A stretch of DNA of 64,000 nucleotides. Origin: Escherichia phage EP1. Positions 1-64,000 of this stretch are shown in pieces. How positions within the stretch are numbered: position 1 is the stretch's first letter; each line of letters opens with the position of its first letter. Both the position numbers and the translations under genes were made by a program. A model generated the notes under the pieces. The model worked only from the letters and a program-made list of their open reading frames with translations, was not told the origin of the DNA and did not search any database. Location of the stretch: the sequence record OR892555.1. One strand, 5' to 3'.

Positions 1-21
1 ACCATTATTTGTAGTATACAT
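1..21 (-). CDS. 5' end of a minus-strand gene running off the left edge of the window (first 7 codons only)
   Basis: ATG at 19-21 read on minus strand, directly preceded by the conserved GGAG-attcaaa leader of the repeated cassette; frame open to position 1. Confidence 0.3.
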
Positions 22-69
22 TTTGAATCTCCAGTTTAGGAAGTGGGCTTGCTTGCCCGTCTGATAAGT

Positions 70-98
70 AATTTACTTGTTTTCGTTACCAGTTGCAA
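70..98 (-). promoter_or_regulatory. sigma70-like early promoter (TTGCAA-17 nt-TAAATT on minus strand), followed by GC hairpin leader (45-58) and GGAG RBS
   Basis: hexamers and spacing read directly; same architecture as the copy at 2609-2687. Confidence 0.4.
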
Positions 99-112
99 GC
101 CCTTTTATGAAT

Positions 113-436
113 TTATTTTCGTTTGCTTATTTCGTGAACAATAATAGCGTGATAATCTTTCAAGTCACTGATATTTAAAGCATTTAATAAAGTATTATAA
201 TCATCAACTAACTGAAAATCACCGCTTAAAATGTCGCTAATCTGATATGTGTTAGCCTTGAATCTGAAGCCCATCTCTAAACGCTTTAATTGTTCTACGT
301 TTAAACGCTCTAGGAAGGACGTCACAAGATTATTATTGATTTGCTTTGTGGTTGCATCACTTGCCACCTGATGCGCTTTATAGGCTTTATACAGTGCTAA
401 AATAGCAATGAATAAGGCAACTCCAGAAATTAACAT
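113..436 (-). CDS. hypothetical early protein with N-terminal hydrophobic membrane anchor
   Basis: 107-aa ORF; N-terminus ISGVALFIAILALY is hydrophobic. Confidence 0.55.
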   Translation of the reverse strand: MLISGVALFIAILALYKAYKAHQVASDATTKQINNNLVTSFLERLNVEQLKRLEMGFRFKANTYQISDILSGDFQLVDDYNTLLNALNISDLKDYHAIIVHEISKRK

Positions 437-726
437 GATGACTTACCTTTGTGAAATAGTTTACCAGTGTGACTAATCTCAAAAGAATCTACCATATCCT
501 TTGTGGATTTAACAGAACTTTTATTTGCATTATCATAGATATCTACCTGAAGCAATGGCTTTTTGTATTCTTTACAAAAGTTCCAAATACAGATAACAAC
601 TTCTTTACCATTGATTTTTCCGTGATACCATTCTGTCACTTCATGAGTCCGGCGCATAGATTCTACAAATTTGATATCTTGTAAAAGCTTGCTCAATTTT
701 GAGCGTACATTTGCAGCAATAAACAT
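430..726 (-). CDS. hypothetical early protein
   Basis: 98-aa ORF; ATG at 726 preceded by GGAG-attcaaaa leader of cassette copy 1. Confidence 0.5.
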   Translation of the reverse strand: MFIAANVRSKLSKLLQDIKFVESMRRTHEVTEWYHGKINGKEVVICIWNFCKEYKKPLLQVDIYDNANKSSVKSTKDMVDSFEISHTGKLFHKGKSSC

Positions 727-778
727 TTTTTGAATCTCCAGTTTAGGATTGATTTGATAAATCTCTTTATCTGGGGCT

Positions 779-807
779 ATCTTATCAGCCTGATAACCCC
801 ATGTAAA
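779..807 (-). promoter_or_regulatory. sigma70-like early promoter, cassette copy 1 (minus strand TTTACA-17 nt-TAAGAT), conserved leader to ATG at 726
   Basis: conserved -35 and TAnnAT -10 with conserved spacer length across copies while spacer sequence varies. Confidence 0.45.
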
Positions 808-816
808 GCAATTTAT

Positions 817-1329
817 TTAGATATCGAAAATATTCATCATTGAATCTTTCAAGGCTTCTAAACGTTCCATTACTTCAGATTCTGCGTCTGCGTTGCTTAC
901 TTCCTCTTTTAGTCTATCCTCTAAATCGTCGCCGTCACTATAGCACCAATCGAAAGCGTAGCCAAGATAAAAACTATCTAAAACCGTATTCCCGTTTGCA
1001 TCGACAACCTTTGCAGATAGGTTATATTCTGAAGCCTCTAAATCCCTTTCTAGTTCTTTCTGTAAGCTGATGTAAGCCTCTTGTGATGGATTTTCCCGAC
1101 CTTGTTTTGCATAGTCGCTAGAAAGCTGTTTAAGGCTATAGCGTAAAGGGATTGCATATTTAAACTCGTTACGCTGGAAGTTAGGATTCTTAATAGTTAC
1201 CCCGCCTTGATGGTTATCTGTAAATTCCCAATCACTGATGCTATGGCTTGCTTCATAGCAGTTAACAGCTTCATAGATGATAGAGAATTTTTCTTTTACA
1301 ACTTCAAAGGTGGCGTCTACAGTTCTCAT
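817..1329 (-). CDS. hypothetical early protein
   Basis: 170-aa ORF, ATG abuts cassette copy 2 leader (GGAG, 7-nt spacer). Confidence 0.55.
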   Translation of the reverse strand: MRTVDATFEVVKEKFSIIYEAVNCYEASHSISDWEFTDNHQGGVTIKNPNFQRNEFKYAIPLRYSLKQLSSDYAKQGRENPSQEAYISLQKELERDLEASEYNLSAKVVDANGNTVLDSFYLGYAFDWCYSDGDDLEDRLKEEVSNADAESEVMERLEALKDSMMNIFDI

Positions 1330-1379
1330 TTTGAATCTCCAGTTTAGGATTGATTTGGTAAAGCTCTTTATCTGGGGCT

Positions 1380-1409
1380 ATACTAGCAAACTTTATAACC
1401 CCATGTAAA
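1380..1409 (-). promoter_or_regulatory. sigma70-like early promoter, cassette copy 2 (TTTACA-18 nt-TAGTAT on minus strand)
   Basis: near-identical ~90 bp element to 1675-1760 and 2143-2230. Confidence 0.45.
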
Positions 1410-1416
1410 GCACTTT

Positions 1417-1674
1417 TTAGATTAAATTGCCAGTTAATGATAAGTGCATTTTGTAACCTTGTTTAGTGTAAACATTAGTTTTACCGATAGTCTTTACACC
1501 TTTAAAAAGATTGTAAGAGCTATGCTTTAAGGTTAATTGCTGGTCACACTTTACACCCCATCTTACAGCAGAATCTTTCCCGTTGTCAATCACTTTTCCG
1601 TCTAAATCTTTTGCCAGTAAACGAGCGTTATCACGAGTTTTTGCATTCACTACTACGTTTTTGATGATAGCCAT
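1417..1674 (-). CDS. hypothetical early protein
   Basis: 85-aa ORF with cassette leader and GGAG RBS. Confidence 0.5.
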   Translation of the reverse strand: MAIIKNVVVNAKTRDNARLLAKDLDGKVIDNGKDSAVRWGVKCDQQLTLKHSSYNLFKGVKTIGKTNVYTKQGYKMHLSLTGNLI

Positions 1675-1723
1675 TTTTGAATCTCCAGTTTAGGTTAGTG
1701 ATAAAATCTCTTTATCTGGGGCT

Positions 1724-1753
1724 ATACTAGCAAACTTTATAACCCCATGTAAA
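1724..1753 (-). promoter_or_regulatory. sigma70-like early promoter, cassette copy 3 (TTTACA-18 nt-TAGTAT)
   Basis: repeat copy; hexamers read on minus strand. Confidence 0.45.
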
Positions 1754-1761
1754 GCACTTTA

Positions 1762-2142
1762 TCAGTTAATTTTAAAGATAGTTACATAACCATCACTACC
1801 AATCATCTGAGAAACTCCAGCTTTCTCGACATTGTAACCCATTTTATCAAGATGGTAAATAGCATCTTCATAACCATATGCCGCGCCTTGATAGCGTCTC
1901 TTCTCACATTTTATCAAGGTTTTACCACGTCCAGCAAGTGCATTAATGATAGCTTTATCACCTGATAAACTACCGTCTAGCATAGTTGCGCGGTAATGGT
2001 TTATTTTGTTGCCATTCACATCATACTTAAAATTGTATGCGTGAACAACAATTATTTTACCTTTGAATTTTTCATCAAGTGTTTTCTCCAGTACATCACG
2101 AAAATTTTCTTTGCTGATGAACTTAGGTGCACGATATTTCAT
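1762..2142 (-). CDS. hypothetical early protein
   Basis: 126-aa ORF with cassette leader. Confidence 0.55.
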   Translation of the reverse strand: MKYRAPKFISKENFRDVLEKTLDEKFKGKIIVVHAYNFKYDVNGNKINHYRATMLDGSLSGDKAIINALAGRGKTLIKCEKRRYQGAAYGYEDAIYHLDKMGYNVEKAGVSQMIGSDGYVTIFKIN

Positions 2143-2193
2143 TTTGAATCTCCAGTTTAGGATTGATTTAGTAAAGCTCTTTATCTGGGGCTT

Positions 2194-2223
2194 ATGGTAT
2201 CAATCTTTTAAGCCCCTTGTAAA
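2194..2223 (-). promoter_or_regulatory. sigma70-like early promoter, cassette copy 4 (TTTACA-18 nt-TACCAT); perfect inverted repeat GGGGCTTA/TAAGCCCC spans it
   Basis: repeat copy; -10 differs in sequence but keeps TAnnAT and position. Confidence 0.45.
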
Positions 2224-2228
2224 GTACT

Positions 2229-2390
2229 TTATGCAATAATTTTTATAACTTCTTTTAGTGTGATGTTTTCGCCATTTGTCAAGGCTAAGCATTTGTTACC
2301 AGTGCATGACAAGTAACTAAACGAGACTTTACCAGTTTTAGAAAATCCGTCAAGCCCTTTGTAAGTAATGATAGAGTTTTCTTTTATCAT
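2229..2390 (-). CDS. possible small ORF (53 aa) missed by the 60-aa ORF track
   Basis: ATG at 2388-2390 to TAA at 2229-2231 translated by hand (MIKENSIITYKGLDGF...); fills a gap between genes but has no clear Shine-Dalgarno. Confidence 0.25.
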   Translation of the reverse strand: MIKENSIITYKGLDGFSKTGKVSFSYLSCTGNKCLALTNGENITLKEVIKIIA

Positions 2391-2401
2391 TTGTCAAGCC
2401 C

Positions 2402-2608
2402 TTAAACATCATAATAATAGGTTGCTGTATGTCGAATATGTTTTCTTGTGTGAGTTGTCAAGTAACAAGCTGAATTAATTGATGTATTTACATACATATC
2501 ATAATCTTTCTCTGATATACGTTGCCAAACGTCACAAATCAACATATAAAAACGACGATGTTTTGTTTCAGTATTATCTACAATCATTAATTCACGTTGA
2601 TATAACAT
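2402..2608 (-). CDS. hypothetical early protein
   Basis: 68-aa ORF immediately downstream of cassette copy 5. Confidence 0.45.
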   Translation of the reverse strand: MLYQRELMIVDNTETKHRRFYMLICDVWQRISEKDYDMYVNTSINSACYLTTHTRKHIRHTATYYYDV

Positions 2609-2658
2609 TTTCAGATTCTCCAGTTTAGGAAGTGGGCTTGCTTGCCCGTCTGATGCAA

Positions 2659-2687
2659 ATACTAAATAACTTTGTTTTGCAGGTCAA
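2659..2687 (-). promoter_or_regulatory. sigma70-like early promoter, cassette copy 5 (TTGACC-17 nt-TAGTAT), GC hairpin leader at 2634-2647
   Basis: hexamers and spacing read directly on minus strand. Confidence 0.4.
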
Positions 2688-2779
2688 GCAAATTTTTAAA
2701 AATATTTTTAGGAATTGCCAGAGGAGAACGCGCACACGACTACCACAAAACATAGCACAAATCAAGAATTATTTTTCAG

Positions 2780-3042
2780 TTCTCTACAGATTTTTCTCTT
2801 GACTTTTGGGGAGAGGGGGAGTAAGAGGGGGAGAGGGGCAGGGCTGGCACTATCTACCTACCTGCACAATTCTAAAATGATTTTTCTTGCCCGACACTCG
2901 CCGGGTCTGCACGTTTTGAAAATGAAAAAGCTCTTTGGAGTCCACCTGCACAAATTGAAAATGAATTTTCCCTTTGGATTTCAAAATTTTCTCTACAGAT
3001 TTCTGTCCAGACTTTTACCTGCACAATTTTAAAATGAAAAAG
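2780..3042. repeat. ORF-free region with four copies of a ~20-25 bp motif (CCTGCACAAnTTnnAAAATGAA; 2861-2880, 2907-2930, 2945-2965, 3018-3042) and two copies of TTCTCTACAGATTT (2780-2795, 2989-3005)
   Basis: direct repeats at irregular spacing; no credible ORF on the transcribed strand. Confidence 0.6.
2808..2846 (+). repeat. polypurine G-rich tract (GGGGAGAGGGGGAGTAAGAGGGGGAGAGGGGCAGGG) with five G-runs
   Basis: read directly; stands out in an AT-rich genome. Confidence 0.6.
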
Positions 3043-3110
3043 CCCTCCTTACCTGAAAATTTTACCAGATAAGAAAGGCTTAGTCTATTGTGAATATGCT
3101 ACAGAGTTTC

Positions 3111-3893
3111 TTAGTTCTTTGCAGCTAAGAACTTGATATTGGAAATGTCTACAATTGCTTCAGCATCTTTCTCATTTGCTGCAAGAATGTACACATCAGG
3201 TTCACTTCCAAATGTCGCTGCACGTTGCATACTGCCTTTCAACGGTGGGGTAACTTGAGCGTTACTTAGAGACATTCTCTCAACCGGAGGGTTACTCCGA
3301 TGTACCTTGTTCTTACGATGCCTGAAGAGGGTAACTCCGTCTTCGTTGACAACGGCTACCCCTGCAAAGTATTGTGGTTCACTGTGATTACCCCATGTTG
3401 ACAGAGTATTAAACATTGCCTCTTCAAATACGTAAAGGTAAACATCAACATCTTTCAAGATGTGATTCATGATTACCACAACAGCTTTCGGGTCAAGTCC
3501 ACCAATACCTGCACCAATCATTGGGAGACCAACTTTCTTCAGTTGATTCACTTTGCAGTACTGGTTAAGGCTCAACAAAGCACTCTCAAGAGCATCGTAA
3601 CGAGCATCTTTACCAGTCTTCAACTGAGTGTACAGGTTAGCAATACGGCCTTGTTTAAGACGTGCTACAGAGAGTTTACCAAGCAGTTTCTGACAAGGTT
3701 TATGCTCTCTTCCTCCTGCTACACGGTAGACTTCGGCATCAGTTTCATAGGCTTTTGGGTAACCTTTAGAAATCTTGTCAGCAATACCTGCACCCATCAG
3801 GTTCATACAGTTGCAACCGTGACCAATGATATCAAACTTACCTTTTTCAAAGTCTGCGAAGATATCACCTTTGATGACTTTTACAATACCCAT
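3111..3893 (-). CDS. macro-domain protein (ADP-ribose binding/processing) with ~90-aa C-terminal extension
   Basis: N-terminal GDIF...DIIGHGCNCMNLMGAGIADKI and later GLPMIGAGIGG match macro-domain glycine-rich signatures. Confidence 0.8.
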   Translation of the reverse strand: MGIVKVIKGDIFADFEKGKFDIIGHGCNCMNLMGAGIADKISKGYPKAYETDAEVYRVAGGREHKPCQKLLGKLSVARLKQGRIANLYTQLKTGKDARYDALESALLSLNQYCKVNQLKKVGLPMIGAGIGGLDPKAVVVIMNHILKDVDVYLYVFEEAMFNTLSTWGNHSEPQYFAGVAVVNEDGVTLFRHRKNKVHRSNPPVERMSLSNAQVTPPLKGSMQRAATFGSEPDVYILAANEKDAEAIVDISNIKFLAAKN

Positions 3894-3894
3894 C

Positions 3895-4095
3895 TTACCA
3901 TTTCTCCCATGATTCTTTATCTTCAGAAGGTTTTACACGTTGACCTTCATGGTCTACCCAGATTCCACCACAACCTTCACAGAGTGTTGGCATAGCATAA
4001 CCAGCTTTGAACTCTTCTTCAGAGATAAGACCTCTCAAGTCTCCTGTATCACGTCCAAACAGTTCGATGGAACAATCTTTGCAGAAATCAGCCAT
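3895..4095 (-). CDS. small zinc-ribbon protein (two CxxC pairs)
   Basis: 66-aa ORF with CKDC ... CEGC. Confidence 0.5.
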   Translation of the reverse strand: MADFCKDCSIELFGRDTGDLRGLISEEEFKAGYAMPTLCEGCGGIWVDHEGQRVKPSEDKESWEKW

Positions 4096-4315
4096 TTGAT
4101 ATTACCTCTTGGAAGAATGTACCTTTCAAATCCCATTCAGCTTTATAATCAGTCAATGTGTTAGTATCGAACATTGTATAATATTTGTAATCACCATTCT
4201 TAAACTGGTCATGCAGTGATGGGTTGCAGAACGGAGCTACTGTATCCCTGTCCAAGAATACAGCACCAGATAACACTTTGCGTGTATTTTTACACCTTAC
4301 TAATATTGCTTTCAT
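4088..4315 (-). CDS. hypothetical protein
   Basis: 75-aa ORF in the minus-strand gene array. Confidence 0.45.
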   Translation of the reverse strand: MKAILVRCKNTRKVLSGAVFLDRDTVAPFCNPSLHDQFKNGDYKYYTMFDTNTLTDYKAEWDLKGTFFQEVISNG

Positions 4316-4616
4316 AAAGTACCTTCTCTGTTAACTCGTACAAGTCTACATGTTCAATGCCAGCAATGTCAATACCAAGTTTAGCATATCGCTCTTTGAT
4401 GCCTTCTTTATTTTGAAATATGAGACACCAATGATTTCTTAAAGACTCTTCCAGTTTATCTACACAATCATGAAAGGTTGGTGTGTCACCTCTTGTACCA
4501 ACCATTGCCACAACACCATAAAGAAACTCACCATTACCATATGTGACTTGTGCTACACCAATATCTTTCTCACTATCTTGGATGACAGCTACAAAGGTTT
4601 TACCGTTCAATTCCAT
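4290..4616 (-). CDS. hypothetical protein
   Basis: 108-aa ORF. Confidence 0.5.
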   Translation of the reverse strand: MELNGKTFVAVIQDSEKDIGVAQVTYGNGEFLYGVVAMVGTRGDTPTFHDCVDKLEESLRNHWCLIFQNKEGIKERYAKLGIDIAGIEHVDLYELTEKVLYESNISKV

Positions 4617-4773
4617 CAGAGACTACCTCTTCAATTTGCTGTAGAATTGCTTCTGAAGTTTCTTCCCACATCGTCATACTGTCAATATCACCACAACAAC
4701 TTTCTCCAGCAACGTTGTAACGTGCTTGACCATATTCTTTGATGAGTTCAATCAACTTCTCTTTGCTTGACAT
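4600..4773 (-). CDS. possible small acidic ORF (57 aa) missed by the ORF track
   Basis: ATG at 4771-4773 preceded by GAGGAAG; fills the 4616-4775 gap and overlaps the next start by 17 nt. Confidence 0.3.
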   Translation of the reverse strand: MSSKEKLIELIKEYGQARYNVAGESCCGDIDSMTMWEETSEAILQQIEEVVSDGIER

Positions 4774-4774
4774 G

Positions 4775-5044
4775 TTACTTCCTCGTTTTGAGAACTGCCA
4801 TAATTTCTTTGGTATCTTCTAAGAACCATGTGTAGTGATTCTCTTTTATTTCTGGATGAGTGTCAATCTTTAATTTGCAATCTCTTCCAGTATCTTTCAG
4901 TTGAGTTGTGATACCCTTCATAAAGATATGGCACATCACATCATCCATAACCATTGGCATGAAGTCAATGCGCATGTAAGTATCTTTTGGTCTTGGAAGA
5001 AGTAAATAACCTTCTGTATAGAACAGTTCTGTCTCTTGACTCAT
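4775..5044 (-). CDS. hypothetical protein
   Basis: 89-aa ORF. Confidence 0.5.
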   Translation of the reverse strand: MSQETELFYTEGYLLLPRPKDTYMRIDFMPMVMDDVMCHIFMKGITTQLKDTGRDCKLKIDTHPEIKENHYTWFLEDTKEIMAVLKTRK

Positions 5045-5310
5045 TGCTGCTTATTCCCTAACAAAATCATATCAATCAAATTATTGGCTTTCATCGTACA
5101 CTGATAGTACCCATCACGATAAAATTCAAGGGCTTGTGACAGGTCTGTGCCTGTATTACCCTTGACAACGTAGCGTGATTCTTCTTGAGTATACTTATCA
5201 CTTTCACTTACTTGGGAGTTTTTGAACGTAGAGTTCACTTTGTTCATTGAACACCCTGACATAAGTATCAGTAGCACAAATGTTATAAAACTCTGGCTTA
5301 GTCTTTTCAT
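5041..5310 (-). CDS. putative lipoprotein, candidate outer-membrane spanin subunit
   Basis: signal peptide ending in lipobox-like LMSGC; gene overlaps the 3' end of the preceding membrane-protein gene. Confidence 0.4.
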   Translation of the reverse strand: MKRLSQSFITFVLLILMSGCSMNKVNSTFKNSQVSESDKYTQEESRYVVKGNTGTDLSQALEFYRDGYYQCTMKANNLIDMILLGNKQQ

Positions 5311-5551
5311 ATGTCAATACCTCTTTTGTGTGTTTGTTTTTAGCAAGCACGTCTTTCAAATCATTTTTGTAACTGGAGCTAAGATTTGCTAAACCTTCTT
5401 GGTAAGCATCCTTAGCAACACTTACAAGTTTCTGGTTAGTTAACTCTGTTTGAGTGACTTGGTAATCCTTGTAAGAATAACCCCCCCAGACACCTACACC
5501 AATCAGAAAAACAACTATGAAAGCGGCTTGACAGAACTCTTTAAATTTCAT
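5204..5551 (-). CDS. type-II membrane protein, candidate inner-membrane spanin subunit
   Basis: N-terminal TM (AAFIVVFLIGVGVWGG) then hydrophilic domain; overlapped by the lipoprotein gene in another frame. Confidence 0.4.
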   Translation of the reverse strand: MKFKEFCQAAFIVVFLIGVGVWGGYSYKDYQVTQTELTNQKLVSVAKDAYQEGLANLSSSYKNDLKDVLAKNKHTKEVLTYEKTKPEFYNICATDTYVRVFNEQSELYVQKLPSK

Positions 5552-5567
5552 TTGTCAATCTCCTAAA

Positions 5568-5592
5568 ACGAAAAAGGCTCCCGAAGGAGCCT
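5568..5592 (-). terminator. rho-independent terminator (GGCTCC-cgaa-GGAGCC then U-run on minus strand)
   Basis: perfect 6-bp GC stem, tetraloop, T-tract read directly. Confidence 0.6.
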
Positions 5593-5603
5593 GTATCATA
5601 ACC

Positions 5604-6068
5604 TTAACCGAGGACTTTAGCAAGGACATTTGCAGCCATCGTCGAAGCTTTTGCAGCAGCAGCTACGCCAGCTTTGATAGTGCTATCCTTAATGGCAGAT
5701 ACCGTTGCAGCATCAGTAAAGAGATATGTGGTAGTTTGTGAACCACTTGTAAAGGAAAGCATAAGAGCAGTTTCCAGATTGAAAGAACGGTACGGAGCAC
5801 CGGACTGTACAATTCCTTTAGCACCCAACTCTGAAGCCATACCCATGTCATAGATGGTCATCAGGTTTTCTTTATGTGCTGTAGTAGAACCGACACCTTT
5901 AACGTGTTTTGAAACGTTCAGCAGAGCACGATATTCACGGATATCACCATCAGCTTTTACATTGACAGCACGAAAGATTTTGCCATCAAAGTTGCTTTTA
6001 ATGATATCACGAACAACCTGTGATTTGTTTGCTGATGCGTCGATAGCTACTGTAATAATGTTTTGCAT
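5604..6068 (-). CDS. hypothetical protein (154 aa, Ala/Ser/Thr-rich C-terminus)
   Basis: ORF with own terminator downstream; no recognisable motif. Confidence 0.5.
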   Translation of the reverse strand: MQNIITVAIDASANKSQVVRDIIKSNFDGKIFRAVNVKADGDIREYRALLNVSKHVKGVGSTTAHKENLMTIYDMGMASELGAKGIVQSGAPYRSFNLETALMLSFTSGSQTTTYLFTDAATVSAIKDSTIKAGVAAAAKASTMAANVLAKVLG

Positions 6069-6080
6069 GATTTCTCTCTC

Positions 6081-6776
6081 TTAGTGTTTGATAAGCATTG
6101 TGTTAATTTCTGGAAGGATTCGTTTAACCTTCTCAACATTCCTTACTGTATCTTCTATAAAACATACTACATCATAGTACGGAAGAATGCAAGACTGAAT
6201 CATACGAACTTTCAAACTTTCTGCACTGATTCTATTTGAACCAAAACCACGCATAAAAAGCATGTAGTCAGTCACGATATGCTTGTCAATAAACAAGTGG
6301 GTTGGTACACGTTGAGACTCACCACGAGCAGTTAAAACACCGATTGCAGCACTTTTATGGATGCCTGAAATGATGTTAAAGATGTACGTAGGTTGTGCAT
6401 CAACTGACTCAATCAAGTTTGTATACTGTGACAGAGTGCCATCTTCCAGATATGTTGAGTTTGTTGGCTTATCAAACTTAGTGAGAACACCATCAATATC
6501 TGTTAAAACCATTGGCTTCTTCATATCAAGGTCTTTTGCAACCAAGATTAAGCTGTCACGTTTAACGGCTACTGACTTACCTGTTTGAAGGTCTGTACAG
6601 AGAACTGTTTCAGCAGATGAATGAAAGTTTTTGAAGTCACATTCAACAACCCTTGCAGTATCTGCAAAGTCTTCTTTCATAAGGTCTGTCCAGCTTGCAG
6701 CACTAATATCAATAGCCAGAGGATTGATATCGTAAGCGTGACAAAATACCTTATCCAATTGTTTTAATTCGCTCAT
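6081..6776 (-). CDS. HAD-superfamily phosphatase/nucleotidase-like protein
   Basis: DIDGVL (DxDG motif I), GVLTAR (motif II) and FIEDTVRN (motif IV-like); track start is TTG at 6818, first in-frame ATG is 6776 by frame arithmetic; start uncertain. Confidence 0.35.
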   Translation of the reverse strand: MSELKQLDKVFCHAYDINPLAIDISAASWTDLMKEDFADTARVVECDFKNFHSSAETVLCTDLQTGKSVAVKRDSLILVAKDLDMKKPMVLTDIDGVLTKFDKPTNSTYLEDGTLSQYTNLIESVDAQPTYIFNIISGIHKSAAIGVLTARGESQRVPTHLFIDKHIVTDYMLFMRGFGSNRISAESLKVRMIQSCILPYYDVVCFIEDTVRNVEKVKRILPEINTMLIKH

Positions 6777-7302
6777 GTTTAACCTTTTTGATGTTTGTTG
6801 CAAACTCACATTGAGCAAGCACCTTCATGTTATTGTACACATCTTGAGAGTATTGTCTAGCTTTTGGAATGTGGTATGAGTATCCTGCATTATATGAAGC
6901 CAAGACACGCTGTAAAGAGTATTTCCCATTAGGATTACCATGAACCTTAGTCCAGAACTGAAGCTCTTTGTGTGTCTCCTTTGCAGCATAATCGAAGTCT
7001 CTGACAAGTTTCTTCTTAGCTACATTTGGGTTAACTTTGTTACGCTTTACAACAGTCTTCAAGTGATTCTGGAACAATCCATAATCGTGAGTCTTTTTAT
7101 TTTCAAGACGAAGACCTAACTCTGACTCTTGTAAGGCTATAGCGGCTAAGGTTAATCCCCAACCTTTACCCATCTCTTTCTCACCGTAGTGATAAGCTTT
7201 AAGCATGTTTGTTTTCTGACTGATGGATAATTCTGGACAGTCTGAAGCGACTGCCAGATGTGCTGTTAAGAATAAGCACAAACCTAAAATGAACTTCTTC
7301 AT
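6751..7302 (-). CDS. secreted lytic transglycosylase (SLT domain) with cleavable signal peptide; candidate endolysin
   Basis: signal peptide MKKFILGLCLFLTAHLAVA; SLT motifs ES, GLFQ and SYNAG in order. Confidence 0.7.
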   Translation of the reverse strand: MKKFILGLCLFLTAHLAVASDCPELSISQKTNMLKAYHYGEKEMGKGWGLTLAAIALQESELGLRLENKKTHDYGLFQNHLKTVVKRNKVNPNVAKKKLVRDFDYAAKETHKELQFWTKVHGNPNGKYSLQRVLASYNAGYSYHIPKARQYSQDVYNNMKVLAQCEFATNIKKVKHERIKTIG

Positions 7303-7361
7303 TGGTTCTCCTATTTAGTTCAACATGCAAGCAATTATACACTAATCTTCACAAAACACAA

Positions 7362-7388
7362 ATAAAAAAGGCTGCCGAAGCAGCCCTT
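7362..7388 (-). terminator. rho-independent terminator (GGCTGC-cgaa-GCAGCC then U-run) after rIIB-like gene
   Basis: stem-loop and T-tract read directly. Confidence 0.6.
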
Positions 7389-7402
7389 TAAGAATTTACT
7401 TA

Positions 7403-8512
7403 TCAGATTTCACGTTTACGTTGAGAAATCAATTCACCAGCAGTACCTACAACAACATGCAGTGCTTCAGATTTGCCATCCCATTCTTTGACAACCTGAC
7501 GCTGACCATTCACGATTGCTGCAACTTCATAACGGGAAGCTCGCATTTTCATATCATGGTAATCAGTTGGTACAGATACAACGTCTCGTGGATGTACACG
7601 AACTTTCAGGATAGTATCACCAGAGAAGCTACGTACATAATCCCAAGCACCGACATGCAGACCTTGAGAGCAAGTTACTGTACGGTCATTATCAACCATC
7701 CAGCGTGGCATCTCTACAACGTTACCCAAATCGTTAGGAACTTTGCATGTACGGGAGTCAAACAGCTTACCACCACGAGTTGTAACTTTCTTCCAACCGA
7801 TGATATAACCTTCTTCATCAATCTCAACATCAAGGTGAGATACAAAGCCCCAAAGTTGTTCTACAGAATCTTTGGATGGGTTTTCCATCAGTTTTTCGAA
7901 GAATGCTACCAGACGTTTAAAGCCATCATCACCAACTTTCATCATGTCCAGAATACGGTCTACCAGAGTGGAACGCATTTGAACAGCACCGTAGTACAGG
8001 TTATCACCTTTGATAGTGATTGCACCCTGAGTGAAGTTCTCGATAGACTTACGAATGTTCATCAGTTCGAAAGCTTTCTTGTACTCACCACCTACAACAG
8101 CCATCACGATTTCTTTGTAGTTAGGATGGGTAGATTCAACGATTTCAGAATCTGCACCGAAAGTCATGATAACAGAATCACCAGTAATCATGTACTCAAT
8201 CTGGTTGCCATTCTGCATCGCTTCATGCAGTTGGTTAACAGGTTCCTTCTTCACTGCCTCTTTAACAGCCTTGGCAACTGGCTTAGTAGCCGTCTTCTTA
8301 GCAGACTTTGCAATCTGTTTCAGAGTCTGCTTAGCTGACTTAGAAGATGCTTTCTTAGCACCTTTCAGTGTTGCTTCGTGACGTTCTACAGCACGACCAA
8401 CGGAACGAGTAGAAGTGTTATACTTCATTGCAATGGCAGTTTTGGTAAGTTTACCTTCCTGAACCAGTGCGTAGATTTCTGCGTCGATTTGTGCTTTAGT
8501 TTTAGTAGTCAT
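7403..8512 (-). CDS. rIIB: rIIB-like protein
   Basis: 369-aa ORF immediately downstream of rIIA with basic Lys/Ala-rich N-terminal region; call rests on position and size. Confidence 0.5.
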   Translation of the reverse strand: MTTKTKAQIDAEIYALVQEGKLTKTAIAMKYNTSTRSVGRAVERHEATLKGAKKASSKSAKQTLKQIAKSAKKTATKPVAKAVKEAVKKEPVNQLHEAMQNGNQIEYMITGDSVIMTFGADSEIVESTHPNYKEIVMAVVGGEYKKAFELMNIRKSIENFTQGAITIKGDNLYYGAVQMRSTLVDRILDMMKVGDDGFKRLVAFFEKLMENPSKDSVEQLWGFVSHLDVEIDEEGYIIGWKKVTTRGGKLFDSRTCKVPNDLGNVVEMPRWMVDNDRTVTCSQGLHVGAWDYVRSFSGDTILKVRVHPRDVVSVPTDYHDMKMRASRYEVAAIVNGQRQVVKEWDGKSEALHVVVGTAGELISQRKREI

Positions 8513-8591
8513 CTTATTACTCTCTCTTGTTAGTTAATATTACTTAGTGGTTCGTATTCTAAGGGGCTTTTCAGCCCCTGTCAAACTGTTT

Positions 8592-10958
8592 TTAATCGAA
8601 AGCCTGAGTTCCTTCAGGAATGCACTTAACATCAAATCCTAAGAACTGACCAACTTCAACAGGACTTACTTTATTCCAGTCTAAGTTAGAAAGCAAGAAG
8701 TTTTCTGCTTTACGTGCTGTGAAGTACACATTCAACTTCTGCTTAATACGTTCTCTTGCATTGTAGATTGCAGAGTGTACCTTACTCTTAGCTCTTGTCA
8801 AGCGTTGTAAGTCATGCAGAACACTTGTAACGTCCTTATAAGCAATCGGTGAAGCGACATAAGCCAGCTTACCAAACATTGCTTCTACAGCATCTTCATT
8901 CCCTTCCAAGAAGATACGTTTGCTGTAATCAGTACTGTAGACATAACCTCTTGAGCACTTCTTATCACCAAACTGGAACGTTCTTGCAATAACACCTTTA
9001 TCAGTGATATCACAGTTTGAACTACACCATTCACGAGTTACAAAGCGGTTAAACTCAATCCAGTGAATGTCAGTGATAGAATCTTTGAAGACTTGCTGAT
9101 TCACCTCTAACCAGTCTTCAGGGATTTTCTTCCAGTTTGCTTTACGGAACACATAAACTGACTGTCCAGTTAAACGTGCAGATACCTTAGCAGCCGCCTC
9201 TGGAGAACAGTTAAATATACCACCAAGAACCTCATCACTTTGAGCCTTGATATAATACTGAGGTTCTTCAATATCATCAAAGTTTTCTTTCACTTCTCCA
9301 TAGGACACTCCATGCTCATGTACAGAAGCTTTGTAGAGTTTTACAACACCACGAGTCACGGTACGCTTCACATAGTGATGCTCTTTGTCAGACATTTTAA
9401 CAATCGTCAACAGACTCTTATCAAGCATGTGAAGACTGATAAAATCATCTAACTCTTTCTCATCAGAGAAGACGTATACAATACCATTATAGCGACGGAA
9501 GTTTGAATCTTCATTTTCACGGTCACGGCAAGCTCCACGAATAATTTGATTACGCCCTACAGTTTTTTCAGTACCATTTTTGTTTCTACGGTCATTAATG
9601 AGGAACAAATAGTTAATCATTTTGTTCTTACTCATTGCTCCGAAGATACTGAAGTTTGCACCCTCCTGAGTGTACAACGCTGAAGTAGCACGAATTTTGT
9701 TCTCAAGCTGGCTGTACTTAAAGTATGCAACAGGTTCATAAAGATTGCCAATCACTGGAATATGATTACCACTCTTATCAACAACCAAAGCTCCTGAATC
9801 ATCAGTCGCAAACTTTGGAGTACCGTCTTGATTACTTAATTGTCCTTGACGAATCTTTAAAAGTTTCTGCTCAAGGTTACTTAAGTTCTGACCATTCCAC
9901 TCAAGACGGGTAAACACATGCTGGAAGATTTCACGAGAGTTAGCTCGCAAGTCTGCATAAGCCTGTGCTGCATCTACCAGAGTTGGTTCGTCAGCAATAC
10001 GTTTTACCACATCTTCTACAATTGTTGCAGTAATCTTTTTAACTGCATCTGTAATTGCTTTCTTGGTGGTCTCATTCATCTGCAATGCTTCACGAGATGC
10101 AGCGATAGCCACTGAACCAATCGGCATGTAGATGTTAACAAGGTCTACAGCGTTACGGAAGAATGTAGGAAGAACATTGGTGAACTCTGCACCAAGCAAG
10201 TCTCCTAAGTCAACAGGATAAGCAATGTTACCCATGACAACGTTGAAATTTGTCTGGTTATTACTTGAACGCCAGTTCTCTTTATACTTCATCGCATCGT
10301 AAACACCGTCTTCACGAACAATAGTGGTCATCTCACTGAGAATGTCACGATACTCTACGTTGCATTCTGGCTTCAGTTTGAAGTAAGAGAATACGTTGCT
10401 CGCTTCTTCATGGAACTTCTGAATACGATGGTCAGCCACTGCAACACGAACTGCTAAACCGTTTGGTTCGGTGGTCTGGTTAGTCGTCAGCTTAGTAACT
10501 TGAGGAATACCATTCTCAAGATATACAGAGTACTTATTAACCACGCCGTCTACGTAGCTGGACACGGTGAATGATTGTGCAATTGCAAAAGGTGACTTTG
10601 AACCAATACCCATAGCACCGATGTAGTCGTTTGAGTCATTCTTAGTAGAAGCTCCATAGTTCAGGTACAGAGACATAACCTTCTCATGAGTCAGACCAGT
10701 ACCAAAATCACGAACTTCAAAGTATGGGTCAAAACGAGTTGGCAGGTGTACACGGAACGGTACATTCTCTTTTCCAGCTTCTTTGTGAGTATCTACAGCA
10801 TTACAAGATAACTCACGAATTACAGCACGTTCTTTAAAGGTATAAACACCTGAACTTAACAGGCTGAACATTTCAGGAGTCATCGTGATAGATGCCTGAG
10901 AAGTTTCTAATGAAGATGAACTCTTAATCACCTCTGCGTGGTCATTTACCATGCGCAT
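8592..10958 (-). CDS. rIIA: rIIA-like protein with GHKL (histidine-kinase-like) ATPase domain
   Basis: 788 aa; N-terminal NAVD...FEVRDFGTGL...GAMGIGSKSPF matches GHKL N, G1 and G2 boxes; followed by rIIB-sized partner. Confidence 0.75.
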   Translation of the reverse strand: MRMVNDHAEVIKSSSSLETSQASITMTPEMFSLLSSGVYTFKERAVIRELSCNAVDTHKEAGKENVPFRVHLPTRFDPYFEVRDFGTGLTHEKVMSLYLNYGASTKNDSNDYIGAMGIGSKSPFAIAQSFTVSSYVDGVVNKYSVYLENGIPQVTKLTTNQTTEPNGLAVRVAVADHRIQKFHEEASNVFSYFKLKPECNVEYRDILSEMTTIVREDGVYDAMKYKENWRSSNNQTNFNVVMGNIAYPVDLGDLLGAEFTNVLPTFFRNAVDLVNIYMPIGSVAIAASREALQMNETTKKAITDAVKKITATIVEDVVKRIADEPTLVDAAQAYADLRANSREIFQHVFTRLEWNGQNLSNLEQKLLKIRQGQLSNQDGTPKFATDDSGALVVDKSGNHIPVIGNLYEPVAYFKYSQLENKIRATSALYTQEGANFSIFGAMSKNKMINYLFLINDRRNKNGTEKTVGRNQIIRGACRDRENEDSNFRRYNGIVYVFSDEKELDDFISLHMLDKSLLTIVKMSDKEHHYVKRTVTRGVVKLYKASVHEHGVSYGEVKENFDDIEEPQYYIKAQSDEVLGGIFNCSPEAAAKVSARLTGQSVYVFRKANWKKIPEDWLEVNQQVFKDSITDIHWIEFNRFVTREWCSSNCDITDKGVIARTFQFGDKKCSRGYVYSTDYSKRIFLEGNEDAVEAMFGKLAYVASPIAYKDVTSVLHDLQRLTRAKSKVHSAIYNARERIKQKLNVYFTARKAENFLLSNLDWNKVSPVEVGQFLGFDVKCIPEGTQAFD

Positions 10959-10991
10959 AATAACTTTCCTCTTGGGTTGTTTGATGCAGAG

Positions 10992-11020
10992 ACTTTAAAG
11001 AACTCTGCACCGATTGTCAA
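10992..11020 (-). promoter_or_regulatory. sigma70-like promoter upstream of rIIA (TTGACA-17 nt-TAAAGT on minus strand)
   Basis: consensus -35, TAnnnT -10, GAGGA RBS 8 nt before the rIIA ATG. Confidence 0.4.
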
Positions 11021-11025
11021 TTGAT

Positions 11026-11199
11026 TTAGTTATGTTTCTTTCCAGTTCCGCCACAATAAGGGCAGCAACCATAACTTACCAGACCTGTACCATCACAATC
11101 TTCACACTCTTCTGCACCAAAATAGTGTTTAGCCAGAAGGTATCCAATTACAATCAGGCCACCAAATGACAGGATTAACTCTAACCAATAACCTTGCAT
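11026..11199 (-). CDS. possible small membrane protein (57 aa) with two CxxCxGxG zinc-finger motifs
   Basis: hand translation MQGYWLELILSFGGLIVIGYLLA...CEDCDGTG...CPYCGGTG; start overlaps the upstream stop in a different frame. Confidence 0.3.
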   Translation of the reverse strand: MQGYWLELILSFGGLIVIGYLLAKHYFGAEECEDCDGTGLVSYGCCPYCGGTGKKHN

Positions 11200-11516
11200 A
11201 ACTTCTCTCCAACATGTTTGTACAGAATGAAACTACGGTCATGAACAATACTTGAGGCAACTGCAAAGTTCTCTTCCAGTATTGCTTTGTTCGGATTATA
11301 GAATCCGTCTAAGAATTGGTCAAGTGCTAATTGGTGATTTTGTGGAAGACCTTTTACATAAATCTTCATAGATAGCGTGGCAACCGCTTCACATTGAAGC
11401 TCATCTCGTGCTGCTACCAAGATTTGGTTAATGAACTTGTGACCATCTTCAGGACGCTTGATATTATCCCAATTCTCTTCTAAGACCATGTTGATGTTCA
11501 TCTGTTTGATTTTCAT
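11181..11516 (-). CDS. hypothetical protein
   Basis: 111-aa ORF. Confidence 0.5.
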   Translation of the reverse strand: MKIKQMNINMVLEENWDNIKRPEDGHKFINQILVAARDELQCEAVATLSMKIYVKGLPQNHQLALDQFLDGFYNPNKAILEENFAVASSIVHDRSFILYKHVGEKLCKVIG

Positions 11517-11728
11517 AGAACCCCCGCAACAAATTTCTTAAACTTTTTACGCAGCTTTCTGATTTGCTTTCTTGTAGGCTTTACACAGAATTGGTGGCTT
11601 TCAATAATAGCTTGTCTGTCATCAGGCAAGTCAGCTTCTGTGAACCAAAGCACCCAATAAGATTCTTGATACCCTCCGAAACAACTTTGACTACCAGCAG
11701 TGAAGTATAAATCTGTTTTGAACTCCAT
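11513..11728 (-). CDS. hypothetical protein
   Basis: 71-aa ORF, start overlaps terminator-proximal region. Confidence 0.45.
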   Translation of the reverse strand: MEFKTDLYFTAGSQSCFGGYQESYWVLWFTEADLPDDRQAIIESHQFCVKPTRKQIRKLRKKFKKFVAGVL

Positions 11729-11743
11729 AACATTCTCCAGAAA

Positions 11744-11768
11744 TTAAAAAGGCTCCCGTAGGAGCCTC
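11744..11768 (-). terminator. rho-independent terminator (GGCTCC-cgta-GGAGCC then U-run) after the Nampt-family gene
   Basis: read directly. Confidence 0.6.
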
Positions 11769-11781
11769 TTATAATACTTAT

Positions 11782-13599
11782 TTAAAGCTGTCTGTCAATA
11801 ACATTTCGTACATCACGAAGATTAACGTAGCCATATGGCTGAGAGTCACAGAATACCAACTTCAGAGCACACTGAGGGTTATCTAGTACGCTTTCAAATT
11901 CTGCAAAACCAAAACCATCTACAGCTTCCAGCTTATCACCATCCCACATAGGGACTACACCGCCAAAAGCAGACTTCTTCAGACCACTATCAGTTTTAGG
12001 GTCTTTTGCCAGCATGATTTCTTCCCCATCTATCTGTGCAAGAGTTGCTTTGACAGCGAATGCAAAGGTATCACGAGTCAGGTACTGGTAAGTGTATGAA
12101 CCAACACCAAAAACAACGTTAGAACTTGCAAAGCCCTTTTCAGCAAGACGACTAAGAATCTCTTCAGCACGTTCCAGAGTGATAGAATCACCGTAGATTA
12201 AGCCAATGTGCTCATCAAGAACTTTGTAGCCTTTAGAGTTTACAGTTCCACCAAAGATATTGTACAGAGTCTTGATAGCACCATCAATTTCTGCTGTCAG
12301 CATACGTTTAACAACAACTTTACCAGTCTTGTAAGTTTCTTTCAGGTTAACTGTATCAGCAACGTTAAAGTCTTCTGCATCAACAACTAACTCATAACCT
12401 TCAGAGATTAGCCAAGCAGAGAAACCATAACCCATATCTGTCATGTTACAATTCAAGATTGCATCAAGCAGATAAGTATTGTCAGGAGAAATGGTTGACA
12501 TGTGTTTGTAATACATACTCTTAGCATTTTCCCATTCAATTGCACGATAACCAGTAACAATGTGTACAGGGTCACCGGAATCTGGACGGATTACCAGTTT
12601 ACCGTCACGTTTCAGGATTACTTCACGAAGTTCTGGAAGAATCTGTGTAACAGTGCGCCAGAAGTTATAAGTATCTGAAACCACACTTGCAATGCCAGTT
12701 GGGTAAACATCAACTAACAGATGTTCGAAGGTGTCTACTTCACCGCGCCAACGCATTGCATCTAACAGGTTTTCAGACTGCATAAGATGCCAATCACTAA
12801 CCTCTTTAGATGTACCATTCCATGAGATGTTTGCACACATCACAGAGTGTTCAGTTGCTGGTACAGAGTTGCCAATATCACTTACAGTCATGAACTGACC
12901 ATATGCACGTTTAGCAGTATACACAGCAGGGAAGCTGTCAGTGCCTTTAAAGCTGGTCAGGTGACCTACAGCATTGAAAGCATCATCTGTAAAGCCAGAC
13001 ATACCACGCATTGCAAAGTCGTGACACTGCCAAGGTAGATGGAAGTCATTATCACAGGTCTTATCAGCCCAAGATTTACAAATACGTTTGTAATGCAGTG
13101 CAATAGTTGCAATGGTACAAGCTTTCCAGATTTCAGCAGAGAAAGCATCTTCCAGATAACCAGCTACCCAATGGAAACCTTCGACGGTATTTTTGAAGAT
13201 AATCATTGGAACGCGCATAGGAACGATTGTACCTTCTTCAACAGAGTACACTGCAACTGGCAGATAACCTAAGTCATGAAGTTCTTCCCAATGATGACGC
13301 TTGATAGCATCTGCACCAAGAACACCATTCATTATTTCCAAGATTTCATCAACTGCTTCTTTCTTATCACGTTCAAAGAAAGTTGCGTTCCAATGGTCTA
13401 CTAAGTAATCTTTAACGAAACGTTGAATACCAAAAGCAACTACACCGTCAGTCTCCAAAGGGGTGTTAAACCATTTGTCACCACGAGGTGTCAGGTTCAG
13501 CATCAGATACTGAGTTGCACTCGGATACTGGTAGATGTGACCAGCTTTATAAGCATCTGCATTAAGACCTGCTGGAACTGCATAGATTGATTTAGACAT
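11782..13599 (-). CDS. nicotinamide phosphoribosyltransferase-family enzyme (Nampt/NadV-like, or nicotinamide ADP-ribose transferase of a NAD+ reconstitution pathway)
   Basis: 605-aa ORF with overall Nampt-family character; paired with a Prs-family gene; exact substrate cannot be decided by eye. Confidence 0.75.
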   Translation of the reverse strand: MSKSIYAVPAGLNADAYKAGHIYQYPSATQYLMLNLTPRGDKWFNTPLETDGVVAFGIQRFVKDYLVDHWNATFFERDKKEAVDEILEIMNGVLGADAIKRHHWEELHDLGYLPVAVYSVEEGTIVPMRVPMIIFKNTVEGFHWVAGYLEDAFSAEIWKACTIATIALHYKRICKSWADKTCDNDFHLPWQCHDFAMRGMSGFTDDAFNAVGHLTSFKGTDSFPAVYTAKRAYGQFMTVSDIGNSVPATEHSVMCANISWNGTSKEVSDWHLMQSENLLDAMRWRGEVDTFEHLLVDVYPTGIASVVSDTYNFWRTVTQILPELREVILKRDGKLVIRPDSGDPVHIVTGYRAIEWENAKSMYYKHMSTISPDNTYLLDAILNCNMTDMGYGFSAWLISEGYELVVDAEDFNVADTVNLKETYKTGKVVVKRMLTAEIDGAIKTLYNIFGGTVNSKGYKVLDEHIGLIYGDSITLERAEEILSRLAEKGFASSNVVFGVGSYTYQYLTRDTFAFAVKATLAQIDGEEIMLAKDPKTDSGLKKSAFGGVVPMWDGDKLEAVDGFGFAEFESVLDNPQCALKLVFCDSQPYGYVNLRDVRNVIDRQL

Positions 13600-13643
13600 G
13601 TTTTAATCTCTCTCAAAGTGGGGCTTAAAAGCCCCTGATTAAT

Positions 13644-14525
13644 TTAATAAATGTTTGCTACAGTTACTTGACCGAAATGAGTCAGACCACGGTCTTTCAC
13701 ACTACCTAAAGAATCTGTAGTGTAGATGTGTGAAATACCATTGTCAAGTAGGTTTTCAACACCTTTTGAGAAAATACCATGTGTTACATACAGTTCAACT
13801 TTAGCTGCTCCAGCTTCACGAAGATACTTGGCTGCTTCAATGAAGGTACGACCACCATCACAGATATCATCAATGATGAGTACAGTTTTACCAGTAAGGT
13901 CTACATCATCAAGCAGACGCATACCTGTAATCTCACCAGTCTTAAGGTCTCGAACCTTAGCCATTGTTACGTAAGGCTTATCAACCTCTTTAGCCGTCTC
14001 TGCAATCTTCTTAGCTGCTCCTGCATCTGGTGCTACCAAGAAATCAATGGTAGGCTCACTGGCATAATGTGCTGCAACATCTTTTTGATGGATGTTTTGG
14101 AAGCATTTGAATAGGTTGTCTGCAACGTCACTGTGAGCATCCAGAGCACATACTGCATCAAAATCCATTGCATTTACCAGATTAGCAAACACTTTAAGTG
14201 CTGCTGCATCACCTTTAAACATGTGACGGTCATATCTAGCATTTGGCAGATAAGCAAAAATAACAGTTTTCATAGTTGCTTTCTGAGGAATCATTTTGTC
14301 AATTGCCTCTTTTGCCAGAGCTAAAGCAAACAAGGTGTCTTTGTCATAACCCTGTACAGTGAAGATGACGTTCTCAATATTGGAAGCATTCTTTTCAGCA
14401 TAGGTCACTAGGTCTTCAGAGAAGTTACCACCAATTTCTCCAGACGGGAACTGGATAATGTTGAACTCTTCTTGGTGAGCACCTTTTTTCTGTGAATGCA
14501 ACAGTACGCTAATAATAGTTTTCAT
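13644..14525 (-). CDS. ribose-phosphate pyrophosphokinase-family enzyme (Prs-like, or ADP-ribose pyrophosphokinase of a NAD+ reconstitution pathway)
   Basis: 293 aa; Prs-type motifs DAHSD and PRPP-binding loop VLIIDDICDGGRT. Confidence 0.8.
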   Translation of the reverse strand: MKTIISVLLHSQKKGAHQEEFNIIQFPSGEIGGNFSEDLVTYAEKNASNIENVIFTVQGYDKDTLFALALAKEAIDKMIPQKATMKTVIFAYLPNARYDRHMFKGDAAALKVFANLVNAMDFDAVCALDAHSDVADNLFKCFQNIHQKDVAAHYASEPTIDFLVAPDAGAAKKIAETAKEVDKPYVTMAKVRDLKTGEITGMRLLDDVDLTGKTVLIIDDICDGGRTFIEAAKYLREAGAAKVELYVTHGIFSKGVENLLDNGISHIYTTDSLGSVKDRGLTHFGQVTVANIY

Positions 14526-14537
14526 CTTTAATCTCTC

Positions 14538-14825
14538 TCAATCAAAAGTTACAAAGGTCACAGCCATAGCTGTTTTACATTTTTGTGGATTCACATCATG
14601 ATAGATGACTGAACAGTTGCCTGTTCCATCTGGTACTGGTTTTGTCCAAGTACGTCGAATACGTGGTTCACCAAGTTCACAAAGTTCTTTGTAGAATCCA
14701 TTTGTGTGATGGTCAATCATCTCAATAGCTAATGAGTCTGGTACATGACCACGAATCATATACATCTCACAACCATTACCAGCATCACTTACAAGTTCTT
14801 TTATTTCCCAATCTGTTCTAGCCAT
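14538..14825 (-). CDS. hypothetical protein
   Basis: 95-aa ORF. Confidence 0.5.
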   Translation of the reverse strand: MARTDWEIKELVSDAGNGCEMYMIRGHVPDSLAIEMIDHHTNGFYKELCELGEPRIRRTWTKPVPDGTGNCSVIYHDVNPQKCKTAMAVTFVTFD

Positions 14826-15333
14826 GATAAGTCGCCCTATAAACTGTCTCGAACTTCAACAAGAGAGATATTGCCAGAACTGCATATTCCTTGTCAAGCA
14901 TTGATGGCATATTATTTTTAAGATAATCTTTTTGTTCTTCATAGGTCATCTTAGGAGTGTTCATAATAGTCTCTCCCTGCTTCTGGTTATCAAGCTGAGT
15001 CTGGATAAACCAGTTAGAGCAATGATGCTCACCACCCTTTGTGACGGGCTTGTGGTGGCCTAATGTAAAGGCTTGCTTGCCAGAGTATCTGCATAGCTTA
15101 TTAAGTACTGCAATAGTATTCTTGACAACACAGTACTCATATAGGTTATCTATGGTGTAATGAGGGTAGTATCTGAAGAGTGATTTGTCACGGAAGCTTC
15201 CACGATTCCAAAGAACCATGTGATTAGAGTTTGAAGGGTCATATTTATGAGAGTCTATAAATTCTTGACGCTCATCAAAGTCAAGACGTAGAACAGACAT
15301 TGCAGCAGAACGTTTAAGATTTGAAAGATACAT
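14818..15333 (-). CDS. putative HNH-family endonuclease
   Basis: GHHKPVTKGGEHHCSNW...LDNQKQG resembles the HNH core (HH..P...GG...N). Confidence 0.35.
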   Translation of the reverse strand: MYLSNLKRSAAMSVLRLDFDERQEFIDSHKYDPSNSNHMVLWNRGSFRDKSLFRYYPHYTIDNLYEYCVVKNTIAVLNKLCRYSGKQAFTLGHHKPVTKGGEHHCSNWFIQTQLDNQKQGETIMNTPKMTYEEQKDYLKNNMPSMLDKEYAVLAISLLLKFETVYRATYHG

Positions 15334-15385
15334 GTTTTCTCCAAAATAAAAAGGGAACCTTTTACAGTCCCCTCATAGTACAATC

Positions 15386-15706
15386 TTACTGAGTAGCTTT
15401 CAAGGTTTTAATGAAAACCTCTTCACCTACATCTGCTTTAACATCTTCAGTAAGTTTAATAGTGTGGTTTGTGCAGATAATCTTTTTAGCCCTCTTGTCG
15501 TAAGTTAACTTCAGTTTTTCAATGCCATATGAAGATTTTTCATCAACACTTAAATCATTGTACATTTTTACGGCTTGCTTAAATGGTGTATATGTACCAC
15601 CATCACCTAAGAAACCAGTGCCACAATACAGTGCATCGTGTTTGTCGTGCATGAACCCACACAGAACTGCAATCTGAATCTTACGAGTGTTATAAATCTT
15701 GCTCAT
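15386..15706 (-). CDS. hypothetical protein
   Basis: 106-aa ORF. Confidence 0.45.
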   Translation of the reverse strand: MSKIYNTRKIQIAVLCGFMHDKHDALYCGTGFLGDGGTYTPFKQAVKMYNDLSVDEKSSYGIEKLKLTYDKRAKKIICTNHTIKLTEDVKADVGEEVFIKTLKATQ

Positions 15707-15717
15707 GGCAATTTTCC

Positions 15718-15975
15718 TTATTTGCTACGTTTACGGTTACGTGCTTTCTTAGCTGCACGTTTAATAGCTGCTGCACCAGTCTGACGGTGGGCTTGTTTTT
15801 TACCACCTTTTCCACGTCCAACGTGGATGTAAGGCTGCTGTTCAATTTGGCTTGCAAGAACCTGTGCAACTGCTGAAGCATCTACACCAACTTGCTTACC
15901 CGTCATAGAGACGATTGCTGCTGCTTTTGCCAGTGCCGCTAAGAAACCAGCTTTCATATTGCTAAAAATTCCCAT
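15718..15975 (-). CDS. small basic protein with Gly/Lys/Arg-rich C-terminal tail
   Basis: 85-aa ORF; C-terminus GRGKGGKKQAHRQ...KKARNRKRSK. Confidence 0.45.
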   Translation of the reverse strand: MGIFSNMKAGFLAALAKAAAIVSMTGKQVGVDASAVAQVLASQIEQQPYIHVGRGKGGKKQAHRQTGAAAIKRAAKKARNRKRSK

Positions 15976-15992
15976 TTTAATCTCTCTCTCTT

Positions 15993-16265
15993 TTAAAGTT
16001 TGATGCAGAACTGTGTAAGTTCTTCTTCTGTAATCCCAATTCTTGCGCCGTTGTAAGTTTTGTCTGTAGGGTAAAGCTTGCCATAACTGTGGTCTTCTAT
16101 GACTCTGAAAGTCTTATATTTTAAGATTTCTGATAATGCAATGAGACCACGGCTACCTGAATTTTCATTTGTGAAAAGTACCCACTGGTTGAGTTTTGTT
16201 TCATCAATAGTATAATAACCTACTACACTACTCTGCTCTCCACTGACAATCGCCTTGCCACCCAT
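15993..16265 (-). CDS. hypothetical protein (start moved to internal ATG)
   Basis: ATG at 16265 preceded by GGAGA RBS and clear of the nrdG stop; the longer track ORF overlaps nrdG. Confidence 0.45.
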   Translation of the reverse strand: MGGKAIVSGEQSSVVGYYTIDETKLNQWVLFTNENSGSRGLIALSEILKYKTFRVIEDHSYGKLYPTDKTYNGARIGITEEELTQFCIKL

Positions 16266-16713
16266 ATTCTTTTCTCCAAAGGTTTTGGTTACCAGAACCA
16301 CGATACGGTTTGTTCGTTGGTTTAGAAGCATCATACTTACCATCAATCACCACGTCAACATATTTCATCACTTCATGGTGAATTCTTTGGTGAAGCTGGA
16401 AACCTGTCCAAAGCCAGATAGATTTCTCTGGATAATGCTCTTTAACAGTCTTGCAGATATACGCTACAGTGTCAATGTTACGTTCTTCTAAAGGCTCACC
16501 ACCTAACACTGACAAACCTTCTATACCATCATCCTTTAACATAGCTAAGATATCAGCCATATCAAAATCAGTAAACTCTTTGCCTGCATTGAATTTCCAA
16601 GATTCTTTGTTGAAGCAACCTTCACAGTGATGCTTGCAACCAGCTACAAAGATACTTACACGAGCACCTTCACCATTAGCTGTATCGAACTCTCGAATTT
16701 CCATAAAATTCAT
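16228..16713 (-). CDS. nrdG: anaerobic ribonucleotide reductase activating protein (radical SAM)
   Basis: CKHHCEGC radical-SAM-type cysteine cluster near N-terminus; adjacent to nrdD. Confidence 0.8.
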   Translation of the reverse strand: MNFMEIREFDTANGEGARVSIFVAGCKHHCEGCFNKESWKFNAGKEFTDFDMADILAMLKDDGIEGLSVLGGEPLEERNIDTVAYICKTVKEHYPEKSIWLWTGFQLHQRIHHEVMKYVDVVIDGKYDASKPTNKPYRGSGNQNLWRKEYGWQGDCQWRAE

Positions 16714-17108
16714 TCTACTACCTCCACTTCAATCTTTTCATAAGACATAACATATTCTGGACAGTGTTTGTAAATGAAGTCTTGCAAGATTTTACTATCT
16801 TGTGCAGCAGTCATCAAGGCCACATACTTAGGATTCATCTTCTGGATGTAGCTGTAGAATGAGATATCACCAATCTCGGTTCCCCAATCATCGTCCCAAG
16901 TACCCGTGATGATAATGATTTTATCAAGTAACCAATCAGGAACTACTAAGTTTTCATCCTCTTTGATTGAGTCGATTAACTCCTGAGTGATTGCTAGTTC
17001 ACTGGTGATGTAAAAGCTTGAACCACGACGATGCTCTTTCTCACACTTTCCGTCATCTAACGTGCATTCTTTCAGCACTTCCATTAACGCTTTGGAGATT
17101 TTAAACAT
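16710..17108 (-). CDS. hypothetical protein
   Basis: 132-aa acidic ORF between nrdD and nrdG. Confidence 0.5.
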   Translation of the reverse strand: MFKISKALMEVLKECTLDDGKCEKEHRRGSSFYITSELAITQELIDSIKEDENLVVPDWLLDKIIIITGTWDDDWGTEIGDISFYSYIQKMNPKYVALMTAAQDSKILQDFIYKHCPEYVMSYEKIEVEVVE

Positions 17109-17262
17109 TTTAACTTTCCTCTTAAGTCACAATAAAGGAGTCCTAGACAGAACCCTAGTAAGGTAGAACCGATGAATAAACCAATGATGTTCTCTGCCAT
17201 ATCTAACATCCAATAAAAAGGTGATGCAAGCCTATCAAGACCTACACCACCTTGTCAACTAT

Positions 17263-19404
17263 TTACATAGATTTTCTGTCACGAATTTCAGCAATCTTTG
17301 CATCATTCATTCTTGAAGTTCCCTTGATTTTAGTCCATCCAAGGTAACCACAAACACGGTTAATGACTGAGATATCATGTGAATGACACTTAGGACACTC
17401 TTCAACGTCTGCATTAGGACGATGACCACAATTCTCACAGATTGCTAAGTCAAAGTTCACACCTTGATAGAATCCCTTACCCATACCTCTTGAGACACAA
17501 GCCCTGATAGCTTTATGGTTCTCTGGATTAGCAAGACGAATGTACTGGATGTGACCACCGTTACAGCTATGGAACAGAGGTTCTTCCAAGTCTTGCTTCT
17601 GATACGGAGTAATATCTGCTGCAACGTTCATATGGAAACTGTTAGTGAAGTATTCTTTATCAGAAACATCTTTCACAACACCAAACATATTACGGAACTG
17701 CTTCAATTGCGTCCCACAAAGGCTCTCAGCAGGTGTACCATAAAGGGCATACAAGAAGCCATCTTGCTCTTTAAAGTTTGCCAGACGGTCATTCAGGTAG
17801 TCCAGAACTTGCTGTGCAATCACTTTCTGAGATTCATGCAGTCTACCTTCTCCAGCCAGTACAGAGAGTTCATCCAGTGCAGTTACACCGAAAGAAGCTG
17901 TGAAGGATTTCACAGTATCCCACCCAATCTTATCAGTTGGCTTCTTATCCCCTTTGTACAGGCCACCTTGTGTAAATGCCAGAGGGTTTGAACTTGCTGG
18001 CATATTAGCAATCATCTCATAGCGTTTCTTATGGAAGCTACGAATCATTTCAAGGTATTTGTCAAGCTCTTTCCAGAAGTCTAAACCATTCTCTTTAGCA
18101 TACTGGTAAATCATTGGCAAGTTCAAAGACACTGCACCAATATTTGCACGACCAACGTAGAACTCTTCTCCATTTTCGTCATAGTATGGTGACAGGAAAG
18201 CTCGACAACCCATCGGTGAAATAACCTTACCAGAACGTTCAAAAGATTCTGCAACAGCACCATGACCGGATACACTCAAGAAGTCTGGGTACATTGCTTT
18301 AGAGCAACACTCGATAGCTTTATTGTACAGTTGCCCTTGACAGATATCTTCACTGTGTCTTGTGTGGTCATGAATGTAAACAAGTTTAGGGAACACAACA
18401 GGCTTCTTGTTCTTACCTTGACCATTCATACGAACATCAAGAATAGTGTTTGCAATCATATACTGAAGACGGTTATCTTCGTCAGCCATATCTGAACCAA
18501 GTAAACCAAATGTTAAAGTTGTGAATGCAAAGTCACCACGACTGCAAGGTACGGTATTCAGTTTCATCTCTAGTGACTGGAAACCTTGAGTTAGCTCAAT
18601 CTGTAGCTGTTCCATTACATAATTGTAGTAATGCTCTTTTGGAATCCCATAAGAAGTTGCTTTCTCAGCATGGTAGCGCAAAGACTTCTTAGCATATGGC
18701 ACAAGAATCTTGTCAATCTCTGGGATTGTAAAACCTCCAAATTGTTGTGCAGTTGCTGACAATACAACATCACCGATAACCTGTAAAGCTGACAGAACAG
18801 ACTTAGGTTCACAGTATTCAATTCCAGACATTTCAAAGCCGCCTTTCAGGACTTTACCAATGTCAAACAGGCAACAGTTAATGCCACCAAATACCAAATC
18901 TCTCAGGTCATGAATGTAGATGAAACCTGCTTCAATAGCTTCAAGTTCTTCTGGTGTCAAGTGATACTGCTTGAAGATTTCTTTAGTCAGATATCCACGA
19001 ATGATAGAACCCTTTGTAGAAATTAAGCTGCTGTCAAAGTTAGCATTCTCACGGTCACCTAAGAAGAGGGTGTCTTTAGTCTTCTGATAGAGTTCATCCC
19101 AATTCTGTGCAACCTCTTTACGATAGTTACGATAGGTTGAATAAGATTCGTAAATCTCGTGATTAACCTCTGCTAAAGCCCCTTCAATAATGCTGTGAAT
19201 GTCATCTACAGAAATCAGCAAAGCATTCTGGTTAGAAGCCTTTACAAGAATCCGCATAAAAGCTGACTCAAGAGCATGAACAACTTCTAATGGGAGTTCT
19301 TTATAGCCAACTCGGTTAGCTGACTTTGTAACTGCTGCTAGGACTTTCTTAATATCTGGTTCTTCAAGTGAGCCATTCTTTTTAATAATTTGTACTTTGA
19401 CCAT
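17263..19404 (-). CDS. nrdD: anaerobic ribonucleoside-triphosphate reductase (class III)
   Basis: ATP-cone N-terminus, C-terminal zinc ribbon CENCGH...CPKC and glycyl-radical motif RVCGYLG; start set to ATG at 19404 with GGAG RBS. Confidence 0.9.
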   Translation of the reverse strand: MVKVQIIKKNGSLEEPDIKKVLAAVTKSANRVGYKELPLEVVHALESAFMRILVKASNQNALLISVDDIHSIIEGALAEVNHEIYESYSTYRNYRKEVAQNWDELYQKTKDTLFLGDRENANFDSSLISTKGSIIRGYLTKEIFKQYHLTPEELEAIEAGFIYIHDLRDLVFGGINCCLFDIGKVLKGGFEMSGIEYCEPKSVLSALQVIGDVVLSATAQQFGGFTIPEIDKILVPYAKKSLRYHAEKATSYGIPKEHYYNYVMEQLQIELTQGFQSLEMKLNTVPCSRGDFAFTTLTFGLLGSDMADEDNRLQYMIANTILDVRMNGQGKNKKPVVFPKLVYIHDHTRHSEDICQGQLYNKAIECCSKAMYPDFLSVSGHGAVAESFERSGKVISPMGCRAFLSPYYDENGEEFYVGRANIGAVSLNLPMIYQYAKENGLDFWKELDKYLEMIRSFHKKRYEMIANMPASSNPLAFTQGGLYKGDKKPTDKIGWDTVKSFTASFGVTALDELSVLAGEGRLHESQKVIAQQVLDYLNDRLANFKEQDGFLYALYGTPAESLCGTQLKQFRNMFGVVKDVSDKEYFTNSFHMNVAADITPYQKQDLEEPLFHSCNGGHIQYIRLANPENHKAIRACVSRGMGKGFYQGVNFDLAICENCGHRPNADVEECPKCHSHDISVINRVCGYLGWTKIKGTSRMNDAKIAEIRDRKSM

Positions 19405-19421
19405 TTGTGCTCCTTTATATA

Positions 19422-19446
19422 CGAAAAAGGTCTCCGAAGAGACCCT
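19422..19446 (-). terminator. rho-independent terminator (GGTCTC-cgaa-GAGACC then U-run)
   Basis: read directly. Confidence 0.6.
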
Positions 19447-19450
19447 TATA

Positions 19451-19657
19451 TTAATTCTTTTTGAAAATCTTCTCAACAAACTTTTTGAGTTTGCTGCTAA
19501 TGTCAAGATGGATTTCTAGAATCTCAAAGATTACCCATACTAGCATAGCACCAAACAAAGCACCTTGTTTGATATCAATAAACAGGTTCACAAAGAAGAA
19601 ACCTAAGATAATCATCGGTGCATCAACTGTGAAACCTTCCCACAAACGCTTAAGCAT
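19451..19657 (-). CDS. small two-TM membrane protein with charged C-terminus (holin-like topology)
   Basis: 68 aa; hydrophobic MIILGFFFVNLFI and ALFGAMLVWVIFEIL, C-terminus KLKKFVEKIFKKN. Confidence 0.45.
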   Translation of the reverse strand: MLKRLWEGFTVDAPMIILGFFFVNLFIDIKQGALFGAMLVWVIFEILEIHLDISSKLKKFVEKIFKKN

Positions 19658-19892
19658 TGTTCACCTCTGCCATAAAGTTTTGTAGTGTTCCAACCGGAGT
19701 CAGAACATTGCCATCAGTCTTCATGATGAATGGCATCTGACGAACTGGCATCTGTGCAATATCCATCAGTCCTGACAGTTCATAGTCCTGTCCTAACATT
19801 CTTACAACGTGGTCAATACCACGAGCCTTTGCAAAGTTCTTTGCAGTTTCACACTGAGGGCAACCAGTTTTTGAGTAAATTACGTAAGTCAT
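19650..19892 (-). CDS. glutaredoxin/NrdH-like redoxin
   Basis: 80 aa with CPQC active-site motif near N-terminus; sits beside nrdB. Confidence 0.6.
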   Translation of the reverse strand: MTYVIYSKTGCPQCETAKNFAKARGIDHVVRMLGQDYELSGLMDIAQMPVRQMPFIMKTDGNVLTPVGTLQNFMAEVNNA

Positions 19893-20965
19893 TAAGGAAC
19901 CTCTAAATATCCTGAGTTTAAATCATCTACAACGGTATTCAACAAGTACGCACCGTTTTGCTGTTCTTGGTTAGCATTCTGCTCTTTATCAATTTCCATC
20001 TTCTTAATCATGTATTTCAAAGGTGGTTCTTTAGGAGCTACGAAGTCTCTTGGAATACCAAACATATCATACAATGGTGCAGCGTTATAGTAAACCCACT
20101 CATGCAGAAGTTTTGTATTCAAACCAACTACGGCACGACATTCAGAGAAAATATAATAAGACCATTTCTCTTCACTTTCAACCACTTCATCAAGAATTAC
20201 TTTGATTTCTGGAAGAACCTGACGGAAAGCTTCTTGCCACTCTTCATCTTTCAAAGTTTCTTTCAGTGCTTCAATGTCAATCTTCGTGTGAAGGATTTCA
20301 TCAAGCATAATTTTCTGTACTGCCTGAGCAATACCTTGGAACTTATCTTGTGCATCAAGTGCAAAGGTACATGCAAAGGATGCCATAAAGGATACGCCTT
20401 CCAAGGCTGTTACTGCAAAGAGACCTTTCAAAATCACTTTGTGGAAGTGTAAAGGGTCTTTCTCAAGCAGTGAATCACGAACATAGCCTAAGCGATAGTT
20501 GATACCTTCGTCAAGTAGTTCTTCCAGTGCTCTGTTCACAGTCTTCAGACGGTCTTGCACAGCAGCATTCTGGTTAATCTCATCAAGGATTGTTTCAGGA
20601 TTCTTAATACACTGACGAACAATCTCTGAATAAGTCAAGGCATGAAGGTTCTCAATTTCAGATTGCTTCATAATTGCCGTTGCGTAGATATCATCAGAGA
20701 TGAATGGTGCAAAAGCAAATGCCAAACTCTTAGCAACCTGTGTATCAGCTTCCCACTGCCACTTAAGAATCTCAAGCATTACACCAGACATTGATTCTGG
20801 AACGCTTTCAAAGTCTAATCGTGACTGTTCAAACGGGAACTCATCTTCAGACCAGTCTTGTGCTTTCTGCTGTTTATACAGTTCAAAGATTTTTGGATAG
20901 TGTTTGTTGAGTGAGTCAAAAGTTTTTCGCTCACTCCCTAAAAAGATTGGATGTTGGTTAATCAT
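19892..20965 (-). CDS. nrdB: ribonucleotide reductase small (beta) subunit, class I
   Basis: 357 aa with R2-type di-iron ligand spacing; adjacent to nrdA. Confidence 0.9.
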   Translation of the reverse strand: MINQHPIFLGSERKTFDSLNKHYPKIFELYKQQKAQDWSEDEFPFEQSRLDFESVPESMSGVMLEILKWQWEADTQVAKSLAFAFAPFISDDIYATAIMKQSEIENLHALTYSEIVRQCIKNPETILDEINQNAAVQDRLKTVNRALEELLDEGINYRLGYVRDSLLEKDPLHFHKVILKGLFAVTALEGVSFMASFACTFALDAQDKFQGIAQAVQKIMLDEILHTKIDIEALKETLKDEEWQEAFRQVLPEIKVILDEVVESEEKWSYYIFSECRAVVGLNTKLLHEWVYYNAAPLYDMFGIPRDFVAPKEPPLKYMIKKMEIDKEQNANQEQQNGAYLLNTVVDDLNSGYLEVP

Positions 20966-21237
20966 TCTGGTAGTTTTCCTGTATTAAGAAATTCTCTGGC
21001 TTCAGATGTTGTCATTACAATCCAACGTTCAGTTTTAAACATATCAAGTGACCTTGCGTATGTCTGTCTAGGATTGAAACAATCAGTGTAGCGTATATGC
21101 TCTTTCCAAGAACCATCTGGCATCTTAACTTTTAAATCCAAATCTGCAATATAATACAGTGATTTTCTTGGTGCATAATACAAATACAACGAGCTATCTT
21201 TACTTCTTAGACTTGCAGCTTTGATAAGTTCTAGCAT
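20962..21237 (-). CDS. hypothetical protein inserted between nrdA and nrdB (start moved to internal ATG)
   Basis: ATG at 21237 with GGAGA RBS lies 55 nt after the nrdA stop; the longer track ORF overlaps nrdA. Confidence 0.35.
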   Translation of the reverse strand: MLELIKAASLRSKDSSLYLYYAPRKSLYYIADLDLKVKMPDGSWKEHIRYTDCFNPRQTYARSLDMFKTERWIVMTTSEAREFLNTGKLPE

Positions 21238-21292
21238 AGTTTCTCCAAAGTTATTTTTAGAGGGTCTTTTATGACCCTCATAGTTATTAAAA

Positions 21293-23527
21293 CTAAACAC
21301 CGCAACCCTCGCAGTAAGCATCTTGTAGTGCTGACTTACCAACACCGATACGACTGTTAAGGTAGTACATAGTCTTCATACCAACTGAGTTAGCATAAAT
21401 CATGTACTTCAAAGCTTGCTCTAATGATACCTTTTTCGATTTTGAATAGTCAACATAGAAATCTGAAGAGATAGCTTGACCAGTGAATTTTTGAACAATT
21501 GCATAGCAATCAATCATATCAAAGGTGTCAATATCCCAAGCAATTTCATAGACATACTTCAATTCTTCGTAATCTGGAACGATGAACAGGACGTTACCAG
21601 TTGCTGACTTCTTGGTTAAGATGAAGTCACGAATTGGATACAAACCATTTGTCGTATTAGTTGCCAGTGAAGAACTCTCGTTAGGCATGTAAGCCTCAAG
21701 TACAGAGTTTCTAATACCACCGTTTGCTTTAATACGGTCTGCTAAGTCATCCCAATCATAACGAAGTTTTGCATCGTGTTTTGTATCAATCTTCCTGTTA
21801 GCTGTCTTCGGAGGAACCCAACCTTCAGGGTACTTGGTGAACTTCATATATTCAGGTACACCACGTTCTTTTGCAAGTCTTAATGAAGCCTCATGCAGAT
21901 AGTAAGAGTGCATCTCTGCGAGTTCATGTAGCTTCGTTTTACCTGCTCTTGAAGAATAGTTCACGTAGTTCTTCGCAAGGTAATGAGCCACATTCGTAAG
22001 ACCAATCCCAACAGAACGACGTTTCTGAACGTGGTTACGCATTGACGGATACGGATAGTCCATAAGGTCAATAACGGAGTCAACCATTGCAAGAGCATAA
22101 TAAGCAACGTCAGCGTATTCATCTTCTGTGATTCTCCCTGCTACCAGACTAGCCAAGAAGCAAAGAGCAACTTCACCATCTTCTTTAGGTGCTGTGTAAC
22201 TGTAAAGGTCACGTTCATCTTCGAATCCGTGAACTGGCAATACAATTTCCATACACAAGTTAGACATTTTCAAAGGTTCTTTAAACGGTGTGTGAGTGTT
22301 CGCATTGTTCGTAAAGAACGGATACACACGACCTGTAGCATAACGTTGCTGGATGAACAACTTAGCAACTTCACGAGCCTTAACACGTTTATGCTTAACA
22401 CCTGAATGAACTGCGTGACCGACTGCCATAGCAAATTCATCAGCAGATGCTGTGTAGAACATGTCATAAAGCTTTGGAGCGTCCTTGTAAGAGAACAGCA
22501 ACCAATCTGTGTCGTACTGTACACACTGCCAGAAGTAATCATTTGCACCAAATGAATAATCCATCTCATTAATACGCTTAGAAGGAACCGTTGTAGGATG
22601 CTTCAAACGTAGTAAATCTTCAATCTGCGGGTCTATGGCAGTGTAGAAGTTGTTAGCTGAACCACCACGACTCTTCTGTTTATTAGCCTCTACAGCAGCC
22701 CGTACAAGTTTGTAGTAAGGCAGCTTACCCATGTGTTCAATGGTGTTTTGACGAATACCATCACCAATTGTACGGGTCTCCATCAGCATACCAATACCAG
22801 CTTGCTTCGTGGTCATATCATAAGCTACCTTAGTAGCAATACCAAGAGACTCAGCAGTGTCATTAGCCTTAATTAAGCAGCATGACGCATAACCTGACTT
22901 AGTAGCACGTAAACCATTCAGATAAGGCGTAGGAGCGTTAATCTTCAGGTCAGACAGGTAAGTATACAGATTGATAACATCTTCCAGTCTACGGTGCTTA
23001 GGTTGTCTCTCAAAGGCTTTCATAGCCATACCCATAAACATAAACTGTGGAGACTCAAACAGACGACCTGACTTGATATCTCGGATACCGTATTTGTCAC
23101 GGAACTGTTTCAGTACTGCATAGCCGTAAGAGATATCTTTTGAGTGAACAATGTGACCTTGCAAATAGTCAATCTCTTGTTCTGTGTAATCCATGTGTTC
23201 CCACAAACCCATTTGTTCCATCTTCATAACGAAGTTGAACAGTTGAGGAACTTTTGTGAAACCACCAAAAGCTTCTTTATAGATGATGCCAAGAAGTAAA
23301 CGACCAGCCATATCAGAGTATTCTTGAGTCTGCTTATCAATACAAACGTCAATCATAGCTTGGTGCATCTCTTTGGTAGAGCAACCTTCATAGACACGCT
23401 TCATAGCTTCCATAGTTACTTCTGACCAAATGATTCCTCGTTTGTCAGCCCATGAAGCCCATTTGTTTAAACGTTCTGGTTCGAATGGTACGATTGTACC
23501 GTCAGATTTGCGAATGGTCTTAATCAT
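21293..23527 (-). CDS. nrdA: ribonucleotide reductase large (alpha) subunit, class I
   Basis: 744 aa, ATP-cone N-terminus, C-terminal CEGCGV cysteine pair. Confidence 0.9.
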   Translation of the reverse strand: MIKTIRKSDGTIVPFEPERLNKWASWADKRGIIWSEVTMEAMKRVYEGCSTKEMHQAMIDVCIDKQTQEYSDMAGRLLLGIIYKEAFGGFTKVPQLFNFVMKMEQMGLWEHMDYTEQEIDYLQGHIVHSKDISYGYAVLKQFRDKYGIRDIKSGRLFESPQFMFMGMAMKAFERQPKHRRLEDVINLYTYLSDLKINAPTPYLNGLRATKSGYASCCLIKANDTAESLGIATKVAYDMTTKQAGIGMLMETRTIGDGIRQNTIEHMGKLPYYKLVRAAVEANKQKSRGGSANNFYTAIDPQIEDLLRLKHPTTVPSKRINEMDYSFGANDYFWQCVQYDTDWLLFSYKDAPKLYDMFYTASADEFAMAVGHAVHSGVKHKRVKAREVAKLFIQQRYATGRVYPFFTNNANTHTPFKEPLKMSNLCMEIVLPVHGFEDERDLYSYTAPKEDGEVALCFLASLVAGRITEDEYADVAYYALAMVDSVIDLMDYPYPSMRNHVQKRRSVGIGLTNVAHYLAKNYVNYSSRAGKTKLHELAEMHSYYLHEASLRLAKERGVPEYMKFTKYPEGWVPPKTANRKIDTKHDAKLRYDWDDLADRIKANGGIRNSVLEAYMPNESSSLATNTTNGLYPIRDFILTKKSATGNVLFIVPDYEELKYVYEIAWDIDTFDMIDCYAIVQKFTGQAISSDFYVDYSKSKKVSLEQALKYMIYANSVGMKTMYYLNSRIGVGKSALQDAYCEGCGV

Positions 23528-23546
23528 TATTTTAGAGTCCTACAGG

Positions 23547-23572
23547 TGAAAAGGGTCTCCGAAGAGACCCAT
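23547..23572 (-). terminator. rho-independent terminator (GGGTCTC-cgaa-GAGACCC then U-run) upstream of nrdA
   Basis: read directly. Confidence 0.6.
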
Positions 23573-23578
23573 TAGAGA

Positions 23579-23914
23579 TTAAATGCTAAAGATTTGTTTA
23601 TTTTGCCAAAGTTCATAGAACTTGTTAGAAACCTTGGTAAGTGAGGCTTTTGACATTGCGTTGAAGTACCACCAACGTTTAGTTTCATCAAACAGTTTTT
23701 CAAGGTCTTCGTGCAGGTTGTCTTCCATTCGTGAAATAACAAAGTTACCACGCTTCTTACCAGTAACACGACCAAACTTGATATCACTTCGTCCTTTACA
23801 ATCTTCTGTGTACATCACTATGTCACCGAACCGTAAAGGTTTGTCAAACTTATCTACTCCAAGTTCAACGCCAGCTTTTACATCTTCAATTGTAAGATTG
23901 TTTGCTTTAGACAT
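23579..23914 (-). CDS. hypothetical protein
   Basis: 111-aa ORF. Confidence 0.5.
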   Translation of the reverse strand: MSKANNLTIEDVKAGVELGVDKFDKPLRFGDIVMYTEDCKGRSDIKFGRVTGKKRGNFVISRMEDNLHEDLEKLFDETKRWWYFNAMSKASLTKVSNKFYELWQNKQIFSI

Positions 23915-24239
23915 GATATTTATCCAAGTTTCGTTTCAGGTAAAGCCACCCATCATCAGTGCGTTCAACACCCATGAACAGTGGAGCCGTTACAACCTTT
24001 CCAAACGTATTGCGATGCTGACAAATCTCATAAGAATACGTTTTCTCAATGTTCAGGCCATATTTGAAAAGAACTGCTTTCAAGACCTGTTCATTATCCA
24101 GTAAAGTTTCTGGTGTCTCTCCATATTTTGCTAACAGTGAATCATTCATAAACACTGTCATAGAGAGATTGTAGTTTGAGAAATGGCTCTTTGGAGCCAC
24201 CTCTTCAGTATTAATGTTCTGTGAATCCATTATAACCAA
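23907..24239 (-). CDS. hypothetical protein
   Basis: 110-aa ORF. Confidence 0.5.
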   Translation of the reverse strand: MVIMDSQNINTEEVAPKSHFSNYNLSMTVFMNDSLLAKYGETPETLLDNEQVLKAVLFKYGLNIEKTYSYEICQHRNTFGKVVTAPLFMGVERTDDGWLYLKRNLDKYHV

Positions 24240-24966
24240 CCCCTTTTAACCAATTCTTCAGGTTATTTGCATCATAGTTCAGTTTCGGGTATGAGGTCAC
24301 ATGGAACTTCTCACCGTCATAGTAAACAATATCCGCAAGCCATAATCCGTTTTCTCGGCAGAAGTCTTTGTCTGCTTTTGAACTGATTGGTCGAACTTCT
24401 GTGAAGTCACTCAATCCAAGGTCTTTCAAACTTCCTACAAGACCTTTACAGATAACGCATGTGTCAGATGTTACCACGAATAATTCTTTGCTTTCAAGTT
24501 CCGCAATGAACTCTGCAAGCTGTACTTTAGGAAGATTAGACTGCTTCATAACCTTCTTATCAGACTCACGGATAATGGCGTACCATTCTTTTCCATCAAT
24601 CATTGAAGCACGTACATGACATTCATCACCAGTATACTTCTCGATATCTGCAAGACGCTTCAAAGCTTCTTCGTAGTTATCGGTATACTTCAGGTTGTTA
24701 TTCTCACAGACTGCTTTCATAGCTCCGTCATGGTCATGCTGTGAAAGGTAAATCAGTCCATCAAGAACATACTGTAAATCCGCCTGAGCATCAAGAGCCT
24801 CAATAGGGTCTTTTTCATCAACAGCTTTTAAAAGCTCTTTGGCCTCTTCTAACATACAAAGTGCTTGACTACGCATTGAAGACCAGTACTCAGGTGTATA
24901 AGGAGTCAACGGGGTATTACCACAACGCTGATTCCAAGTTAAAACGGATTCTCTGGAATTAAACAT
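24211..24966 (-). CDS. two-domain protein: N-terminal all-alpha NTP-pyrophosphohydrolase-like region, C-terminal thioredoxin/glutaredoxin-like fold
   Basis: acidic EExxE...D helices (LEEAKELL, DAQADLQYVLDG) then CVIC with glutaredoxin-like spacing; both assignments tentative. Confidence 0.4.
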   Translation of the reverse strand: MFNSRESVLTWNQRCGNTPLTPYTPEYWSSMRSQALCMLEEAKELLKAVDEKDPIEALDAQADLQYVLDGLIYLSQHDHDGAMKAVCENNNLKYTDNYEEALKRLADIEKYTGDECHVRASMIDGKEWYAIIRESDKKVMKQSNLPKVQLAEFIAELESKELFVVTSDTCVICKGLVGSLKDLGLSDFTEVRPISSKADKDFCRENGLWLADIVYYDGEKFHVTSYPKLNYDANNLKNWLKGVGYNGFTEH

Positions 24967-25193
24967 TAAACCTCCTGAAACAGTTTCTGCTGAGACTCAA
25001 TATAATCCAGTCGGCCTTTCAGTTCAACACGTTTGTTAATCAGGTGCTGAATCTGGGACTCAAGAGCCTCCATTTCGGACTCCGTAGCTTCTTTAGCTTT
25101 GACAATTGCATCTTTCAGTGCTGCAATGTGGCTGTCAATTTTAGCTACGTGGTCATTATTAATTTTGTTAAATATCATCTTATTCTCTCTCAT
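24966..25193 (-). CDS. small coiled-coil protein
   Basis: 75-aa ORF, heptad-like charged sequence. Confidence 0.4.
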   Translation of the reverse strand: MRENKMIFNKINNDHVAKIDSHIAALKDAIVKAKEATESEMEALESQIQHLINKRVELKGRLDYIESQQKLFQEV

Positions 25194-25680
25194 TAAGTTT
25201 CATGATTTTATGGATTCTCTTCTCAGCATCTTCATAAGTCTCTTTAGTCAGAAACTTGATTGCTGCAATGTTTGCATTGTAGAAGAGTCGAAGCTTGGAG
25301 TCAATCCTTTTTGTCATGACGTCAAACTTATGTTGAAGGTTAGCTTCTCCGTAGACCAAACCACCTCGCGTATAATAAGTTTGCACAATATAGAAGTCAA
25401 ACTCTTTTTCACAGAAAGTTTCAATATCTTTCTTAATATACTCAGAAGAGGTCTGGTAAACCATCCAGTCACTCTCTTTTGTCACAATCTTACGTCTGGT
25501 CTTCCCAGCTACTTTCTTCTTGGTGACATTATTAAACTGCTTCTTACCAATGTAATACTGTCCAGTCTTTTTGCAGTACACTAAGTAAACGAAACCAAAA
25601 TACTTAGCGGGGTCAATCTCCCCGCACAGTGAAATCCAATGTCCATATTCATGGCAATTGCCAAAACCTTTAATCTTCAT
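25180..25680 (-). CDS. GIY-YIG family endonuclease-like protein
   Basis: FGFVYLVYCKKTGQYYIGKK matches the GIY...YIG spacing. Confidence 0.5.
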   Translation of the reverse strand: MKIKGFGNCHEYGHWISLCGEIDPAKYFGFVYLVYCKKTGQYYIGKKQFNNVTKKKVAGKTRRKIVTKESDWMVYQTSSEYIKKDIETFCEKEFDFYIVQTYYTRGGLVYGEANLQHKFDVMTKRIDSKLRLFYNANIAAIKFLTKETYEDAEKRIHKIMKLNERE

Positions 25681-26710
25681 TCATAACAGGCTCCCAACCA
25701 TATTTAGCAAAGGTGAAATCGTCTTTAGGGTTACGCTCTTGATAGGCAATCCAGAAGTGCTGGTGCATCAGTTCAAGAGGTGTTTTTGTAATCACCTGAC
25801 CATCCCACGATTCATAAGTGTATGACTCTTTCTTAGCGTAGAGTCCATAGATAGCATCAAGACACTCTTTATAGGTCTCTTTACCTTCCAGAGCGTTCAT
25901 TACAGCAACTTTCCCTGCACCCTTAAGGCCAAAGTAGTTATCTGCGTTATCTCCTGCTACAGCTTGATAGCAGAGGAATTTAAAGCCTACACCAACAGTC
26001 TTTTTAGCTTTTGGCTTAGACTTGATAGGGCAATCCCAAATATCACCTACATTGCCATCTGCAATGAAAATCAGAGGGGCTTTCTCGTAAGTCATATCAA
26101 TACAGTAAGTTCCTTCCGCTTGGCGAAGGTCTTTGTCAATGCTCATAAGAGCAGCCTTCTTACCCATCTTCTCAGCTTTTGCAATAACAATGGAGTCAGC
26201 TTCAAAGCCACCTTTGAGAAGCTTAAACTCAGGTCGTGACAGAAGATACTCACGACAAGCAACTAAATGCGTAGGGGTTACTGATTCTTTACGGTTACCT
26301 TGATACTGGTGTTCAAGACCTTTAATGTCTTTGTGTTTGTGTACACCTTTTTCAGTAAGGTATCCCATCCAAGTTCGCTCTTTACCAACAACCTTCAACC
26401 ATTCCTGAAGAACTTGCTGAGTTGCCATAATAGCTTCTTTTTCACTCTTAGCTTCTTTCCAAGACTGTCTTTCCCATTCATCTTCATCGAATGCAAGACC
26501 AAGTTCCTCTGTCAGAACTCTCTGGTCAGATAGCCATTGATTAGCATCTTTAGCACTCTCAAAAGCATCAGACTCTTCAGCAGTGAGTTTATTCACATAC
26601 TTGTACTTTGCTTTCTCAACGACACAGGCTCCCTTGTAAGCGATACTGTCAGAGTCAATAAAGACATGTGTCACAGTATCTGGGAGTTTTGTTAATGTGT
26701 ACTTTTCCAT
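25670..26710 (-). CDS. 5'-3' exonuclease / flap endonuclease (RNase H-like)
   Basis: HVFIDSDSIAYKG N-terminal motif and H3TH-like AGDNADNYFGLKGAGKVAV. Confidence 0.7.
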   Translation of the reverse strand: MEKYTLTKLPDTVTHVFIDSDSIAYKGACVVEKAKYKYVNKLTAEESDAFESAKDANQWLSDQRVLTEELGLAFDEDEWERQSWKEAKSEKEAIMATQQVLQEWLKVVGKERTWMGYLTEKGVHKHKDIKGLEHQYQGNRKESVTPTHLVACREYLLSRPEFKLLKGGFEADSIVIAKAEKMGKKAALMSIDKDLRQAEGTYCIDMTYEKAPLIFIADGNVGDIWDCPIKSKPKAKKTVGVGFKFLCYQAVAGDNADNYFGLKGAGKVAVMNALEGKETYKECLDAIYGLYAKKESYTYESWDGQVITKTPLELMHQHFWIAYQERNPKDDFTFAKYGWEPVMNED

Positions 26711-26723
26711 TTATATCTCCAAT

Positions 26724-26755
26724 ACGAAAAAGCCCCATACTAAGTACAGGGCTTT
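26724..26755 (-). terminator. terminator-like hairpin (AGCCCC...GGGGCT) then U-run
   Basis: imperfect stem with T-tract; lies between SSB-like gene and exonuclease gene. Confidence 0.5.
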
Positions 26756-26772
26756 GTAGTAACTACTGAGAA

Positions 26773-27627
26773 TTAATCTTCAGTATCAAAATCTTCTTCT
26801 TCGTCGTCATCTGGGTCTGGCATCTCTTCGTCGTCGTCGTCGTCAGAGTTAGTATCTTCAGAATCCTTCGCATCTTCTTCGGTAATTTCACCGTTATCTT
26901 CAACGCCATCCAGACCAAGCAGAGCCAGTTCATCTTCATCCAGTTCAGGCTCACCGTTACCACCTGTACCACCAGTGTACGGAACCAGAGTATCAATGAT
27001 AAACTGTTCCTGAATCGGCTTAGTCAGAACGTTGCTTTCAAAAGTGTAGAAGTGAGTTGCAAGAATCACACTACCAAATGAACCGTTACCTACTGCGATA
27101 TCTGGGTGAATAATGTCATAAGTTTTGTCGTCATCGTGTTTATCAGAATGTTGAGCCTTGATTTTCTTCATCGGCTGTTTAACTGCAACACGCTTACCGT
27201 TAACCTCTTCAATCAGCATAACAGGGAATGACTGTTTCGCTGTCCAGACCGCACCATCTTTATAAGCAGCAGCGCGACTTACTTTCAGAATGTGATAAGT
27301 GTCTGCTTCGAATGGTGGTTTGCAACCAAACTTCTCTTCGAAGTCATCTGCATCAACCGCTTCAGTTGTAACTTTATCCCAACCATCAGGATTCTTTTTA
27401 GACTTGGTGAACTCTTTAAAGAGTTTGTTACCGTCTTTTGCCAGAATCGAAACGCTGTAGTTACAGTCCTTGCCTGGGAATTTCTTATCAACTGACTTAC
27501 CTTTTCCCGGACGTGGGATAGTGTTCAGGTAGTAGAACCAAACATCTTTCAGCAAATAACGCAGAGTCTGACGTTCAGTACCGTTGTATTTTTCTACCGG
27601 AGATTTCATTTTAACAACTTTAGACAT
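26773..27627 (-). CDS. single-stranded DNA-binding protein-like, with acidic C-terminal tail
   Basis: C-terminus DDDDDEEMPDPDDDEEEDFDTED; start set to ATG at 27627 with GAGGA RBS. Confidence 0.5.
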   Translation of the reverse strand: MSKVVKMKSPVEKYNGTERQTLRYLLKDVWFYYLNTIPRPGKGKSVDKKFPGKDCNYSVSILAKDGNKLFKEFTKSKKNPDGWDKVTTEAVDADDFEEKFGCKPPFEADTYHILKVSRAAAYKDGAVWTAKQSFPVMLIEEVNGKRVAVKQPMKKIKAQHSDKHDDDKTYDIIHPDIAVGNGSFGSVILATHFYTFESNVLTKPIQEQFIIDTLVPYTGGTGGNGEPELDEDELALLGLDGVEDNGEITEEDAKDSEDTNSDDDDDEEMPDPDDDEEEDFDTED

Positions 27628-27712
27628 TCTTAAATCCTCTTTCTCAAAATTATTTCTTTCAAACTTGAAGGAGTACAATCTTACAGACTTCATACTCCCT
27701 TGTCAAACACTT

Positions 27713-27850
27713 TTAAGCAGATTTTTTAGCTGCTTTACGTGCTGTCTTACCAGTGCGAACACGTTTTGCTTCATAGTGTGCAGCAGATTTACCAGCAGTT
27801 GCTTTCAGTGAATCGCCAAATACTTTTTCAAACGCTTTAGAATGTTTCAT
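27713..27850 (-). CDS. possible small basic protein (45 aa) missed by the ORF track
   Basis: ATG overlaps upstream stop as ATGA; GGAGA RBS; translation MKHSKAFEKVFGDSLKATAGKSAAHYEAKRVRTGKTARKAAKKSA. Confidence 0.35.
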   Translation of the reverse strand: MKHSKAFEKVFGDSLKATAGKSAAHYEAKRVRTGKTARKAAKKSA

Positions 27851-28143
27851 ACAACTCTCCGATAAATTTCGTATTCAAATGTTTTGTCAGTTAACCTAAA
27901 CATATAGCCAGTATCGTTGTCAATAGAAACTAAGATTCCATCAATGACACTCTCAAGTTCTCTATATCCTAACTCAACCGTATGTCCTTTGTTAATGAGT
28001 ACTTTACAGAAATTGTCTATACGAGTCAAGCACTCTTTTTTAAATTTTACTGAATTTGTTTCTTCATAGAATGGCGTAAAACCCTCCTTAAGATACGCAT
28101 CAGTCAGTTTCAAACGGGCAGTCATCGTCTTCTCCATCTTCAT
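27847..28143 (-). CDS. hypothetical protein
   Basis: 98-aa ORF downstream of primase-helicase. Confidence 0.45.
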   Translation of the reverse strand: MKMEKTMTARLKLTDAYLKEGFTPFYEETNSVKFKKECLTRIDNFCKVLINKGHTVELGYRELESVIDGILVSIDNDTGYMFRLTDKTFEYEIYRRVV

Positions 28144-30097
28144 TTAACACTGGTGGAATGGTAGAACTTTGACGTTGCTCTTGAGTGTAAACCTCTCCAG
28201 TCTCACGGTCAAAGTCTTCGTCATCATAATGTGGCATAGAGTCATCATAGTGGTCATCGGCTTCACCAATACCAAACTGCTGACGAATATTCTCTGCTGC
28301 ACCATCAATATCAACACCGCTACCAGCAGCCTTGATAAGACGGCCTGTATCTGGATTATACCAAGTGTGACCAGCAATACCAGTTGACTTACCATGACGA
28401 CGGCATTTAGTTAACTTGATTTTTGTCAAGTTTTTCTTAACAGGGTCTGGGTCAACCTTGTTACGCATTAACAGAATGTTGTTCATGGAAATCTGGAAGT
28501 ATGCACCAGAACCCTTGATATCCTCTTCAGAAATATCACCACCTTCAGAGTTAGCTTTCTGACCGCCTGCACTCTTACGAACGTGGCAGACGTTTACCTG
28601 TGCATATTGGTAACGCTTGCAACGACGCAACAGTTCAGACAAGACTTCTTCTTCATCCGTATCAGAACGTGACAGAGCCAGTGTGATAGGGTCAAGAATG
28701 ATAATCTTACAGTCTAAGCTGTTAACCAGATAGTCAACAAACTCTAACAGGTTATCTTGGTCGATTGCCCCTTGGTGGTCAACGATATGGATACGACGAC
28801 CAGCAGACAACTCATCATGTGCAACCTTGATTTCATCCCAATTACGTTCATCGTAAGGAATCTCTGAAATCTGTTTACTCAAGTGAATTGCACAAAGCAT
28901 CTCCATTAACTCTTCATAAGTATCTTCTACAGGAATCACGCCAATATTGTAATCAGTTTCCTTCCAAGCAGTGTAAATCATTTCACGGGTGTAAGCTGAT
29001 TTACCTACTGAAGATGGTGCTGCCAGAGTTGTAATCTCCCCTAAACCGTAACCACCATAAGTCAGCCTGTTCAAGTCTCCAAAAGATTCTGGGAATGGAA
29101 TCAGTGGAATCTGACCACGATTCTTCATTGCATCAAAACCATCTGCGAAGTTCTTGATACCAGCAGGGCAGTAACGAGGTGCATTATAGATACGCTGTTT
29201 AAAACCTTCCAGTACTGTATCTTTCTCTTTGTAAAACTTAGTCCACCACTCATTCAGGTCTTTGACACCTTCTGGATACTGAAATAAGCGAACCTTCTCA
29301 ATCGGAAGAATACCAGCAGCCTCTTTAGTGGCTTTTGCACCTGCTTCATCGTTATCAAAGCACAGGTAAATCTCATCAAACGATGTGATGTACTGATAGT
29401 TGTCTTTGATAGACTTAATGTTTGCACCTGATGGAACAGATACGTGACAGTAATTCTTACGACGAGACTTGTCTTTGATTGCCAGAGAAGTCATGTAGAT
29501 TGCTGTAGCACATTCCATCTCACCTTCCCAGATGAATAGACGGTTGCCACCTTCTGGAGCAATCCATGAACCGAACATTGCCAGTTCACCTTTAATATCC
29601 CCTACACCACCTGAGAAGTCTTTAAGCTTACCACGAAGATGCTCTTTCGGATGGTCTTCTGGGTAACGGTGACGAACACGATAACCTACATGTTCAAGTT
29701 TTCCATTTTCATCTTTCTTGTAAGTTGGGTAAAAGTGTGCATCAATCTCACCTTCACCATCTACATCAACCTTTATTCCAAGACGGTCGAGAACCTTTGC
29801 AGGAATCTTACGGTCTTTCAAATCCATCGCTTCAAGGTTATCTTTTACATCGTCTAAATCCATACCACGGAAAGTACGATTTTTATTGTCTGAACCAGTA
29901 GAATAAGTACTCACAATTTGCCCTTTATCAAAATCCCACTCTGGAAAACCCTTGTTGCAACTAAAGCAAGTCATCGAATAAGAATCATCGTCATGATGAT
30001 AGATTGAACCAGCATCTGATGAACCACACTTAGGGCAAGCACAATGACCAACAAACTGACCAGCTTCCTTCAATTTACGACCTTTAGACATTAGCAC
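28100..30097 (-). CDS. bifunctional DNA primase-helicase (T7 gp4-like)
   Basis: N-terminal zinc ribbon CPKCGS...CFSCNKG, TOPRIM-type DNDEAG, Walker A LAAPSSVGKSAYT. Confidence 0.85.
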   Translation of the reverse strand: MLMSKGRKLKEAGQFVGHCACPKCGSSDAGSIYHHDDDSYSMTCFSCNKGFPEWDFDKGQIVSTYSTGSDNKNRTFRGMDLDDVKDNLEAMDLKDRKIPAKVLDRLGIKVDVDGEGEIDAHFYPTYKKDENGKLEHVGYRVRHRYPEDHPKEHLRGKLKDFSGGVGDIKGELAMFGSWIAPEGGNRLFIWEGEMECATAIYMTSLAIKDKSRRKNYCHVSVPSGANIKSIKDNYQYITSFDEIYLCFDNDEAGAKATKEAAGILPIEKVRLFQYPEGVKDLNEWWTKFYKEKDTVLEGFKQRIYNAPRYCPAGIKNFADGFDAMKNRGQIPLIPFPESFGDLNRLTYGGYGLGEITTLAAPSSVGKSAYTREMIYTAWKETDYNIGVIPVEDTYEELMEMLCAIHLSKQISEIPYDERNWDEIKVAHDELSAGRRIHIVDHQGAIDQDNLLEFVDYLVNSLDCKIIILDPITLALSRSDTDEEEVLSELLRRCKRYQYAQVNVCHVRKSAGGQKANSEGGDISEEDIKGSGAYFQISMNNILLMRNKVDPDPVKKNLTKIKLTKCRRHGKSTGIAGHTWYNPDTGRLIKAAGSGVDIDGAAENIRQQFGIGEADDHYDDSMPHYDDEDFDRETGEVYTQEQRQSSTIPPVLNEDGEDDDCPFETD

Positions 30098-30281
30098 CTC
30101 TGCGTTGTAGTTCTGCTTTTAAGCCATTTTCAATCTTGTCTAGCTCGTGAATCTCTTCTGCAATCTCTTTCCGTCTTGAAGCTACCCTTTCAAGTCGCTC
30201 CATCATAACTTCTTTGGAAAGAGATGAGAGTTCAACCGAACGATGGTCAATAACTTCTAAATTATTTACTCTCATCTTCAT
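30084..30281 (-). CDS. small coiled-coil protein
   Basis: 65-aa ORF. Confidence 0.35.
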   Translation of the reverse strand: MKMRVNNLEVIDHRSVELSSLSKEVMMERLERVASRRKEIAEEIHELDKIENGLKAELQRRGANV

Positions 30282-30286
30282 CTCTC

Positions 30287-31030
30287 TTATTTAATGATAA
30301 TAGTTTTCAGCTTATTTTCGAGGTCTTCAAGACTACCATTGTTTTGAATAATGTCACGTTCAAATTTGGTAGAAATCCCATTTTCTGATTTATGTGATGA
30401 AACCTTAACCAGATTGTCTCTTTTTACCTCAATGATTTGGCTATCAAAAGACTTTAAGAACTCTGCTTCGTGGTCAAAACGTAAGTCACTAATCAGTGCA
30501 ATACCATACTGGTTAGCTTTTGAGCATGATTCAAAGAACCTTTCCATCCTTTCTGCAAGGTCACGAATCCAGAACTTCTCTCCAAGAACTTTCCTGATAA
30601 CTTCAGTTCCCCAGATTTGTTGAATCTGACGTGAAGAGAACTTGTAGGTTTTGCTAAGTCCCATTCTGGTTAGTAGAGTCGGTTTAGCAACCTTCTTCAG
30701 CTCCATGATTAAGCGTCCAGTTAGTTCACCACATAACTTGACGTCAAGATGCAAGTTTTTGTGCGGGAATACCTGTTCAAGTGACCATTGAACTGCAAAG
30801 TACAGGTCAGAGAATCTTAAGTTGAACTTTTGAGGTGTCTCTTTAGTTTCACCATATAAATCATTCCAGTCAAGACCAAAGATGTATGCAGCAGATTCTT
30901 TTAAACTGTCTGCAAAAGCAAAGATGTGAACGTTGTAACCTTCTTCTTCTTGAAGAAAGTTCTTGGTCAACATGCAGGAAGTGTCCTTACCAGAACGAGC
31001 CTTTCCAGTAAATGCAATAATACTTTTCAT
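30287..31030 (-). CDS. deoxynucleoside monophosphate kinase-like P-loop protein
   Basis: N-terminal IAFTGKARSGKDT P-loop as in phage dNMP kinases. Confidence 0.55.
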   Translation of the reverse strand: MKSIIAFTGKARSGKDTSCMLTKNFLQEEEGYNVHIFAFADSLKESAAYIFGLDWNDLYGETKETPQKFNLRFSDLYFAVQWSLEQVFPHKNLHLDVKLCGELTGRLIMELKKVAKPTLLTRMGLSKTYKFSSRQIQQIWGTEVIRKVLGEKFWIRDLAERMERFFESCSKANQYGIALISDLRFDHEAEFLKSFDSQIIEVKRDNLVKVSSHKSENGISTKFERDIIQNNGSLEDLENKLKTIIIK

Positions 31031-31047
31031 ATACCATTATCTCCATA

Positions 31048-31075
31048 CGAAAAAGCCCCCAATTAAGGAGGCTTT
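31048..31075 (-). terminator. terminator-like hairpin (AGCCCCC-aattaa-GGAGGCT) then U-run
   Basis: 7-bp stem with one mismatch plus T-tract. Confidence 0.5.
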
Positions 31076-31090
31076 GGGAAAACAATTCTA

Positions 31091-31894
31091 TTAGTGAATA
31101 TGTGTAGAATCAAGCTTTTCTTTTTCAGACAGAGCCTGAATAGTTGCTACAAACTCGTCACCAAAGTTGATGGCAATCTTATCTTGAAGTACTGCCGCAC
31201 CAGTTTGCATGATAACTTCACGAAGTGCTTCACCACTTACGTTACCAGCAATCTGCTCTACAAACTCAATAGGTGCATCAATCAAACCTGCAACTTCGAA
31301 CAGGGCGTGAATACTCATAACAGTGATGATTGAAGGAACCAGAGCAGTCAGTTTGACTTGAATCTCATCAAGGCCACGTTCAGCTTCGTTGCCAACAATC
31401 TCTTGGAGTTGCTCTTTGGTTAACTTCACCATTTCCTGTGAACGCTCAAAGATATCTGCAAAACCCCAATCCAGTTTTTCATAACGTGGAAGTTTCTCTT
31501 GAACACGCTTCTCAAGTACAGCCATCACACTTGCAATGGAGTTGATAATCAGGTTGAATGTGTCATCTTCAGTGAATTCAAGCAGTGCTTCTTTCTCTTC
31601 TTCAGAGAGAACTTTGTAGTCACCAGTTTGCATCTTGTCAAAGATGTAGCCTGTAAAGGCATCCACACCAACAGCTACTGAAGCAAGAGCAAGTTGACGG
31701 TTATTCAGAAGCAGTTCAACCTGTGAGCGAAATGCTGACTCATCAGAGATTTCTGCATTAGCCTGATAAGATTCAGGAGTTGCTTGTGAACTGAAGGTAT
31801 TGCTACGCATGACAATAGCAAGGCTTTCAACAGTGTTCAGCATAAAGTTGCTATCAATACCTTTAGAGGCCAGCATTTCATTTACAGTAGTCAT
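31091..31894 (-). CDS. hypothetical protein
   Basis: 267-aa acidic ORF. Confidence 0.5.
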   Translation of the reverse strand: MTTVNEMLASKGIDSNFMLNTVESLAIVMRSNTFSSQATPESYQANAEISDESAFRSQVELLLNNRQLALASVAVGVDAFTGYIFDKMQTGDYKVLSEEEKEALLEFTEDDTFNLIINSIASVMAVLEKRVQEKLPRYEKLDWGFADIFERSQEMVKLTKEQLQEIVGNEAERGLDEIQVKLTALVPSIITVMSIHALFEVAGLIDAPIEFVEQIAGNVSGEALREVIMQTGAAVLQDKIAINFGDEFVATIQALSEKEKLDSTHIH

Positions 31895-31895
31895 A

Positions 31896-32318
31896 TTAAC
31901 TCTCTCTCATTTTGTTAAGTGTTTGTCGTGATAACTTTAAGCTTTCTGTAGAGGAAAAGTCAAGAACTTTTTCAGACCTTGGGAAGTAGTGTCTATCCCA
32001 TGAACTTTCTACATCGCTAATCAGTGTTGTTAGGTTATCTAAGTCTGTTCCGTTTTGCAACTTCTTTTTTAAAGAATCTATCAAGAAGAGTGTATCTTTT
32101 GCTTTACGCCTCTCAGCAGATATCTCCTTCATATGCTCAAAGACTGAACATTTCATTCTTTCATCGTAACCTTCGGAGAGTTCAATCTCATGTTGAACAT
32201 CAACCATTCGACGATGATGGTAAGCGTACTCCTTTTGAGCAGCAATGTCAAGTTCTTCCAACTTTTTTAAAGCTCTCATGAAGTCAGCTATGTCTGGGTG
32301 AACAAACATTCTCTGCAT
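31896..32318 (-). CDS. hypothetical protein
   Basis: 140-aa ORF, first gene of the minus-strand block. Confidence 0.5.
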   Translation of the reverse strand: MQRMFVHPDIADFMRALKKLEELDIAAQKEYAYHHRRMVDVQHEIELSEGYDERMKCSVFEHMKEISAERRKAKDTLFLIDSLKKKLQNGTDLDNLTTLISDVESSWDRHYFPRSEKVLDFSSTESLKLSRQTLNKMRES

Positions 32319-32515
32319 AATGCCCTCTTTTAAGTACCTATTAAACTTAATCTGTTTTCTTTACGTATTCTATACGTATAACTTTAAAGCTTCTTAAAAG
32401 CTATTAAAAATCTTTTAAGGGTTTTTAAAGAAACTGTATAGTTAATCTGTAAAGGGAGTCTTTTAAGTTAAAACCCACTCCGCAAGATTAACACCTTGTC
32501 AAGTGAATTGTCAAC

Positions 32516-32544
32516 TTGCTTTTTTAAACTTTTTGCAGTAATGT
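32516..32544 (+). promoter_or_regulatory. candidate sigma70-like promoter for the DNA polymerase operon (TTGCTT-17 nt-TAATGT)
   Basis: hexamers in the divergent intergenic region; GGAG RBS before ATG at 32576. Confidence 0.4.
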
Positions 32545-32575
32545 ATTGAGTCAATGATTTTGAGAGGGAGTAAAA

Positions 32576-35275
32576 ATGGAAAACGTAGATTTTGAAAACT
32601 TGCACTTGGTAGGTGATACAGAAACTGATGGGTTACTCCTTGAGTTCACAAAAGCACATGTAATGGCATTTGCAGATTACAAAGATGATGGTGATGAACC
32701 TGCTGTGTGGGTATTCACCGATGAACCTATTCTTGGTCACAAATGCACTAAGTACATCAAAGGTGGTCTTCGTGAAGGTGTAGAGTTTGCTCTCAAGGCA
32801 AAGCGTCTCTGTATTCATAACGGTCTTGGCTACGACTGGTGGGTGTTCAATCACATTGCACCGGACTTATGGAACTTTGACAATCCGAAGTGTAAACCTT
32901 GGGGAGACTTCTTTCAGGATTCTCTTATTCAGTCTCGTGTTCAGTGGATGGATAGACCTACACCAAAAGGTTACAAAGGTGCGCATGGTTTGGCTGCATG
33001 GGGTGCTCGTGTTGGTGTTCGTAAACCAGAGATTGAAGAGTGGGGTGTTTGGAATGCTGACATTCTGAACCGTGTTGTTGAGGATATTCGAATCAACGCC
33101 AAAACTAAACGTGCTCTTGATAACGAATACCTGAAGTTGAAGAAGTGTGGTGTAGACACTTACGAAACCTACATGCGAGCTAAAGAAACATCTTTCTGGA
33201 TGAGTCAGCAAGCCATCAACGGTTGGAAAGCTGATATTGAACTTATGCAGTTCCATGTCAAAGAACTTGACAGATTGACTGATGAATTAGCTGCTGAAGT
33301 TGAGCCTCATCTACCACCGACTATTAAGACGAAAGGTAAAGTTACTGGTGAAGAGTTTGCAAGGGCTTGGAACGAGTATGTTGAGACATTTGGTAAAGCA
33401 GATGGTCTGAAGCGCATCACTAAGTATCCAAAAACTAAGTTCCGTCAGCAGGTTCGTAATGGTGAGATGCAGACTTACGCTATCAAACCTTTTGGTAAAC
33501 CAACTACCAAGATTTTCAACATTGAGAAGCGTAACTGCTACACTCCAACTAACACGGTTACTGGAGAAGAGTACAAAGAAGGCTTCGTGGCAATGAAAGA
33601 TGCTCGTGCAGTTTGTAACGAGTTGAATGCTGCGATTGATAAGAAGTGCAAAGACTGGAAACCAGTTAAGACCGTGAAGACTGTGAAGTACTACAATAAT
33701 CACGTAGTAAATCACTTTGAACTTGAGTCAAGTCGTTACACAGGTTTGATTGATGCACCTTATACACCAATTGAGTTCGAAGTTTCACGCATGACTCAGG
33801 TTGCGGTTGTGAAGGATTATCTGAAAACTCTTGGCTGGATTCCTGATGACTGGAACTACAAGAAAGACTCTGATGGTCGTCCGGTGAAGGTTTGTCGCTT
33901 CAAAGACAACAAGAAGATGATTCGTAAACATCCGAAATGGCAAGAGATGGTGGAACGTTGCGGATTGAACTATGTTGAACATGAAGGTGTACAGTATATC
34001 GAACACAACTGGTCTGTGAAGAAGTACACAGATTTGCTTGAGCCTTGCTTGATTCGTACTTCACCGAAACTGACTGAATCATCTTACGATACAATTGAAG
34101 GTGAACTTGGACAGAAGATTGCGAAGTACTACACTTTGATGCACCGACGCAGAACTATTGAGAACTCAAAGGATGATGAAAAAGGTTGGTTAAACCAGAT
34201 TCGTCCAGATGGTCGTTTGAGTGCTGGTGCAATGGTGTTTGGTACTTCAACTGGACGCATGACACAATACGGAATTGTGAACGTACCTTCTGGTGCTGCT
34301 GTTTACGGTGAACCAATGAGGGCAGTCTGGATTTGTGAAGAAGGAACAAACGTAGTTTCCGTTGACATGAACTCTGCACAGCTTGTTTTACTGTGTAACT
34401 TTATGGGTGATAAAGAGTTCACCAAAGCGGTAACTCAGGGTAAAGAAGAGATTGAGTTTATCCGTCAGGAAGATGGCAGATATTACTGCAAACACTTTGA
34501 CGAATACCTGAATCCAGAAGTTGATAAGTATCTGCGTTATGACTCTGAAAACGACTTGTACGTAGTTTACTCAGGCACTGATGCTCATACACTGAACAGT
34601 ATCTACTTCAGCTTGAACGAAGAACAAGATATCTTGACTTGTCGTATGACTCAGGATGAAAATCTTCTTCACGAAATTAGTAAAGGTCGTAAAAAAGCTA
34701 AGAATGGTATCTATGCGTTACTGTTCGGTGCTGGTGATGAAAAGTTTGCTAAAACGATTAAAGCTGCGACTACTCAGGAAGGTGCATTGACTAAACAGAC
34801 TTACTTTGTGCGCTTGCCGAAGATTAAGAAACTGTTAGATGACTTGGAAGCTGACTTTAAGGCAACTAAGAAAGCACTTGAAGAGGTGTTTGGTAAAACT
34901 GCTGCAATTGCTAAAGGTGGTTTTGTCAAGGTAGCTGGAGCATGGTTGTGGTGTAAGTCTCCACACAAACTGTTAAACTATTTGCTGATGGGTTCAGAAA
35001 GTCAGGTTCAAAATGAGGCAATTAACCTTGCTTGTCGTAGAGCCTATGACGAAGGGTTGATGAAATTGAATGGACGTAAGCCAGCTATCGGCGCTAGGCT
35101 TCTTCTGGCATACCACGATGAGAATAGTTGGGAATGTCCAGAGAGTATGACTCAAGAAGTTAAAGCTATTACTGACTGGATGTACGGACAGGCTTCTAAA
35201 AACCTTGGGCTAAGGAAAGAAACTATGGTAACAGGTACTGGTAAGGTTGGTAAGAGTTGGTTGGAAGTGCACTAA
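32576..35275 (+). CDS. DNA polymerase, family A, with 3'-5' exonuclease domain
   Basis: 899 aa; exo motif VGDTETDGL; polymerase motif A DMNSAQLVLL, motif B KNGIYALLFGAG, motif C YHDE. Confidence 0.9.
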   Translation: MENVDFENLHLVGDTETDGLLLEFTKAHVMAFADYKDDGDEPAVWVFTDEPILGHKCTKYIKGGLREGVEFALKAKRLCIHNGLGYDWWVFNHIAPDLWNFDNPKCKPWGDFFQDSLIQSRVQWMDRPTPKGYKGAHGLAAWGARVGVRKPEIEEWGVWNADILNRVVEDIRINAKTKRALDNEYLKLKKCGVDTYETYMRAKETSFWMSQQAINGWKADIELMQFHVKELDRLTDELAAEVEPHLPPTIKTKGKVTGEEFARAWNEYVETFGKADGLKRITKYPKTKFRQQVRNGEMQTYAIKPFGKPTTKIFNIEKRNCYTPTNTVTGEEYKEGFVAMKDARAVCNELNAAIDKKCKDWKPVKTVKTVKYYNNHVVNHFELESSRYTGLIDAPYTPIEFEVSRMTQVAVVKDYLKTLGWIPDDWNYKKDSDGRPVKVCRFKDNKKMIRKHPKWQEMVERCGLNYVEHEGVQYIEHNWSVKKYTDLLEPCLIRTSPKLTESSYDTIEGELGQKIAKYYTLMHRRRTIENSKDDEKGWLNQIRPDGRLSAGAMVFGTSTGRMTQYGIVNVPSGAAVYGEPMRAVWICEEGTNVVSVDMNSAQLVLLCNFMGDKEFTKAVTQGKEEIEFIRQEDGRYYCKHFDEYLNPEVDKYLRYDSENDLYVVYSGTDAHTLNSIYFSLNEEQDILTCRMTQDENLLHEISKGRKKAKNGIYALLFGAGDEKFAKTIKAATTQEGALTKQTYFVRLPKIKKLLDDLEADFKATKKALEEVFGKTAAIAKGGFVKVAGAWLWCKSPHKLLNYLLMGSESQVQNEAINLACRRAYDEGLMKLNGRKPAIGARLLLAYHDENSWECPESMTQEVKAITDWMYGQASKNLGLRKETMVTGTGKVGKSWLEVH

Positions 35276-35284
35276 GGTATTGAA

Positions 35285-35797
35285 ATGATTACAGAAATTC
35301 GATTAAAGGAGATTTTAAAGTATGACCCCGATACAGGGGTCTTTACTTGGAAATTCAGAGAAGGTAATGCAAACTTTAACTCCAGATTTGGAGGCAAGAG
35401 GGCTGGAAACTACAGAACAAATACTGATGGTCACAAATCTGTCCAATTGCTGATTGATGGAAGGAGCTACCAAGCAAATCGTTTAGTTATCTTGTATATG
35501 GATGGATACCTACCCGATAAATCTTTACAGGTTGACCACAAAAACTGTGATGGATGGGATAACAGGTATTTGAATTTGAGGGTTTGCACAGCTTCACAAA
35601 ACTCTTGCAATCGGTCTAAGAAGTCTCTATCAGGTTTACCAAAAGGTGTTCAGAAGATAAGGAAACGTTTTAGGGCAATGCTTCGTTTGCAAGGAAGGAA
35701 TTACCATCTTGGGATGTTTGACACGCCTGAAGAAGCCCACGAAGCTTACTGTGAAGCTGCTATAAAACTCCACGGAGATTTTGCAAAACTTAGTTGA
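35285..35797 (+). CDS. HNH homing endonuclease with AP2 DNA-binding domain
   Basis: VDHKNCDGWDNRYLNLRVCTASQN HNH core; C-terminal AP2-like segment. Confidence 0.75.
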   Translation: MITEIRLKEILKYDPDTGVFTWKFREGNANFNSRFGGKRAGNYRTNTDGHKSVQLLIDGRSYQANRLVILYMDGYLPDKSLQVDHKNCDGWDNRYLNLRVCTASQNSCNRSKKSLSGLPKGVQKIRKRFRAMLRLQGRNYHLGMFDTPEEAHEAYCEAAIKLHGDFAKLS

Positions 35798-35822
35798 CAA
35801 GGTGCTCATGGAAGAGTACCAT
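35794..35822 (+). promoter_or_regulatory. sigma70-like promoter (TTGACA-17 nt-TACCAT) for downstream small genes
   Basis: consensus -35, TAnnnT -10, GGAG RBS before ATG at 35850. Confidence 0.45.
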
Positions 35823-35849
35823 ATACTATATATTGTATAGGAGACTTGT

Positions 35850-36050
35850 ATGACTATTTCAGAAATTGAAGTTCAACTGCAATGTGCTGGATACTCTCAA
35901 AGTGAGATTGAGTCTATGTGCATCATCATTTGCAGTAGCCATAAGCACCTCAAGCTTTCTAATGAAAATCTTCGCAAGGTTGATATTTTTATTGCTGGAG
36001 GTAAGATTATCAAGGATAAGACAGGCTACCTTAAAGGTGAACGTCTATGA
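35850..36050 (+). CDS. hypothetical protein
   Basis: 66-aa ORF with RBS. Confidence 0.45.
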   Translation: MTISEIEVQLQCAGYSQSEIESMCIIICSSHKHLKLSNENLRKVDIFIAGGKIIKDKTGYLKGERL

Positions 36051-36256
36051 GCCATCGTGGAAGAACTCATCTCGCCATGATGCAAGGGGCTTCAAAAGAG
36101 ACTATCAAGAATCGGAAGAAAACTCTTTTTGACAGAATGAATAGACTCATTGATAATGCAAGCCTACCTAACTCTGAAAAGGTTTTCTTGAAAGGGAATC
36201 TGAAGAGTATCGCACAGGAACTTATTGACATTGAATTTTGGAGACACCAAAAATGA
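36047..36256 (+). CDS. hypothetical protein
   Basis: 69-aa ORF, start overlaps upstream stop. Confidence 0.45.
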   Translation: MSHRGRTHLAMMQGASKETIKNRKKTLFDRMNRLIDNASLPNSEKVFLKGNLKSIAQELIDIEFWRHQK

Positions 36257-36504
36257 GCAATAAAGAGCAAGAAGCTTTAGCAATCTTCAAGAGCGAAGAC
36301 AAATCAATAGCTTTTGTCTCAGAGGCTTGGTGCAGAGATTTGGGGTATGATTGGTATCTCTTCTTATGCGCTAAGAAAGATGTTAAACCAGTTGATGAAA
36401 CCCGATTCAAAGAACTGTATAATATCTGCCAAGAGGGTTATGAAGAACATTACGAAGGTTCTTTGAATCTTGTAAATTCAAAAGCTTCAGACTTATTTTA
36501 TTGA
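36253..36504 (+). CDS. hypothetical protein (start moved to internal ATG)
   Basis: GGAGA RBS before ATG at 36253. Confidence 0.45.
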   Translation: MSNKEQEALAIFKSEDKSIAFVSEAWCRDLGYDWYLFLCAKKDVKPVDETRFKELYNICQEGYEEHYEGSLNLVNSKASDLFY

Positions 36505-36514
36505 GAGGTTCAAA

Positions 36515-36760
36515 ATGTTAAAATTATTGATACCAGCTTTAGTATTCTTACTGGTGGGGTGCAACCCTTCTTATGAGAATAAGGATGCCTCTTACAGACT
36601 TCCTCCAGAAATGCAAGACTGCAAGATTTACAAGCTTAATGGTGATGCCATTAGCAAAGATGTTATTGTAGTTCGCTGCCCAAATTCTCAGACGACAACT
36701 TCTTACAAGTATGGTAAGAATAATCAGTCACACACCACAGTTTTTGATGGAGGATATTGA
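36515..36760 (+). CDS. putative lipoprotein
   Basis: signal peptide with LVGC lipobox. Confidence 0.5.
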   Translation: MLKLLIPALVFLLVGCNPSYENKDASYRLPPEMQDCKIYKLNGDAISKDVIVVRCPNSQTTTSYKYGKNNQSHTTVFDGGY

Positions 36761-36761
36761 T

Positions 36762-36968
36762 ATGCAGGTTCTGGTAAACTTTATCTATAAGTATGAAAAC
36801 ATCTTCAGCACTATGACTGTAGCTCAACGCAATCCGGTTATCCCACGAGAAGGGGAGACTGTTGAGATTAATGATTGGAACTACAGAGTTGAAGAGGTCA
36901 AGCATAAACTTAAAGATGGTTATGACCACCAAGTTGTAAATGTGTATTTAAAAGGTAAGTGGCAATGA
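36762..36968 (+). CDS. hypothetical protein (start moved to internal ATG)
   Basis: GGAGG RBS before ATG at 36762. Confidence 0.4.
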   Translation: MQVLVNFIYKYENIFSTMTVAQRNPVIPREGETVEINDWNYRVEEVKHKLKDGYDHQVVNVYLKGKWQ

Positions 36969-37059
36969 GAGTCTTACATATCATCTCTGAAGATTTTGGA
37001 GGGTGCTCTTGGCACTCATTTTTCACAAAAGGCTGTCTAGCTTGTGAGGCACGTAATAA

Positions 37060-38160
37060 ATGACAATTCTGTACAAACAAAATAAAGATGGTTCTTTCAA
37101 CGTCTGGTCATGTGTTGCTGTAGGTGATAAAGTCGTCACAACTTATGGTAAAGAAAATGGCAAGATGATGTTTGAAGAGTACACAGCAGAACCTAAGAAC
37201 ATCGGTAAGAAGAATGAGCGTAATGCTGAACAGCAAGCTCTCTTTGAAGTTGCTGCTAAGTACAAGAAGCAGGTTGACCGTAAAGGTTATGCTTATTCAA
37301 AATCTGAAGCAGAGAACACTGAAAAGGTTGGTGTACAACTCGCACAAGATGCTGCAAAGGTAAGCCATGCCAAGTATTTGAAGTTCCCTGCTGATGCTCA
37401 ACCTAAGCTTGATGGTGTTCGTTGCCGCATATCAAGAGATGTTGACTCAGTGAACTTCACAGCTTATTCCCGTGAAAATACTGTGTACAACGTACCTGAA
37501 GAGTTGATTCCAGATTTACTCATGATGCTTAAACTCCATAAAGATGTTGATGATTTTGACGGTGAGATTTATGCTCATGGTTGGGACTTGGAAGATATTG
37601 TATCTATGATTAAGAATGCTGACAATCCAGACCGTCACCTGCTTAAATTCTACTGGTATGATATCTGTGATAAAACTAAAACTTGGCCTGAGCGTCGTGG
37701 AATCATTGATAACTCACCAATTGTTGAACTCGGTGATGCTTGCAGAGTTGTGCCTGTTCAAACTATCCGTGTCAACTCTTGGGAAGAGTTCGACAAAGCC
37801 CATGATAATTGGGTTAAGCTGAAGTTTGAAGGGGCTATGTACCGTTCAATCTCTGAAGAATCTTTCTACGAGTGTAGTCACCGTTCATACTTCTTAATCA
37901 AGCATAAGAAGATGCACACTGAAGAGTTTAAAGTAACTGGTGTGAAGACTGATAAACGTGGTCATGGTAAGTTCGTTGTAGAAACTCTTCCTAACGTCTT
38001 TGTAGATGTTTCATGGAAAACTACCCATGATAAGAAACAGTATCTTGCTGAACATCCTGAAGAGTTTATCGGGAAGCCTTTGACGGTTCAGTTCCAGAAG
38101 ATGACTCGTAAGGGGTCTTTACAGTTCCCTGTTGGCCTCGTTATACGAGATTATGAATAA
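37060..38160 (+). CDS. ATP-dependent DNA ligase
   Basis: adenylation motif I KLDGVR (KxDG) with ligase-like downstream motifs. Confidence 0.8.
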   Translation: MTILYKQNKDGSFNVWSCVAVGDKVVTTYGKENGKMMFEEYTAEPKNIGKKNERNAEQQALFEVAAKYKKQVDRKGYAYSKSEAENTEKVGVQLAQDAAKVSHAKYLKFPADAQPKLDGVRCRISRDVDSVNFTAYSRENTVYNVPEELIPDLLMMLKLHKDVDDFDGEIYAHGWDLEDIVSMIKNADNPDRHLLKFYWYDICDKTKTWPERRGIIDNSPIVELGDACRVVPVQTIRVNSWEEFDKAHDNWVKLKFEGAMYRSISEESFYECSHRSYFLIKHKKMHTEEFKVTGVKTDKRGHGKFVVETLPNVFVDVSWKTTHDKKQYLAEHPEEFIGKPLTVQFQKMTRKGSLQFPVGLVIRDYE

Positions 38161-38166
38161 AAGTTG

Positions 38167-38194
38167 TTGACATACACTCTCCGGTAGATATACT
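38167..38194 (+). promoter_or_regulatory. strong sigma70-like promoter (TTGACA-16 nt-TATACT) inside a 7-bp inverted repeat CCGGTAG/CTACCGG
   Basis: near-consensus hexamers; GGAG RBS before ATG at 38245. Confidence 0.55.
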
Positions 38195-38244
38195 AGCAAT
38201 ATAAAATTTGATATAGGAACTACCGGATGAGTTAGGAGAAGAAA

Positions 38245-38625
38245 ATGAAAAAGATTATGGTAGGTGTCATTCTGGCAACTCTGAGTTTTGGTGCATCAGC
38301 TATGAAGATGCCTGAAGCAGACTTTAGCAAGGTCTCTATGGAGGCTTGTCAGATTGTTCGTAAAGTCGTAACAGATGCTGGAGAGTTGACTAAACCGTTA
38401 TCTTCTCCAACTGTAATGGAAATGTCTGACCGTATCACTGATTACAATTACCGTGTGATGGCAGACTACTACGAAGCTGTTTCTGATGCTATGGTCACTC
38501 AGGATGTTGACTTGCTTGATGACAAAGACATTGAGAAGGTTGAAGATACTAAGCGTGACATGATGGATGAAACTTTTAAAGGTGTTCATTATTTTGTTGA
38601 AAAGCGTACTTGTGTAGGTTTATGA
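38245..38625 (+). CDS. secreted/periplasmic hypothetical protein
   Basis: N-terminal signal peptide MKKIMVGVILATLSFGASA. Confidence 0.5.
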   Translation: MKKIMVGVILATLSFGASAMKMPEADFSKVSMEACQIVRKVVTDAGELTKPLSSPTVMEMSDRITDYNYRVMADYYEAVSDAMVTQDVDLLDDKDIEKVEDTKRDMMDETFKGVHYFVEKRTCVGL

Positions 38626-38626
38626 T

Positions 38627-38830
38627 ATGAAGAAGAATCATTGCAGAAAGAACTATGGAGAAGTGCTTGACGATGAAGGTTATGCAATCTTTCGAGTTTA
38701 CTGTGCAGATGACTCTGAAGTAGATAAAGCACTTGATGATTATATCAATGGTACTCGTGAAAACGTCAGAGCAACAAACATAGATTCATTGATTGACACT
38801 TCCAGAAAACGGAGGAAGAAAGATGAATGA
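38627..38830 (+). CDS. hypothetical protein
   Basis: 67-aa ORF. Confidence 0.4.
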   Translation: MKKNHCRKNYGEVLDDEGYAIFRVYCADDSEVDKALDDYINGTRENVRATNIDSLIDTSRKRRKKDE

Positions 38831-39122
38831 AGTCTTTGACCCTTACGCCCCACAAGATAAGTGGGAAGCCGATAGAGAGTATGAGATGGAAAGTTATATC
38901 TGTCCAATGGATGTAGACGAAATGAGAGAGTTCGTTGCATTCCGTTTTGAAAAAGAAATTGAGAAAAGAAAACTTTCTCAGGCACAAGTGGCAAAAATTT
39001 GTGATATCTCTCAAAGTCGTGTTTCCAACATTGTCAATGGTACTGGAAAGATTACCCTTGAATACATGTTGAAAGCTTGTGAAAAACTTGGTGTTAACTT
39101 CAACTTAAGGTTGTCAGATTAA
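38823..39122 (+). CDS. helix-turn-helix DNA-binding protein (XRE-like)
   Basis: LSQAQVAKICDISQSRVSNIVNG HTH motif; GGAGG RBS before ATG at 38823. Confidence 0.55.
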   Translation: MNEVFDPYAPQDKWEADREYEMESYICPMDVDEMREFVAFRFEKEIEKRKLSQAQVAKICDISQSRVSNIVNGTGKITLEYMLKACEKLGVNFNLRLSD

Positions 39123-39123
39123 T

Positions 39124-39483
39124 ATGAAACGTGAAAATGCAATCATCAAAGGTAACTTCGCAATTGGCTTCTACGGGAAACCTACTGAAGCTGAGAAGGT
39201 ATGGGGTCATGAGATTCTCGAAGAGATGATTCCAAAACTCCAAAAAGGAGAAATCAAGCATTCTGAAAAGAATCGTGTGAAAGGTTATATGGCAATTGGT
39301 TCAGCTATATCTAACATCAAACTTGAGACGACATGTGCAAAAGATGTTCGTAACTCGTTTATCAAAGAACTTTTCAATAACCTTGATGGTGTTGATGCTA
39401 CCGCTATCTGGCTTGATATTGATGGTGTTAAGTATACAACTTTCGTATTTAAAAACGAGGATATCAAATGTCTCTTCCCGTAA
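39124..39483 (+). CDS. hypothetical protein
   Basis: 119-aa ORF. Confidence 0.45.
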   Translation: MKRENAIIKGNFAIGFYGKPTEAEKVWGHEILEEMIPKLQKGEIKHSEKNRVKGYMAIGSAISNIKLETTCAKDVRNSFIKELFNNLDGVDATAIWLDIDGVKYTTFVFKNEDIKCLFP

Positions 39484-39968
39484 AAATTGACTTGTTCTTC
39501 GGATACAATCTGATGACAGGATGTATGCTCAGTCTTCCAAAGTCTCCTTATCGTACTGAGAAGGGTGCTGTGAAACGTGCTGCACACTACAATAATGACT
39601 TAGGTCGTTTGCAGACGATTTACAAGTGGCTTGAAGAAGACGGTCGCGTGAATGAGTACTTTCATCAGCTTCGTATGTCTAATGAAGAAAATAAGATGGG
39701 TTACGAAATGTTCCCACGTCTTTACAAAGTGACTTCACCAACTTCTCAAACTTGGAATGAGAAGTCTATTGAGGGTTACAAAAAGGTCACAATGTCTCCG
39801 TTTAGTAGTGGTGCAGAGTTTGAGAAGCTACGTGAGATAATTTATCAGACTGTTGCAAAGCGTGTTGCAAAGGGTCTTTCTTATAATGAAAAGATTGACT
39901 GGAACACTCAAAAGGTTATACAATTCTTTGCATACGATAATGACAAACAAACTTTTGTAGAGGTTTAA
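39468..39968 (+). CDS. hypothetical protein
   Basis: 166-aa ORF. Confidence 0.5.
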   Translation: MSLPVKIDLFFGYNLMTGCMLSLPKSPYRTEKGAVKRAAHYNNDLGRLQTIYKWLEEDGRVNEYFHQLRMSNEENKMGYEMFPRLYKVTSPTSQTWNEKSIEGYKKVTMSPFSSGAEFEKLREIIYQTVAKRVAKGLSYNEKIDWNTQKVIQFFAYDNDKQTFVEV

Positions 39969-39969
39969 A

Positions 39970-40488
39970 ATGAAGATTGGAAACAGCTTAACAGAGCCAG
40001 AAGCAATCCTGCTTAAGGGTGTTATCAAAGAACATCTGAAAAATCGTAGACTCCAAGAAGGTACAATCCTGATTGAGACAAACTACGAAGCCGGAACGAT
40101 TGAGTTTCTTGATGAAGATACTGGTGATGCACTTTGCCTTTTACCAACTCACCTCTTCACTACTGAGTTCCGAGATTCTAAATCAATCTCTGTGAAGCTG
40201 GTTCCAAGCATTGAGTTGTATGAAGGTATGCAATATCCACGTAGCTTCAAAGCTTTACTTAACATCTTCATAGATGACATTGTAGATTTAGTAAGGCCAG
40301 AAGCTGGTGAGTATGTAATCACTGCTGAGTGTAAGAATAGCAGCTACATCACTCTCGCTGGTAATCTTTCAACGATGAACTTCTTAGATTTCATCCCGAA
40401 ACACTTTGAAGACTTTCTTTCATCGTGTGGTGATGACCTTGATTTCATTGTAAAACTGGAACAAGAATATAAGGTGAATAAGAAATGA
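39970..40488 (+). CDS. hypothetical protein
   Basis: 172-aa ORF. Confidence 0.5.
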   Translation: MKIGNSLTEPEAILLKGVIKEHLKNRRLQEGTILIETNYEAGTIEFLDEDTGDALCLLPTHLFTTEFRDSKSISVKLVPSIELYEGMQYPRSFKALLNIFIDDIVDLVRPEAGEYVITAECKNSSYITLAGNLSTMNFLDFIPKHFEDFLSSCGDDLDFIVKLEQEYKVNKK

Positions 40489-40754
40489 AAATCTTTAAAG
40501 TTGAACACTGTTACATGCAGAGTGGTGAGCCAATTCGTTGTCCACATTGTGGTGGCACAGACTTCCAAGGTGAGGTTACAGATATCATCTCTGGTCATGT
40601 AGCAGAAGAGTATACTCGTTGCCGTGGTTGTATGAAGATTGTTTCATTTTGGGCTTATGGAAGTTATGAGCCACACCCACACATTATTTACCATCCAGTT
40701 AAAGTGGTTAAGAACGTCATCAACTGGTTTATCATCAAGGGGTTTTTCAAATGA
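40485..40754 (+). CDS. small zinc-ribbon protein
   Basis: CPHCGG ... CRGC. Confidence 0.45.
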   Translation: MKIFKVEHCYMQSGEPIRCPHCGGTDFQGEVTDIISGHVAEEYTRCRGCMKIVSFWAYGSYEPHPHIIYHPVKVVKNVINWFIIKGFFK

Positions 40755-41296
40755 TTCGTTTAGTATTTGCAAGTGGTCGTAAAGGTGAGTTTGGTACTCC
40801 TGATGGAATGCCTTGGGAACGTAACCGTGAAGATATGAAAGAGTTTAAAAAGCTGACTCAAAACCAGCTTGTACTCATGGGTAATGAAACTTTCAAAACT
40901 CTTGGACGTAAACCTTTACCAAATCGTGAGAACATGATTCTGACAAACAACCTCCCATATTACGGTATAGACTTTGATAATGATGGCTTTGTCTTTGCAA
41001 AGGTTGACCCAGATTCTTTCGGTGCATTCTTGAAGAAGATTGACAGCCAGATTGATGAAAACGTATGTGTGATTGGTGGTGCAAACATCTTGAAAGCAGC
41101 TTTACCGTTTGCTGATGAAGTTTACCACACAGTTATCTATGAAATTACTAAAGAGCCAACTGTGTATCTTCCTGAAGAGGGATTCTTTGATTATTTACAC
41201 GAACCTGAACTCTTTGCTAGAATACAGGCTAAACCTCTGGATGACAAATCTGGGGTTGTAAATTTCTATGTTCCACAAGTAAGAGGACGTTTCTGA
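40751..41296 (+). CDS. dihydrofolate reductase
   Basis: DHFR-like GMPWERNREDMKEFKKLT...LVLMGNETFKTLG and VIGGANI; sits directly upstream of thyA. Confidence 0.75.
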   Translation: MIRLVFASGRKGEFGTPDGMPWERNREDMKEFKKLTQNQLVLMGNETFKTLGRKPLPNRENMILTNNLPYYGIDFDNDGFVFAKVDPDSFGAFLKKIDSQIDENVCVIGGANILKAALPFADEVYHTVIYEITKEPTVYLPEEGFFDYLHEPELFARIQAKPLDDKSGVVNFYVPQVRGRF

Positions 41297-41297
41297 T

Positions 41298-42194
41298 ATG
41301 TCACAAGCAGATGTAAGCTACAAAAATATCCTGAACCATGTTTTAACAGTTGGTGAGCAGCGTAAAACCCGAACTGGTTCTGTAATTTCAACGTTCTCAC
41401 CTCCAGAGTTTCGTTTTGATATGCGTACTGGTTTCCCTTTACTGACCTCTAAACAGGTTCTGACAAGACAAGTTATCGGGGAAGCTTTATGGTTCTTGAA
41501 CGGTGAGAATAAACTTGGTCATCTTCGCTATCGTACTTGGGGAGAAAACGATGGGGAACGTTGGACAATCTGGACAAATGACTTTGAACGCTGGCTTAAA
41601 ACAACATATGCAAGCGAGCAAGACTGGTTAGAGGATGCAGGTGGACGAATCTACGGTGTTCAGTGGAGAGCCTCAGAAGGTCATGGTGGCGTTACAGTTG
41701 ACCAGTTAGACAATCTGATTACCAAGATGAAAAAGTCTCCTACAGACCGTTACATGCTGGTTAACGCTTGGAATGCTGCTGATATCTCAGCTAATGCAAT
41801 GGCTTTACCACCTTGTCATGTGCTTTTCCAGATTTACATCTCGAATACTGGTGAAGTGGATTTAAAATGGTATCAACGTTCTGTAGACAGTTTCTTAGGT
41901 TTGCCATTTAACATTGCGTCTTATGGTTTCATCTTAGAAGTGCTTTGCAAGATGACTGGCTATACACCTCGTTATCTGATTGGTACTTTTGGTGACACTC
42001 AGATTTATCAGAACCATATGAGTCAGGTATTCCAGCTTTTAGGTAATGAAGAGTTTCCTGCACCGAAGTTTGAGATTGTTCAAGATTTGAAATGTCTGGA
42101 TGACCTAAAACATATGACTGCAAGTGACTTTATCGGTGGTTTCAAAGACTATCGACATGCAGGGAAGATTGAAGCTCCCTTGTCAGTAGGTTGA
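41298..42194 (+). CDS. thyA: thymidylate synthase
   Basis: active-site ALPPCHVLFQIY and WYQRSVDSFLGLPFNIASY match the ThyA signature. Confidence 0.9.
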   Translation: MSQADVSYKNILNHVLTVGEQRKTRTGSVISTFSPPEFRFDMRTGFPLLTSKQVLTRQVIGEALWFLNGENKLGHLRYRTWGENDGERWTIWTNDFERWLKTTYASEQDWLEDAGGRIYGVQWRASEGHGGVTVDQLDNLITKMKKSPTDRYMLVNAWNAADISANAMALPPCHVLFQIYISNTGEVDLKWYQRSVDSFLGLPFNIASYGFILEVLCKMTGYTPRYLIGTFGDTQIYQNHMSQVFQLLGNEEFPAPKFEIVQDLKCLDDLKHMTASDFIGGFKDYRHAGKIEAPLSVG

Positions 42195-42200
42195 TAGATA

Positions 42201-42240
42201 CAAAAAAGGCTCCTTTTTACGGGAGCCTTAAACTTATTTT
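42201..42240. terminator. bidirectional rho-independent terminator at the convergence of plus and minus blocks (A-run, GGCTCC-loop-GGAGCC, T-run)
   Basis: hairpin flanked by A-tract and T-tract between thyA stop and the converging minus-strand gene. Confidence 0.6.
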
Positions 42241-42608
42241 TTCTTAGCATTTTGAGTGTTCTGTTCAGTGATTGCTTGCAAAGCTGATACAGATTGTGCT
42301 AGGTTGTTAACACTGTCAGAGAATTTATCAAGGGTCTTGGTCAACTTGGCGTTTTCACCCTTTACGTTCTCTAGCTGAACCTTCTGGTTCTCCATGCCTA
42401 ATTGCAGGAGTTTCATGTCAGACTGTAAATCACGAATAGCTGAATAGTTGCTTTTGTTGTAACTATCTAGCTGCTGTAACTTTGTCGAAACGGAAACTTC
42501 CTGCTTCCCACTAGACACCTGCATTGTAGTGTACATACCAATTACACTGAAGATACCCACAACAATTGCACCAATGTTATTTTTGAAAGCATCCTCTAAC
42601 CACTTCAT
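42234..42608 (-). CDS. membrane-anchored coiled-coil protein
   Basis: N-terminal TM IGAIVVGIFSVIGMY then heptad-like Q/L/N-rich region. Confidence 0.45.
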   Translation of the reverse strand: MKWLEDAFKNNIGAIVVGIFSVIGMYTTMQVSSGKQEVSVSTKLQQLDSYNKSNYSAIRDLQSDMKLLQLGMENQKVQLENVKGENAKLTKTLDKFSDSVNNLAQSVSALQAITEQNTQNAKKK

Positions 42609-42802
42609 TCTTTCTCCCCTTTAAAGGCTTTTTCCAAGTTATTAACAAATTCATCATCAATAGGCGTATCTGTCTTACTCGCAAGGTATCTTGCAAGTCT
42701 GAAGAAGGCTTTCTCAATCATGTATTCACTCAGAAGGGAAAGTAGAAGTTTCCAGAGGAAGCTACCCAAGTTTTTTAAGAGGATTACTAGGATAGTCGGC
42801 AT
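42605..42802 (-). CDS. small hydrophobic/amphipathic protein
   Basis: 65-aa ORF with ILVILLKNLGSFLWKLLLSLL. Confidence 0.4.
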   Translation of the reverse strand: MPTILVILLKNLGSFLWKLLLSLLSEYMIEKAFFRLARYLASKTDTPIDDEFVNNLEKAFKGEKE

Positions 42803-42881
42803 TATGTCACCTCATCAGCCAAGATGGTGAGAATACCTATGAAAATATTAACACCGTCTTAACATTTAGTCAACAAATTGA

Positions 42882-45419
42882 TTACGCCGTTCTAACCCAT
42901 GCCATCAATCTGATAAACAAGTTTACAACACTGAATGCTGAACCAGAACCTGTACCACCAGTGTCACCACTAACTGTGTGGGTGTGAGCACCAATACCAA
43001 CCGTGTGAGCGTGGTTACCAGCAGAAGCAGCAGTACCAGAGATTGTGTGGGTGTGAGCACCACCTGCATCAGTGTAACCTGGCCCTGTACCAAGCTTACC
43101 ACCACCACCACCAGAGTAGTGAGTAGAGTTCTGACCAATCCATGAGATAGCATGTTTGTGACTACCAGCAGATGCAGCAGAACCACTTACAGAGTGGGTA
43201 TGAGCACCAGTCGTGTTAGAGGTCTTAGTACCATAGTCAAAGCTTGACGTTGTAGCTGAGAAGCTGTGAGTATGTGAAGGAAGGTGTCCTACAGCTAATG
43301 TCACAGTATCTGCACCACCAACTGTCTTAACATCTGAACCATTCGCTGCACCGATTCTGACAGTTCTACCGACACCTTCATTTAGATACGTCCAAGTTAA
43401 TCCCGGAAGGGTAGTATTAGGGTTCTGGTTAGTTGCAAACCATGTTACAATACCTACAGGGTAAACTTTCTTAAGGTCTGTAGAGTCTGTAACAGCATTT
43501 GCAATCTTCTGGTCAACTTCAGTTTTAGTATATGCACCAACATCTGATGCTGAAGGTTTTAACAAGCTTGTGTAAATAGACTGGACACTACCAGAAACCA
43601 TGCTAGTTGGTGGTGTTACAGAACCTTCAGGTGTTGTATACATAGATACTGCGGCATTTGAAGTGCATCTCCAACTAAAGCTAATACTGTGTGCATAACC
43701 ACCAGATTTAGCGTAGATATCATAACTATTGCTACCATTCGAAACATAACCAATATCAGTAAACAATGGACTAGTGTCAGTACTATTCCAAAGAACTGCC
43801 GTGATACCAACAGGTGTAGAGTTGTTTCCAGTCCTTAAAATAATACTAGTAGGCGCGGCTTGTGCTGTTGAGCCAGCATTATAACCAGCACCACCTGCAA
43901 ACCTCATTTCTACAGTTGATGTACTCTGTGGCATAACTACGGTTGCCACCTTAACCCATAAACCATTAGTACCTGAGCTATTTGGACTAATAGACCCAAT
44001 CATTTCATATCTTAAGTCTGATAAACTTTTTGTATAATATCTTGAATCAAAGTTTGCAAAGTCTGAAGGTTTCACCTGTCCAGTGATATTCACACTTTTA
44101 TTGGCGACAATCTCATTAGCAAGCTGCAAAGAACTACCAAGTATGTGGTTTTGCAATGACAGAGTTGTTGAACCATCTGAGCCAACACCAATAAACCACC
44201 TGTTAGTAGTACCATCTGAGTCTCTTGAGATGATATAAGAGGCTTTACCTGCACTGCTTGGCATTAATACTAGACCCTGACCATCATTCTTAATGGTCTG
44301 TACACCAGTAAAGGTGTTTGCAGTATTGTTCCTTGCAATTGTAGAAAGTGTTGCAGCAGGAATAAATCTGGCATCAATGTTAGACCAATCTGTAGGCTGA
44401 ACCTGTCCAGTGATTGCAAGACTCTTGTTAACTCTGACCATGTTATCAAGTAATACATAGGTATCATTTGAGATGTTTGTCAATACAACTGAGTTGCTAC
44501 CATCTGCATAGTTACCTACAGCCCACTTCATAGAAGCATCTGTGTTCTGACCTTCAATGTAAAGTGCTTTACCACTTGTCAAGTTCTTCAGAGTTAATCT
44601 TGCACCATCACCAAGTAACGTTGTAGTACCTCTGAGGGTGTTGTTTCCAGTAATCGTGTTAGCTGCTGCCAACTGAACAAATCTTTGGTCTGCTGCATCA
44701 CGAGTATAGAATCTTGCATCAAAGTTTGCGAAGTCTGAAGGAACAACCTGTCCAGTAACTTGAAGACTTTTGTTAATACCTACAGAACCAGTACCAAGAA
44801 CAATATTAGTATTCTGTTTGGTGTTTGCAATAGTAACGTCAGAACCAGAACTCAAGTTACCAATTGTGAACCTTACAGCGTTTGCTGTATCACGACCTTC
44901 ATAATACAATGCAGCCGCAGCAGTGTTCTTCAAAGTCAAACCAGCATTATCTGTCTGGAAAATCTGACTTGCTGTAAAGGTATTTTGAGTTCCCTTGATA
45001 GCAAATCTTGCATCGTTCTCATCATTAGTTCTCATCCCAAGTTCATTGGGAGATGGCTTATTCAGAGTGTGATAAACAGTTGCACTTCTTGAAGCATCTG
45101 CAATAGTCAGTTTAAGACCATTTGCATTAAGCTTGAAAGTTTTTGCAGTGTCACCGAAGACAATTTCGGAGTTACCTGTTGGGTCAAGTAAATCTTTTCC
45201 CCCATAGGTAAGCTTTACAATTCCTAAATTACCTGTCATGGTTCCACCAACTAATTGCAGAAATCTTTCCAGTCTAAATGATGCAAGGAAATCCGCATAA
45301 GTCATTCTACGGTCTTCATCACCTAGCATCTCAGTTCTTTTCTTAACTCTGACATGCAATAGGTCATCAGAACGAATCTCACTAATCGAGTTTAATTCAC
45401 TCAATTTAAATTCTGCCAT
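42882..45419 (-). CDS. long tail fibre protein with His-x-His repeat C-terminal tip
   Basis: 845 aa; C-terminal GAHTHS...HKHA...AHTHTISG...NHAHTVGIGAHTHTVSG repeats. Confidence 0.75.
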   Translation of the reverse strand: MAEFKLSELNSISEIRSDDLLHVRVKKRTEMLGDEDRRMTYADFLASFRLERFLQLVGGTMTGNLGIVKLTYGGKDLLDPTGNSEIVFGDTAKTFKLNANGLKLTIADASRSATVYHTLNKPSPNELGMRTNDENDARFAIKGTQNTFTASQIFQTDNAGLTLKNTAAAALYYEGRDTANAVRFTIGNLSSGSDVTIANTKQNTNIVLGTGSVGINKSLQVTGQVVPSDFANFDARFYTRDAADQRFVQLAAANTITGNNTLRGTTTLLGDGARLTLKNLTSGKALYIEGQNTDASMKWAVGNYADGSNSVVLTNISNDTYVLLDNMVRVNKSLAITGQVQPTDWSNIDARFIPAATLSTIARNNTANTFTGVQTIKNDGQGLVLMPSSAGKASYIISRDSDGTTNRWFIGVGSDGSTTLSLQNHILGSSLQLANEIVANKSVNITGQVKPSDFANFDSRYYTKSLSDLRYEMIGSISPNSSGTNGLWVKVATVVMPQSTSTVEMRFAGGAGYNAGSTAQAAPTSIILRTGNNSTPVGITAVLWNSTDTSPLFTDIGYVSNGSNSYDIYAKSGGYAHSISFSWRCTSNAAVSMYTTPEGSVTPPTSMVSGSVQSIYTSLLKPSASDVGAYTKTEVDQKIANAVTDSTDLKKVYPVGIVTWFATNQNPNTTLPGLTWTYLNEGVGRTVRIGAANGSDVKTVGGADTVTLAVGHLPSHTHSFSATTSSFDYGTKTSNTTGAHTHSVSGSAASAGSHKHAISWIGQNSTHYSGGGGGKLGTGPGYTDAGGAHTHTISGTAASAGNHAHTVGIGAHTHTVSGDTGGTGSGSAFSVVNLFIRLMAWVRTA

Positions 45420-45431
45420 TATACAATCCTC

Positions 45432-45455
45432 TTAAAAGGGGCTAAAAAGCCCCTA
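45432..45455 (-). terminator. terminator-like hairpin (GGGGC-taaaaa-GCCCC) between the two fibre genes
   Basis: 5-bp GC stem with short T-run. Confidence 0.5.
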
Positions 45456-45461
45456 TTATAA

Positions 45462-46610
45462 TTAAGCAGTTCTCTGCCATACATATAGAACAAATGATGG
45501 CTGTTCAATGTTAAATGCCTGACCAGAACCAGTTGAGCCAGTTGTACCAGAGTGAGAGTGTTCACCTGCACCTGTAACAGTTACAGTAGCCGTATGCGAG
45601 TGGCTACCAATTGATACAGAGTGGCTATGAGCACCAATCGCTACAGTATGAGTGTGCGCACCAATCGCTACAGTGTGCGTATGGTTGTTAGCGGTTGTCA
45701 GAGTGGCTCTTGGGTCATAGTCTGCACCAACTACTGAAAGTCCCGGATGACTCCCTGGGTCATAACCACGGTTAATCCACGTTGTCTGAGTGAATCCAGC
45801 AGAACTCGTAGTTTTATTACCATAGTTAAATGATGATGTGGTCTTAGTACCATAATCAAATGTTGTAGTGCTTCTATTCCCATAGTCAAATGAACTGATT
45901 GAAGCAGTTGCACCATGTGAGTGACCACCACCTGTAACGTACACTGAGTGAGTGTGAGCAGGGATGTTATTAGCTGTCAATGCAGCAGTCTGTGAACCAA
46001 ATGTCGAACCTGCTGGTCTAGAAGCACTGTCATAACCTACAAGCGCTCTACCTCTTGAAACCAGTTCCCAAGTACCTCCACAAATCAGGTAAGTAGATGG
46101 GTTAGCAGCATTCATCGACAAGTGGATAGTACCAACTGGATATGAAGCCTGAACAGCTCTGTATAGACTATTAACTGCTCTTGCTGTAGCATACTTATCA
46201 GCATCTTCATTATATGCGTTGGAGGCTAACCAGTTCTGAACATTACCCAAACCAACTTGTGATTTAGTTGTGTTGTGAGGGTTATTCTTATCATTAATGT
46301 GAGCCTGAATAAGTTGATTAACTTCATCAGAAGACATAATCTGTAAGTTCGCTCTTGCTTCAGCTACGTCAACGATATCTGATAAGTTATTTGCAGCGAC
46401 AAGCTGTAAAGCATTTAAGACATTACCTAATTCAACCTGAACTTTTGTGACACCGTGAGGGTTATTCCTCAAGGATGCGTGAGGGTCAAGTAGTTGTTCA
46501 AGTGTACATCTCTTGTCTTCAATACCTTGTTTAAGGTGGAAGATATCACTTAACTCAATTGGTAATGATGCTTGAGGCAAGGCACTAATTTGAATTTCAC
46601 CTACTGCCAT
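45462..46610 (-). CDS. tail fibre protein (paralogous tip with His-x-His and FDYG repeats)
   Basis: 382 aa; SSFDYGNRSTTTFDYGTKTTSSFNYG and HTHTVAIGAHTHTVAIGAHSHSVSIGSHSHT; C-terminal tail similar to the 845-aa fibre. Confidence 0.7.
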   Translation of the reverse strand: MAVGEIQISALPQASLPIELSDIFHLKQGIEDKRCTLEQLLDPHASLRNNPHGVTKVQVELGNVLNALQLVAANNLSDIVDVAEARANLQIMSSDEVNQLIQAHINDKNNPHNTTKSQVGLGNVQNWLASNAYNEDADKYATARAVNSLYRAVQASYPVGTIHLSMNAANPSTYLICGGTWELVSRGRALVGYDSASRPAGSTFGSQTAALTANNIPAHTHSVYVTGGGHSHGATASISSFDYGNRSTTTFDYGTKTTSSFNYGNKTTSSAGFTQTTWINRGYDPGSHPGLSVVGADYDPRATLTTANNHTHTVAIGAHTHTVAIGAHSHSVSIGSHSHTATVTVTGAGEHSHSGTTGSTGSGQAFNIEQPSFVLYVWQRTA

Positions 46611-46612
46611 TA

Positions 46613-46927
46613 TTAGCCTCCAATAAATTCATAAGTGTACTGATTAGTTGTGCTTGTTGGAGCAGTACCTGTCACTGTATTAATAAGATTCCATCCAGCC
46701 GATACTAAATCAGGCTGTTCAGTAGCAAAGCTTCTTACTTCACCAACAATAGCTGTTGTCCCATTTGCTCTTTCCAGCAAATAGTTTAAAATATAGTTAT
46801 ACCACTGACGACCCATTGGTTCACCACGTAGTAAACCTGTTGCCTGAATCTCAGGAGGTGGTAACACTTTTAACTGGTTACCATCAGCGTCTACATCATC
46901 TGTAGCCCATCTTACTGCATCTGCCAT
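46613..46927 (-). CDS. hypothetical tail/baseplate-associated protein
   Basis: 104-aa ORF translationally coupled in the late operon. Confidence 0.45.
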
Positions 46928-47784
46928 TATGAACTTCCTTCCTGTTGAGATTTATCTTTTCTGCCTTTGATGATTTGTGCAACTTCAGCCATTACACCGT
47001 ATTCACCACCTGCAACCGTTTCTTTGCCGACAATAAAGTTGTCGTTGCTGTTATTCGTTCTGCTCACATTCATATAATCTTTTGAAGTGCTTCCAGCAGT
47101 TCTATCAATTCTAAAATAACCGTCTCTTACACCTGCATCTGCTAAACTCCCTAGCAAGTTAGCTTCAAGAGAGCCACCAGTGTTATTCGTTACAAGACCT
47201 TTGTTATTGTCTGTTACAAACCAGTTATCTTTGTCATCAACGATAGCTAAGGCTGAATCAGCAACCTCTACAGGTGTCCAAGCAGTACCATTCAAAGTCA
47301 CATCTCTTAAGATGACTGCTGAACCAATTGTTGTTGCAGCAATCTTTGAAAGTGTGTATGCTGTATCTAGAACGTTATTTCTCGTGTTAACACGAATAAC
47401 AATCCCACCAGTCATCGGTGTAATATGCTCAAACACCTGTGAAAAGGTAGCATTGTAAAGTGTCATTACGGCATTTTGAAGAAACGCTGGAGTTGTGTCA
47501 GAACGTCTTAGGAAAATTTGGATATACAGCATTGCACGATATGAATCGTCATCAGCACCAAGAGGTCTAGGGACTTTAATCAAAGCCCCGATATTATCTA
47601 GTTGCTGACCAATAGCTGTACGGATATTACGTTCTGTGTGCATCTGCCAAGTAATATCCTCTAACAATTGTAACTCATCTGTAATAGATTTCAATAGACT
47701 AGTGTAAATAAACTTTTCTTTGAATTGAGTTACAGTTCTTTCATCCAATGTTTTGTAATAGACGTCTTCAATCTTTTCAAACAT
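46927..47784 (-). CDS. putative baseplate protein
   Basis: 285-aa ORF between J-like protein and fibres; by position. Confidence 0.45.
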
Positions 47785-47786
47785 TG

Positions 47787-49255
47787 TTACTCCTTAGTGA
47801 TAGTGTACTGGCTGCTTTCCCATACCGTATACTGGTCACCATCAACTGTGATTCTCGAAGTAGTGTACTGGTCATCCGAAGGTGGAACTGCTTGGTTATT
47901 TGAAAGAGCAACTTTAATTTCGTTGATTTCAATACCTTGAATAACGTCATAGATGTATCCATAGATTCTGTTAGGAATCACGTCATTACCAACTTTCAGG
48001 GTTCTACCATAATCGTTAATACCCTGTACAATACTGTCATGGATATCTTCTTCAGGGATTGTCAAGCTTTCTTCATCATACAACTCATAAGTTACCTTAA
48101 CAAAGACATACTTAGGTGTTGGTCTGCTGAAGTAAACGTTATGAGCCAAACCTCCAAGGTCATATGCAGTACCAAAGATGGAGCCGTAAGCCCTGATACC
48201 AGCAGGTTTAGTATCCCAGATAGCTTGAGCAACGTTATCATTCTGACCACCTACAACGACAATCTTGAAAGATTTCGGAGGAATACCATCAGAAGTTGTT
48301 GTCTCAGTGTCGTTCTCAACACCTGAAGCATCTGAAACACCCTGAACTCTCTTGACAGCAGCAACGATAGCGTCTAAAGTACCTACACCAGTAACAGTTA
48401 AAGATTCTAGGTAACGCTGACGAAGTTCTGTATCAGTTTCTTCATCACGTCCTGTTGTCAGGTCGTATCTGTTAAACACATTATCAAGACCGTCTACGGT
48501 TGTCTCGATTTCAATTAGTGTTCCTGCCAAAGCTGGAATAGCACCAACCTGTTCAGCAACTACATCGTGAATTGTAGTAATCTTCGTAAAGCTTAGGAAT
48601 GTCGTTGCAGTAACAACCATAGGGTTTGTTCTGGCAATAATATCCCCTTCATCTTTATAGACCCTTAGAGATGAACCATCATTAGTAACTTCAGCCTTAG
48701 CAACAATACCACCATTAATAGCATCTGCAAGTTCGTTTAGCAGAGTCGTGATAGTATCTGAAGAAGTAGGTTGATAAGAGAAAACAACGTTATCAATAAT
48801 AATAACATAGTTTGCATCAGTACGTAAAGAGTTAACTTCTAAAACTGCTTCAACACAATAAGATGGTGTCAAGGTGAAGGTAGAAACTGGATAGAAAATA
48901 TTACCAGCAGTACTTCTCAGTCTTGTTGTTGCAGGGATTGAAGCACCAGTTGTGCCAGTAAATTCAGCCTGTCCTCTTGTAGCCTGAGCAACGTATCTGT
49001 AGATTGCGTTTAAGGCTGTGATATCATCTAGGTTGAATCCTTCAGCTTTATCAATGGTATTACCATCATAAATCTCAGACAGAACTTCATGAGTATCTGC
49101 CAAGGCTCTTGCTACTGATGCTAAGAAGAGACCTAATTGGCTGTCTTCAGATACGTCAAGGTTTGGGGAGATATCTCTTAAAAGTCTTGCTTTGATATTA
49201 TCAAAGATTTCTTGATATCTCAATGTTTGTAATCCTGTTGCGGTTAATCCAGCCA

Positions 49256-49256
<1 letters not shown>
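47787..49256 (-). CDS. baseplate J-like protein
   Basis: 489 aa; size and position after a gp25/W-like gene. Confidence 0.55.
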
Positions 49257-51274
<2,018 letters not shown>

Positions 51275-51275
<1 letters not shown>

Positions 51276-51616
51276 TATAAGTTCTCCATCAAACGCATAT
51301 CTTCAGAAGTGTAATAGTTAAGTTCAAATGCCTTATCCCTCCCAAAGTTATTTCTCGATGGTTGTAAGTCAGTTCCGAAGATTTTTTCAACGAAGATTTC
51401 ACCAGATAAGGAAGGAACTACATAGCGGCCTGTGATAGATTGGTCGGCAAGGCATTTCTTTTCAGATAATAATACATTACCATCAACATCAGTTAGCGTC
51501 AAGAACCATCTGTCAAGCCTTTCTTTGTATTTCAATTCAATAACAAAAACAGCACCTTCTAAAGTCACTGTCTGAGTTGACCATTCCGTATCTGGAACAG
51601 GGATATACTGAGACAT
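51275..51616 (-). CDS. putative tail protein
   Basis: 113-aa ORF, coupled start/stop. Confidence 0.4.
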
Positions 51617-52413
51617 TAATAAGTTCCTTTCTTGTTTGGGTTAACTGAATGCTTCTGCATAGATTTACCACTTCCAGCACCAGTACTAAGAACTTGAGCA
51701 GCGTTTCTTTCAGCTTCATCACTAAAGGTTGTCTGCCCTTTACTGGTATTTGCAGAGCGACCACAAGCAGCCATAGCACGATATTCATCACTTGAAAGTT
51801 CTCTTACACCATTTGATTGTAGGTCATACAGAAGTTGACAGTTTAATTTACCGTTACCTAAAGAAGTTGTAGTATTACCAGTATTCTTCTTTGAAGTTGC
51901 TCCACCATCATTTGTGGTAGCTGTTTTACCAGTTGCTGCTGAAACGTCAGTTTGTCCGACTACAGCTTTAAATTCCACACCTTGAAAAGTCATCTGAATA
52001 CGAAGACCATTTGCAATCGTGTGTTCTTTATAAGCTTTGAAGTTTGTGATAATGCTATCGTCAATCTTAATACCATCTTTACAGATAACAGAAATAATCT
52101 GTTTCTGGTCTCGCCAAGTTTCTACAGTGTCGATAAAGTTTTCTACAAGTTGGCCTTGACGGGTGCGTAATAGGCTACCTTCGTAGCCCACTACAACAAC
52201 ACCAGAGATAGTAATAGTCTTTGGAGCACGTTGAACGTTATCAGTTACAGTCTGTCCAGATTGCATTGTTTGAGTAGTCACCATCATGGGTGAGTCATAC
52301 TCCATACTCTCTGTTGCAGATAATGTCAAAAATGCGTCAACATTATCTCTCAGATGGAAGTAAATACCATCCTTACCAGAGTATTTAATTTGCATATTAG
52401 AATTCCATAACAT
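51616..52413 (-). CDS. putative tail protein
   Basis: 265-aa ORF immediately after tape measure. Confidence 0.4.
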
Positions 52414-54656
52414 TATTCTTCCTCTGGGTAACTTGAGTTAAGAAGGATATCTTCTTGGTGCTTGTCCATGATATCAACCATCTTAGTAGCAATCTGCTTA
52501 CCATCAAGATTGAATGAAACATTCAGAGTCTGTCTAGTCTGCATAGGGAAACCAGAGGGTGTCATCATCATTGGTGTTTGATTGAACTTAGTTGCAAAGT
52601 TATTTAAAGACTCTGACAAGTTGTTCATGATAATATCCCAATTGGACATTCCGTTATCAACAAAGCTACGATTACCTTGAGCATCTACAGAATATTGTGC
52701 AAACTGTAGCTGTCCATTCTGGTCAAAAAACATTGGACGTTTTGGGTTGGTAATGCTTGATACAGCATCTTCAAAAGGCTTTGGAAGAGTAACTTCGTTG
52801 AACCTACCATTGTTCTTTCTGTCTGTAGAGCCAGATAACATCAATGATGAACCAACTGTACCAAGAACCATTCTGGTAGCTGTAACTCCTGCAACACCTG
52901 TAGCTGTTTCTGCTGTAGCTGCTGCACCACCTAGACCAAACTTCTGCATGATTTTTGCAAAGATACCTTCTTCAAAGATACTCTTAACGAATGCTACAGT
53001 GCCACCAAAGATTTTAGCAACCTTAGTAATAGCAGCAATTGCAACACCAATCATAGCAAAGGTTGAAACTAGTTCAGCAGAATCCTTGATAAGTTTCTGT
53101 TGACTTGCATCCAAATCCTTGTACCATGCCATTGCAGAGTAATACAGTGAAGATGTTCTATACATGATATCTGTTACGAAGTCAAGTAAGTTACCAGCAC
53201 CTTTTAACAGGTAACCAATCACTGTACCGAGTGCTTCAGCAGTACCCATAGAACCTTGTAAGAACATTGCAATGGATTGTGAAAGCTGTGAAATACCGTC
53301 GCTAGAGTTGTTAAACAATGCAACTAACATGTTATCCCACATAGACTTCGCTTGACCCATTGAGGTAGCTGTCTGCTTAGATACGGCATTCATACCACCT
53401 GCTGCCTGTACCAACTCAGCCATCTTTTCAGATACCTTTGGAAGTACATCTTCAGCAAGGAGCTTACCGTCTTTCATCAACTTATCAAGTTCTTGTGGGG
53501 TCTTACCAATAGCATCAGCAAATAACTGTACAGCACCTGCTAAACGGTCACCTAACTGACCACGAAGTTCTTCAGCCTGAATCTTACCCTTAGAAGCCAT
53601 CTGTTGGAAAGCAACCATGATACCTTTCAGGTCTTCGTCTGTTGCACCCCTGATACGAGAGAACATTGCAGCGTTCTTATAGAACTCCTGAGTTCCTTGG
53701 AATCCAAGAGCAGGTTGAGCACCAGCAGCAAAGTTTGAGTATTGCTTCATGGTATTTGTGTAGTTCTGTCCAATCTGATGAGCGAACGATGCAGCGAACA
53801 TTCTAGCTTGCTGTGTATCTGCTCCGAAGATAGCTGTTGAGGCTAACTGTGCAGACTGTCTTTTAACACCTGCATCAATTGTCTTCTGAGCCAATTCTAA
53901 GGCTGCATAAGCTGAAACAAAACCACCAATCATCTGGCGTAGAGATGAGTTAGCTCTTTCCTGAAGCCAAGCTGATTCTCTGACTGACTTGAGTCTAGCA
54001 TTTTCTGCAATAACCCAACGCTTGGTAACGTCAATGAGCTTTTTGACTTCCATCTCATATTCACCGACTTTACCAGTTCCCTTATATTTGTTATAAAGAC
54101 CTTGCAAGTTTCCTCTGAAGGAAGCTGCCATTTGGTTACCTTGCCCACCAATAGTTTCAAGGCGACGTGTCAGACCAGAATAGAAGTTGTTGTTAAACAT
54201 TCTTTCCATCTGTCTCTGAGCAATATCAGGTCTTGGAGGTCTTGGGTTGCCACTTCCACCAGTAGGAGGGAAACCAGTACCACCTTTTCTACCACCACGA
54301 ACAGTGACTTTTCCATCAACTTTCATAGCGTCTCTTAAAGCCTTGTTAATTTCCTTGGCAGTTTTTCTACCTTGCGTCTCCAGTCTTTTAAGAGATTTAA
54401 CACCTTGTGAATCAAGGTTAAGGGAGTTGTTGAGTGCTTTATTGATTCTGCCCGAAGCAGTCTGAGCGTTTTTTACAATTCTGTTTAATGCTTCCTGTGA
54501 AGACTTATTAGGTTTCACGTCAAAGGCTTTGTTAATATTACGTTCGATTCGTTGAGCAGACTGCATAGCCATCTTTTCAACTCTCTGCAAACCTTTAACA
54601 ACCTTTTCACTGAAACCCAACTCCACAATAAAGCTATCAACTGTATATTGTGCCAT
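52413..54656 (-). CDS. tail tape measure protein
   Basis: 747 aa, long alpha-helical/coiled-coil character with Gly-rich segments; follows the chaperone pair. Confidence 0.8.
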
Positions 54657-54895
54657 TAAATTTTACCTGCCCTTCTAAGTTCGTTATAAGCAATTTCTTC
54701 TTTGTATGACCTCTGGATTTCTAAATACTGTCGCAGAGATAATAAATCAGAGAAAGTCATTGAGAAGAGTTGGTCGAGTGTTTCTTTACACCCTTCCATA
54801 CCGTAAATAGCAAGCACAAATTTCATCTCATCTGCTTCTTCATAAGTTGCTGCTACAGCCCCATCAGTCAATGGGGTCTGCATAGCACTACTCAT
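54656..54895 (-). CDS. C-terminal extension of the tail assembly chaperone (predicted -1 frameshift product)
   Basis: 79-aa ORF starts 2 nt after the chaperone stop with no RBS; -1 frame from the slippery site is open into it. Confidence 0.5.
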   Translation of the reverse strand: MSSAMQTPLTDGAVAATYEEADEMKFVLAIYGMEGCKETLDQLFSMTFSDLLSLRQYLEIQRSYKEEIAYNELRRAGKI

Positions 54896-54897
54896 GC

Positions 54898-55308
54898 TTA
54901 CTGAGAAGTTAGGCTTTTGAAAATGCTTGCTTCGAAAAAACTTCCGAAATTAGCCTCCAGAGCAAATGCCAAGAAGTCAATAAATTCACCGTAGTTCGCT
55001 TGGAAGTATTTATCTACGTTTAGAGGGAAGTCATCTACAGTTGCACCTTGGAATAACAAAGCAGCCATTGAGTCAATATCGAGTTCATCAATACGGTCAA
55101 AGCAAGCTTCAACTAATTCTTTGAAAGGTACTGCTGTTACACTTTCTTCGCCTTCTTTCTGCTCTTTCCCAGATAAACTTGAAAACATCTGAGCAATTGT
55201 CGGTACAACAACTTTACCGAGTTTCATCGACATTTTAATACCATCTCTTGCACCTAGCAGGACAATATTCACTTTCTTACCATTAATAATTTTAGATTCT
55301 GTCTTCAT
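54898..55308 (-). CDS. tail assembly chaperone
   Basis: 136-aa acidic protein between tube and tape measure; slippery heptamer near its 3' end. Confidence 0.55.
   Translation of the reverse strand: MKTESKIINGKKVNIVLLGARDGIKMSMKLGKVVVPTIAQMFSSLSGKEQKEGEESVTAVPFKELVEACFDRIDELDIDSMAALLFQGATVDDFPLNVDKYFQANYGEFIDFLAFALEANFGSFFEASIFKSLTSQ
54934..54940 (-). other. candidate -1 programmed frameshift slippery heptamer U_UUU_UUC
   Basis: zero-frame codons ...AGU UUU UUC GAA...; -1 frame then reads R S K H F Q K P N F S V S M S S A M Q without a stop. Confidence 0.5.
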
Positions 55309-55342
55309 TGTGATTCCTTAAATTTCTTAGGTTCTATAAACG

Positions 55343-55375
55343 AAAAAAGGGAAGACCTTTTATAGTCTCCCCCTT
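55343..55375 (-). terminator. rho-independent terminator after the tail tube gene
   Basis: hairpin GGGGAGAC...GTCTTCCC followed by U-run on minus strand. Confidence 0.55.
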
Positions 55376-55387
55376 ATTAGGATGTTC

Positions 55388-55834
55388 TTAAACACTTGAC
55401 GCAGGAATCGTAGAAGTGTAGTCTAGCTTCTCACAACCAAAAATCCAAGTTTTAGAGTTCTGGTCACGACCAAGTTCAATCTGTGGAAGTTCCTGCAACC
55501 ATGCGTTAATACCAGTTGCCAGAACAGAACCAGATGGGTCGTAGATTACGAAGTTAGAAGAGATATCTTCTTCAAGTTCCATGTCATCTTGTTTAGCTTG
55601 AATCGCAGAAAGCATCTGGTTAGAGAGTGAAGTCTGCATTAGCTCAATCTCAATAGTACCTGTCTTATCTGCGTTTCTTGTCAGAGCTACCTGACCACCT
55701 GCACCAACAACTGGTGTAACAAGTGGAGAAGTTCTCTGTAGACGTAAGAATGAGTCTGGAGCAAAGCCTTCGATGGCAATACCATTCCAGCTACATACAA
55801 CGTCTTTAGGGGAATATTGCTGATACATAGCCAT
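55388..55834 (-). CDS. tail tube protein
   Basis: 148 aa immediately downstream of sheath. Confidence 0.5.
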   Translation of the reverse strand: MAMYQQYSPKDVVCSWNGIAIEGFAPDSFLRLQRTSPLVTPVVGAGGQVALTRNADKTGTIEIELMQTSLSNQMLSAIQAKQDDMELEEDISSNFVIYDPSGSVLATGINAWLQELPQIELGRDQNSKTWIFGCEKLDYTSTIPASSV

Positions 55835-55849
55835 TCCAATTTACCTCTA

Positions 55850-57202
55850 TTATTCGTAAGCCACTGTACCTTTCAAGTCAACATCCAAGATAGCACCTGC
55901 TAAGATACCTGCGAAGGTAACGTCTTTCAGGATACGAGCTTTCTTGTCTGCCAAAGCAACTTGAGAGGCTTTAGGAACATTAACTGTATAAGATGACAGG
56001 AAGTTTCTGTTAACTGCTCTTTGCAGAGAGGTTTCAATGACCTGACGAATACGGGTAATACCAGTATCATCATAAGTAATCTTACCACCCTTCTGATTAA
56101 TTAGCAAGTCTCTAAGAGAAGTTTTCAAGTCAGATTCTAACCAGTCAACACCACGGATGATATCAATCCATTCACCACCAGAAGTGATACCTCTACGTAC
56201 AACTGGAACACCGCCATCAAGGTCGATGAAGTTGCAGTGACGTACATCCAAAGCGGATTTCTGAATGCTTGTCAGAGGTCTCTGGTTAGCTGGCTGAAGA
56301 GATGCTTCAACACCAGTCAACTGAGCGTTACCCCAAGCAATGGAACCTGCGTCATATGGAGCACCATAAGCGATGTAAGCCATTTCTGGGTAGTCATAAC
56401 TTGCAGTGTGATGCCATAGGCAAACAGTACGTGTGTACATGCTCTTAGCAAGTTGTGCAGGAACATCAGAAGCTGATGCCAATTCAGTACCTTGCAGGGC
56501 AGCTACATCAGAGTTAGCTGTGAAGAAAATCTTCTTACGAGCCTGAATCTCAGAAGCCATTGCCAAGACGAACTGTGTAGTTCTATCTTCAGCAGCAATG
56601 AAGTACCAGTCAGTTGAGTACGTTTCAATTGCAGCCAGAGCAGTTGCAGCAGTATCAGCAGTTGTACCAGCGATTGATACAGTGTTGGTTGTTGATGTAA
56701 CTTTTACGAAGTCATTGTCACCAGCTTTTGTAACAATCATGGTTGCAGAGCTACCAGTACCTGTTACGTTGATAGTAACATCATCTTTGATTGTTTGGTC
56801 AGCTTCAATCTGCTCTTTAAACTGCGTCAGTACAATCAGAGCGGTGTCATCAGCTTGAGCAGTGTATTGGTATGGCTGAGAAACCCCACCACCTACAGCA
56901 ACCGTCAGAGAGTAATCTGTGCTTTCAGTTACTTCATCGGGGATTGAAACTGTATACTGCATAGCACGTCTACCAATATATAGCTGAGTTACTTTTGGAG
57001 TCTGACTCCATAGTTGTTTTGCAGCTTTATAAGCAGCAGTACTTTCACCGAAATCTTCAGCAACTTCAGTCAGAGAAGTATAGCCACGAACCCTTTCTTC
57101 AAAGTTGTCTGTTGACGCTAAGAATAATGGTAGACCAAAACCTTCTCTCGTAGTTCCTGCGGTGTTCAATGTAATATCTACATTAACAATTGGATTCCAC
57201 AT
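55850..57202 (-). CDS. contractile tail sheath protein
   Basis: 450 aa, upstream of tube/chaperone/tape-measure in canonical order. Confidence 0.6.
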   Translation of the reverse strand: MWNPIVNVDITLNTAGTTREGFGLPLFLASTDNFEERVRGYTSLTEVAEDFGESTAAYKAAKQLWSQTPKVTQLYIGRRAMQYTVSIPDEVTESTDYSLTVAVGGGVSQPYQYTAQADDTALIVLTQFKEQIEADQTIKDDVTINVTGTGSSATMIVTKAGDNDFVKVTSTTNTVSIAGTTADTAATALAAIETYSTDWYFIAAEDRTTQFVLAMASEIQARKKIFFTANSDVAALQGTELASASDVPAQLAKSMYTRTVCLWHHTASYDYPEMAYIAYGAPYDAGSIAWGNAQLTGVEASLQPANQRPLTSIQKSALDVRHCNFIDLDGGVPVVRRGITSGGEWIDIIRGVDWLESDLKTSLRDLLINQKGGKITYDDTGITRIRQVIETSLQRAVNRNFLSSYTVNVPKASQVALADKKARILKDVTFAGILAGAILDVDLKGTVAYE

Positions 57203-57802
57203 TTATTTTACCCCTTTGGAGTCTACATCTAGATGGATAGTATATTCTGGTGGCTCCTGTCCTTCCTCATAAACCAACTCACCATCAACGATAACGCACT
57301 CAATAATACCGCCACGTTCATCTTTCAAGACTGAGTTCATTACAAGGGTTACAACAAGAGGTGCAGAATTTTCGAAATCTGTATTAAGATAAGTGTAATC
57401 ATTCGGGATAGCTCCAGTATCAAGTACCGTAGCACCTGTCTGTTCAAGCAAGAAATCCCTTGTGGAACTCATCTCTAACCTTTGTTTTAGCTCCAGCATA
57501 ATACTGTGAGCACCTTTACCATTTACAGTAATTAGTACGGGAATCTGAAAAGCAATTCGATAACAAACTACATCATCTTCCACGAATTTATCAAGTAGCC
57601 AACCATAAGGTGTTGTAGCATCTTGGCAGTATACTGTAATGAATGGCTGGTCAGGTTTTAAACCTTTATCGTTAGAGTTGTCAGAGGGGTAAGCCCTAAT
57701 AACGTTTGGTCTGTTATTCTTATCACGCGCTAATCGGTGACCAATAACATCTGCCAAAGTTCTGACAATCCCTTTCTCAAGTTCTGCTGTTTCTAACTGC
57801 AT
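57203..57802 (-). CDS. putative tail completion / sheath-proximal structural protein
   Basis: 199-aa ORF, by position. Confidence 0.45.
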   Translation of the reverse strand: MQLETAELEKGIVRTLADVIGHRLARDKNNRPNVIRAYPSDNSNDKGLKPDQPFITVYCQDATTPYGWLLDKFVEDDVVCYRIAFQIPVLITVNGKGAHSIMLELKQRLEMSSTRDFLLEQTGATVLDTGAIPNDYTYLNTDFENSAPLVVTLVMNSVLKDERGGIIECVIVDGELVYEEGQEPPEYTIHLDVDSKGVK

Positions 57803-58178
57803 TCATTTTATCCCTTCTAATAATGATATATTCATAATGGGATGTGTAAGCTAATTGATTTGACCAGTCCATTGTCATAAATACTTCGTACTCGTGACCA
57901 TCAATCATCACAATATCGGATTCAGTCCAGTCAACATCATCAGATGCTCTCAACTTAGCTACAGTATAAAGGATTCTGGTATCAGTCAGACGAATACCTT
58001 CCGGTAAGACAATCTGCGTACCATTCTTTACAGAACCCTTAATATATGGCTGGATATTACCTTTGCAGTTAATCTCTACAATATCTTCTGAAGCTACCCA
58101 ATCACCATCGTTATTGTAATAACCATCTTCAGATACTTTGCGCTTAACTACAAAGCGGTGTCTGTTTAAGAGTCTCAT
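57777..58178 (-). CDS. putative head-tail joining protein
   Basis: 133-aa ORF, by position. Confidence 0.45.
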   Translation of the reverse strand: MRLLNRHRFVVKRKVSEDGYYNNDGDWVASEDIVEINCKGNIQPYIKGSVKNGTQIVLPEGIRLTDTRILYTVAKLRASDDVDWTESDIVMIDGHEYEVFMTMDWSNQLAYTSHYEYIIIRRDKMNAVRNSRT

Positions 58179-58657
58179 TTCTTAATACCTTTTTTAGTAG
58201 AAATTTTATAAGCAAGCTTGTCTCTCAAATCACCTGTCTCTACAAGAGGTGCGTTAAAACCTTTTTTCTTGACTGTGGAAGGTGCGTTAGGAGGAAGGAT
58301 AGCAGTATTACCGAAACCTCTTTTAATTGACTTCTGAGCACTCTTTGCAAATGCTTCCAAAGTATTTGTGGGGTCTACGTTAAGACTGTTAAGTTGCTTA
58401 TAGAGATTCTTCTTAGTCTGCTCTAACAAGGTCTGTCTGTTTAGCATCATAGTGATTTCAAACAACCTACGATATACTTTACCAGAAGCTGAGGGAACCC
58501 CAATAACTTCGTGTAAATACATTAAAGCAGGATAAGAAAAACCAGAGCTATGTTGACCTTGTTCTTGAAAATACCCAACTTGAGCATTAGCCGTATGCAA
58601 GTTCTTCATAGCCCCGACTAATTTAGCTCTAGCGGGGTGAATAACCCTTTTAACCAT
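58175..58657 (-). CDS. putative head-tail joining / head completion protein
   Basis: 160-aa ORF, by position. Confidence 0.45.
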   Translation of the reverse strand: MVKRVIHPARAKLVGAMKNLHTANAQVGYFQEQGQHSSGFSYPALMYLHEVIGVPSASGKVYRRLFEITMMLNRQTLLEQTKKNLYKQLNSLNVDPTNTLEAFAKSAQKSIKRGFGNTAILPPNAPSTVKKKGFNAPLVETGDLRDKLAYKISTKKGIKK

Positions 58658-59109
58658 TATTCATCTCGCTCGATAATAAATACGCCATTGACATTAGGGC
58701 AGAAGTCTCTACCATGATATCTAGCAGCATCGCCATATTCAGTATATTTCTTGACAGAGCAAGGATTCTGTTGACGTCTGATATCAATATCACACTGACT
58801 AATCCCACCCGCATAAGGTAGACCAGACACTGAACTTTTAATCAGGTCGTCGTAGACAGCTTTTAGAGACTTGAATCTGGAAGAGTTACGTAAGTAAACA
58901 CCACCAACTTTCTCATCTCCCATCTTGGCTACTTGAAAGAGTAAATATTTAAGAGCTTTGATGGCTGCTTTCTTTTCGTCTTTACCAGATTCCACATAGA
59001 ACCACTCTAGCACCGACTGTTCAATAAGAAGTTCATCGTTATTGGTGTCGGTGCAGAGGATTCTTACTCTATCAAGAGGGTTATTGGCTGGGTCGCCTGT
59101 ATAACACAT
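58657..59109 (-). CDS. putative head-tail adaptor protein
   Basis: 150-aa ORF directly after major capsid gene. Confidence 0.45.
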   Translation of the reverse strand: MCYTGDPANNPLDRVRILCTDTNNDELLIEQSVLEWFYVESGKDEKKAAIKALKYLLFQVAKMGDEKVGGVYLRNSSRFKSLKAVYDDLIKSSVSGLPYAGGISQCDIDIRRQQNPCSVKKYTEYGDAARYHGRDFCPNVNGVFIIERDE

Positions 59110-59130
59110 TTATAACCCTCCTTTCAAGTA

Positions 59131-60243
59131 TTAGTCTTGTGGTGCAGCGTCAGAACGAACGTCTACCAGCAACTGAGGACGTGTGCAGTATGGCAGCATG
59201 TAAGAGTGAGCTTCGAAGTCAATACCTTCGTCACGGTCTTTTTCGTATTCGAATACATACAGTTCCTGACCAAGAGTATTTGCGTAACCCATCTTCGGAC
59301 ATGGGCCATATGCAACTTCGAAGATGTTGTTAGCTTCACCCAACATAGAAACGTTAGGGAACGCATGACCAACACCTACAGTGTTTGCTACGCCGTCGAT
59401 GCTTACCAGAACGTGAGTCTTACCACGCTTATCTTGGAACTTACCGTTGTACTGTACAAACTTCACACCACCGTAGTAGAATGTGTTCATATGAGCCTGA
59501 ACGCCATCAGTACCACCAGTTCTCAGAGAGCCAGTAATCTGCTGCCAAGCCAGTGGAGTCTGCTGTGCAAGGTATGCGTCACGAATCTTCGGATGCTTGA
59601 TAAGCTTGCTGAAGAACAGACGGTCAACAACTACGTGAATTTCTTCACCGTTGATAACTGTACCAATCTTAGCTTCATCTTCCATGTGCATACGAAGTTC
59701 TTCGATAGCAGCGTCGATATCAGCGTTTGGATTGTCAAGGTCAAAGTAAACAGTCTTCTTCTCAACGTCAAACTGCTTGAACAGGTCAGCATAAAGAACA
59801 CCATTAGCGTCGATTACTTTACCCTTCAGAGCTTGCATAAACAAGAACTCACGAGTAATATCGAACTTGGTACGAATCTTCATCAGCTTACGAGCACGAA
59901 CGATAGCTTCAGTAGTCAGTTCGTTTGCAGTGCCTGGGCGACGTACACCCTGAATTTCATCAGGAGTGATGCTTTCAATTTCTTTGAAATACATCATTGG
60001 GAAGCTAATCTGCTTAACTTTCTCTGGAGCGCTCGTTTCAGCTTTGCGGCTGGTACGGTCTACAGCATCCAGTAAGCTAACATCAGACTCAGTTAAATCC
60101 ATCAGGAAAGTGGTCTGAGTGGTTGGAGCAGAACGGAAAAGACCCAAACCGGAAATATAACCGTAAGTATTTGGGATAGACTGGACTTCACCAGTCAGGT
60201 CAGCAAGGAAAAATCTGCTTTGTTCAGAATTGATTAATGCCAT
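59131..60243 (-). CDS. major capsid protein (lambda E-like family)
   Basis: 370 aa; C-terminal half resembles the lambda gpE pattern; follows decoration and protease/scaffold genes. Confidence 0.75.
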   Translation of the reverse strand: MALINSEQSRFFLADLTGEVQSIPNTYGYISGLGLFRSAPTTQTTFLMDLTESDVSLLDAVDRTSRKAETSAPEKVKQISFPMMYFKEIESITPDEIQGVRRPGTANELTTEAIVRARKLMKIRTKFDITREFLFMQALKGKVIDANGVLYADLFKQFDVEKKTVYFDLDNPNADIDAAIEELRMHMEDEAKIGTVINGEEIHVVVDRLFFSKLIKHPKIRDAYLAQQTPLAWQQITGSLRTGGTDGVQAHMNTFYYGGVKFVQYNGKFQDKRGKTHVLVSIDGVANTVGVGHAFPNVSMLGEANNIFEVAYGPCPKMGYANTLGQELYVFEYEKDRDEGIDFEAHSYMLPYCTRPQLLVDVRSDAAPQD

Positions 60244-60273
60244 TATAAAATTCTCCAGAATGTCTTATTGTTA

Positions 60274-60651
60274 TTACAGGCCAGTTGGTACGAAATCAAT
60301 GCCTTTCGCTTTAAGAGCAGTCTTAACAGCGTCAGCATCAACACCTTCAGCCAGAGTTAAGAGGTCTTTAAGTTCAGCATCACGGAAGATACCAACAACT
60401 TTCAACTGACCATGATAAGACAGTTGCAGGTCTGCGTAGAAGTTAACGATGCAAACAGAGTCAGCCTGAGCTTCTTCACCTGCTGCAACTTTAGTACCAT
60501 CAGCTTTCAGAACTTCACCTACACGGTAGTCTGTTGAAGCTACTGGTTCATACACTTTACGAGAGTGACCATTTGGTGTAATCTGTTCCCAAAGAATGAT
60601 ATCATTCAGTGGTTCTCTGTTACCTAAGTGAGTAAAACCTTGATATGCCAT
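60274..60651 (-). CDS. head decoration protein (lambda D-like)
   Basis: 125 aa between protease/scaffold and capsid genes. Confidence 0.55.
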   Translation of the reverse strand: MAYQGFTHLGNREPLNDIILWEQITPNGHSRKVYEPVASTDYRVGEVLKADGTKVAAGEEAQADSVCIVNFYADLQLSYHGQLKVVGIFRDAELKDLLTLAEGVDADAVKTALKAKGIDFVPTGL

Positions 60652-60662
60652 TATGTGTTTCC

Positions 60663-62015
60663 TTAATTGATAAGAGATTTCAAAGCATTCTGGAGAGCCA
60701 GTTTGCGTTGTTCTGCGGTGTCATCAGAAGCCTTTTCAGAAGGTTTTTCTTCATCAACCAGTTCTGCTTCACCGTCATTACCCATTTCTTCCATTGCATT
60801 AGAGTGTTCCAGAACAGCACCAGCAGTTTCTTTCAGCTTAGTGATTTCTGAATCTTTCTCCGACATTGCAGAAGCATGAGCCGCGATAGTTTCATTTAGT
60901 TTCTGGTTAGCACCTTCCATAGCATTCATAAAGAGAACACTCAGAGGGTTGTCAAGACCAGCGCCTAAGATAGCCTGAGCAGCTTCTGTTGCGTCAAACC
61001 CGAAAGCTTCAGCAGAAGCAGAAATCTTACCAGTCAGTTCAGACATAGTTTTTTCCTGTTCTTTTGCTTTCATCTGAGCAACCTGAGCGCGTAGAGCCTC
61101 TAGTTCTTGCTTTTCTTGTTCAGTCATTTCTTCACCTGAATTGTTAACGTTTAAACTTACAGGAGCTTCGTCAGAACCTTGTAAGTAATTTAAGAAATCA
61201 TCTTGAGACATGATTGAATTAATTAAACCAAGTTCAAGAGCTTCCTGAGCAGAATAAACATTCGCCTCAGTATTCTTTACAGCTTCTTCAGAGATGTTAC
61301 GTGCATCAGCTACAAAACCTGTGAAGGTGTTATAGGTGTCATTAATTCTCTGTTGAAGTCTTGTTTTGCTTTCTTCTGAGAGTGCTTGGAATGGAGAACC
61401 CAAACCTTTAAATTCACCAGCTTTAATAACGTTAATTGTAACGCCATTCTTTTCAAATGCTTTAGTTAATTCTTGGTGAACCATAATTACACCGATTGAA
61501 CCAACATCTGCATCTGGTGATGCAATTACTTCATCAGCAGAACATGCAAGTGCATATGCAGCGGAACATGCGAACTCATCAACATATGCTACAATTTTCT
61601 TTTTGCCTCTGGAGGCTACGATGTGACGTGCTAATTCAAAACAACCTGAAGCTTCACCACCACCAGAATCAACGTGCAGTACAATTGTCTTAATAGATTC
61701 ATCTGCTAAAGCTTCGTCGAAGCCTCTGCGTAAACCTTCATAAGAACTTAGACCACCAGTACACATTGCATCCATAAATGTCATACGATGTGTTAGGCCA
61801 CCCATAATAGGAATAATAGCAATGTCGTCTTTGACTTTTAAAAGACTTCTTGCCTCACCTTTAGGTTTGTCGAAATTGACTGCTGCTTGAACTTCACCTA
61901 ACAAGCGGTTATTTACATAAGTCGCTGCTGAGTGAGCTAGAGATTCAGTGGCTAGTAAAGGCTGGTTGAATAATCTATCAGCAAGTCTGAAGATATTCGA
62001 ACTCATTTTACTCAC
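60663..62015 (-). CDS. prohead protease (S49/ClpP-like) with C-terminal coiled-coil scaffold-like domain
   Basis: IVLHVDSGGGEASG...CSAAYALACSADEV...GSIGVIMVHQ protease core; Glu/Ala/Lys-rich C-terminus. Confidence 0.75.
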   Translation of the reverse strand: MSKMSSNIFRLADRLFNQPLLATESLAHSAATYVNNRLLGEVQAAVNFDKPKGEARSLLKVKDDIAIIPIMGGLTHRMTFMDAMCTGGLSSYEGLRRGFDEALADESIKTIVLHVDSGGGEASGCFELARHIVASRGKKKIVAYVDEFACSAAYALACSADEVIASPDADVGSIGVIMVHQELTKAFEKNGVTINVIKAGEFKGLGSPFQALSEESKTRLQQRINDTYNTFTGFVADARNISEEAVKNTEANVYSAQEALELGLINSIMSQDDFLNYLQGSDEAPVSLNVNNSGEEMTEQEKQELEALRAQVAQMKAKEQEKTMSELTGKISASAEAFGFDATEAAQAILGAGLDNPLSVLFMNAMEGANQKLNETIAAHASAMSEKDSEITKLKETAGAVLEHSNAMEEMGNDGEAELVDEEKPSEKASDDTAEQRKLALQNALKSLIN

Positions 62016-62016
62016 C

Positions 62017-62349
62017 CTATTTGTTTAAATCCACCGATACTGAAGCGATAACATAGATACCTTCTTCAGCAAAGAATTGAGGGCTGCTAAGAGCACCTGT
62101 TGCCACGCATTTATCGTTGGCATCCCATAGGCTATAGTGTGAGACCGTTGCAGAAGCTGGCACAGTGATATTAACTGTGTCTTCTGAGGCAATTAAGCCA
62201 TTGTTCGGTTCAGAGAAATAAATAGCCACTGGCTGAGTAACCTTATTTGCTGTAGGGTCTGCCGTTGGGTCTACATTGTGTAAAACAATAGTCGTTGGGG
62301 TTAGCGTGGCGAGGATTTTATTCTTACCATCAATAGTTAATGTTCCCAT
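62017..62349 (-). CDS. hypothetical head-module protein
   Basis: 110-aa Thr/Val-rich ORF between portal and protease. Confidence 0.4.
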   Translation of the reverse strand: MGTLTIDGKNKILATLTPTTIVLHNVDPTADPTANKVTQPVAIYFSEPNNGLIASEDTVNITVPASATVSHYSLWDANDKCVATGALSSPQFFAEEGIYVIASVSVDLNK

Positions 62350-62849
62350 TAATTGAACCTTACTTTCTGTTTAAGGACTGTTGAATGGTTACCAGATTCA
62401 TCCACCACATTTACAATCATATCATATACTTTACCTTTGACAAGTACTTTGTAATCATTTTGTGAAAAAATGTACTCAAGTCTGTTAGACTCTTTGTTTA
62501 CTGTCATTGGAGATTGAAATGCTGTGTCAATGGTAATGAACGCAGCTTCAACGCTATTAACGTTTATACGTTTATTCTCACAGTTATATAACTTTACACC
62601 CAAAAGGCATGAACTGTCAAATGGAATTTTAACAATTTCACTACAATTGTTTGAAATAAACGAATTTCCGTCCATTGGGGCATCAAGTAACCTGCAAATA
62701 GTGAAAACGTTAGAGGTTCCACCATCACTTACATAACCTGAAAGGCTGACCCTTGAGCCAGCCTCCACAGATAATGTATCAGTAATAACCAGAACACCTC
62801 TATACGAATGCACTCGTGTAGCATTTGAAATAGAGATAACTTCAGCCAT
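62349..62849 (-). CDS. hypothetical head-module protein
   Basis: 166-aa ORF between portal and protease. Confidence 0.4.
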   Translation of the reverse strand: MAEVISISNATRVHSYRGVLVITDTLSVEAGSRVSLSGYVSDGGTSNVFTICRLLDAPMDGNSFISNNCSEIVKIPFDSSCLLGVKLYNCENKRINVNSVEAAFITIDTAFQSPMTVNKESNRLEYIFSQNDYKVLVKGKVYDMIVNVVDESGNHSTVLKQKVRFN

Positions 62850-64000
62850 TATTTATTTGCCTTATTCGCTGTACTTGGGTCTTTTGCTGAAGGGGTCTTT
62901 GCAGTCCCCTCTCCGGCAGTCTTATAACCATCACCTGAACGACTTTGAGTGTTAGGAGATAATTCTTCAGACACAGGTTGGGACTCATCAGCAGGTGGTA
63001 AGCCAATGTGTTCTCTAAGCTTGTTAGACAGTTCCTTATCAACTTCCATAGCACCAACTGCAACGGTCTTCTGGATATAAGCACCGATAGCTTCAAGGTC
63101 TGGAGTTTCAATGTCGTCATAAACGATTTGGACGTGTTCTTCGTCATCCCACATATTCAGAGCGTAAGTCTGTGCTACTAGGTCACGGTTAATTACGTTT
63201 CTGATTTGTTTCAGAAGAATATCTACAGACATTGCAAGTAAACTTGTCTTAGAATCTGCTAAAGAGAATGAACCGTATTTTGACTGACCCATTGCAAGAA
63301 CATCTGACATAAACGCCATCATAATCTGCTTAGAATAACGGTCAATAATAGCTCCAGTATCATAAGCCTTTGCACCCTGTCTAGACACTAATGAGAACTC
63401 AAAGATATCCTCTTTAGTTTCTGGGTCGATGAATCTAGGCCAGATTAAACCTGCTCGGTCATTTGCAATCATATCATTAACTACAGATTTGCAGTATTCT
63501 ACGAAAGCTTTCTTTTCAGGTTCAGCATTCTCATCCAGATAATCAGGTGGTAAACCAATCTTTGGCATACCTACTAAATCTCTGGAAACACCAACTGCTT
63601 CGTACTCTTCAATTTGGACTTTATATTTCCAAGGTACATAAGCATTAAGTAATGGTGAACGACCTTCTGGGTTACCGTATTCATCATCATATTTGAACAG
63701 CAAGAATTTACTTCTTGGAAGTTTTCTTGTTAATGGCTGTTCAGCCATATTAATAGCTCCAGCAATGTGTGAAACGTTTCTCAGATTCTGTCTAACACCT
63801 GTTACTTTTCGATAGTCTGAATCAAAATACCATTTATCAAGTGTTGATTGGTTTCTGATGGGGAGTTTAGCCCAACCAATTAAACCATCATTATATCTCG
63901 AAGGGTATTTCCCTTTATTACCCTGACGCTTCTTGTAAACTTTCTCATTCACGCAGAATCCGTAAGTGCAGAATGACATTACAGAGTTAATAAAGTCAGC
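62849..64000 (-). CDS. portal protein, 5'-truncated by the window edge
   Basis: frame stays open upstream of the track ATG to position 64000; sits upstream of protease/scaffold and capsid genes. Confidence 0.55.
   Translation of the reverse strand, partial: ADFINSVMSFCTYGFCVNEKVYKKRQGNKGKYPSRYNDGLIGWAKLPIRNQSTLDKWYFDSDYRKVTGVRQNLRNVSHIAGAINMAEQPLTRKLPRSKFLLFKYDDEYGNPEGRSPLLNAYVPWKYKVQIEEYEAVGVSRDLVGMPKIGLPPDYLDENAEPEKKAFVEYCKSVVNDMIANDRAGLIWPRFIDPETKEDIFEFSLVSRQGAKAYDTGAIIDRYSKQIMMAFMSDVLAMGQSKYGSFSLADSKTSLLAMSVDILLKQIRNVINRDLVAQTYALNMWDDEEHVQIVYDDIETPDLEAIGAYIQKTVAVGAMEVDKELSNKLREHIGLPPADESQPVSEELSPNTQSRSGDGYKTAGEGTAKTPSAKDPSTANKANK

Follow-up and report, generated by a model that had tools for sequence, protein, structure and literature searches.

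Results

The promoter analyzed here lies in a 64,000-nucleotide stretch of Escherichia phage EP1 (OR892555.1; hereafter the window), within a rightward cluster of replication and nucleotide-metabolism genes. A 3-kb query around the promoter and its inverted repeat matched 260 phage records, the best of which were Escherichia phages mistaenkt and EcSzw-2 (Suspvirus, Ounavirinae) at 94-95% identity, and on this similarity the source phage is classified as a Suspvirus of the Ounavirinae, a Felix O1-like myovirus. The gene order starts with DNA polymerase (32576-35275), an HNH endonuclease and small ORFs, and continues with an ATP-dependent DNA ligase (37060-38160, + strand) that is the putative source of read-through RNA holding both arms of the repeat. 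An 84-nt intergenic region (38161-38244) separates the ligase from ORF126 (38245-38625, +), which is followed by ORF67 (38627-38830, +) and a gene for a helix-turn-helix (HTH) protein (38823-39122, +). The remainder of the unit (39124-42194, +) comprises four ORFs without assigned function, DHFR (40751-41296) and thymidylate synthase (41298-42194). Our terminator scan reported no terminator-like site between 38245 and 42194, and the first one that it found is a bidirectional terminator-like hairpin at 42206-42229 that ends the unit. The transcription unit from ORF126 runs to thyA, which ends at 42194.

The N-terminus of ORF126 (phrog_4332), as read from the sequence, is of Sec type, with MKK, a hydrophobic core and GASA in succession, from which we infer a signal-peptide protein that is predicted to be Sec-exported and probably periplasmic. 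Its residues Cys35 and Cys123 are invariant among the relatives compared, and a single-sequence AlphaFold model reached a pLDDT of 49.7, a confidence too low to support a fold search. ORF67 (phrog_4473) has a basic C-terminal tail, and its gene overlaps the HTH gene by 8 nt. The third protein has 99 amino acids, a conserved acidic N-terminal extension and a match to the HTH_3 family (XRE-type; PF01381, E = 6.5e-12), and the solved structure nearest to it is that of the antitoxin HigA2 (E = 0.0017). The first-pass annotation of the window had placed an operon with a signal-peptide protein and an HTH protein downstream of the promoter, and this arrangement was borne out, with the export of ORF126 as a prediction. 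RT-PCR in Felix O1 assigns the homologous genes to the 25-min class (PMC3185647). We found no Ounavirinae transcriptome, no map of start sites or RNA ends and no description of a promoter/stem-loop element in the searchable literature.

The promoter consists of TTGACA at 38167-38172 (-35), a 16-nt spacer and TATACT at 38189-38194 (-10), exactly as first described, and scores 11/12. It is preceded by an AT-rich tract (38153-38166) that includes the TAA stop codon of the ligase gene (38158-38160), and sigma70 geometry predicts a transcription start about 7 nt past the -10, at 38199-38202. Further downstream, the Shine-Dalgarno sequence of ORF126, AGGAG at 38234-38238, can be read directly from the DNA. 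Seven sites in the window score at least 11/12 when both strands are counted, compared to 1.55 ± 1.3 in dinucleotide shuffles. Although this promoter had been called the strongest sigma70-like one in the window and is indeed among the best, it ties with other 11/12 sites, including those at 8584(-) and 11798(-), both of which are intergenic. The 38167 promoter is also intergenic, and it is correctly oriented for the operon.

In nine sequences that represent four lineages, and in the Felixounavirus P1 type as well, both hexamers are invariant and the -10 is always exactly 16 nt from the -35, with a spacer of variable sequence. Cross-lineage conservation starts at AAAGTTG (38160), 7-8 nt upstream of the -35. 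Sequence 5' of AAAGTTGTTGACA differs between lineages, and AAAGTTGTTGACA, the 16-nt distance and TATACT are kept everywhere. Conservation that begins only 7-8 nt upstream of the -35 is the pattern expected for a promoter, and the invariant hexamers and spacing around a variable spacer make 38167-38194 a real-looking promoter of the sigma70 type.

The promoter had also been described as bracketed by a 7-bp inverted repeat. The repeat is present (CCGGTAG at 38181-38187 and CTACCGG at 38220-38226), but its perfect length is 8 bp (TCCGGTAG at 38180-38187 and CTACCGGA at 38220-38227, 32 nt apart), and the promoter as a whole is not enclosed by it: the left arm occupies part of the spacer (about -21 to -14 relative to the predicted start), which leaves the -35 outside the repeat. 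The right arm is in the 5' UTR, at about +20 to +27. Across one bulged T the repeat extends to 12 bp through ACTC (38176-38179) and GAGT (38229-38232), giving extended arms at 38176-38187 and 38220-38232, and in the window this extended helix stops 1 nt short of the Shine-Dalgarno sequence. Between the arms are the -10, the predicted start and a conserved AT-rich leader, AATATAAAATTTGATATAGGAA (38198-38219, +), which holds a quasi-palindrome (38199-38214) and can form an upper hairpin. The motif ATATA..TATAGGA has one other copy in the window, at 35821-35842.

Judged from the window alone, the repeat is no better than chance level. Perfect repeats of 8 bp or longer with loops of up to 45 nt number 45 in the window, the count of 7-mer repeat seeds equals that of shuffles (242 vs 252 ± 20), and a position-constrained shuffle gave P ~0.02 for this particular repeat. 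Such counts would be expected if the repeat had arisen by chance in AT-rich intergenic DNA or were neutral there, but the relatives of the phage argue strongly otherwise. The junction was sampled in phages from GenBank, in IMG/VR and in contigs from metagenomes. In every lineage, the 3' half of the spacer has its complement some 25-30 nt past the -10, and the same position holds five unrelated arm sequences, one per lineage. The 5' and 3' arms are TCCGGTAG(TT) and (AA)CTACCGGA in the window type, CCTGACGGGT and ACCCGTCAGG in Mooglevirus (Mordin), TAGTGGGT and ACCCACTA in L132 and ESh22, AAACATAGCAAGT (also given as (AAA)CATAGCAAGT) and ACTTGCTATGTTT in L130, and TGGTGAGTA and TACTCACCA in Felixounavirus P1. 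Neither pattern scans of IMG/VR and metagenomes nor additional relatives in GenBank added an arm type to these five, which are the independent types available. Shuffle P values per lineage were 0.02, 0.00065, 0.021, <5e-5 and 0.0036, with a product of ~5e-14. Compensation can also be followed stepwise within the Mooglevirus type, where one pair is C-G in Mordin, C.A in ESh19 and L160, and T-A in HP1. With five lineages keeping the pairing through different sequences, chance is an explanation to which we attach almost no probability.

The pairing was then expressed as an alignment. RNAalifold returned no consensus structure from an unanchored MAFFT alignment of the nine elements, owing to a 1-nt register shift between lineages, and an anchored alignment (A4) was therefore used. 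In A4, 96% of cells are paired, compared to 76 ± 2.4% in column shuffles and 24-52% in slid registers, both sides have changed in 9 of 10 pairs, and the co-variation score is 0.756 vs 0.354; these counts lean towards structure, since A4 is anchored on the -10 and on the pairing partner. Wobble pairs at the stem ends of A4 are equivocal (two U.G vs one C.A). The sequence of the loop is conserved across lineages as TATACT ... ATATA ... TATAGGAAC. Co-varying arms around a conserved loop sequence point to selection for pairing rather than for a sequence read by a protein, and this comparison indicates that the stem is a structural element selected for pairing.

The DNA between the ligase and the ORF126 homologue occurs in four arrangements: the two genes follow each other directly, or they are separated by a small ORF, by non-coding repeats (several hundred bp in some relatives) or by two extra ORFs. 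The P1 and P2 promoters bound this variable junction, which on the genomes compared is an indel hot spot.

The first-pass annotation had proposed that the repeat is an operator through which the XRE-type HTH protein autoregulates the promoter. In outline the locus does resemble an XRE/Cro repressor-operator system: an HTH_3 protein, called a repressor or regulator in some records, is encoded downstream of a promoter whose spacer is overlapped by the left arm of an inverted repeat. However, the repeat sequence is not conserved along with the recognition helix. The HTH proteins of the compared phages are 62-100% identical, and their HTH region, LSQxQVA..C.ISQ[S/A]RVSNI, is invariant save for the one S/A position (alignment A1), which falls in the recognition helix ISQ[S/A]RVSNI, whereas the arms are wholly different in Mordin, L132, L130 and Felixounavirus. 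Between the window and Mordin the recognition helix is identical, and arm bases are shared no more than expected by chance. The centre-to-centre distance of the arms, 33-45 bp across lineages, is atypical for half-sites and does not fit one dimer geometry. An invariant recognition helix facing unrelated arms indicates that the repeat is not a sequence-specific operator of the HTH protein, and we now regard autoregulation through it as highly improbable. A better operator candidate than the arms, and the only alternative one, would be the conserved AT-rich quasi-palindrome in the loop at 38199-38214, which we offer as a weak idea. It has just two copies in the window (35821 and 38199) with unequal half-site spacing, and the 35821 copy stands behind the promoter at 35794.

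When six variants were folded as RNA, all were predicted to form a two-tier structure in which a lower stem (8-14 bp) is followed by an internal loop, formed by the remainder of the -10, and then by an upper AU-rich hairpin. Predicted free energies fell between -17 and -30 kcal/mol. The L132 type had a z-score of -0.85, and the other five variants had z-scores between -3.2 and -5.3. Rfam searches of 35500-42500 and of two relatives matched no family. We also considered an intrinsic (Rho-independent) terminator and rejected it, as the loop is 24-32 nt among lineages and the 3' flank has no U tract. The sequences that follow the 3' arm are TGAGTTAGG, AACCTTGG, GTTAGTTTGG and GCATCAC, and the terminator scan does not report the stem, making canonical intrinsic termination unlikely.

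Fold energies are equal on the + and - strands and so do not distinguish action as RNA from action as DNA. At the DNA level, the arms could be half-sites for a co-evolving dimeric, looping or structure-specific protein, or they could extrude as a cruciform that modulates the promoter. The symmetry of the repeat and the equally good folding of both strands are consistent with this, and a protein bound to the left arm, in the promoter spacer, would block RNA polymerase. Such a protein would nevertheless have to account for five unrelated arm sequences without gradual drift and for the wide range of arm spacing, and no neighbouring DNA-binding protein varies with the arms, given that the HTH helix is invariant and ORF126 is a predicted exported protein. 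Arms of 8-13 bp with 24-32 nt between them are also unfavourable for cruciform extrusion. We therefore think a DNA-level role unlikely and retain it as a rival because the fold energies are strand-symmetric and the wobble evidence is thin.

The position of the 5' arm upstream of the predicted start means that RNA initiated at the embedded promoter would lack this arm, and that the stem would form only in RNA that reads through from the ligase. Our best-supported reading, to which we give about an even chance, is an internal sigma70 promoter nested in a pairing-selected stem that insulates or processes read-through RNA. Its main rival is translational gating of the type described for T4 genes e, soc, 49 and I-TevI, in which the hairpin on read-through RNA would block ribosome loading on ORF126 and only RNA from the embedded promoter, without the 5' strand, would be translated. 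On its 5' side, the Shine-Dalgarno sequence is separated from the end of the helix by 0-7 nt, and in every lineage the helix, once extended, comes to within 0-1 nt of the first Shine-Dalgarno base, a proximity that would suit gating. A second such element, at 42873(-), precedes the holin cassette in a manner reminiscent of T4 lysozyme. On the other hand, neither the Shine-Dalgarno sequence nor the AUG lies within the helix. For seven sequences we calculated how likely the Shine-Dalgarno sequence and AUG are to be unpaired in P1-initiated and in read-through RNA, and the shift in accessibility had no consistent direction among them, with the Shine-Dalgarno value going from 0.27 to 0.81 in the window and from 0.58 to 0.25 in L130 and staying unchanged in Mordin. 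The embedded promoter is moreover of the sigma70 consensus (early type) rather than late, so the temporal logic of the T4 cases is not transferable. Taken together, we consider gating possible but rather doubtful.

Promoters associated with stems are found elsewhere in the genome. At 42873(-), before a small ORF and the holin gene of the lysis cassette, a second promoter is arranged so that a 9-10 bp stem closes a loop containing its -10 and start. This stem is conserved in all sampled relatives, and one of its positions alternates between C-G and U.G on the sense strand. Upstream of a lipoprotein-like ORF, a 12-bp perfect repeat (36404-36415 and 36458-36469) encloses TATAAT. Other promoter and stem composites are a ~60-bp repeat present four times at 727-2228(-) and the sites at 8584(-), 11020(-), 17250(-) and 35794(+), and the composites of the window have no single stem motif in common. 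Beyond 42873(-), several intergenic promoters have hairpins in the spacer or across the -10. In the window, stems that overlap promoter-like sites have a mean length of 8.35 at intergenic sites vs 6.9 elsewhere (Mann-Whitney P = 1.6e-5), a comparison in which four intergenic sites are copies of one repeat and some stems are terminators.

Discussion

In the insulating or processing reading, the host-sigma70 promoter would drive an accessory operon from ORF126 to thyA, and RNA from this embedded promoter would lack the 5' strand of the stem, leaving an open, AU-rich leader. RNA reading through from the ligase would carry both strands and would fold into the two-tier hairpin. The hairpin on read-through RNA would then most likely be an insulator between the ligase unit and the ORF126 unit, acting through attenuation, through endonucleolytic processing or by protecting the 3' end of the ligase message. 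Here we infer action at the RNA level, the start site and the insulating or processing role, whereas the geometry of the element, the conserved promoter, the co-varying arms and their lack of correspondence with the HTH protein come directly from the sequences.

One of the two closest parallels is with the promoter-early stem-loops (PeSLs) of the T4-type phages RB49/phi1, PST and nt-1 (Arbiol et al. 2010, PMC2839356; Comeau et al. 2014, PMC4122927). In a PeSL, a near-consensus sigma70 promoter preceded by an AT-rich tract is combined with a stem-loop that lies in the spacer or across one of the hexamers, and a ribosome-binding site follows downstream; the stem-loops attenuate transcription arriving from upstream, and indel-rich regions have the cassettes at their borders (PMC2839356, PMC4122927). 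The element described here shares the near-consensus sigma70 promoter, the AT-rich tract with an upstream stop codon, the short intergenic region, a stem-loop overlapping the spacer or -10, and a 3' end that carries the Shine-Dalgarno sequence with the start codon. Its stem, like that of a PeSL, would be able to act only on RNA from upstream, and its junction is likewise hyperplastic, indel-rich and flanked by cassettes. The insulator role that we propose is the one put forward for the T4-type PeSL cassettes. There are also clear differences. The host phages here belong to the Ounavirinae, and the loop of 24-32 nt encloses the -10 and the start, whereas a PeSL is a compact G(n)-loop-C(n) hairpin. 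In addition, the arms are lineage-specific without a shared motif, and the stem has no U-rich tail.

A second parallel is with T4 genes e (lysozyme), soc, 49 and I-TevI, whose late promoters are embedded in hairpins (McPheeters et al. 1986; reviewed in PMC3014915), with the result that only the longer transcripts initiated upstream are structured and untranslated (PMC3014915). As in gene e, the promoter here lies in DNA encoding the 5' strand of a hairpin, and RNA initiated from it, with the start placed by prediction, would be free of the structure. In the T4 genes, however, the Shine-Dalgarno sequence, the AUG or both are sequestered by the 3' strand, whereas here that strand stops 0-7 nt upstream, and the T4 promoters are gp55-dependent late promoters, whereas this one follows the sigma70 consensus. 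The shared topology, set against the differences in loop, tail and ribosome-binding site, suggests that the element works like a PeSL or gene e but is a strict member of neither group.

The predicted fold also resembles a third class of element. T7-type RNase III processing signals are two-tier hairpins between early genes, located downstream of promoters and present on all transcripts. The likeness is in the intercistronic position and in the predicted succession of lower stem, asymmetric internal loop and upper hairpin, which is clearest in the Mordin type. Unlike the T7 signals, the upper stem here is short and made of AU pairs only, and its register is not conserved.

A further idea is that such "promoter-in-hairpin" cassettes, with the 5' strand in the promoter spacer, are a general device of the Ounavirinae for labelling an mRNA by its origin, a proposal that we advance tentatively and think has a small but real chance of being correct. 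If so, the same cistron would exist in two forms, one structured and arising by read-through and the other unstructured and initiated at the promoter, and the two forms would differ in processing, stability or translation. The ORF126 operon and the lysis cassette (42873-) would be the minimal set of loci that use the device. The principle of T4 gene e would then hold for sigma70 promoters as well, and also where the hairpin leaves the ribosome-binding site unmasked.

As a practical warning, an inverted repeat at a promoter need not be an operator. For the phages themselves, the Felix O1 genome paper says explicitly that the timing and insulation of Felix O1-like transcription units are not known, and phages of this type are widely used in the typing and biocontrol of Salmonella and E. 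coli. The co-varying stem around an internal promoter provides a concrete, mutable element through which the discrimination of read-through from promoter-initiated messages can be studied. Promoter/stem-loop cassettes of the PeSL kind have been linked to modular gene shuffling, and these findings suggest that similar ones also occur outside the T4-type phages.

Related promoter and repeat elements in the window

The architecture of the promoter ahead of ORF126 (38167-38194, + strand), in which the -10 element lies in the loop of a stem, recurs before the lysis genes. A promoter-like site, TTGACT-17-TAATAT (42803-42881, - strand), precedes a 65-aa ORF and the holin gene and also has its -10 inside a stem loop, with arms AAGA(C/T)GGTG and CACCATCTT. 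This stem is perfect and kept in all 10 relatives compared, and the window copy has a C·A mismatch. The paralogous promoter at 35794-35849 has a leader, ATATATTGTATAGGAG, similar to that of the ORF126 promoter and an odd geometry: TTGACA is followed by a spacer hairpin (GGTGCTC/GAGTACC) and then by TATACT 22 nt from the -35, with TACCAT 17 nt from the -35. The spacer hairpin is conserved, and its G·T pair is retained in all lineages. In Felixounavirus relatives, the TTGACA-TATACT distance of P2, one of two promoters (P1 and P2) bounding the junction between the DNA ligase gene and ORF126, is 23 nt, reported as the same as in the 35794-35849 promoter.

An intergenic repeat of ~60 bp occurs in four copies on the - strand (727-816, 1330-1416, 1675-1761 and 2143-2228), each with a TTTACA -35 and two stems: GGGGTTAT/ATAGCCCC, which extends across both spacer and -10, and CTTTA/TAAAG as the outer one. 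Its counterparts in Felix O1 are the 57-bp direct repeats that the genome paper listed and left uninterpreted. Nearby, ~500 bp (2610-3110) lack a convincing gene and contain a G-rich tract, GGGGAGAGGGGGAGTAAGAGGGGGAGAGGGGCAGGG, at ~2808-2843 and three copies of ACCTGCACAAnTTnnAAAATGA, at ~2860, ~2946 and ~3018.

A perfect 12-bp inverted repeat (36404-36415/36458-36469), far beyond chance expectation, encloses a TATAAT (36418-36423; ATGAAA-17-TATAAT). It lies within the 3' end of an ORF (36253-36504), upstream of a lipoprotein-like ORF (36515-36760) with the lipobox LVGC, and is kept in all three available relatives, which carry no co-variation information.

Sequences flanking ORF126

Between P1 and P2, Felixounavirus, some Mooglevirus and SUSP1/2 relatives carry 200-600 bp of non-coding DNA (positions 1640-1800 of relative L003, 1480-1810 and 2850-3230 of L165, and upstream of 1500 in L133-L155). 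This DNA consists of GGT-periodic, G/T-rich repeats and conserved hairpin units rich in G·U pairs, such as AUCACUUAAGAGUCUUCUAAGAGGGUUUUUAAGUGAU, and had no match in Rfam. Such DNA may encode a structured non-coding RNA or, alternatively, form an origin-like region prone to R-loops.

Downstream of ORF126, the genes for ORF67 and the 99-aa HTH protein (38627-39122) overlap by 8 nt. ORF67 ends in a basic C-terminal tail, RKRRKK; the HTH protein, whose closest solved relative is the antitoxin HigA2, has a conserved acidic N-terminal extension. Together, in a lytic phage, the two look like a possible toxin-antitoxin or decoy pair.

Spacer-leader pairing in unrelated phages

Two unrelated IMG/VR phage contigs, L006 and L109, share the -35/-10 pattern of the ORF126 promoter and have spacers complementary to their own leaders. 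In L006, the partner of spacer TTCCTTTC is GAAAGGAA, located at the ribosome-binding site; the complementary spacer and leader of L109 are ACTATGCG and CGCATAGT. These contigs hint that 5' strands encoded in promoter spacers may be more widespread.

What the first reader, a model, noticed from the sequence alone, without database searches (positions are those of the whole stretch)
54656..55308. Predicted -1 programmed ribosomal frameshift in the tail assembly chaperone
The chaperone gene (54898-55308) ends ...GGA AGU UUU UUC GAA..., giving the slippery heptamer U_UUU_UUC at 54934-54940, 12 codons before its stop. The next ORF (54656-54895) starts 2 nt after that stop and has no Shine-Dalgarno. 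Read in the -1 frame from the slippery site the sequence is open (R S K H F Q K P N F S V S M S S A M Q ...) into and through that ORF. This is the conserved G/GT-type chaperone frameshift placed between tube and tape-measure genes, predicting a short product and a longer fusion of roughly 215 aa.
Basis: partly seen in the sequence, partly recalled or inferred. Interest (0 to 1): 0.5.

Follow-up and report, generated by a model that had tools for sequence, protein, structure and literature searches.

The report
Tail chaperone frameshift, already known
This Felix O1-like E. coli phage carries the standard slippery site that makes a short and a long form of its tail assembly chaperone; the signal is real and deeply conserved, but it is an ordinary, already published prediction for this phage family.

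Summary
On the minus strand, a 136-aa tail assembly chaperone gene (54898-55308; Pfam PF21822, E 1e-21) lies between the sheath/tube genes and the tape measure gene. It contains an in-phase U_UUU_UUC heptamer at 54940-54934. The -1 frame opens 9 nt upstream of the heptamer and runs through the 79-codon ORF 54656-54895, predicting a 217-aa fusion. That ORF has no Shine-Dalgarno sequence, unlike ten neighbouring genes. All 62 related loci analysed (42 distinct sequences) keep the heptamer in phase with an open -1 frame. They include Ounavirinae genera at 43-49% identity, Vequintavirinae at 25-30% and a 65% GC soil contig. Many lack any start codon for the downstream part. Sequence variation nearly vanishes in the dual-coded overlap, and the downstream ORF evolves as coding sequence in the -1 frame. 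The interpretation, a lambda G/GT-type programmed -1 frameshift, is supported. It is not new. GenBank records of Citrobacter phages Moogle and Michonne annotate the slippage at the homologous site, and a 2025 paper reports the conserved motif in 231 Andersonviridae phages. No experimental proof was found for this family. The closest relatives, including SUSP2, still annotate two separate genes. Minor extras are an upstream GGAGG and a downstream hairpin.

The parts
54898..55308 (-). Tail assembly chaperone gene, the short 'G'-type product of 136 aa, made by standard 0-frame translation
   Evidence: ORF list. Pfam PF21822 Phage_TAC_15 E 1e-21. phrog_1613 tail assembly chaperone E 2.5e-46. SD-like AAGGA lies 5 nt upstream of the ATG.
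54934..54940 (-). Slippery heptamer U_UUU_UUC in X_XXY_YYZ phase (codons AGU UUU UUC = S123 F124 F125), the predicted -1 slip site
   Evidence: NNT TTT TTC is invariant in 37 of 37 distinct sequences while neighbouring codons vary synonymously. It is present in phase in all 62 analysed related loci, 42 distinct contexts.
54656..54934 (-). The -1 frame 'T' extension read after the slip (92 codons plus stop). Predicted long product = join(55308..54934, 54934..54656), 217 aa
   Evidence: The -1 frame is closed by a TAA 9 nt upstream of the heptamer and is open from 54949 to 54656. Fusion proteins align across Ounavirinae and Vequintavirinae. Substitutions in the T-only part follow a coding pattern in the -1 frame: 0.060/0.029/0.163 at codon positions 1/2/3.
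54656..54895 (-). The 79-codon ORF as a gene caller sees it (ATG at 54895). It is annotated as a separate 'tail assembly chaperone' in SUSP2, CHB7 and mistaenkt. It is most likely only the C-terminal part of the fusion
   Evidence: phrog_4963 E 4e-53. No SD. The ATG is not conserved: ATA in L020, and the first -1 frame ATG lies 65-119 nt past the chaperone stop in the distant Ounavirinae loci L032, L033, L034, L037 and L038. Annotations.
54898..54933 (-). Dual-coded overlap between the heptamer and the chaperone stop (0 frame EASIFKSLTSQ*, -1 frame RSKHFQKPNFSV)
   Evidence: Mean pairwise variation is 0.021/0.021/0.000 at the three codon positions, against 0.094/0.049/0.256 in the rest of the chaperone gene. 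The block TTTTTTCGAAGCAAGCATTTTCAAAA is identical in Kolesnikvirus, whose chaperone is 43% identical.
54919..54922 (-). In-phase U_UUC tetramer (AU U_UUC) inside the overlap, a possible minor alternative slip site
   Evidence: Read directly from the sequence. Z_ZZN tetramers are recognised -1 shift motifs in E. coli (PMC4066793). Its use here is inferred, not shown.
54954..54958 (-). Shine-Dalgarno-like GGAGG 13 nt 5' of the heptamer, a possible upstream stimulator of the dnaX type
   Evidence: Anti-SD duplex -9.3 kcal/mol. Present in 28 of 29 close relatives, in Wc4-1 and in FENT2, but absent from Kolesnikvirus and LPML1-like phages. The Glu codon here is GAG in 31 of 37 sequences, although neighbouring genes use GAA:GAG at 101:32. 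Function is inferred.
54841..54896 (-). RNA hairpin that starts 1 nt after the chaperone stop, 37 nt after the heptamer, and buries the ATG at 54895
   Evidence: MFE of the 101-nt stretch is -31.2 kcal/mol, z = -3.1. The consensus fold has 3 pairs with compensatory changes and 97.9% of cells paired in 13 distinct sequences. It is too far downstream to be a classical -1 stimulator and is not evident in distant relatives.
55388..55834 (-). Tail tube protein gene (context)
   Evidence: phrog_280 E 1.9e-47 and PF11681 KPP10_Orf10.
55850..57202 (-). Tail sheath gene (context)
   Evidence: phrog_205 tail sheath E 6e-120 and DUF3383.
52413..54656 (-). Tape measure protein gene (context). Its ATG overlaps the stop of the -1 frame ORF (TAATG)
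   Evidence: phrog_4036 (E-value reported as 0) and PF20155 TMP_3. SD -8.8 kcal/mol.

Best explanation
This is a lambda G/GT-type programmed -1 ribosomal frameshift in the tail assembly chaperone gene of a Suspvirus (Andersonviridae, Ounavirinae; Felix O1-like myovirus).

Most ribosomes translate 55308-54898 and terminate, producing the 136-aa chaperone. A minority slip back one base when tRNA-Phe occupies UUU (P site) and UUC (A site) of U_UUU_UUC at 54940-54934. They re-pair on UUU UUU and continue in the -1 frame (CGA AGC AAG ...) to the stop at 54656. This yields a 217-aa fusion that shares its first 125 residues with the short form.

By analogy with lambda gpG/gpGT, the shared N-terminal domain would coat the tape measure protein. 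The -1 encoded C-terminal domain would recruit the tube protein, and the fixed slippage rate would set the ratio of the two forms.

Shown here: the anatomy, the family assignment, the conservation, the dual-coding signature and the lack of an independent start. Inferred: the slippage event itself, its efficiency, and the roles of the two domains.
For: - Anatomy and phase.
- Chaperone family and gene order.
- The heptamer NNT TTT TTC is invariant in 37 of 37 distinct sequences while adjacent Phe, Asn, Ala and Leu codons vary synonymously.
- In-phase TTTTTTC with an open -1 frame occurs in all 62 analysed related loci, 42 distinct contexts. These include Kolesnikvirus and Wc4-1 (43-47% identity), Vequintavirinae (25-30%) and a 65% GC soil contig.
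- F124 and F125 are two of only six invariant residues in the chaperone alignment.
- The first -1 frame ATG lies far downstream in distant relatives, and it is ATA in Felixounavirus contig L020.
- The window's downstream ATGs have no SD.
- Variation is suppressed in the overlap, and the T part shows a coding-type substitution pattern in the -1 frame.
- Negative control: two in-phase A_AAA_AAG heptamers in gene 31896-32318 are not conserved in the same phages.
- UUY A-site codons and all-pyrimidine heptamers are in the frameshift-prone class in E. coli (PMC4066793).
- Slippage is annotated at the homologous site in Moogle and Michonne. It is published in PMC4319497, PMC4591319, PMC5543628 and PMC12846349.
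- The lambda mechanism is summarised in PMC5009743.
Against: - I found no protein-level evidence for this phage or its family.
- No stimulatory RNA structure lies at the usual 5-9 nt spacing (z = +0.45).
- In this window an ATG sits 2 nt after the chaperone stop, so termination-reinitiation could contribute some free T product.
- F-F is conserved at the protein level, which explains part of the nucleotide conservation, though not the invariant codon choice.
- The exact slip position, heptamer or the U_UUC tetramer 12 nt downstream, cannot be decided from sequence.
Confidence: 0.9

Rival explanations
1. The two ORFs are independent genes. The 79-aa ORF (54656-54895) would be translated on its own, by termination-reinitiation at the ATG 2 nt after the chaperone stop, and the heptamer would be an incidental Phe-Phe codon pair.
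For: The ATG at 54895 lies 2 nt after TAA. Many GenBank records annotate two separate CDS. In a single genome, in-phase heptamers that run into the next gene occur by chance in about 2 of 90 other genes.
Against: There is no SD. The ATG is buried in a stable hairpin. The ATG is lost in L020, and the first -1 frame ATG lies 65-119 nt past the chaperone stop in the distant Ounavirinae loci L032, L033, L034, L037 and L038, although the conserved -1 sequence upstream of it stays open. Codon choice at the heptamer is invariant over 42 distinct contexts. Variation collapses in the overlap.
Confidence: 0.05
2. The long product arises by transcriptional slippage. RNA polymerase would add one extra U while copying the T6 run, giving an mRNA subpopulation in which chaperone and T are in frame. 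The protein would be identical to the ribosomal frameshift product.
For: The site is a homopolymeric T6 run, and the predicted protein sequence would be the same (S-F-F-R...). Homopolymer runs are avoided in this genome, as PMC4066793 notes for U7 and A7 in E. coli.
Against: From my own knowledge of the field, productive transcriptional slippage in bacteria generally needs runs of about 8-9 or more. The run is exactly six in every relative and always ends in C, never extended to T7 by the synonymous TTT. The site fits the tandem-slippage heptamer rule in phase.
Confidence: 0.04
3. The slip occurs mainly at a different site in the overlap, for example the in-phase U_UUC tetramer at 54922-54919. 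This would give a fusion with junction ...FFEASIF|QKP... instead of ...FF|RSKHFQKP....
For: The tetramer is in phase, lies inside the open -1 window, and is conserved in Ounavirinae. Tetramers can promote -1 shifting in E. coli (PMC4066793).
Against: From my own knowledge, heptamers allow re-pairing of both tRNAs and are generally far more efficient than tetramers; PMC4066793 covers both motif types. In Vequintavirinae the homologous position reads G GUU UCG, which has no such tetramer, while the heptamer persists. The -1 peptide F-F-R is conserved directly after the heptamer.
Confidence: 0.03

Closest known systems
Phage lambda gpG / gpGT tail assembly chaperones (Levin et al. 1993; Xu, Hendrix & Duda 2004, 2013, 2014; reviewed in PMC5009743)
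   Same: Two overlapping ORFs lie between the major tail/tube gene and the tape measure gene. [quoted passage not shown] No strong downstream stimulatory structure is needed.
   Different: The heptamer is U_UUU_UUC (tRNA-Phe) rather than G_GGA_AAG (tRNA-Gly/Lys). The phage has a contractile tail. There is no detectable sequence similarity to gpG beyond membership of a Pfam TAC family. The ratio and the binding partners are untested here.
Citrobacter phages Moogle, Michonne and Mijalis (Mooglevirus, Ounavirinae) tape measure chaperone frameshift
   Same: These are orthologous genes (76% identical chaperone) with the same T_TTT_TTC heptamer at the homologous position. It is stated in PMC4319497, PMC4591319 and PMC5543628.
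   Different: The genus and host differ. Those chaperones are 133 aa with a 212-aa fusion. In those phages, too, it is an annotation-level prediction only.
TAC-N / TAC-NC frameshift of Vandenendeviridae (Pakpunavirus Adele) and Andersonviridae (PMC12846349, 2025)
   Same: [quoted passage not shown] It covers 56 alleles of Vandenendeviridae and 231 Andersonviridae phages, the family to which this window belongs.
   Different: That work does not single out Suspvirus. I additionally see the motif in Vequintavirinae and in a GC-rich metagenomic contig. I also record the dual-coding signature, the upstream GGAGG and the hairpin after the stop.
Phage P2 E / E+E' tail chaperone frameshift (Christie et al. 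2002; cited in PMC5009743 as having 2-3 fold higher efficiency than lambda)
   Same: A contractile-tailed phage with a -1 frameshift between the tube and tape measure genes, on a U-rich heptamer. The P2 heptamer sequence is from my memory and was not checked here.
   Different: The protein family is unrelated at sequence level, and P2 is a temperate phage of a different lineage.
E. coli dnaX and IS911/IS3-type -1 frameshift signals
   Same: An in-phase heptamer plus an upstream Shine-Dalgarno-like element. Here GGAGG lies 13 nt upstream, inside the 6-17 nt search window used in PMC4066793.
   Different: The upstream element is not conserved in all relatives. There is no hairpin at 5-9 nt downstream. 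[quoted passage not shown]

Membership tests
G/GT-type tail assembly chaperone with programmed -1 frameshift (Xu, Hendrix & Duda 2004) | A pair of ORFs located between the major tail (tube) gene and the tape measure gene | tested here: met
   The minus-strand order is sheath 55850-57202, tube 55388-55834, chaperone 54898-55308, ORF 54656-54895, tape measure 52413-54656.
G/GT-type tail assembly chaperone with programmed -1 frameshift (Xu, Hendrix & Duda 2004) | The upstream ORF encodes a tail assembly chaperone family protein of about 100-150 aa | tested here: met
   136 aa. PF21822 Phage_TAC_15 E 1e-21, above the gathering score. phrog_1613 E 2.5e-46. A fold check failed: single-sequence AlphaFold2 gave pLDDT 40. 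No PDB sequence relative was found.
G/GT-type tail assembly chaperone with programmed -1 frameshift (Xu, Hendrix & Duda 2004) | The second ORF is in the -1 frame and open from within the 3' end of the first ORF | tested here: met
   The -1 frame is open from 54949 to 54656, with a 52-nt overlap.
G/GT-type tail assembly chaperone with programmed -1 frameshift (Xu, Hendrix & Duda 2004) | A canonical X_XXY_YYZ slippery heptamer in phase inside the overlap | tested here: met
   U_UUU_UUC at 54940-54934, the only in-phase heptamer in the overlap.
G/GT-type tail assembly chaperone with programmed -1 frameshift (Xu, Hendrix & Duda 2004) | The slippery site and the frame arrangement are conserved in relatives despite sequence divergence | tested here: met
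   62 of 62 analysed loci, 42 distinct contexts, down to about 25% protein identity. The only exception seen is an UNVERIFIED record full of indels.
G/GT-type tail assembly chaperone with programmed -1 frameshift (Xu, Hendrix & Duda 2004) | The downstream ORF lacks its own translation initiation signals | tested here: met
   No SD in the window. The ATG is present in the window but absent or far downstream in L020 and in the distant Ounavirinae loci L032, L033, L034, L037 and L038, and likewise in the Vequintavirinae -1 frame translations.
G/GT-type tail assembly chaperone with programmed -1 frameshift (Xu, Hendrix & Duda 2004) | Two proteins, short and fusion, are made at a fixed low ratio by ribosomal slippage | not testable with these tools
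   Needs proteomics or a reporter assay. I found no published data for Ounavirinae.
G/GT-type tail assembly chaperone with programmed -1 frameshift (Xu, Hendrix & Duda 2004) | Both products are required for tail assembly and are absent from virions. The G domain binds the tape measure and the T domain binds the tail tube protein | not testable with these tools
   Inferred from lambda (PMC5009743).
dnaX / IS3-type stimulated -1 frameshift signal | Upstream SD-like element and/or a downstream hairpin at about 5-9 nt that is conserved with the site | tested here: inconclusive
   GGAGG lies 13 nt upstream in the window and in most close relatives, but not in Kolesnikvirus or LPML1-like phages. There is no significant structure directly downstream. 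A conserved hairpin begins only 37 nt downstream.
Transcriptional slippage recoding site | A long homopolymer run, typically 8-9 or more (threshold from my own knowledge) | tested here: not met
   The run is exactly T6 followed by C in all 42 distinct contexts.

The most novel reading that the evidence does not exclude
The same U_UUU_UUC-G signal has stayed fixed across Andersonviridae, Vequintavirinae and even a 65% GC soil phage. In the Felix O1-like clade it comes with an almost invariant 26-nt downstream block, an upstream GGAGG at 13 nt, and a covarying hairpin that starts 1 nt after the 0-frame stop and buries the downstream ATG. Together these could be a distinct, multi-part way of setting the chaperone ratio. 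The hairpin could block reinitiation on the T ORF, or act on terminating ribosomes, rather than stimulating slippage in the classical way.
Probability: 0.15. Interest if true: 0.35.

Novelty: already known. Interest (0 to 1): 0.12.

Why it matters
The main value is practical. The closest relatives of this phage (SUSP2 RefSeq, CHB7, mistaenkt, EcSzw-2) annotate two separate 'chaperone' or hypothetical genes, sometimes from an arbitrary internal ATG. The correct annotation is one gene with a ribosomal-slippage join that gives a 217-aa product. The site is also a clean, deeply conserved example of a U6C slippery heptamer used in enterobacterial hosts. It could serve as a natural test case for tRNA-Phe-mediated -1 slippage without a classical downstream stimulator. 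It does not open a new question, because the phenomenon is textbook and was already predicted for this family.

Tried and rejected
- Downstream stimulatory structure at the canonical spacing: the 49 nt after the heptamer fold no better than shuffles (z = +0.45). Rejected.
- The hairpin 37 nt downstream is real in the close clade but too distant to be a classical stimulator, and it is not visible in distant relatives. I kept it only as a side observation.
- Fold-level confirmation of the chaperone: single-sequence AlphaFold2 gave pLDDT 40, which is unusable, so I ran no fold search. The PDB sequence search and NCBIfam found nothing for the fusion.
- An IMG/VR pattern scan with the hexamer left free returned the same 31 contigs as before, all with T6. 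It added no diversity.
- Literature searches for experimental proof in Felix O1-like or rV5-like phages found only annotation-level statements.
- Searching PMC4066793 for the exact heptamer string failed because of the paper's notation. I could cite only its general rules.
- Script errors. One script hit the time limit because a loop ran past the end of a truncated locus; it was fixed. The translations printed were out of frame and were redone. A regex was wrong, and the tally was redone.
- I considered and rejected as signals the other in-phase heptamers near gene ends (19916-19922, 51634-51640) and the two A_AAA_AAG sites in gene 31896-32318. The A_AAA_AAG sites are not conserved.
Full report
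**Identity of the window.** The region is 99% identical to Escherichia phages EcSzw-2, SUSP2 and related phages. These belong to the genus Suspvirus, subfamily Ounavirinae, family Andersonviridae, and are Felix O1-like myoviruses. The genes of interest lie on the minus strand:
- sheath, 55850-57202 (phrog_205, DUF3383)
- tube, 55388-55834 (phrog_280, PF11681)
- a 136-aa ORF, 54898-55308
- a 79-aa ORF, 54656-54895
- tape measure protein, 52413-54656 (phrog_4036, PF20155)

The 136-aa protein matches Pfam PF21822 (Phage_TAC_15, E 1e-21) and phrog_1613 'tail assembly chaperone' (E 2.5e-46). The 79-aa ORF matches phrog_4963, also labelled tail assembly chaperone.

**Check of the observation.** The chaperone gene ends GGA AGU UUU UUC GAA GCA AGC AUU UUC AAA AGC CUA ACU UCU CAG UAA.
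- TTTTTTC occupies 54940-54934, and its first U is a third codon position. It is therefore a canonical in-phase X_XXY_YYZ heptamer.
- The -1 frame is closed by a TAA 9 nt upstream of the heptamer and is then open to 54656. The slip must occur within a 52-nt window, and this is the only heptamer in that window.
The fusion is 217 aa.
- The downstream ATG lies 2 nt after the stop.
- Its anti-SD pairing energy is -0.1 kcal/mol, and -2.2 for the second ATG at 54883. Ten neighbouring genes give -3.9 to -8.8 at proper spacing.

**Is it more than chance?** Within this one genome, only weakly. There are 63 in-phase heptamers of any kind in 91 ORFs. Three of them, this one included, have a -1 frame that runs far past the 0-frame stop, simply because genes are tightly packed. 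TTTTTTC is depleted in the window (9 found against 26 ± 5.5 expected), and this is the only in-phase U6-type heptamer. The strength of the case comes from comparison with relatives.

**Comparative evidence.** I collected loci from three sources:
- GenBank phages
- IMG/VR
- metagenomes

[quoted passage not shown] The set includes:
- Felixounavirus and Mooglevirus (76-85% protein identity)
- Kolesnikvirus, Pectobacterium phage Wc4-1 and LPML1-like phages (43-49%)
- three Vequintavirinae genera (25-30%)
- a soil contig of 65% GC (L091), where the A/T-only heptamer stands out

In a codon alignment of 37 distinct sequences, the three codons NNT TTT TTC never vary. Nearby codons do vary synonymously: Phe115 is TTT 29 and TTC 5, Asn120 is AAT 7 and AAC 30, and Ala116 uses three codons. 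Phe124 and Phe125 are two of only six invariant residues of the chaperone alignment.

The downstream ATG of the window is not conserved. It is ATA in Felixounavirus contig L020. In the distant Ounavirinae loci L032, L033, L034, L037 and L038 the first -1 frame ATG lies 65-119 nt past the chaperone stop, and the Vequintavirinae -1 frames likewise have no methionine near the stop. The sequence upstream of those ATGs stays open and aligns as protein.

Mean pairwise variation at codon positions 1/2/3 is as follows:

| Region | Pos. 1 | Pos. 2 | Pos. 3 |
|---|---|---|---|
| Chaperone-only part | 0.094 | 0.049 | 0.256 |
| T-only part (-1 frame) | 0.060 | 0.029 | 0.163 |
| 12 codons after the heptamer | 0.021 | 0.021 | 0.000 |

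The T-only part therefore evolves as coding sequence in the -1 frame, and the overlap shows the signature of dual coding.

As a negative control, two in-phase A_AAA_AAG heptamers in an unrelated gene (31896-32318) are not conserved in the same phages. One UNVERIFIED GenBank record has T5 at the site, but it carries many other indels.

**Mechanism.** The best explanation is tandem -1 slippage of tRNA-Phe on U_UUU_UUC. It gives a major 136-aa chaperone and a minor 217-aa fusion.
- In E. coli, UUN and AAN A-site codons are the most shift-prone. Homogeneous (all-pyrimidine) codons and heptamers shift better than heterogeneous ones (PMC4066793).
- There is no significant structure directly downstream. 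This is usual for G/GT-type sites.
- Two possible modulators were seen. A GGAGG lies 13 nt upstream (54958-54954). It is kept in 28 of 29 close relatives, in Wc4-1 and in FENT2, but not in Kolesnikvirus.
- The second is a stable hairpin (54896-54841, z = -3.1). It begins 1 nt after the chaperone stop and buries the ATG at 54895. It has three compensatory pairs among 13 distinct sequences of the close clade.

Neither modulator is universal, and their roles are inferred. The functional roles of the two protein forms are inferred from lambda (PMC5009743): the N-terminal domain on the tape measure, the T domain recruiting tube protein, and the ratio set by slippage efficiency.

**Rivals.**
- Independent translation of the 79-aa ORF is contradicted by the missing SD, the buried ATG, the loss of the ATG in relatives and the invariant codon choice.
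- Transcriptional slippage would give the same protein. However, the run is only six and is never extended to T7.
- A slip at the in-phase U_UUC tetramer (54922-54919) cannot be excluded as a minor route. It is absent from Vequintavirinae, where the heptamer persists.

**What is known.** The arrangement is the conserved tail assembly chaperone frameshift of Xu, Hendrix and Duda (2004).
- For this lineage it is already annotated. Citrobacter phages Moogle and Michonne carry a two-part CDS, and Michonne's note 'ribosomal slippage (47149)' maps into the homologous heptamer.
- The genome announcements for Moogle, Michonne and Mijalis state it (PMC4319497, PMC4591319, PMC5543628).
- A 2025 paper on Pseudomonas phage Adele reports an invariant GTTTTT motif and an open -1 frame in Vandenendeviridae, and the same motif in 231 Andersonviridae phages (PMC12846349).
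- I found no experimental demonstration for this family.
- Many records, including the nearest relatives of the window, still annotate two separate genes or omit the second one.

**Verdict.** The novelty rating is 'already known'. Interest is low. The value lies in correcting annotation and in a well-conserved U6C example. There is a small chance that the accompanying GGAGG and the hairpin after the stop form an unusual regulatory arrangement.

Noticed in passing
window 55338-55375 (- strand): A terminator-like hairpin (12 pairs) followed by a T-run lies in the 79-nt gap between the tube gene and the chaperone gene. The same place is annotated as a terminator in phage Michonne. It may lower transcription of the chaperone and tape measure genes relative to sheath and tube.
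   Followed up: partly
window 54841-54896 (- strand): A stable hairpin starts 1 nt after the chaperone stop and buries the ATG at 54895 (z = -3.1). It has three compensatory base-pair changes among Suspvirus, Felixounavirus and Mooglevirus sequences. It lies 37 nt from the heptamer, too far for a classical frameshift stimulator, and is not evident in distant relatives.
   Followed up: partly
window 54954-54958 (- strand): A Shine-Dalgarno-like GGAGG lies 13 nt upstream of the slippery heptamer. It is kept by use of the rarer GAG codon in 31 of 37 sequences but is absent from Kolesnikvirus and LPML1-like phages. It could be a dnaX-type upstream stimulator.
   Followed up: partly
window 32064-32070 and 32262-32268 (- strand), gene 31896-32318: Two in-phase A_AAA_AAG heptamers, the most shift-prone motif in E. 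coli, occur in one 140-aa gene of unknown function (phrog_4039). A -1 slip at either would truncate the protein. They are not conserved in related phages, so they are probably incidental. I used them as a negative control.
   Followed up: yes
window 19916-19922 and 51634-51640 (- strand): In-phase T_TTA_AAC lies 10 codons before the stop of the ribonucleotide reductase small subunit gene. In-phase C_CCA_AAC lies 8 codons before the stop of the gene after the tape measure. Both have -1 frames that run into the next gene. This is probably a chance result of tight gene packing. I did not check conservation.
   Followed up: no
whole window: TTTTTTC (9 found against 26 expected) and AAAAAAG (11 against 28) are both depleted about 2.5-3 fold relative to dinucleotide-preserving shuffles. 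This is consistent with avoidance of slippery or homopolymeric runs.
   Followed up: partly
L091 (soil metagenome contig Ga0247667_1000408), heptamer at 1875-1881: A 65% GC contig encodes a chaperone 27% identical to the window's. It still carries T_TTT_TTC in phase, with a 199-nt overlap and an open -1 frame. The signal has survived a large shift in base composition.
   Followed up: partly
L020 (IMGVR_UViG_3300045988_004167), about 2401-2403: This Felixounavirus contig has ATA where its relatives have the ATG of the downstream ORF. The matching change keeps the hairpin pair (G-U to A-U). No other start codon occurs for 69 nt.
   Followed up: partly
L043 (MG969406.1, UNVERIFIED Salmonella phage GE_vB_B3): This record has T5 instead of T6 at the slippery site and several other frame breaks within the chaperone gene. 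These look like homopolymer sequencing errors rather than biology.
   Followed up: partly
L037 (NC_015292.1 phiEa104) 113-1472; H34/H35/H74 rows: Annotation oddities appear in relatives. The phiEa104 sheath gene is split into two CDS. The chaperone is labelled 'Hc1 head closure protein' in a VpaE1 record (LR597663.1), 'tape-measure protein' in BPSELC-1 and 'putative tape measure protein' in Sf13. An Ounavirinae genome is deposited as 'Listeria phage LPML1'.
   Followed up: no
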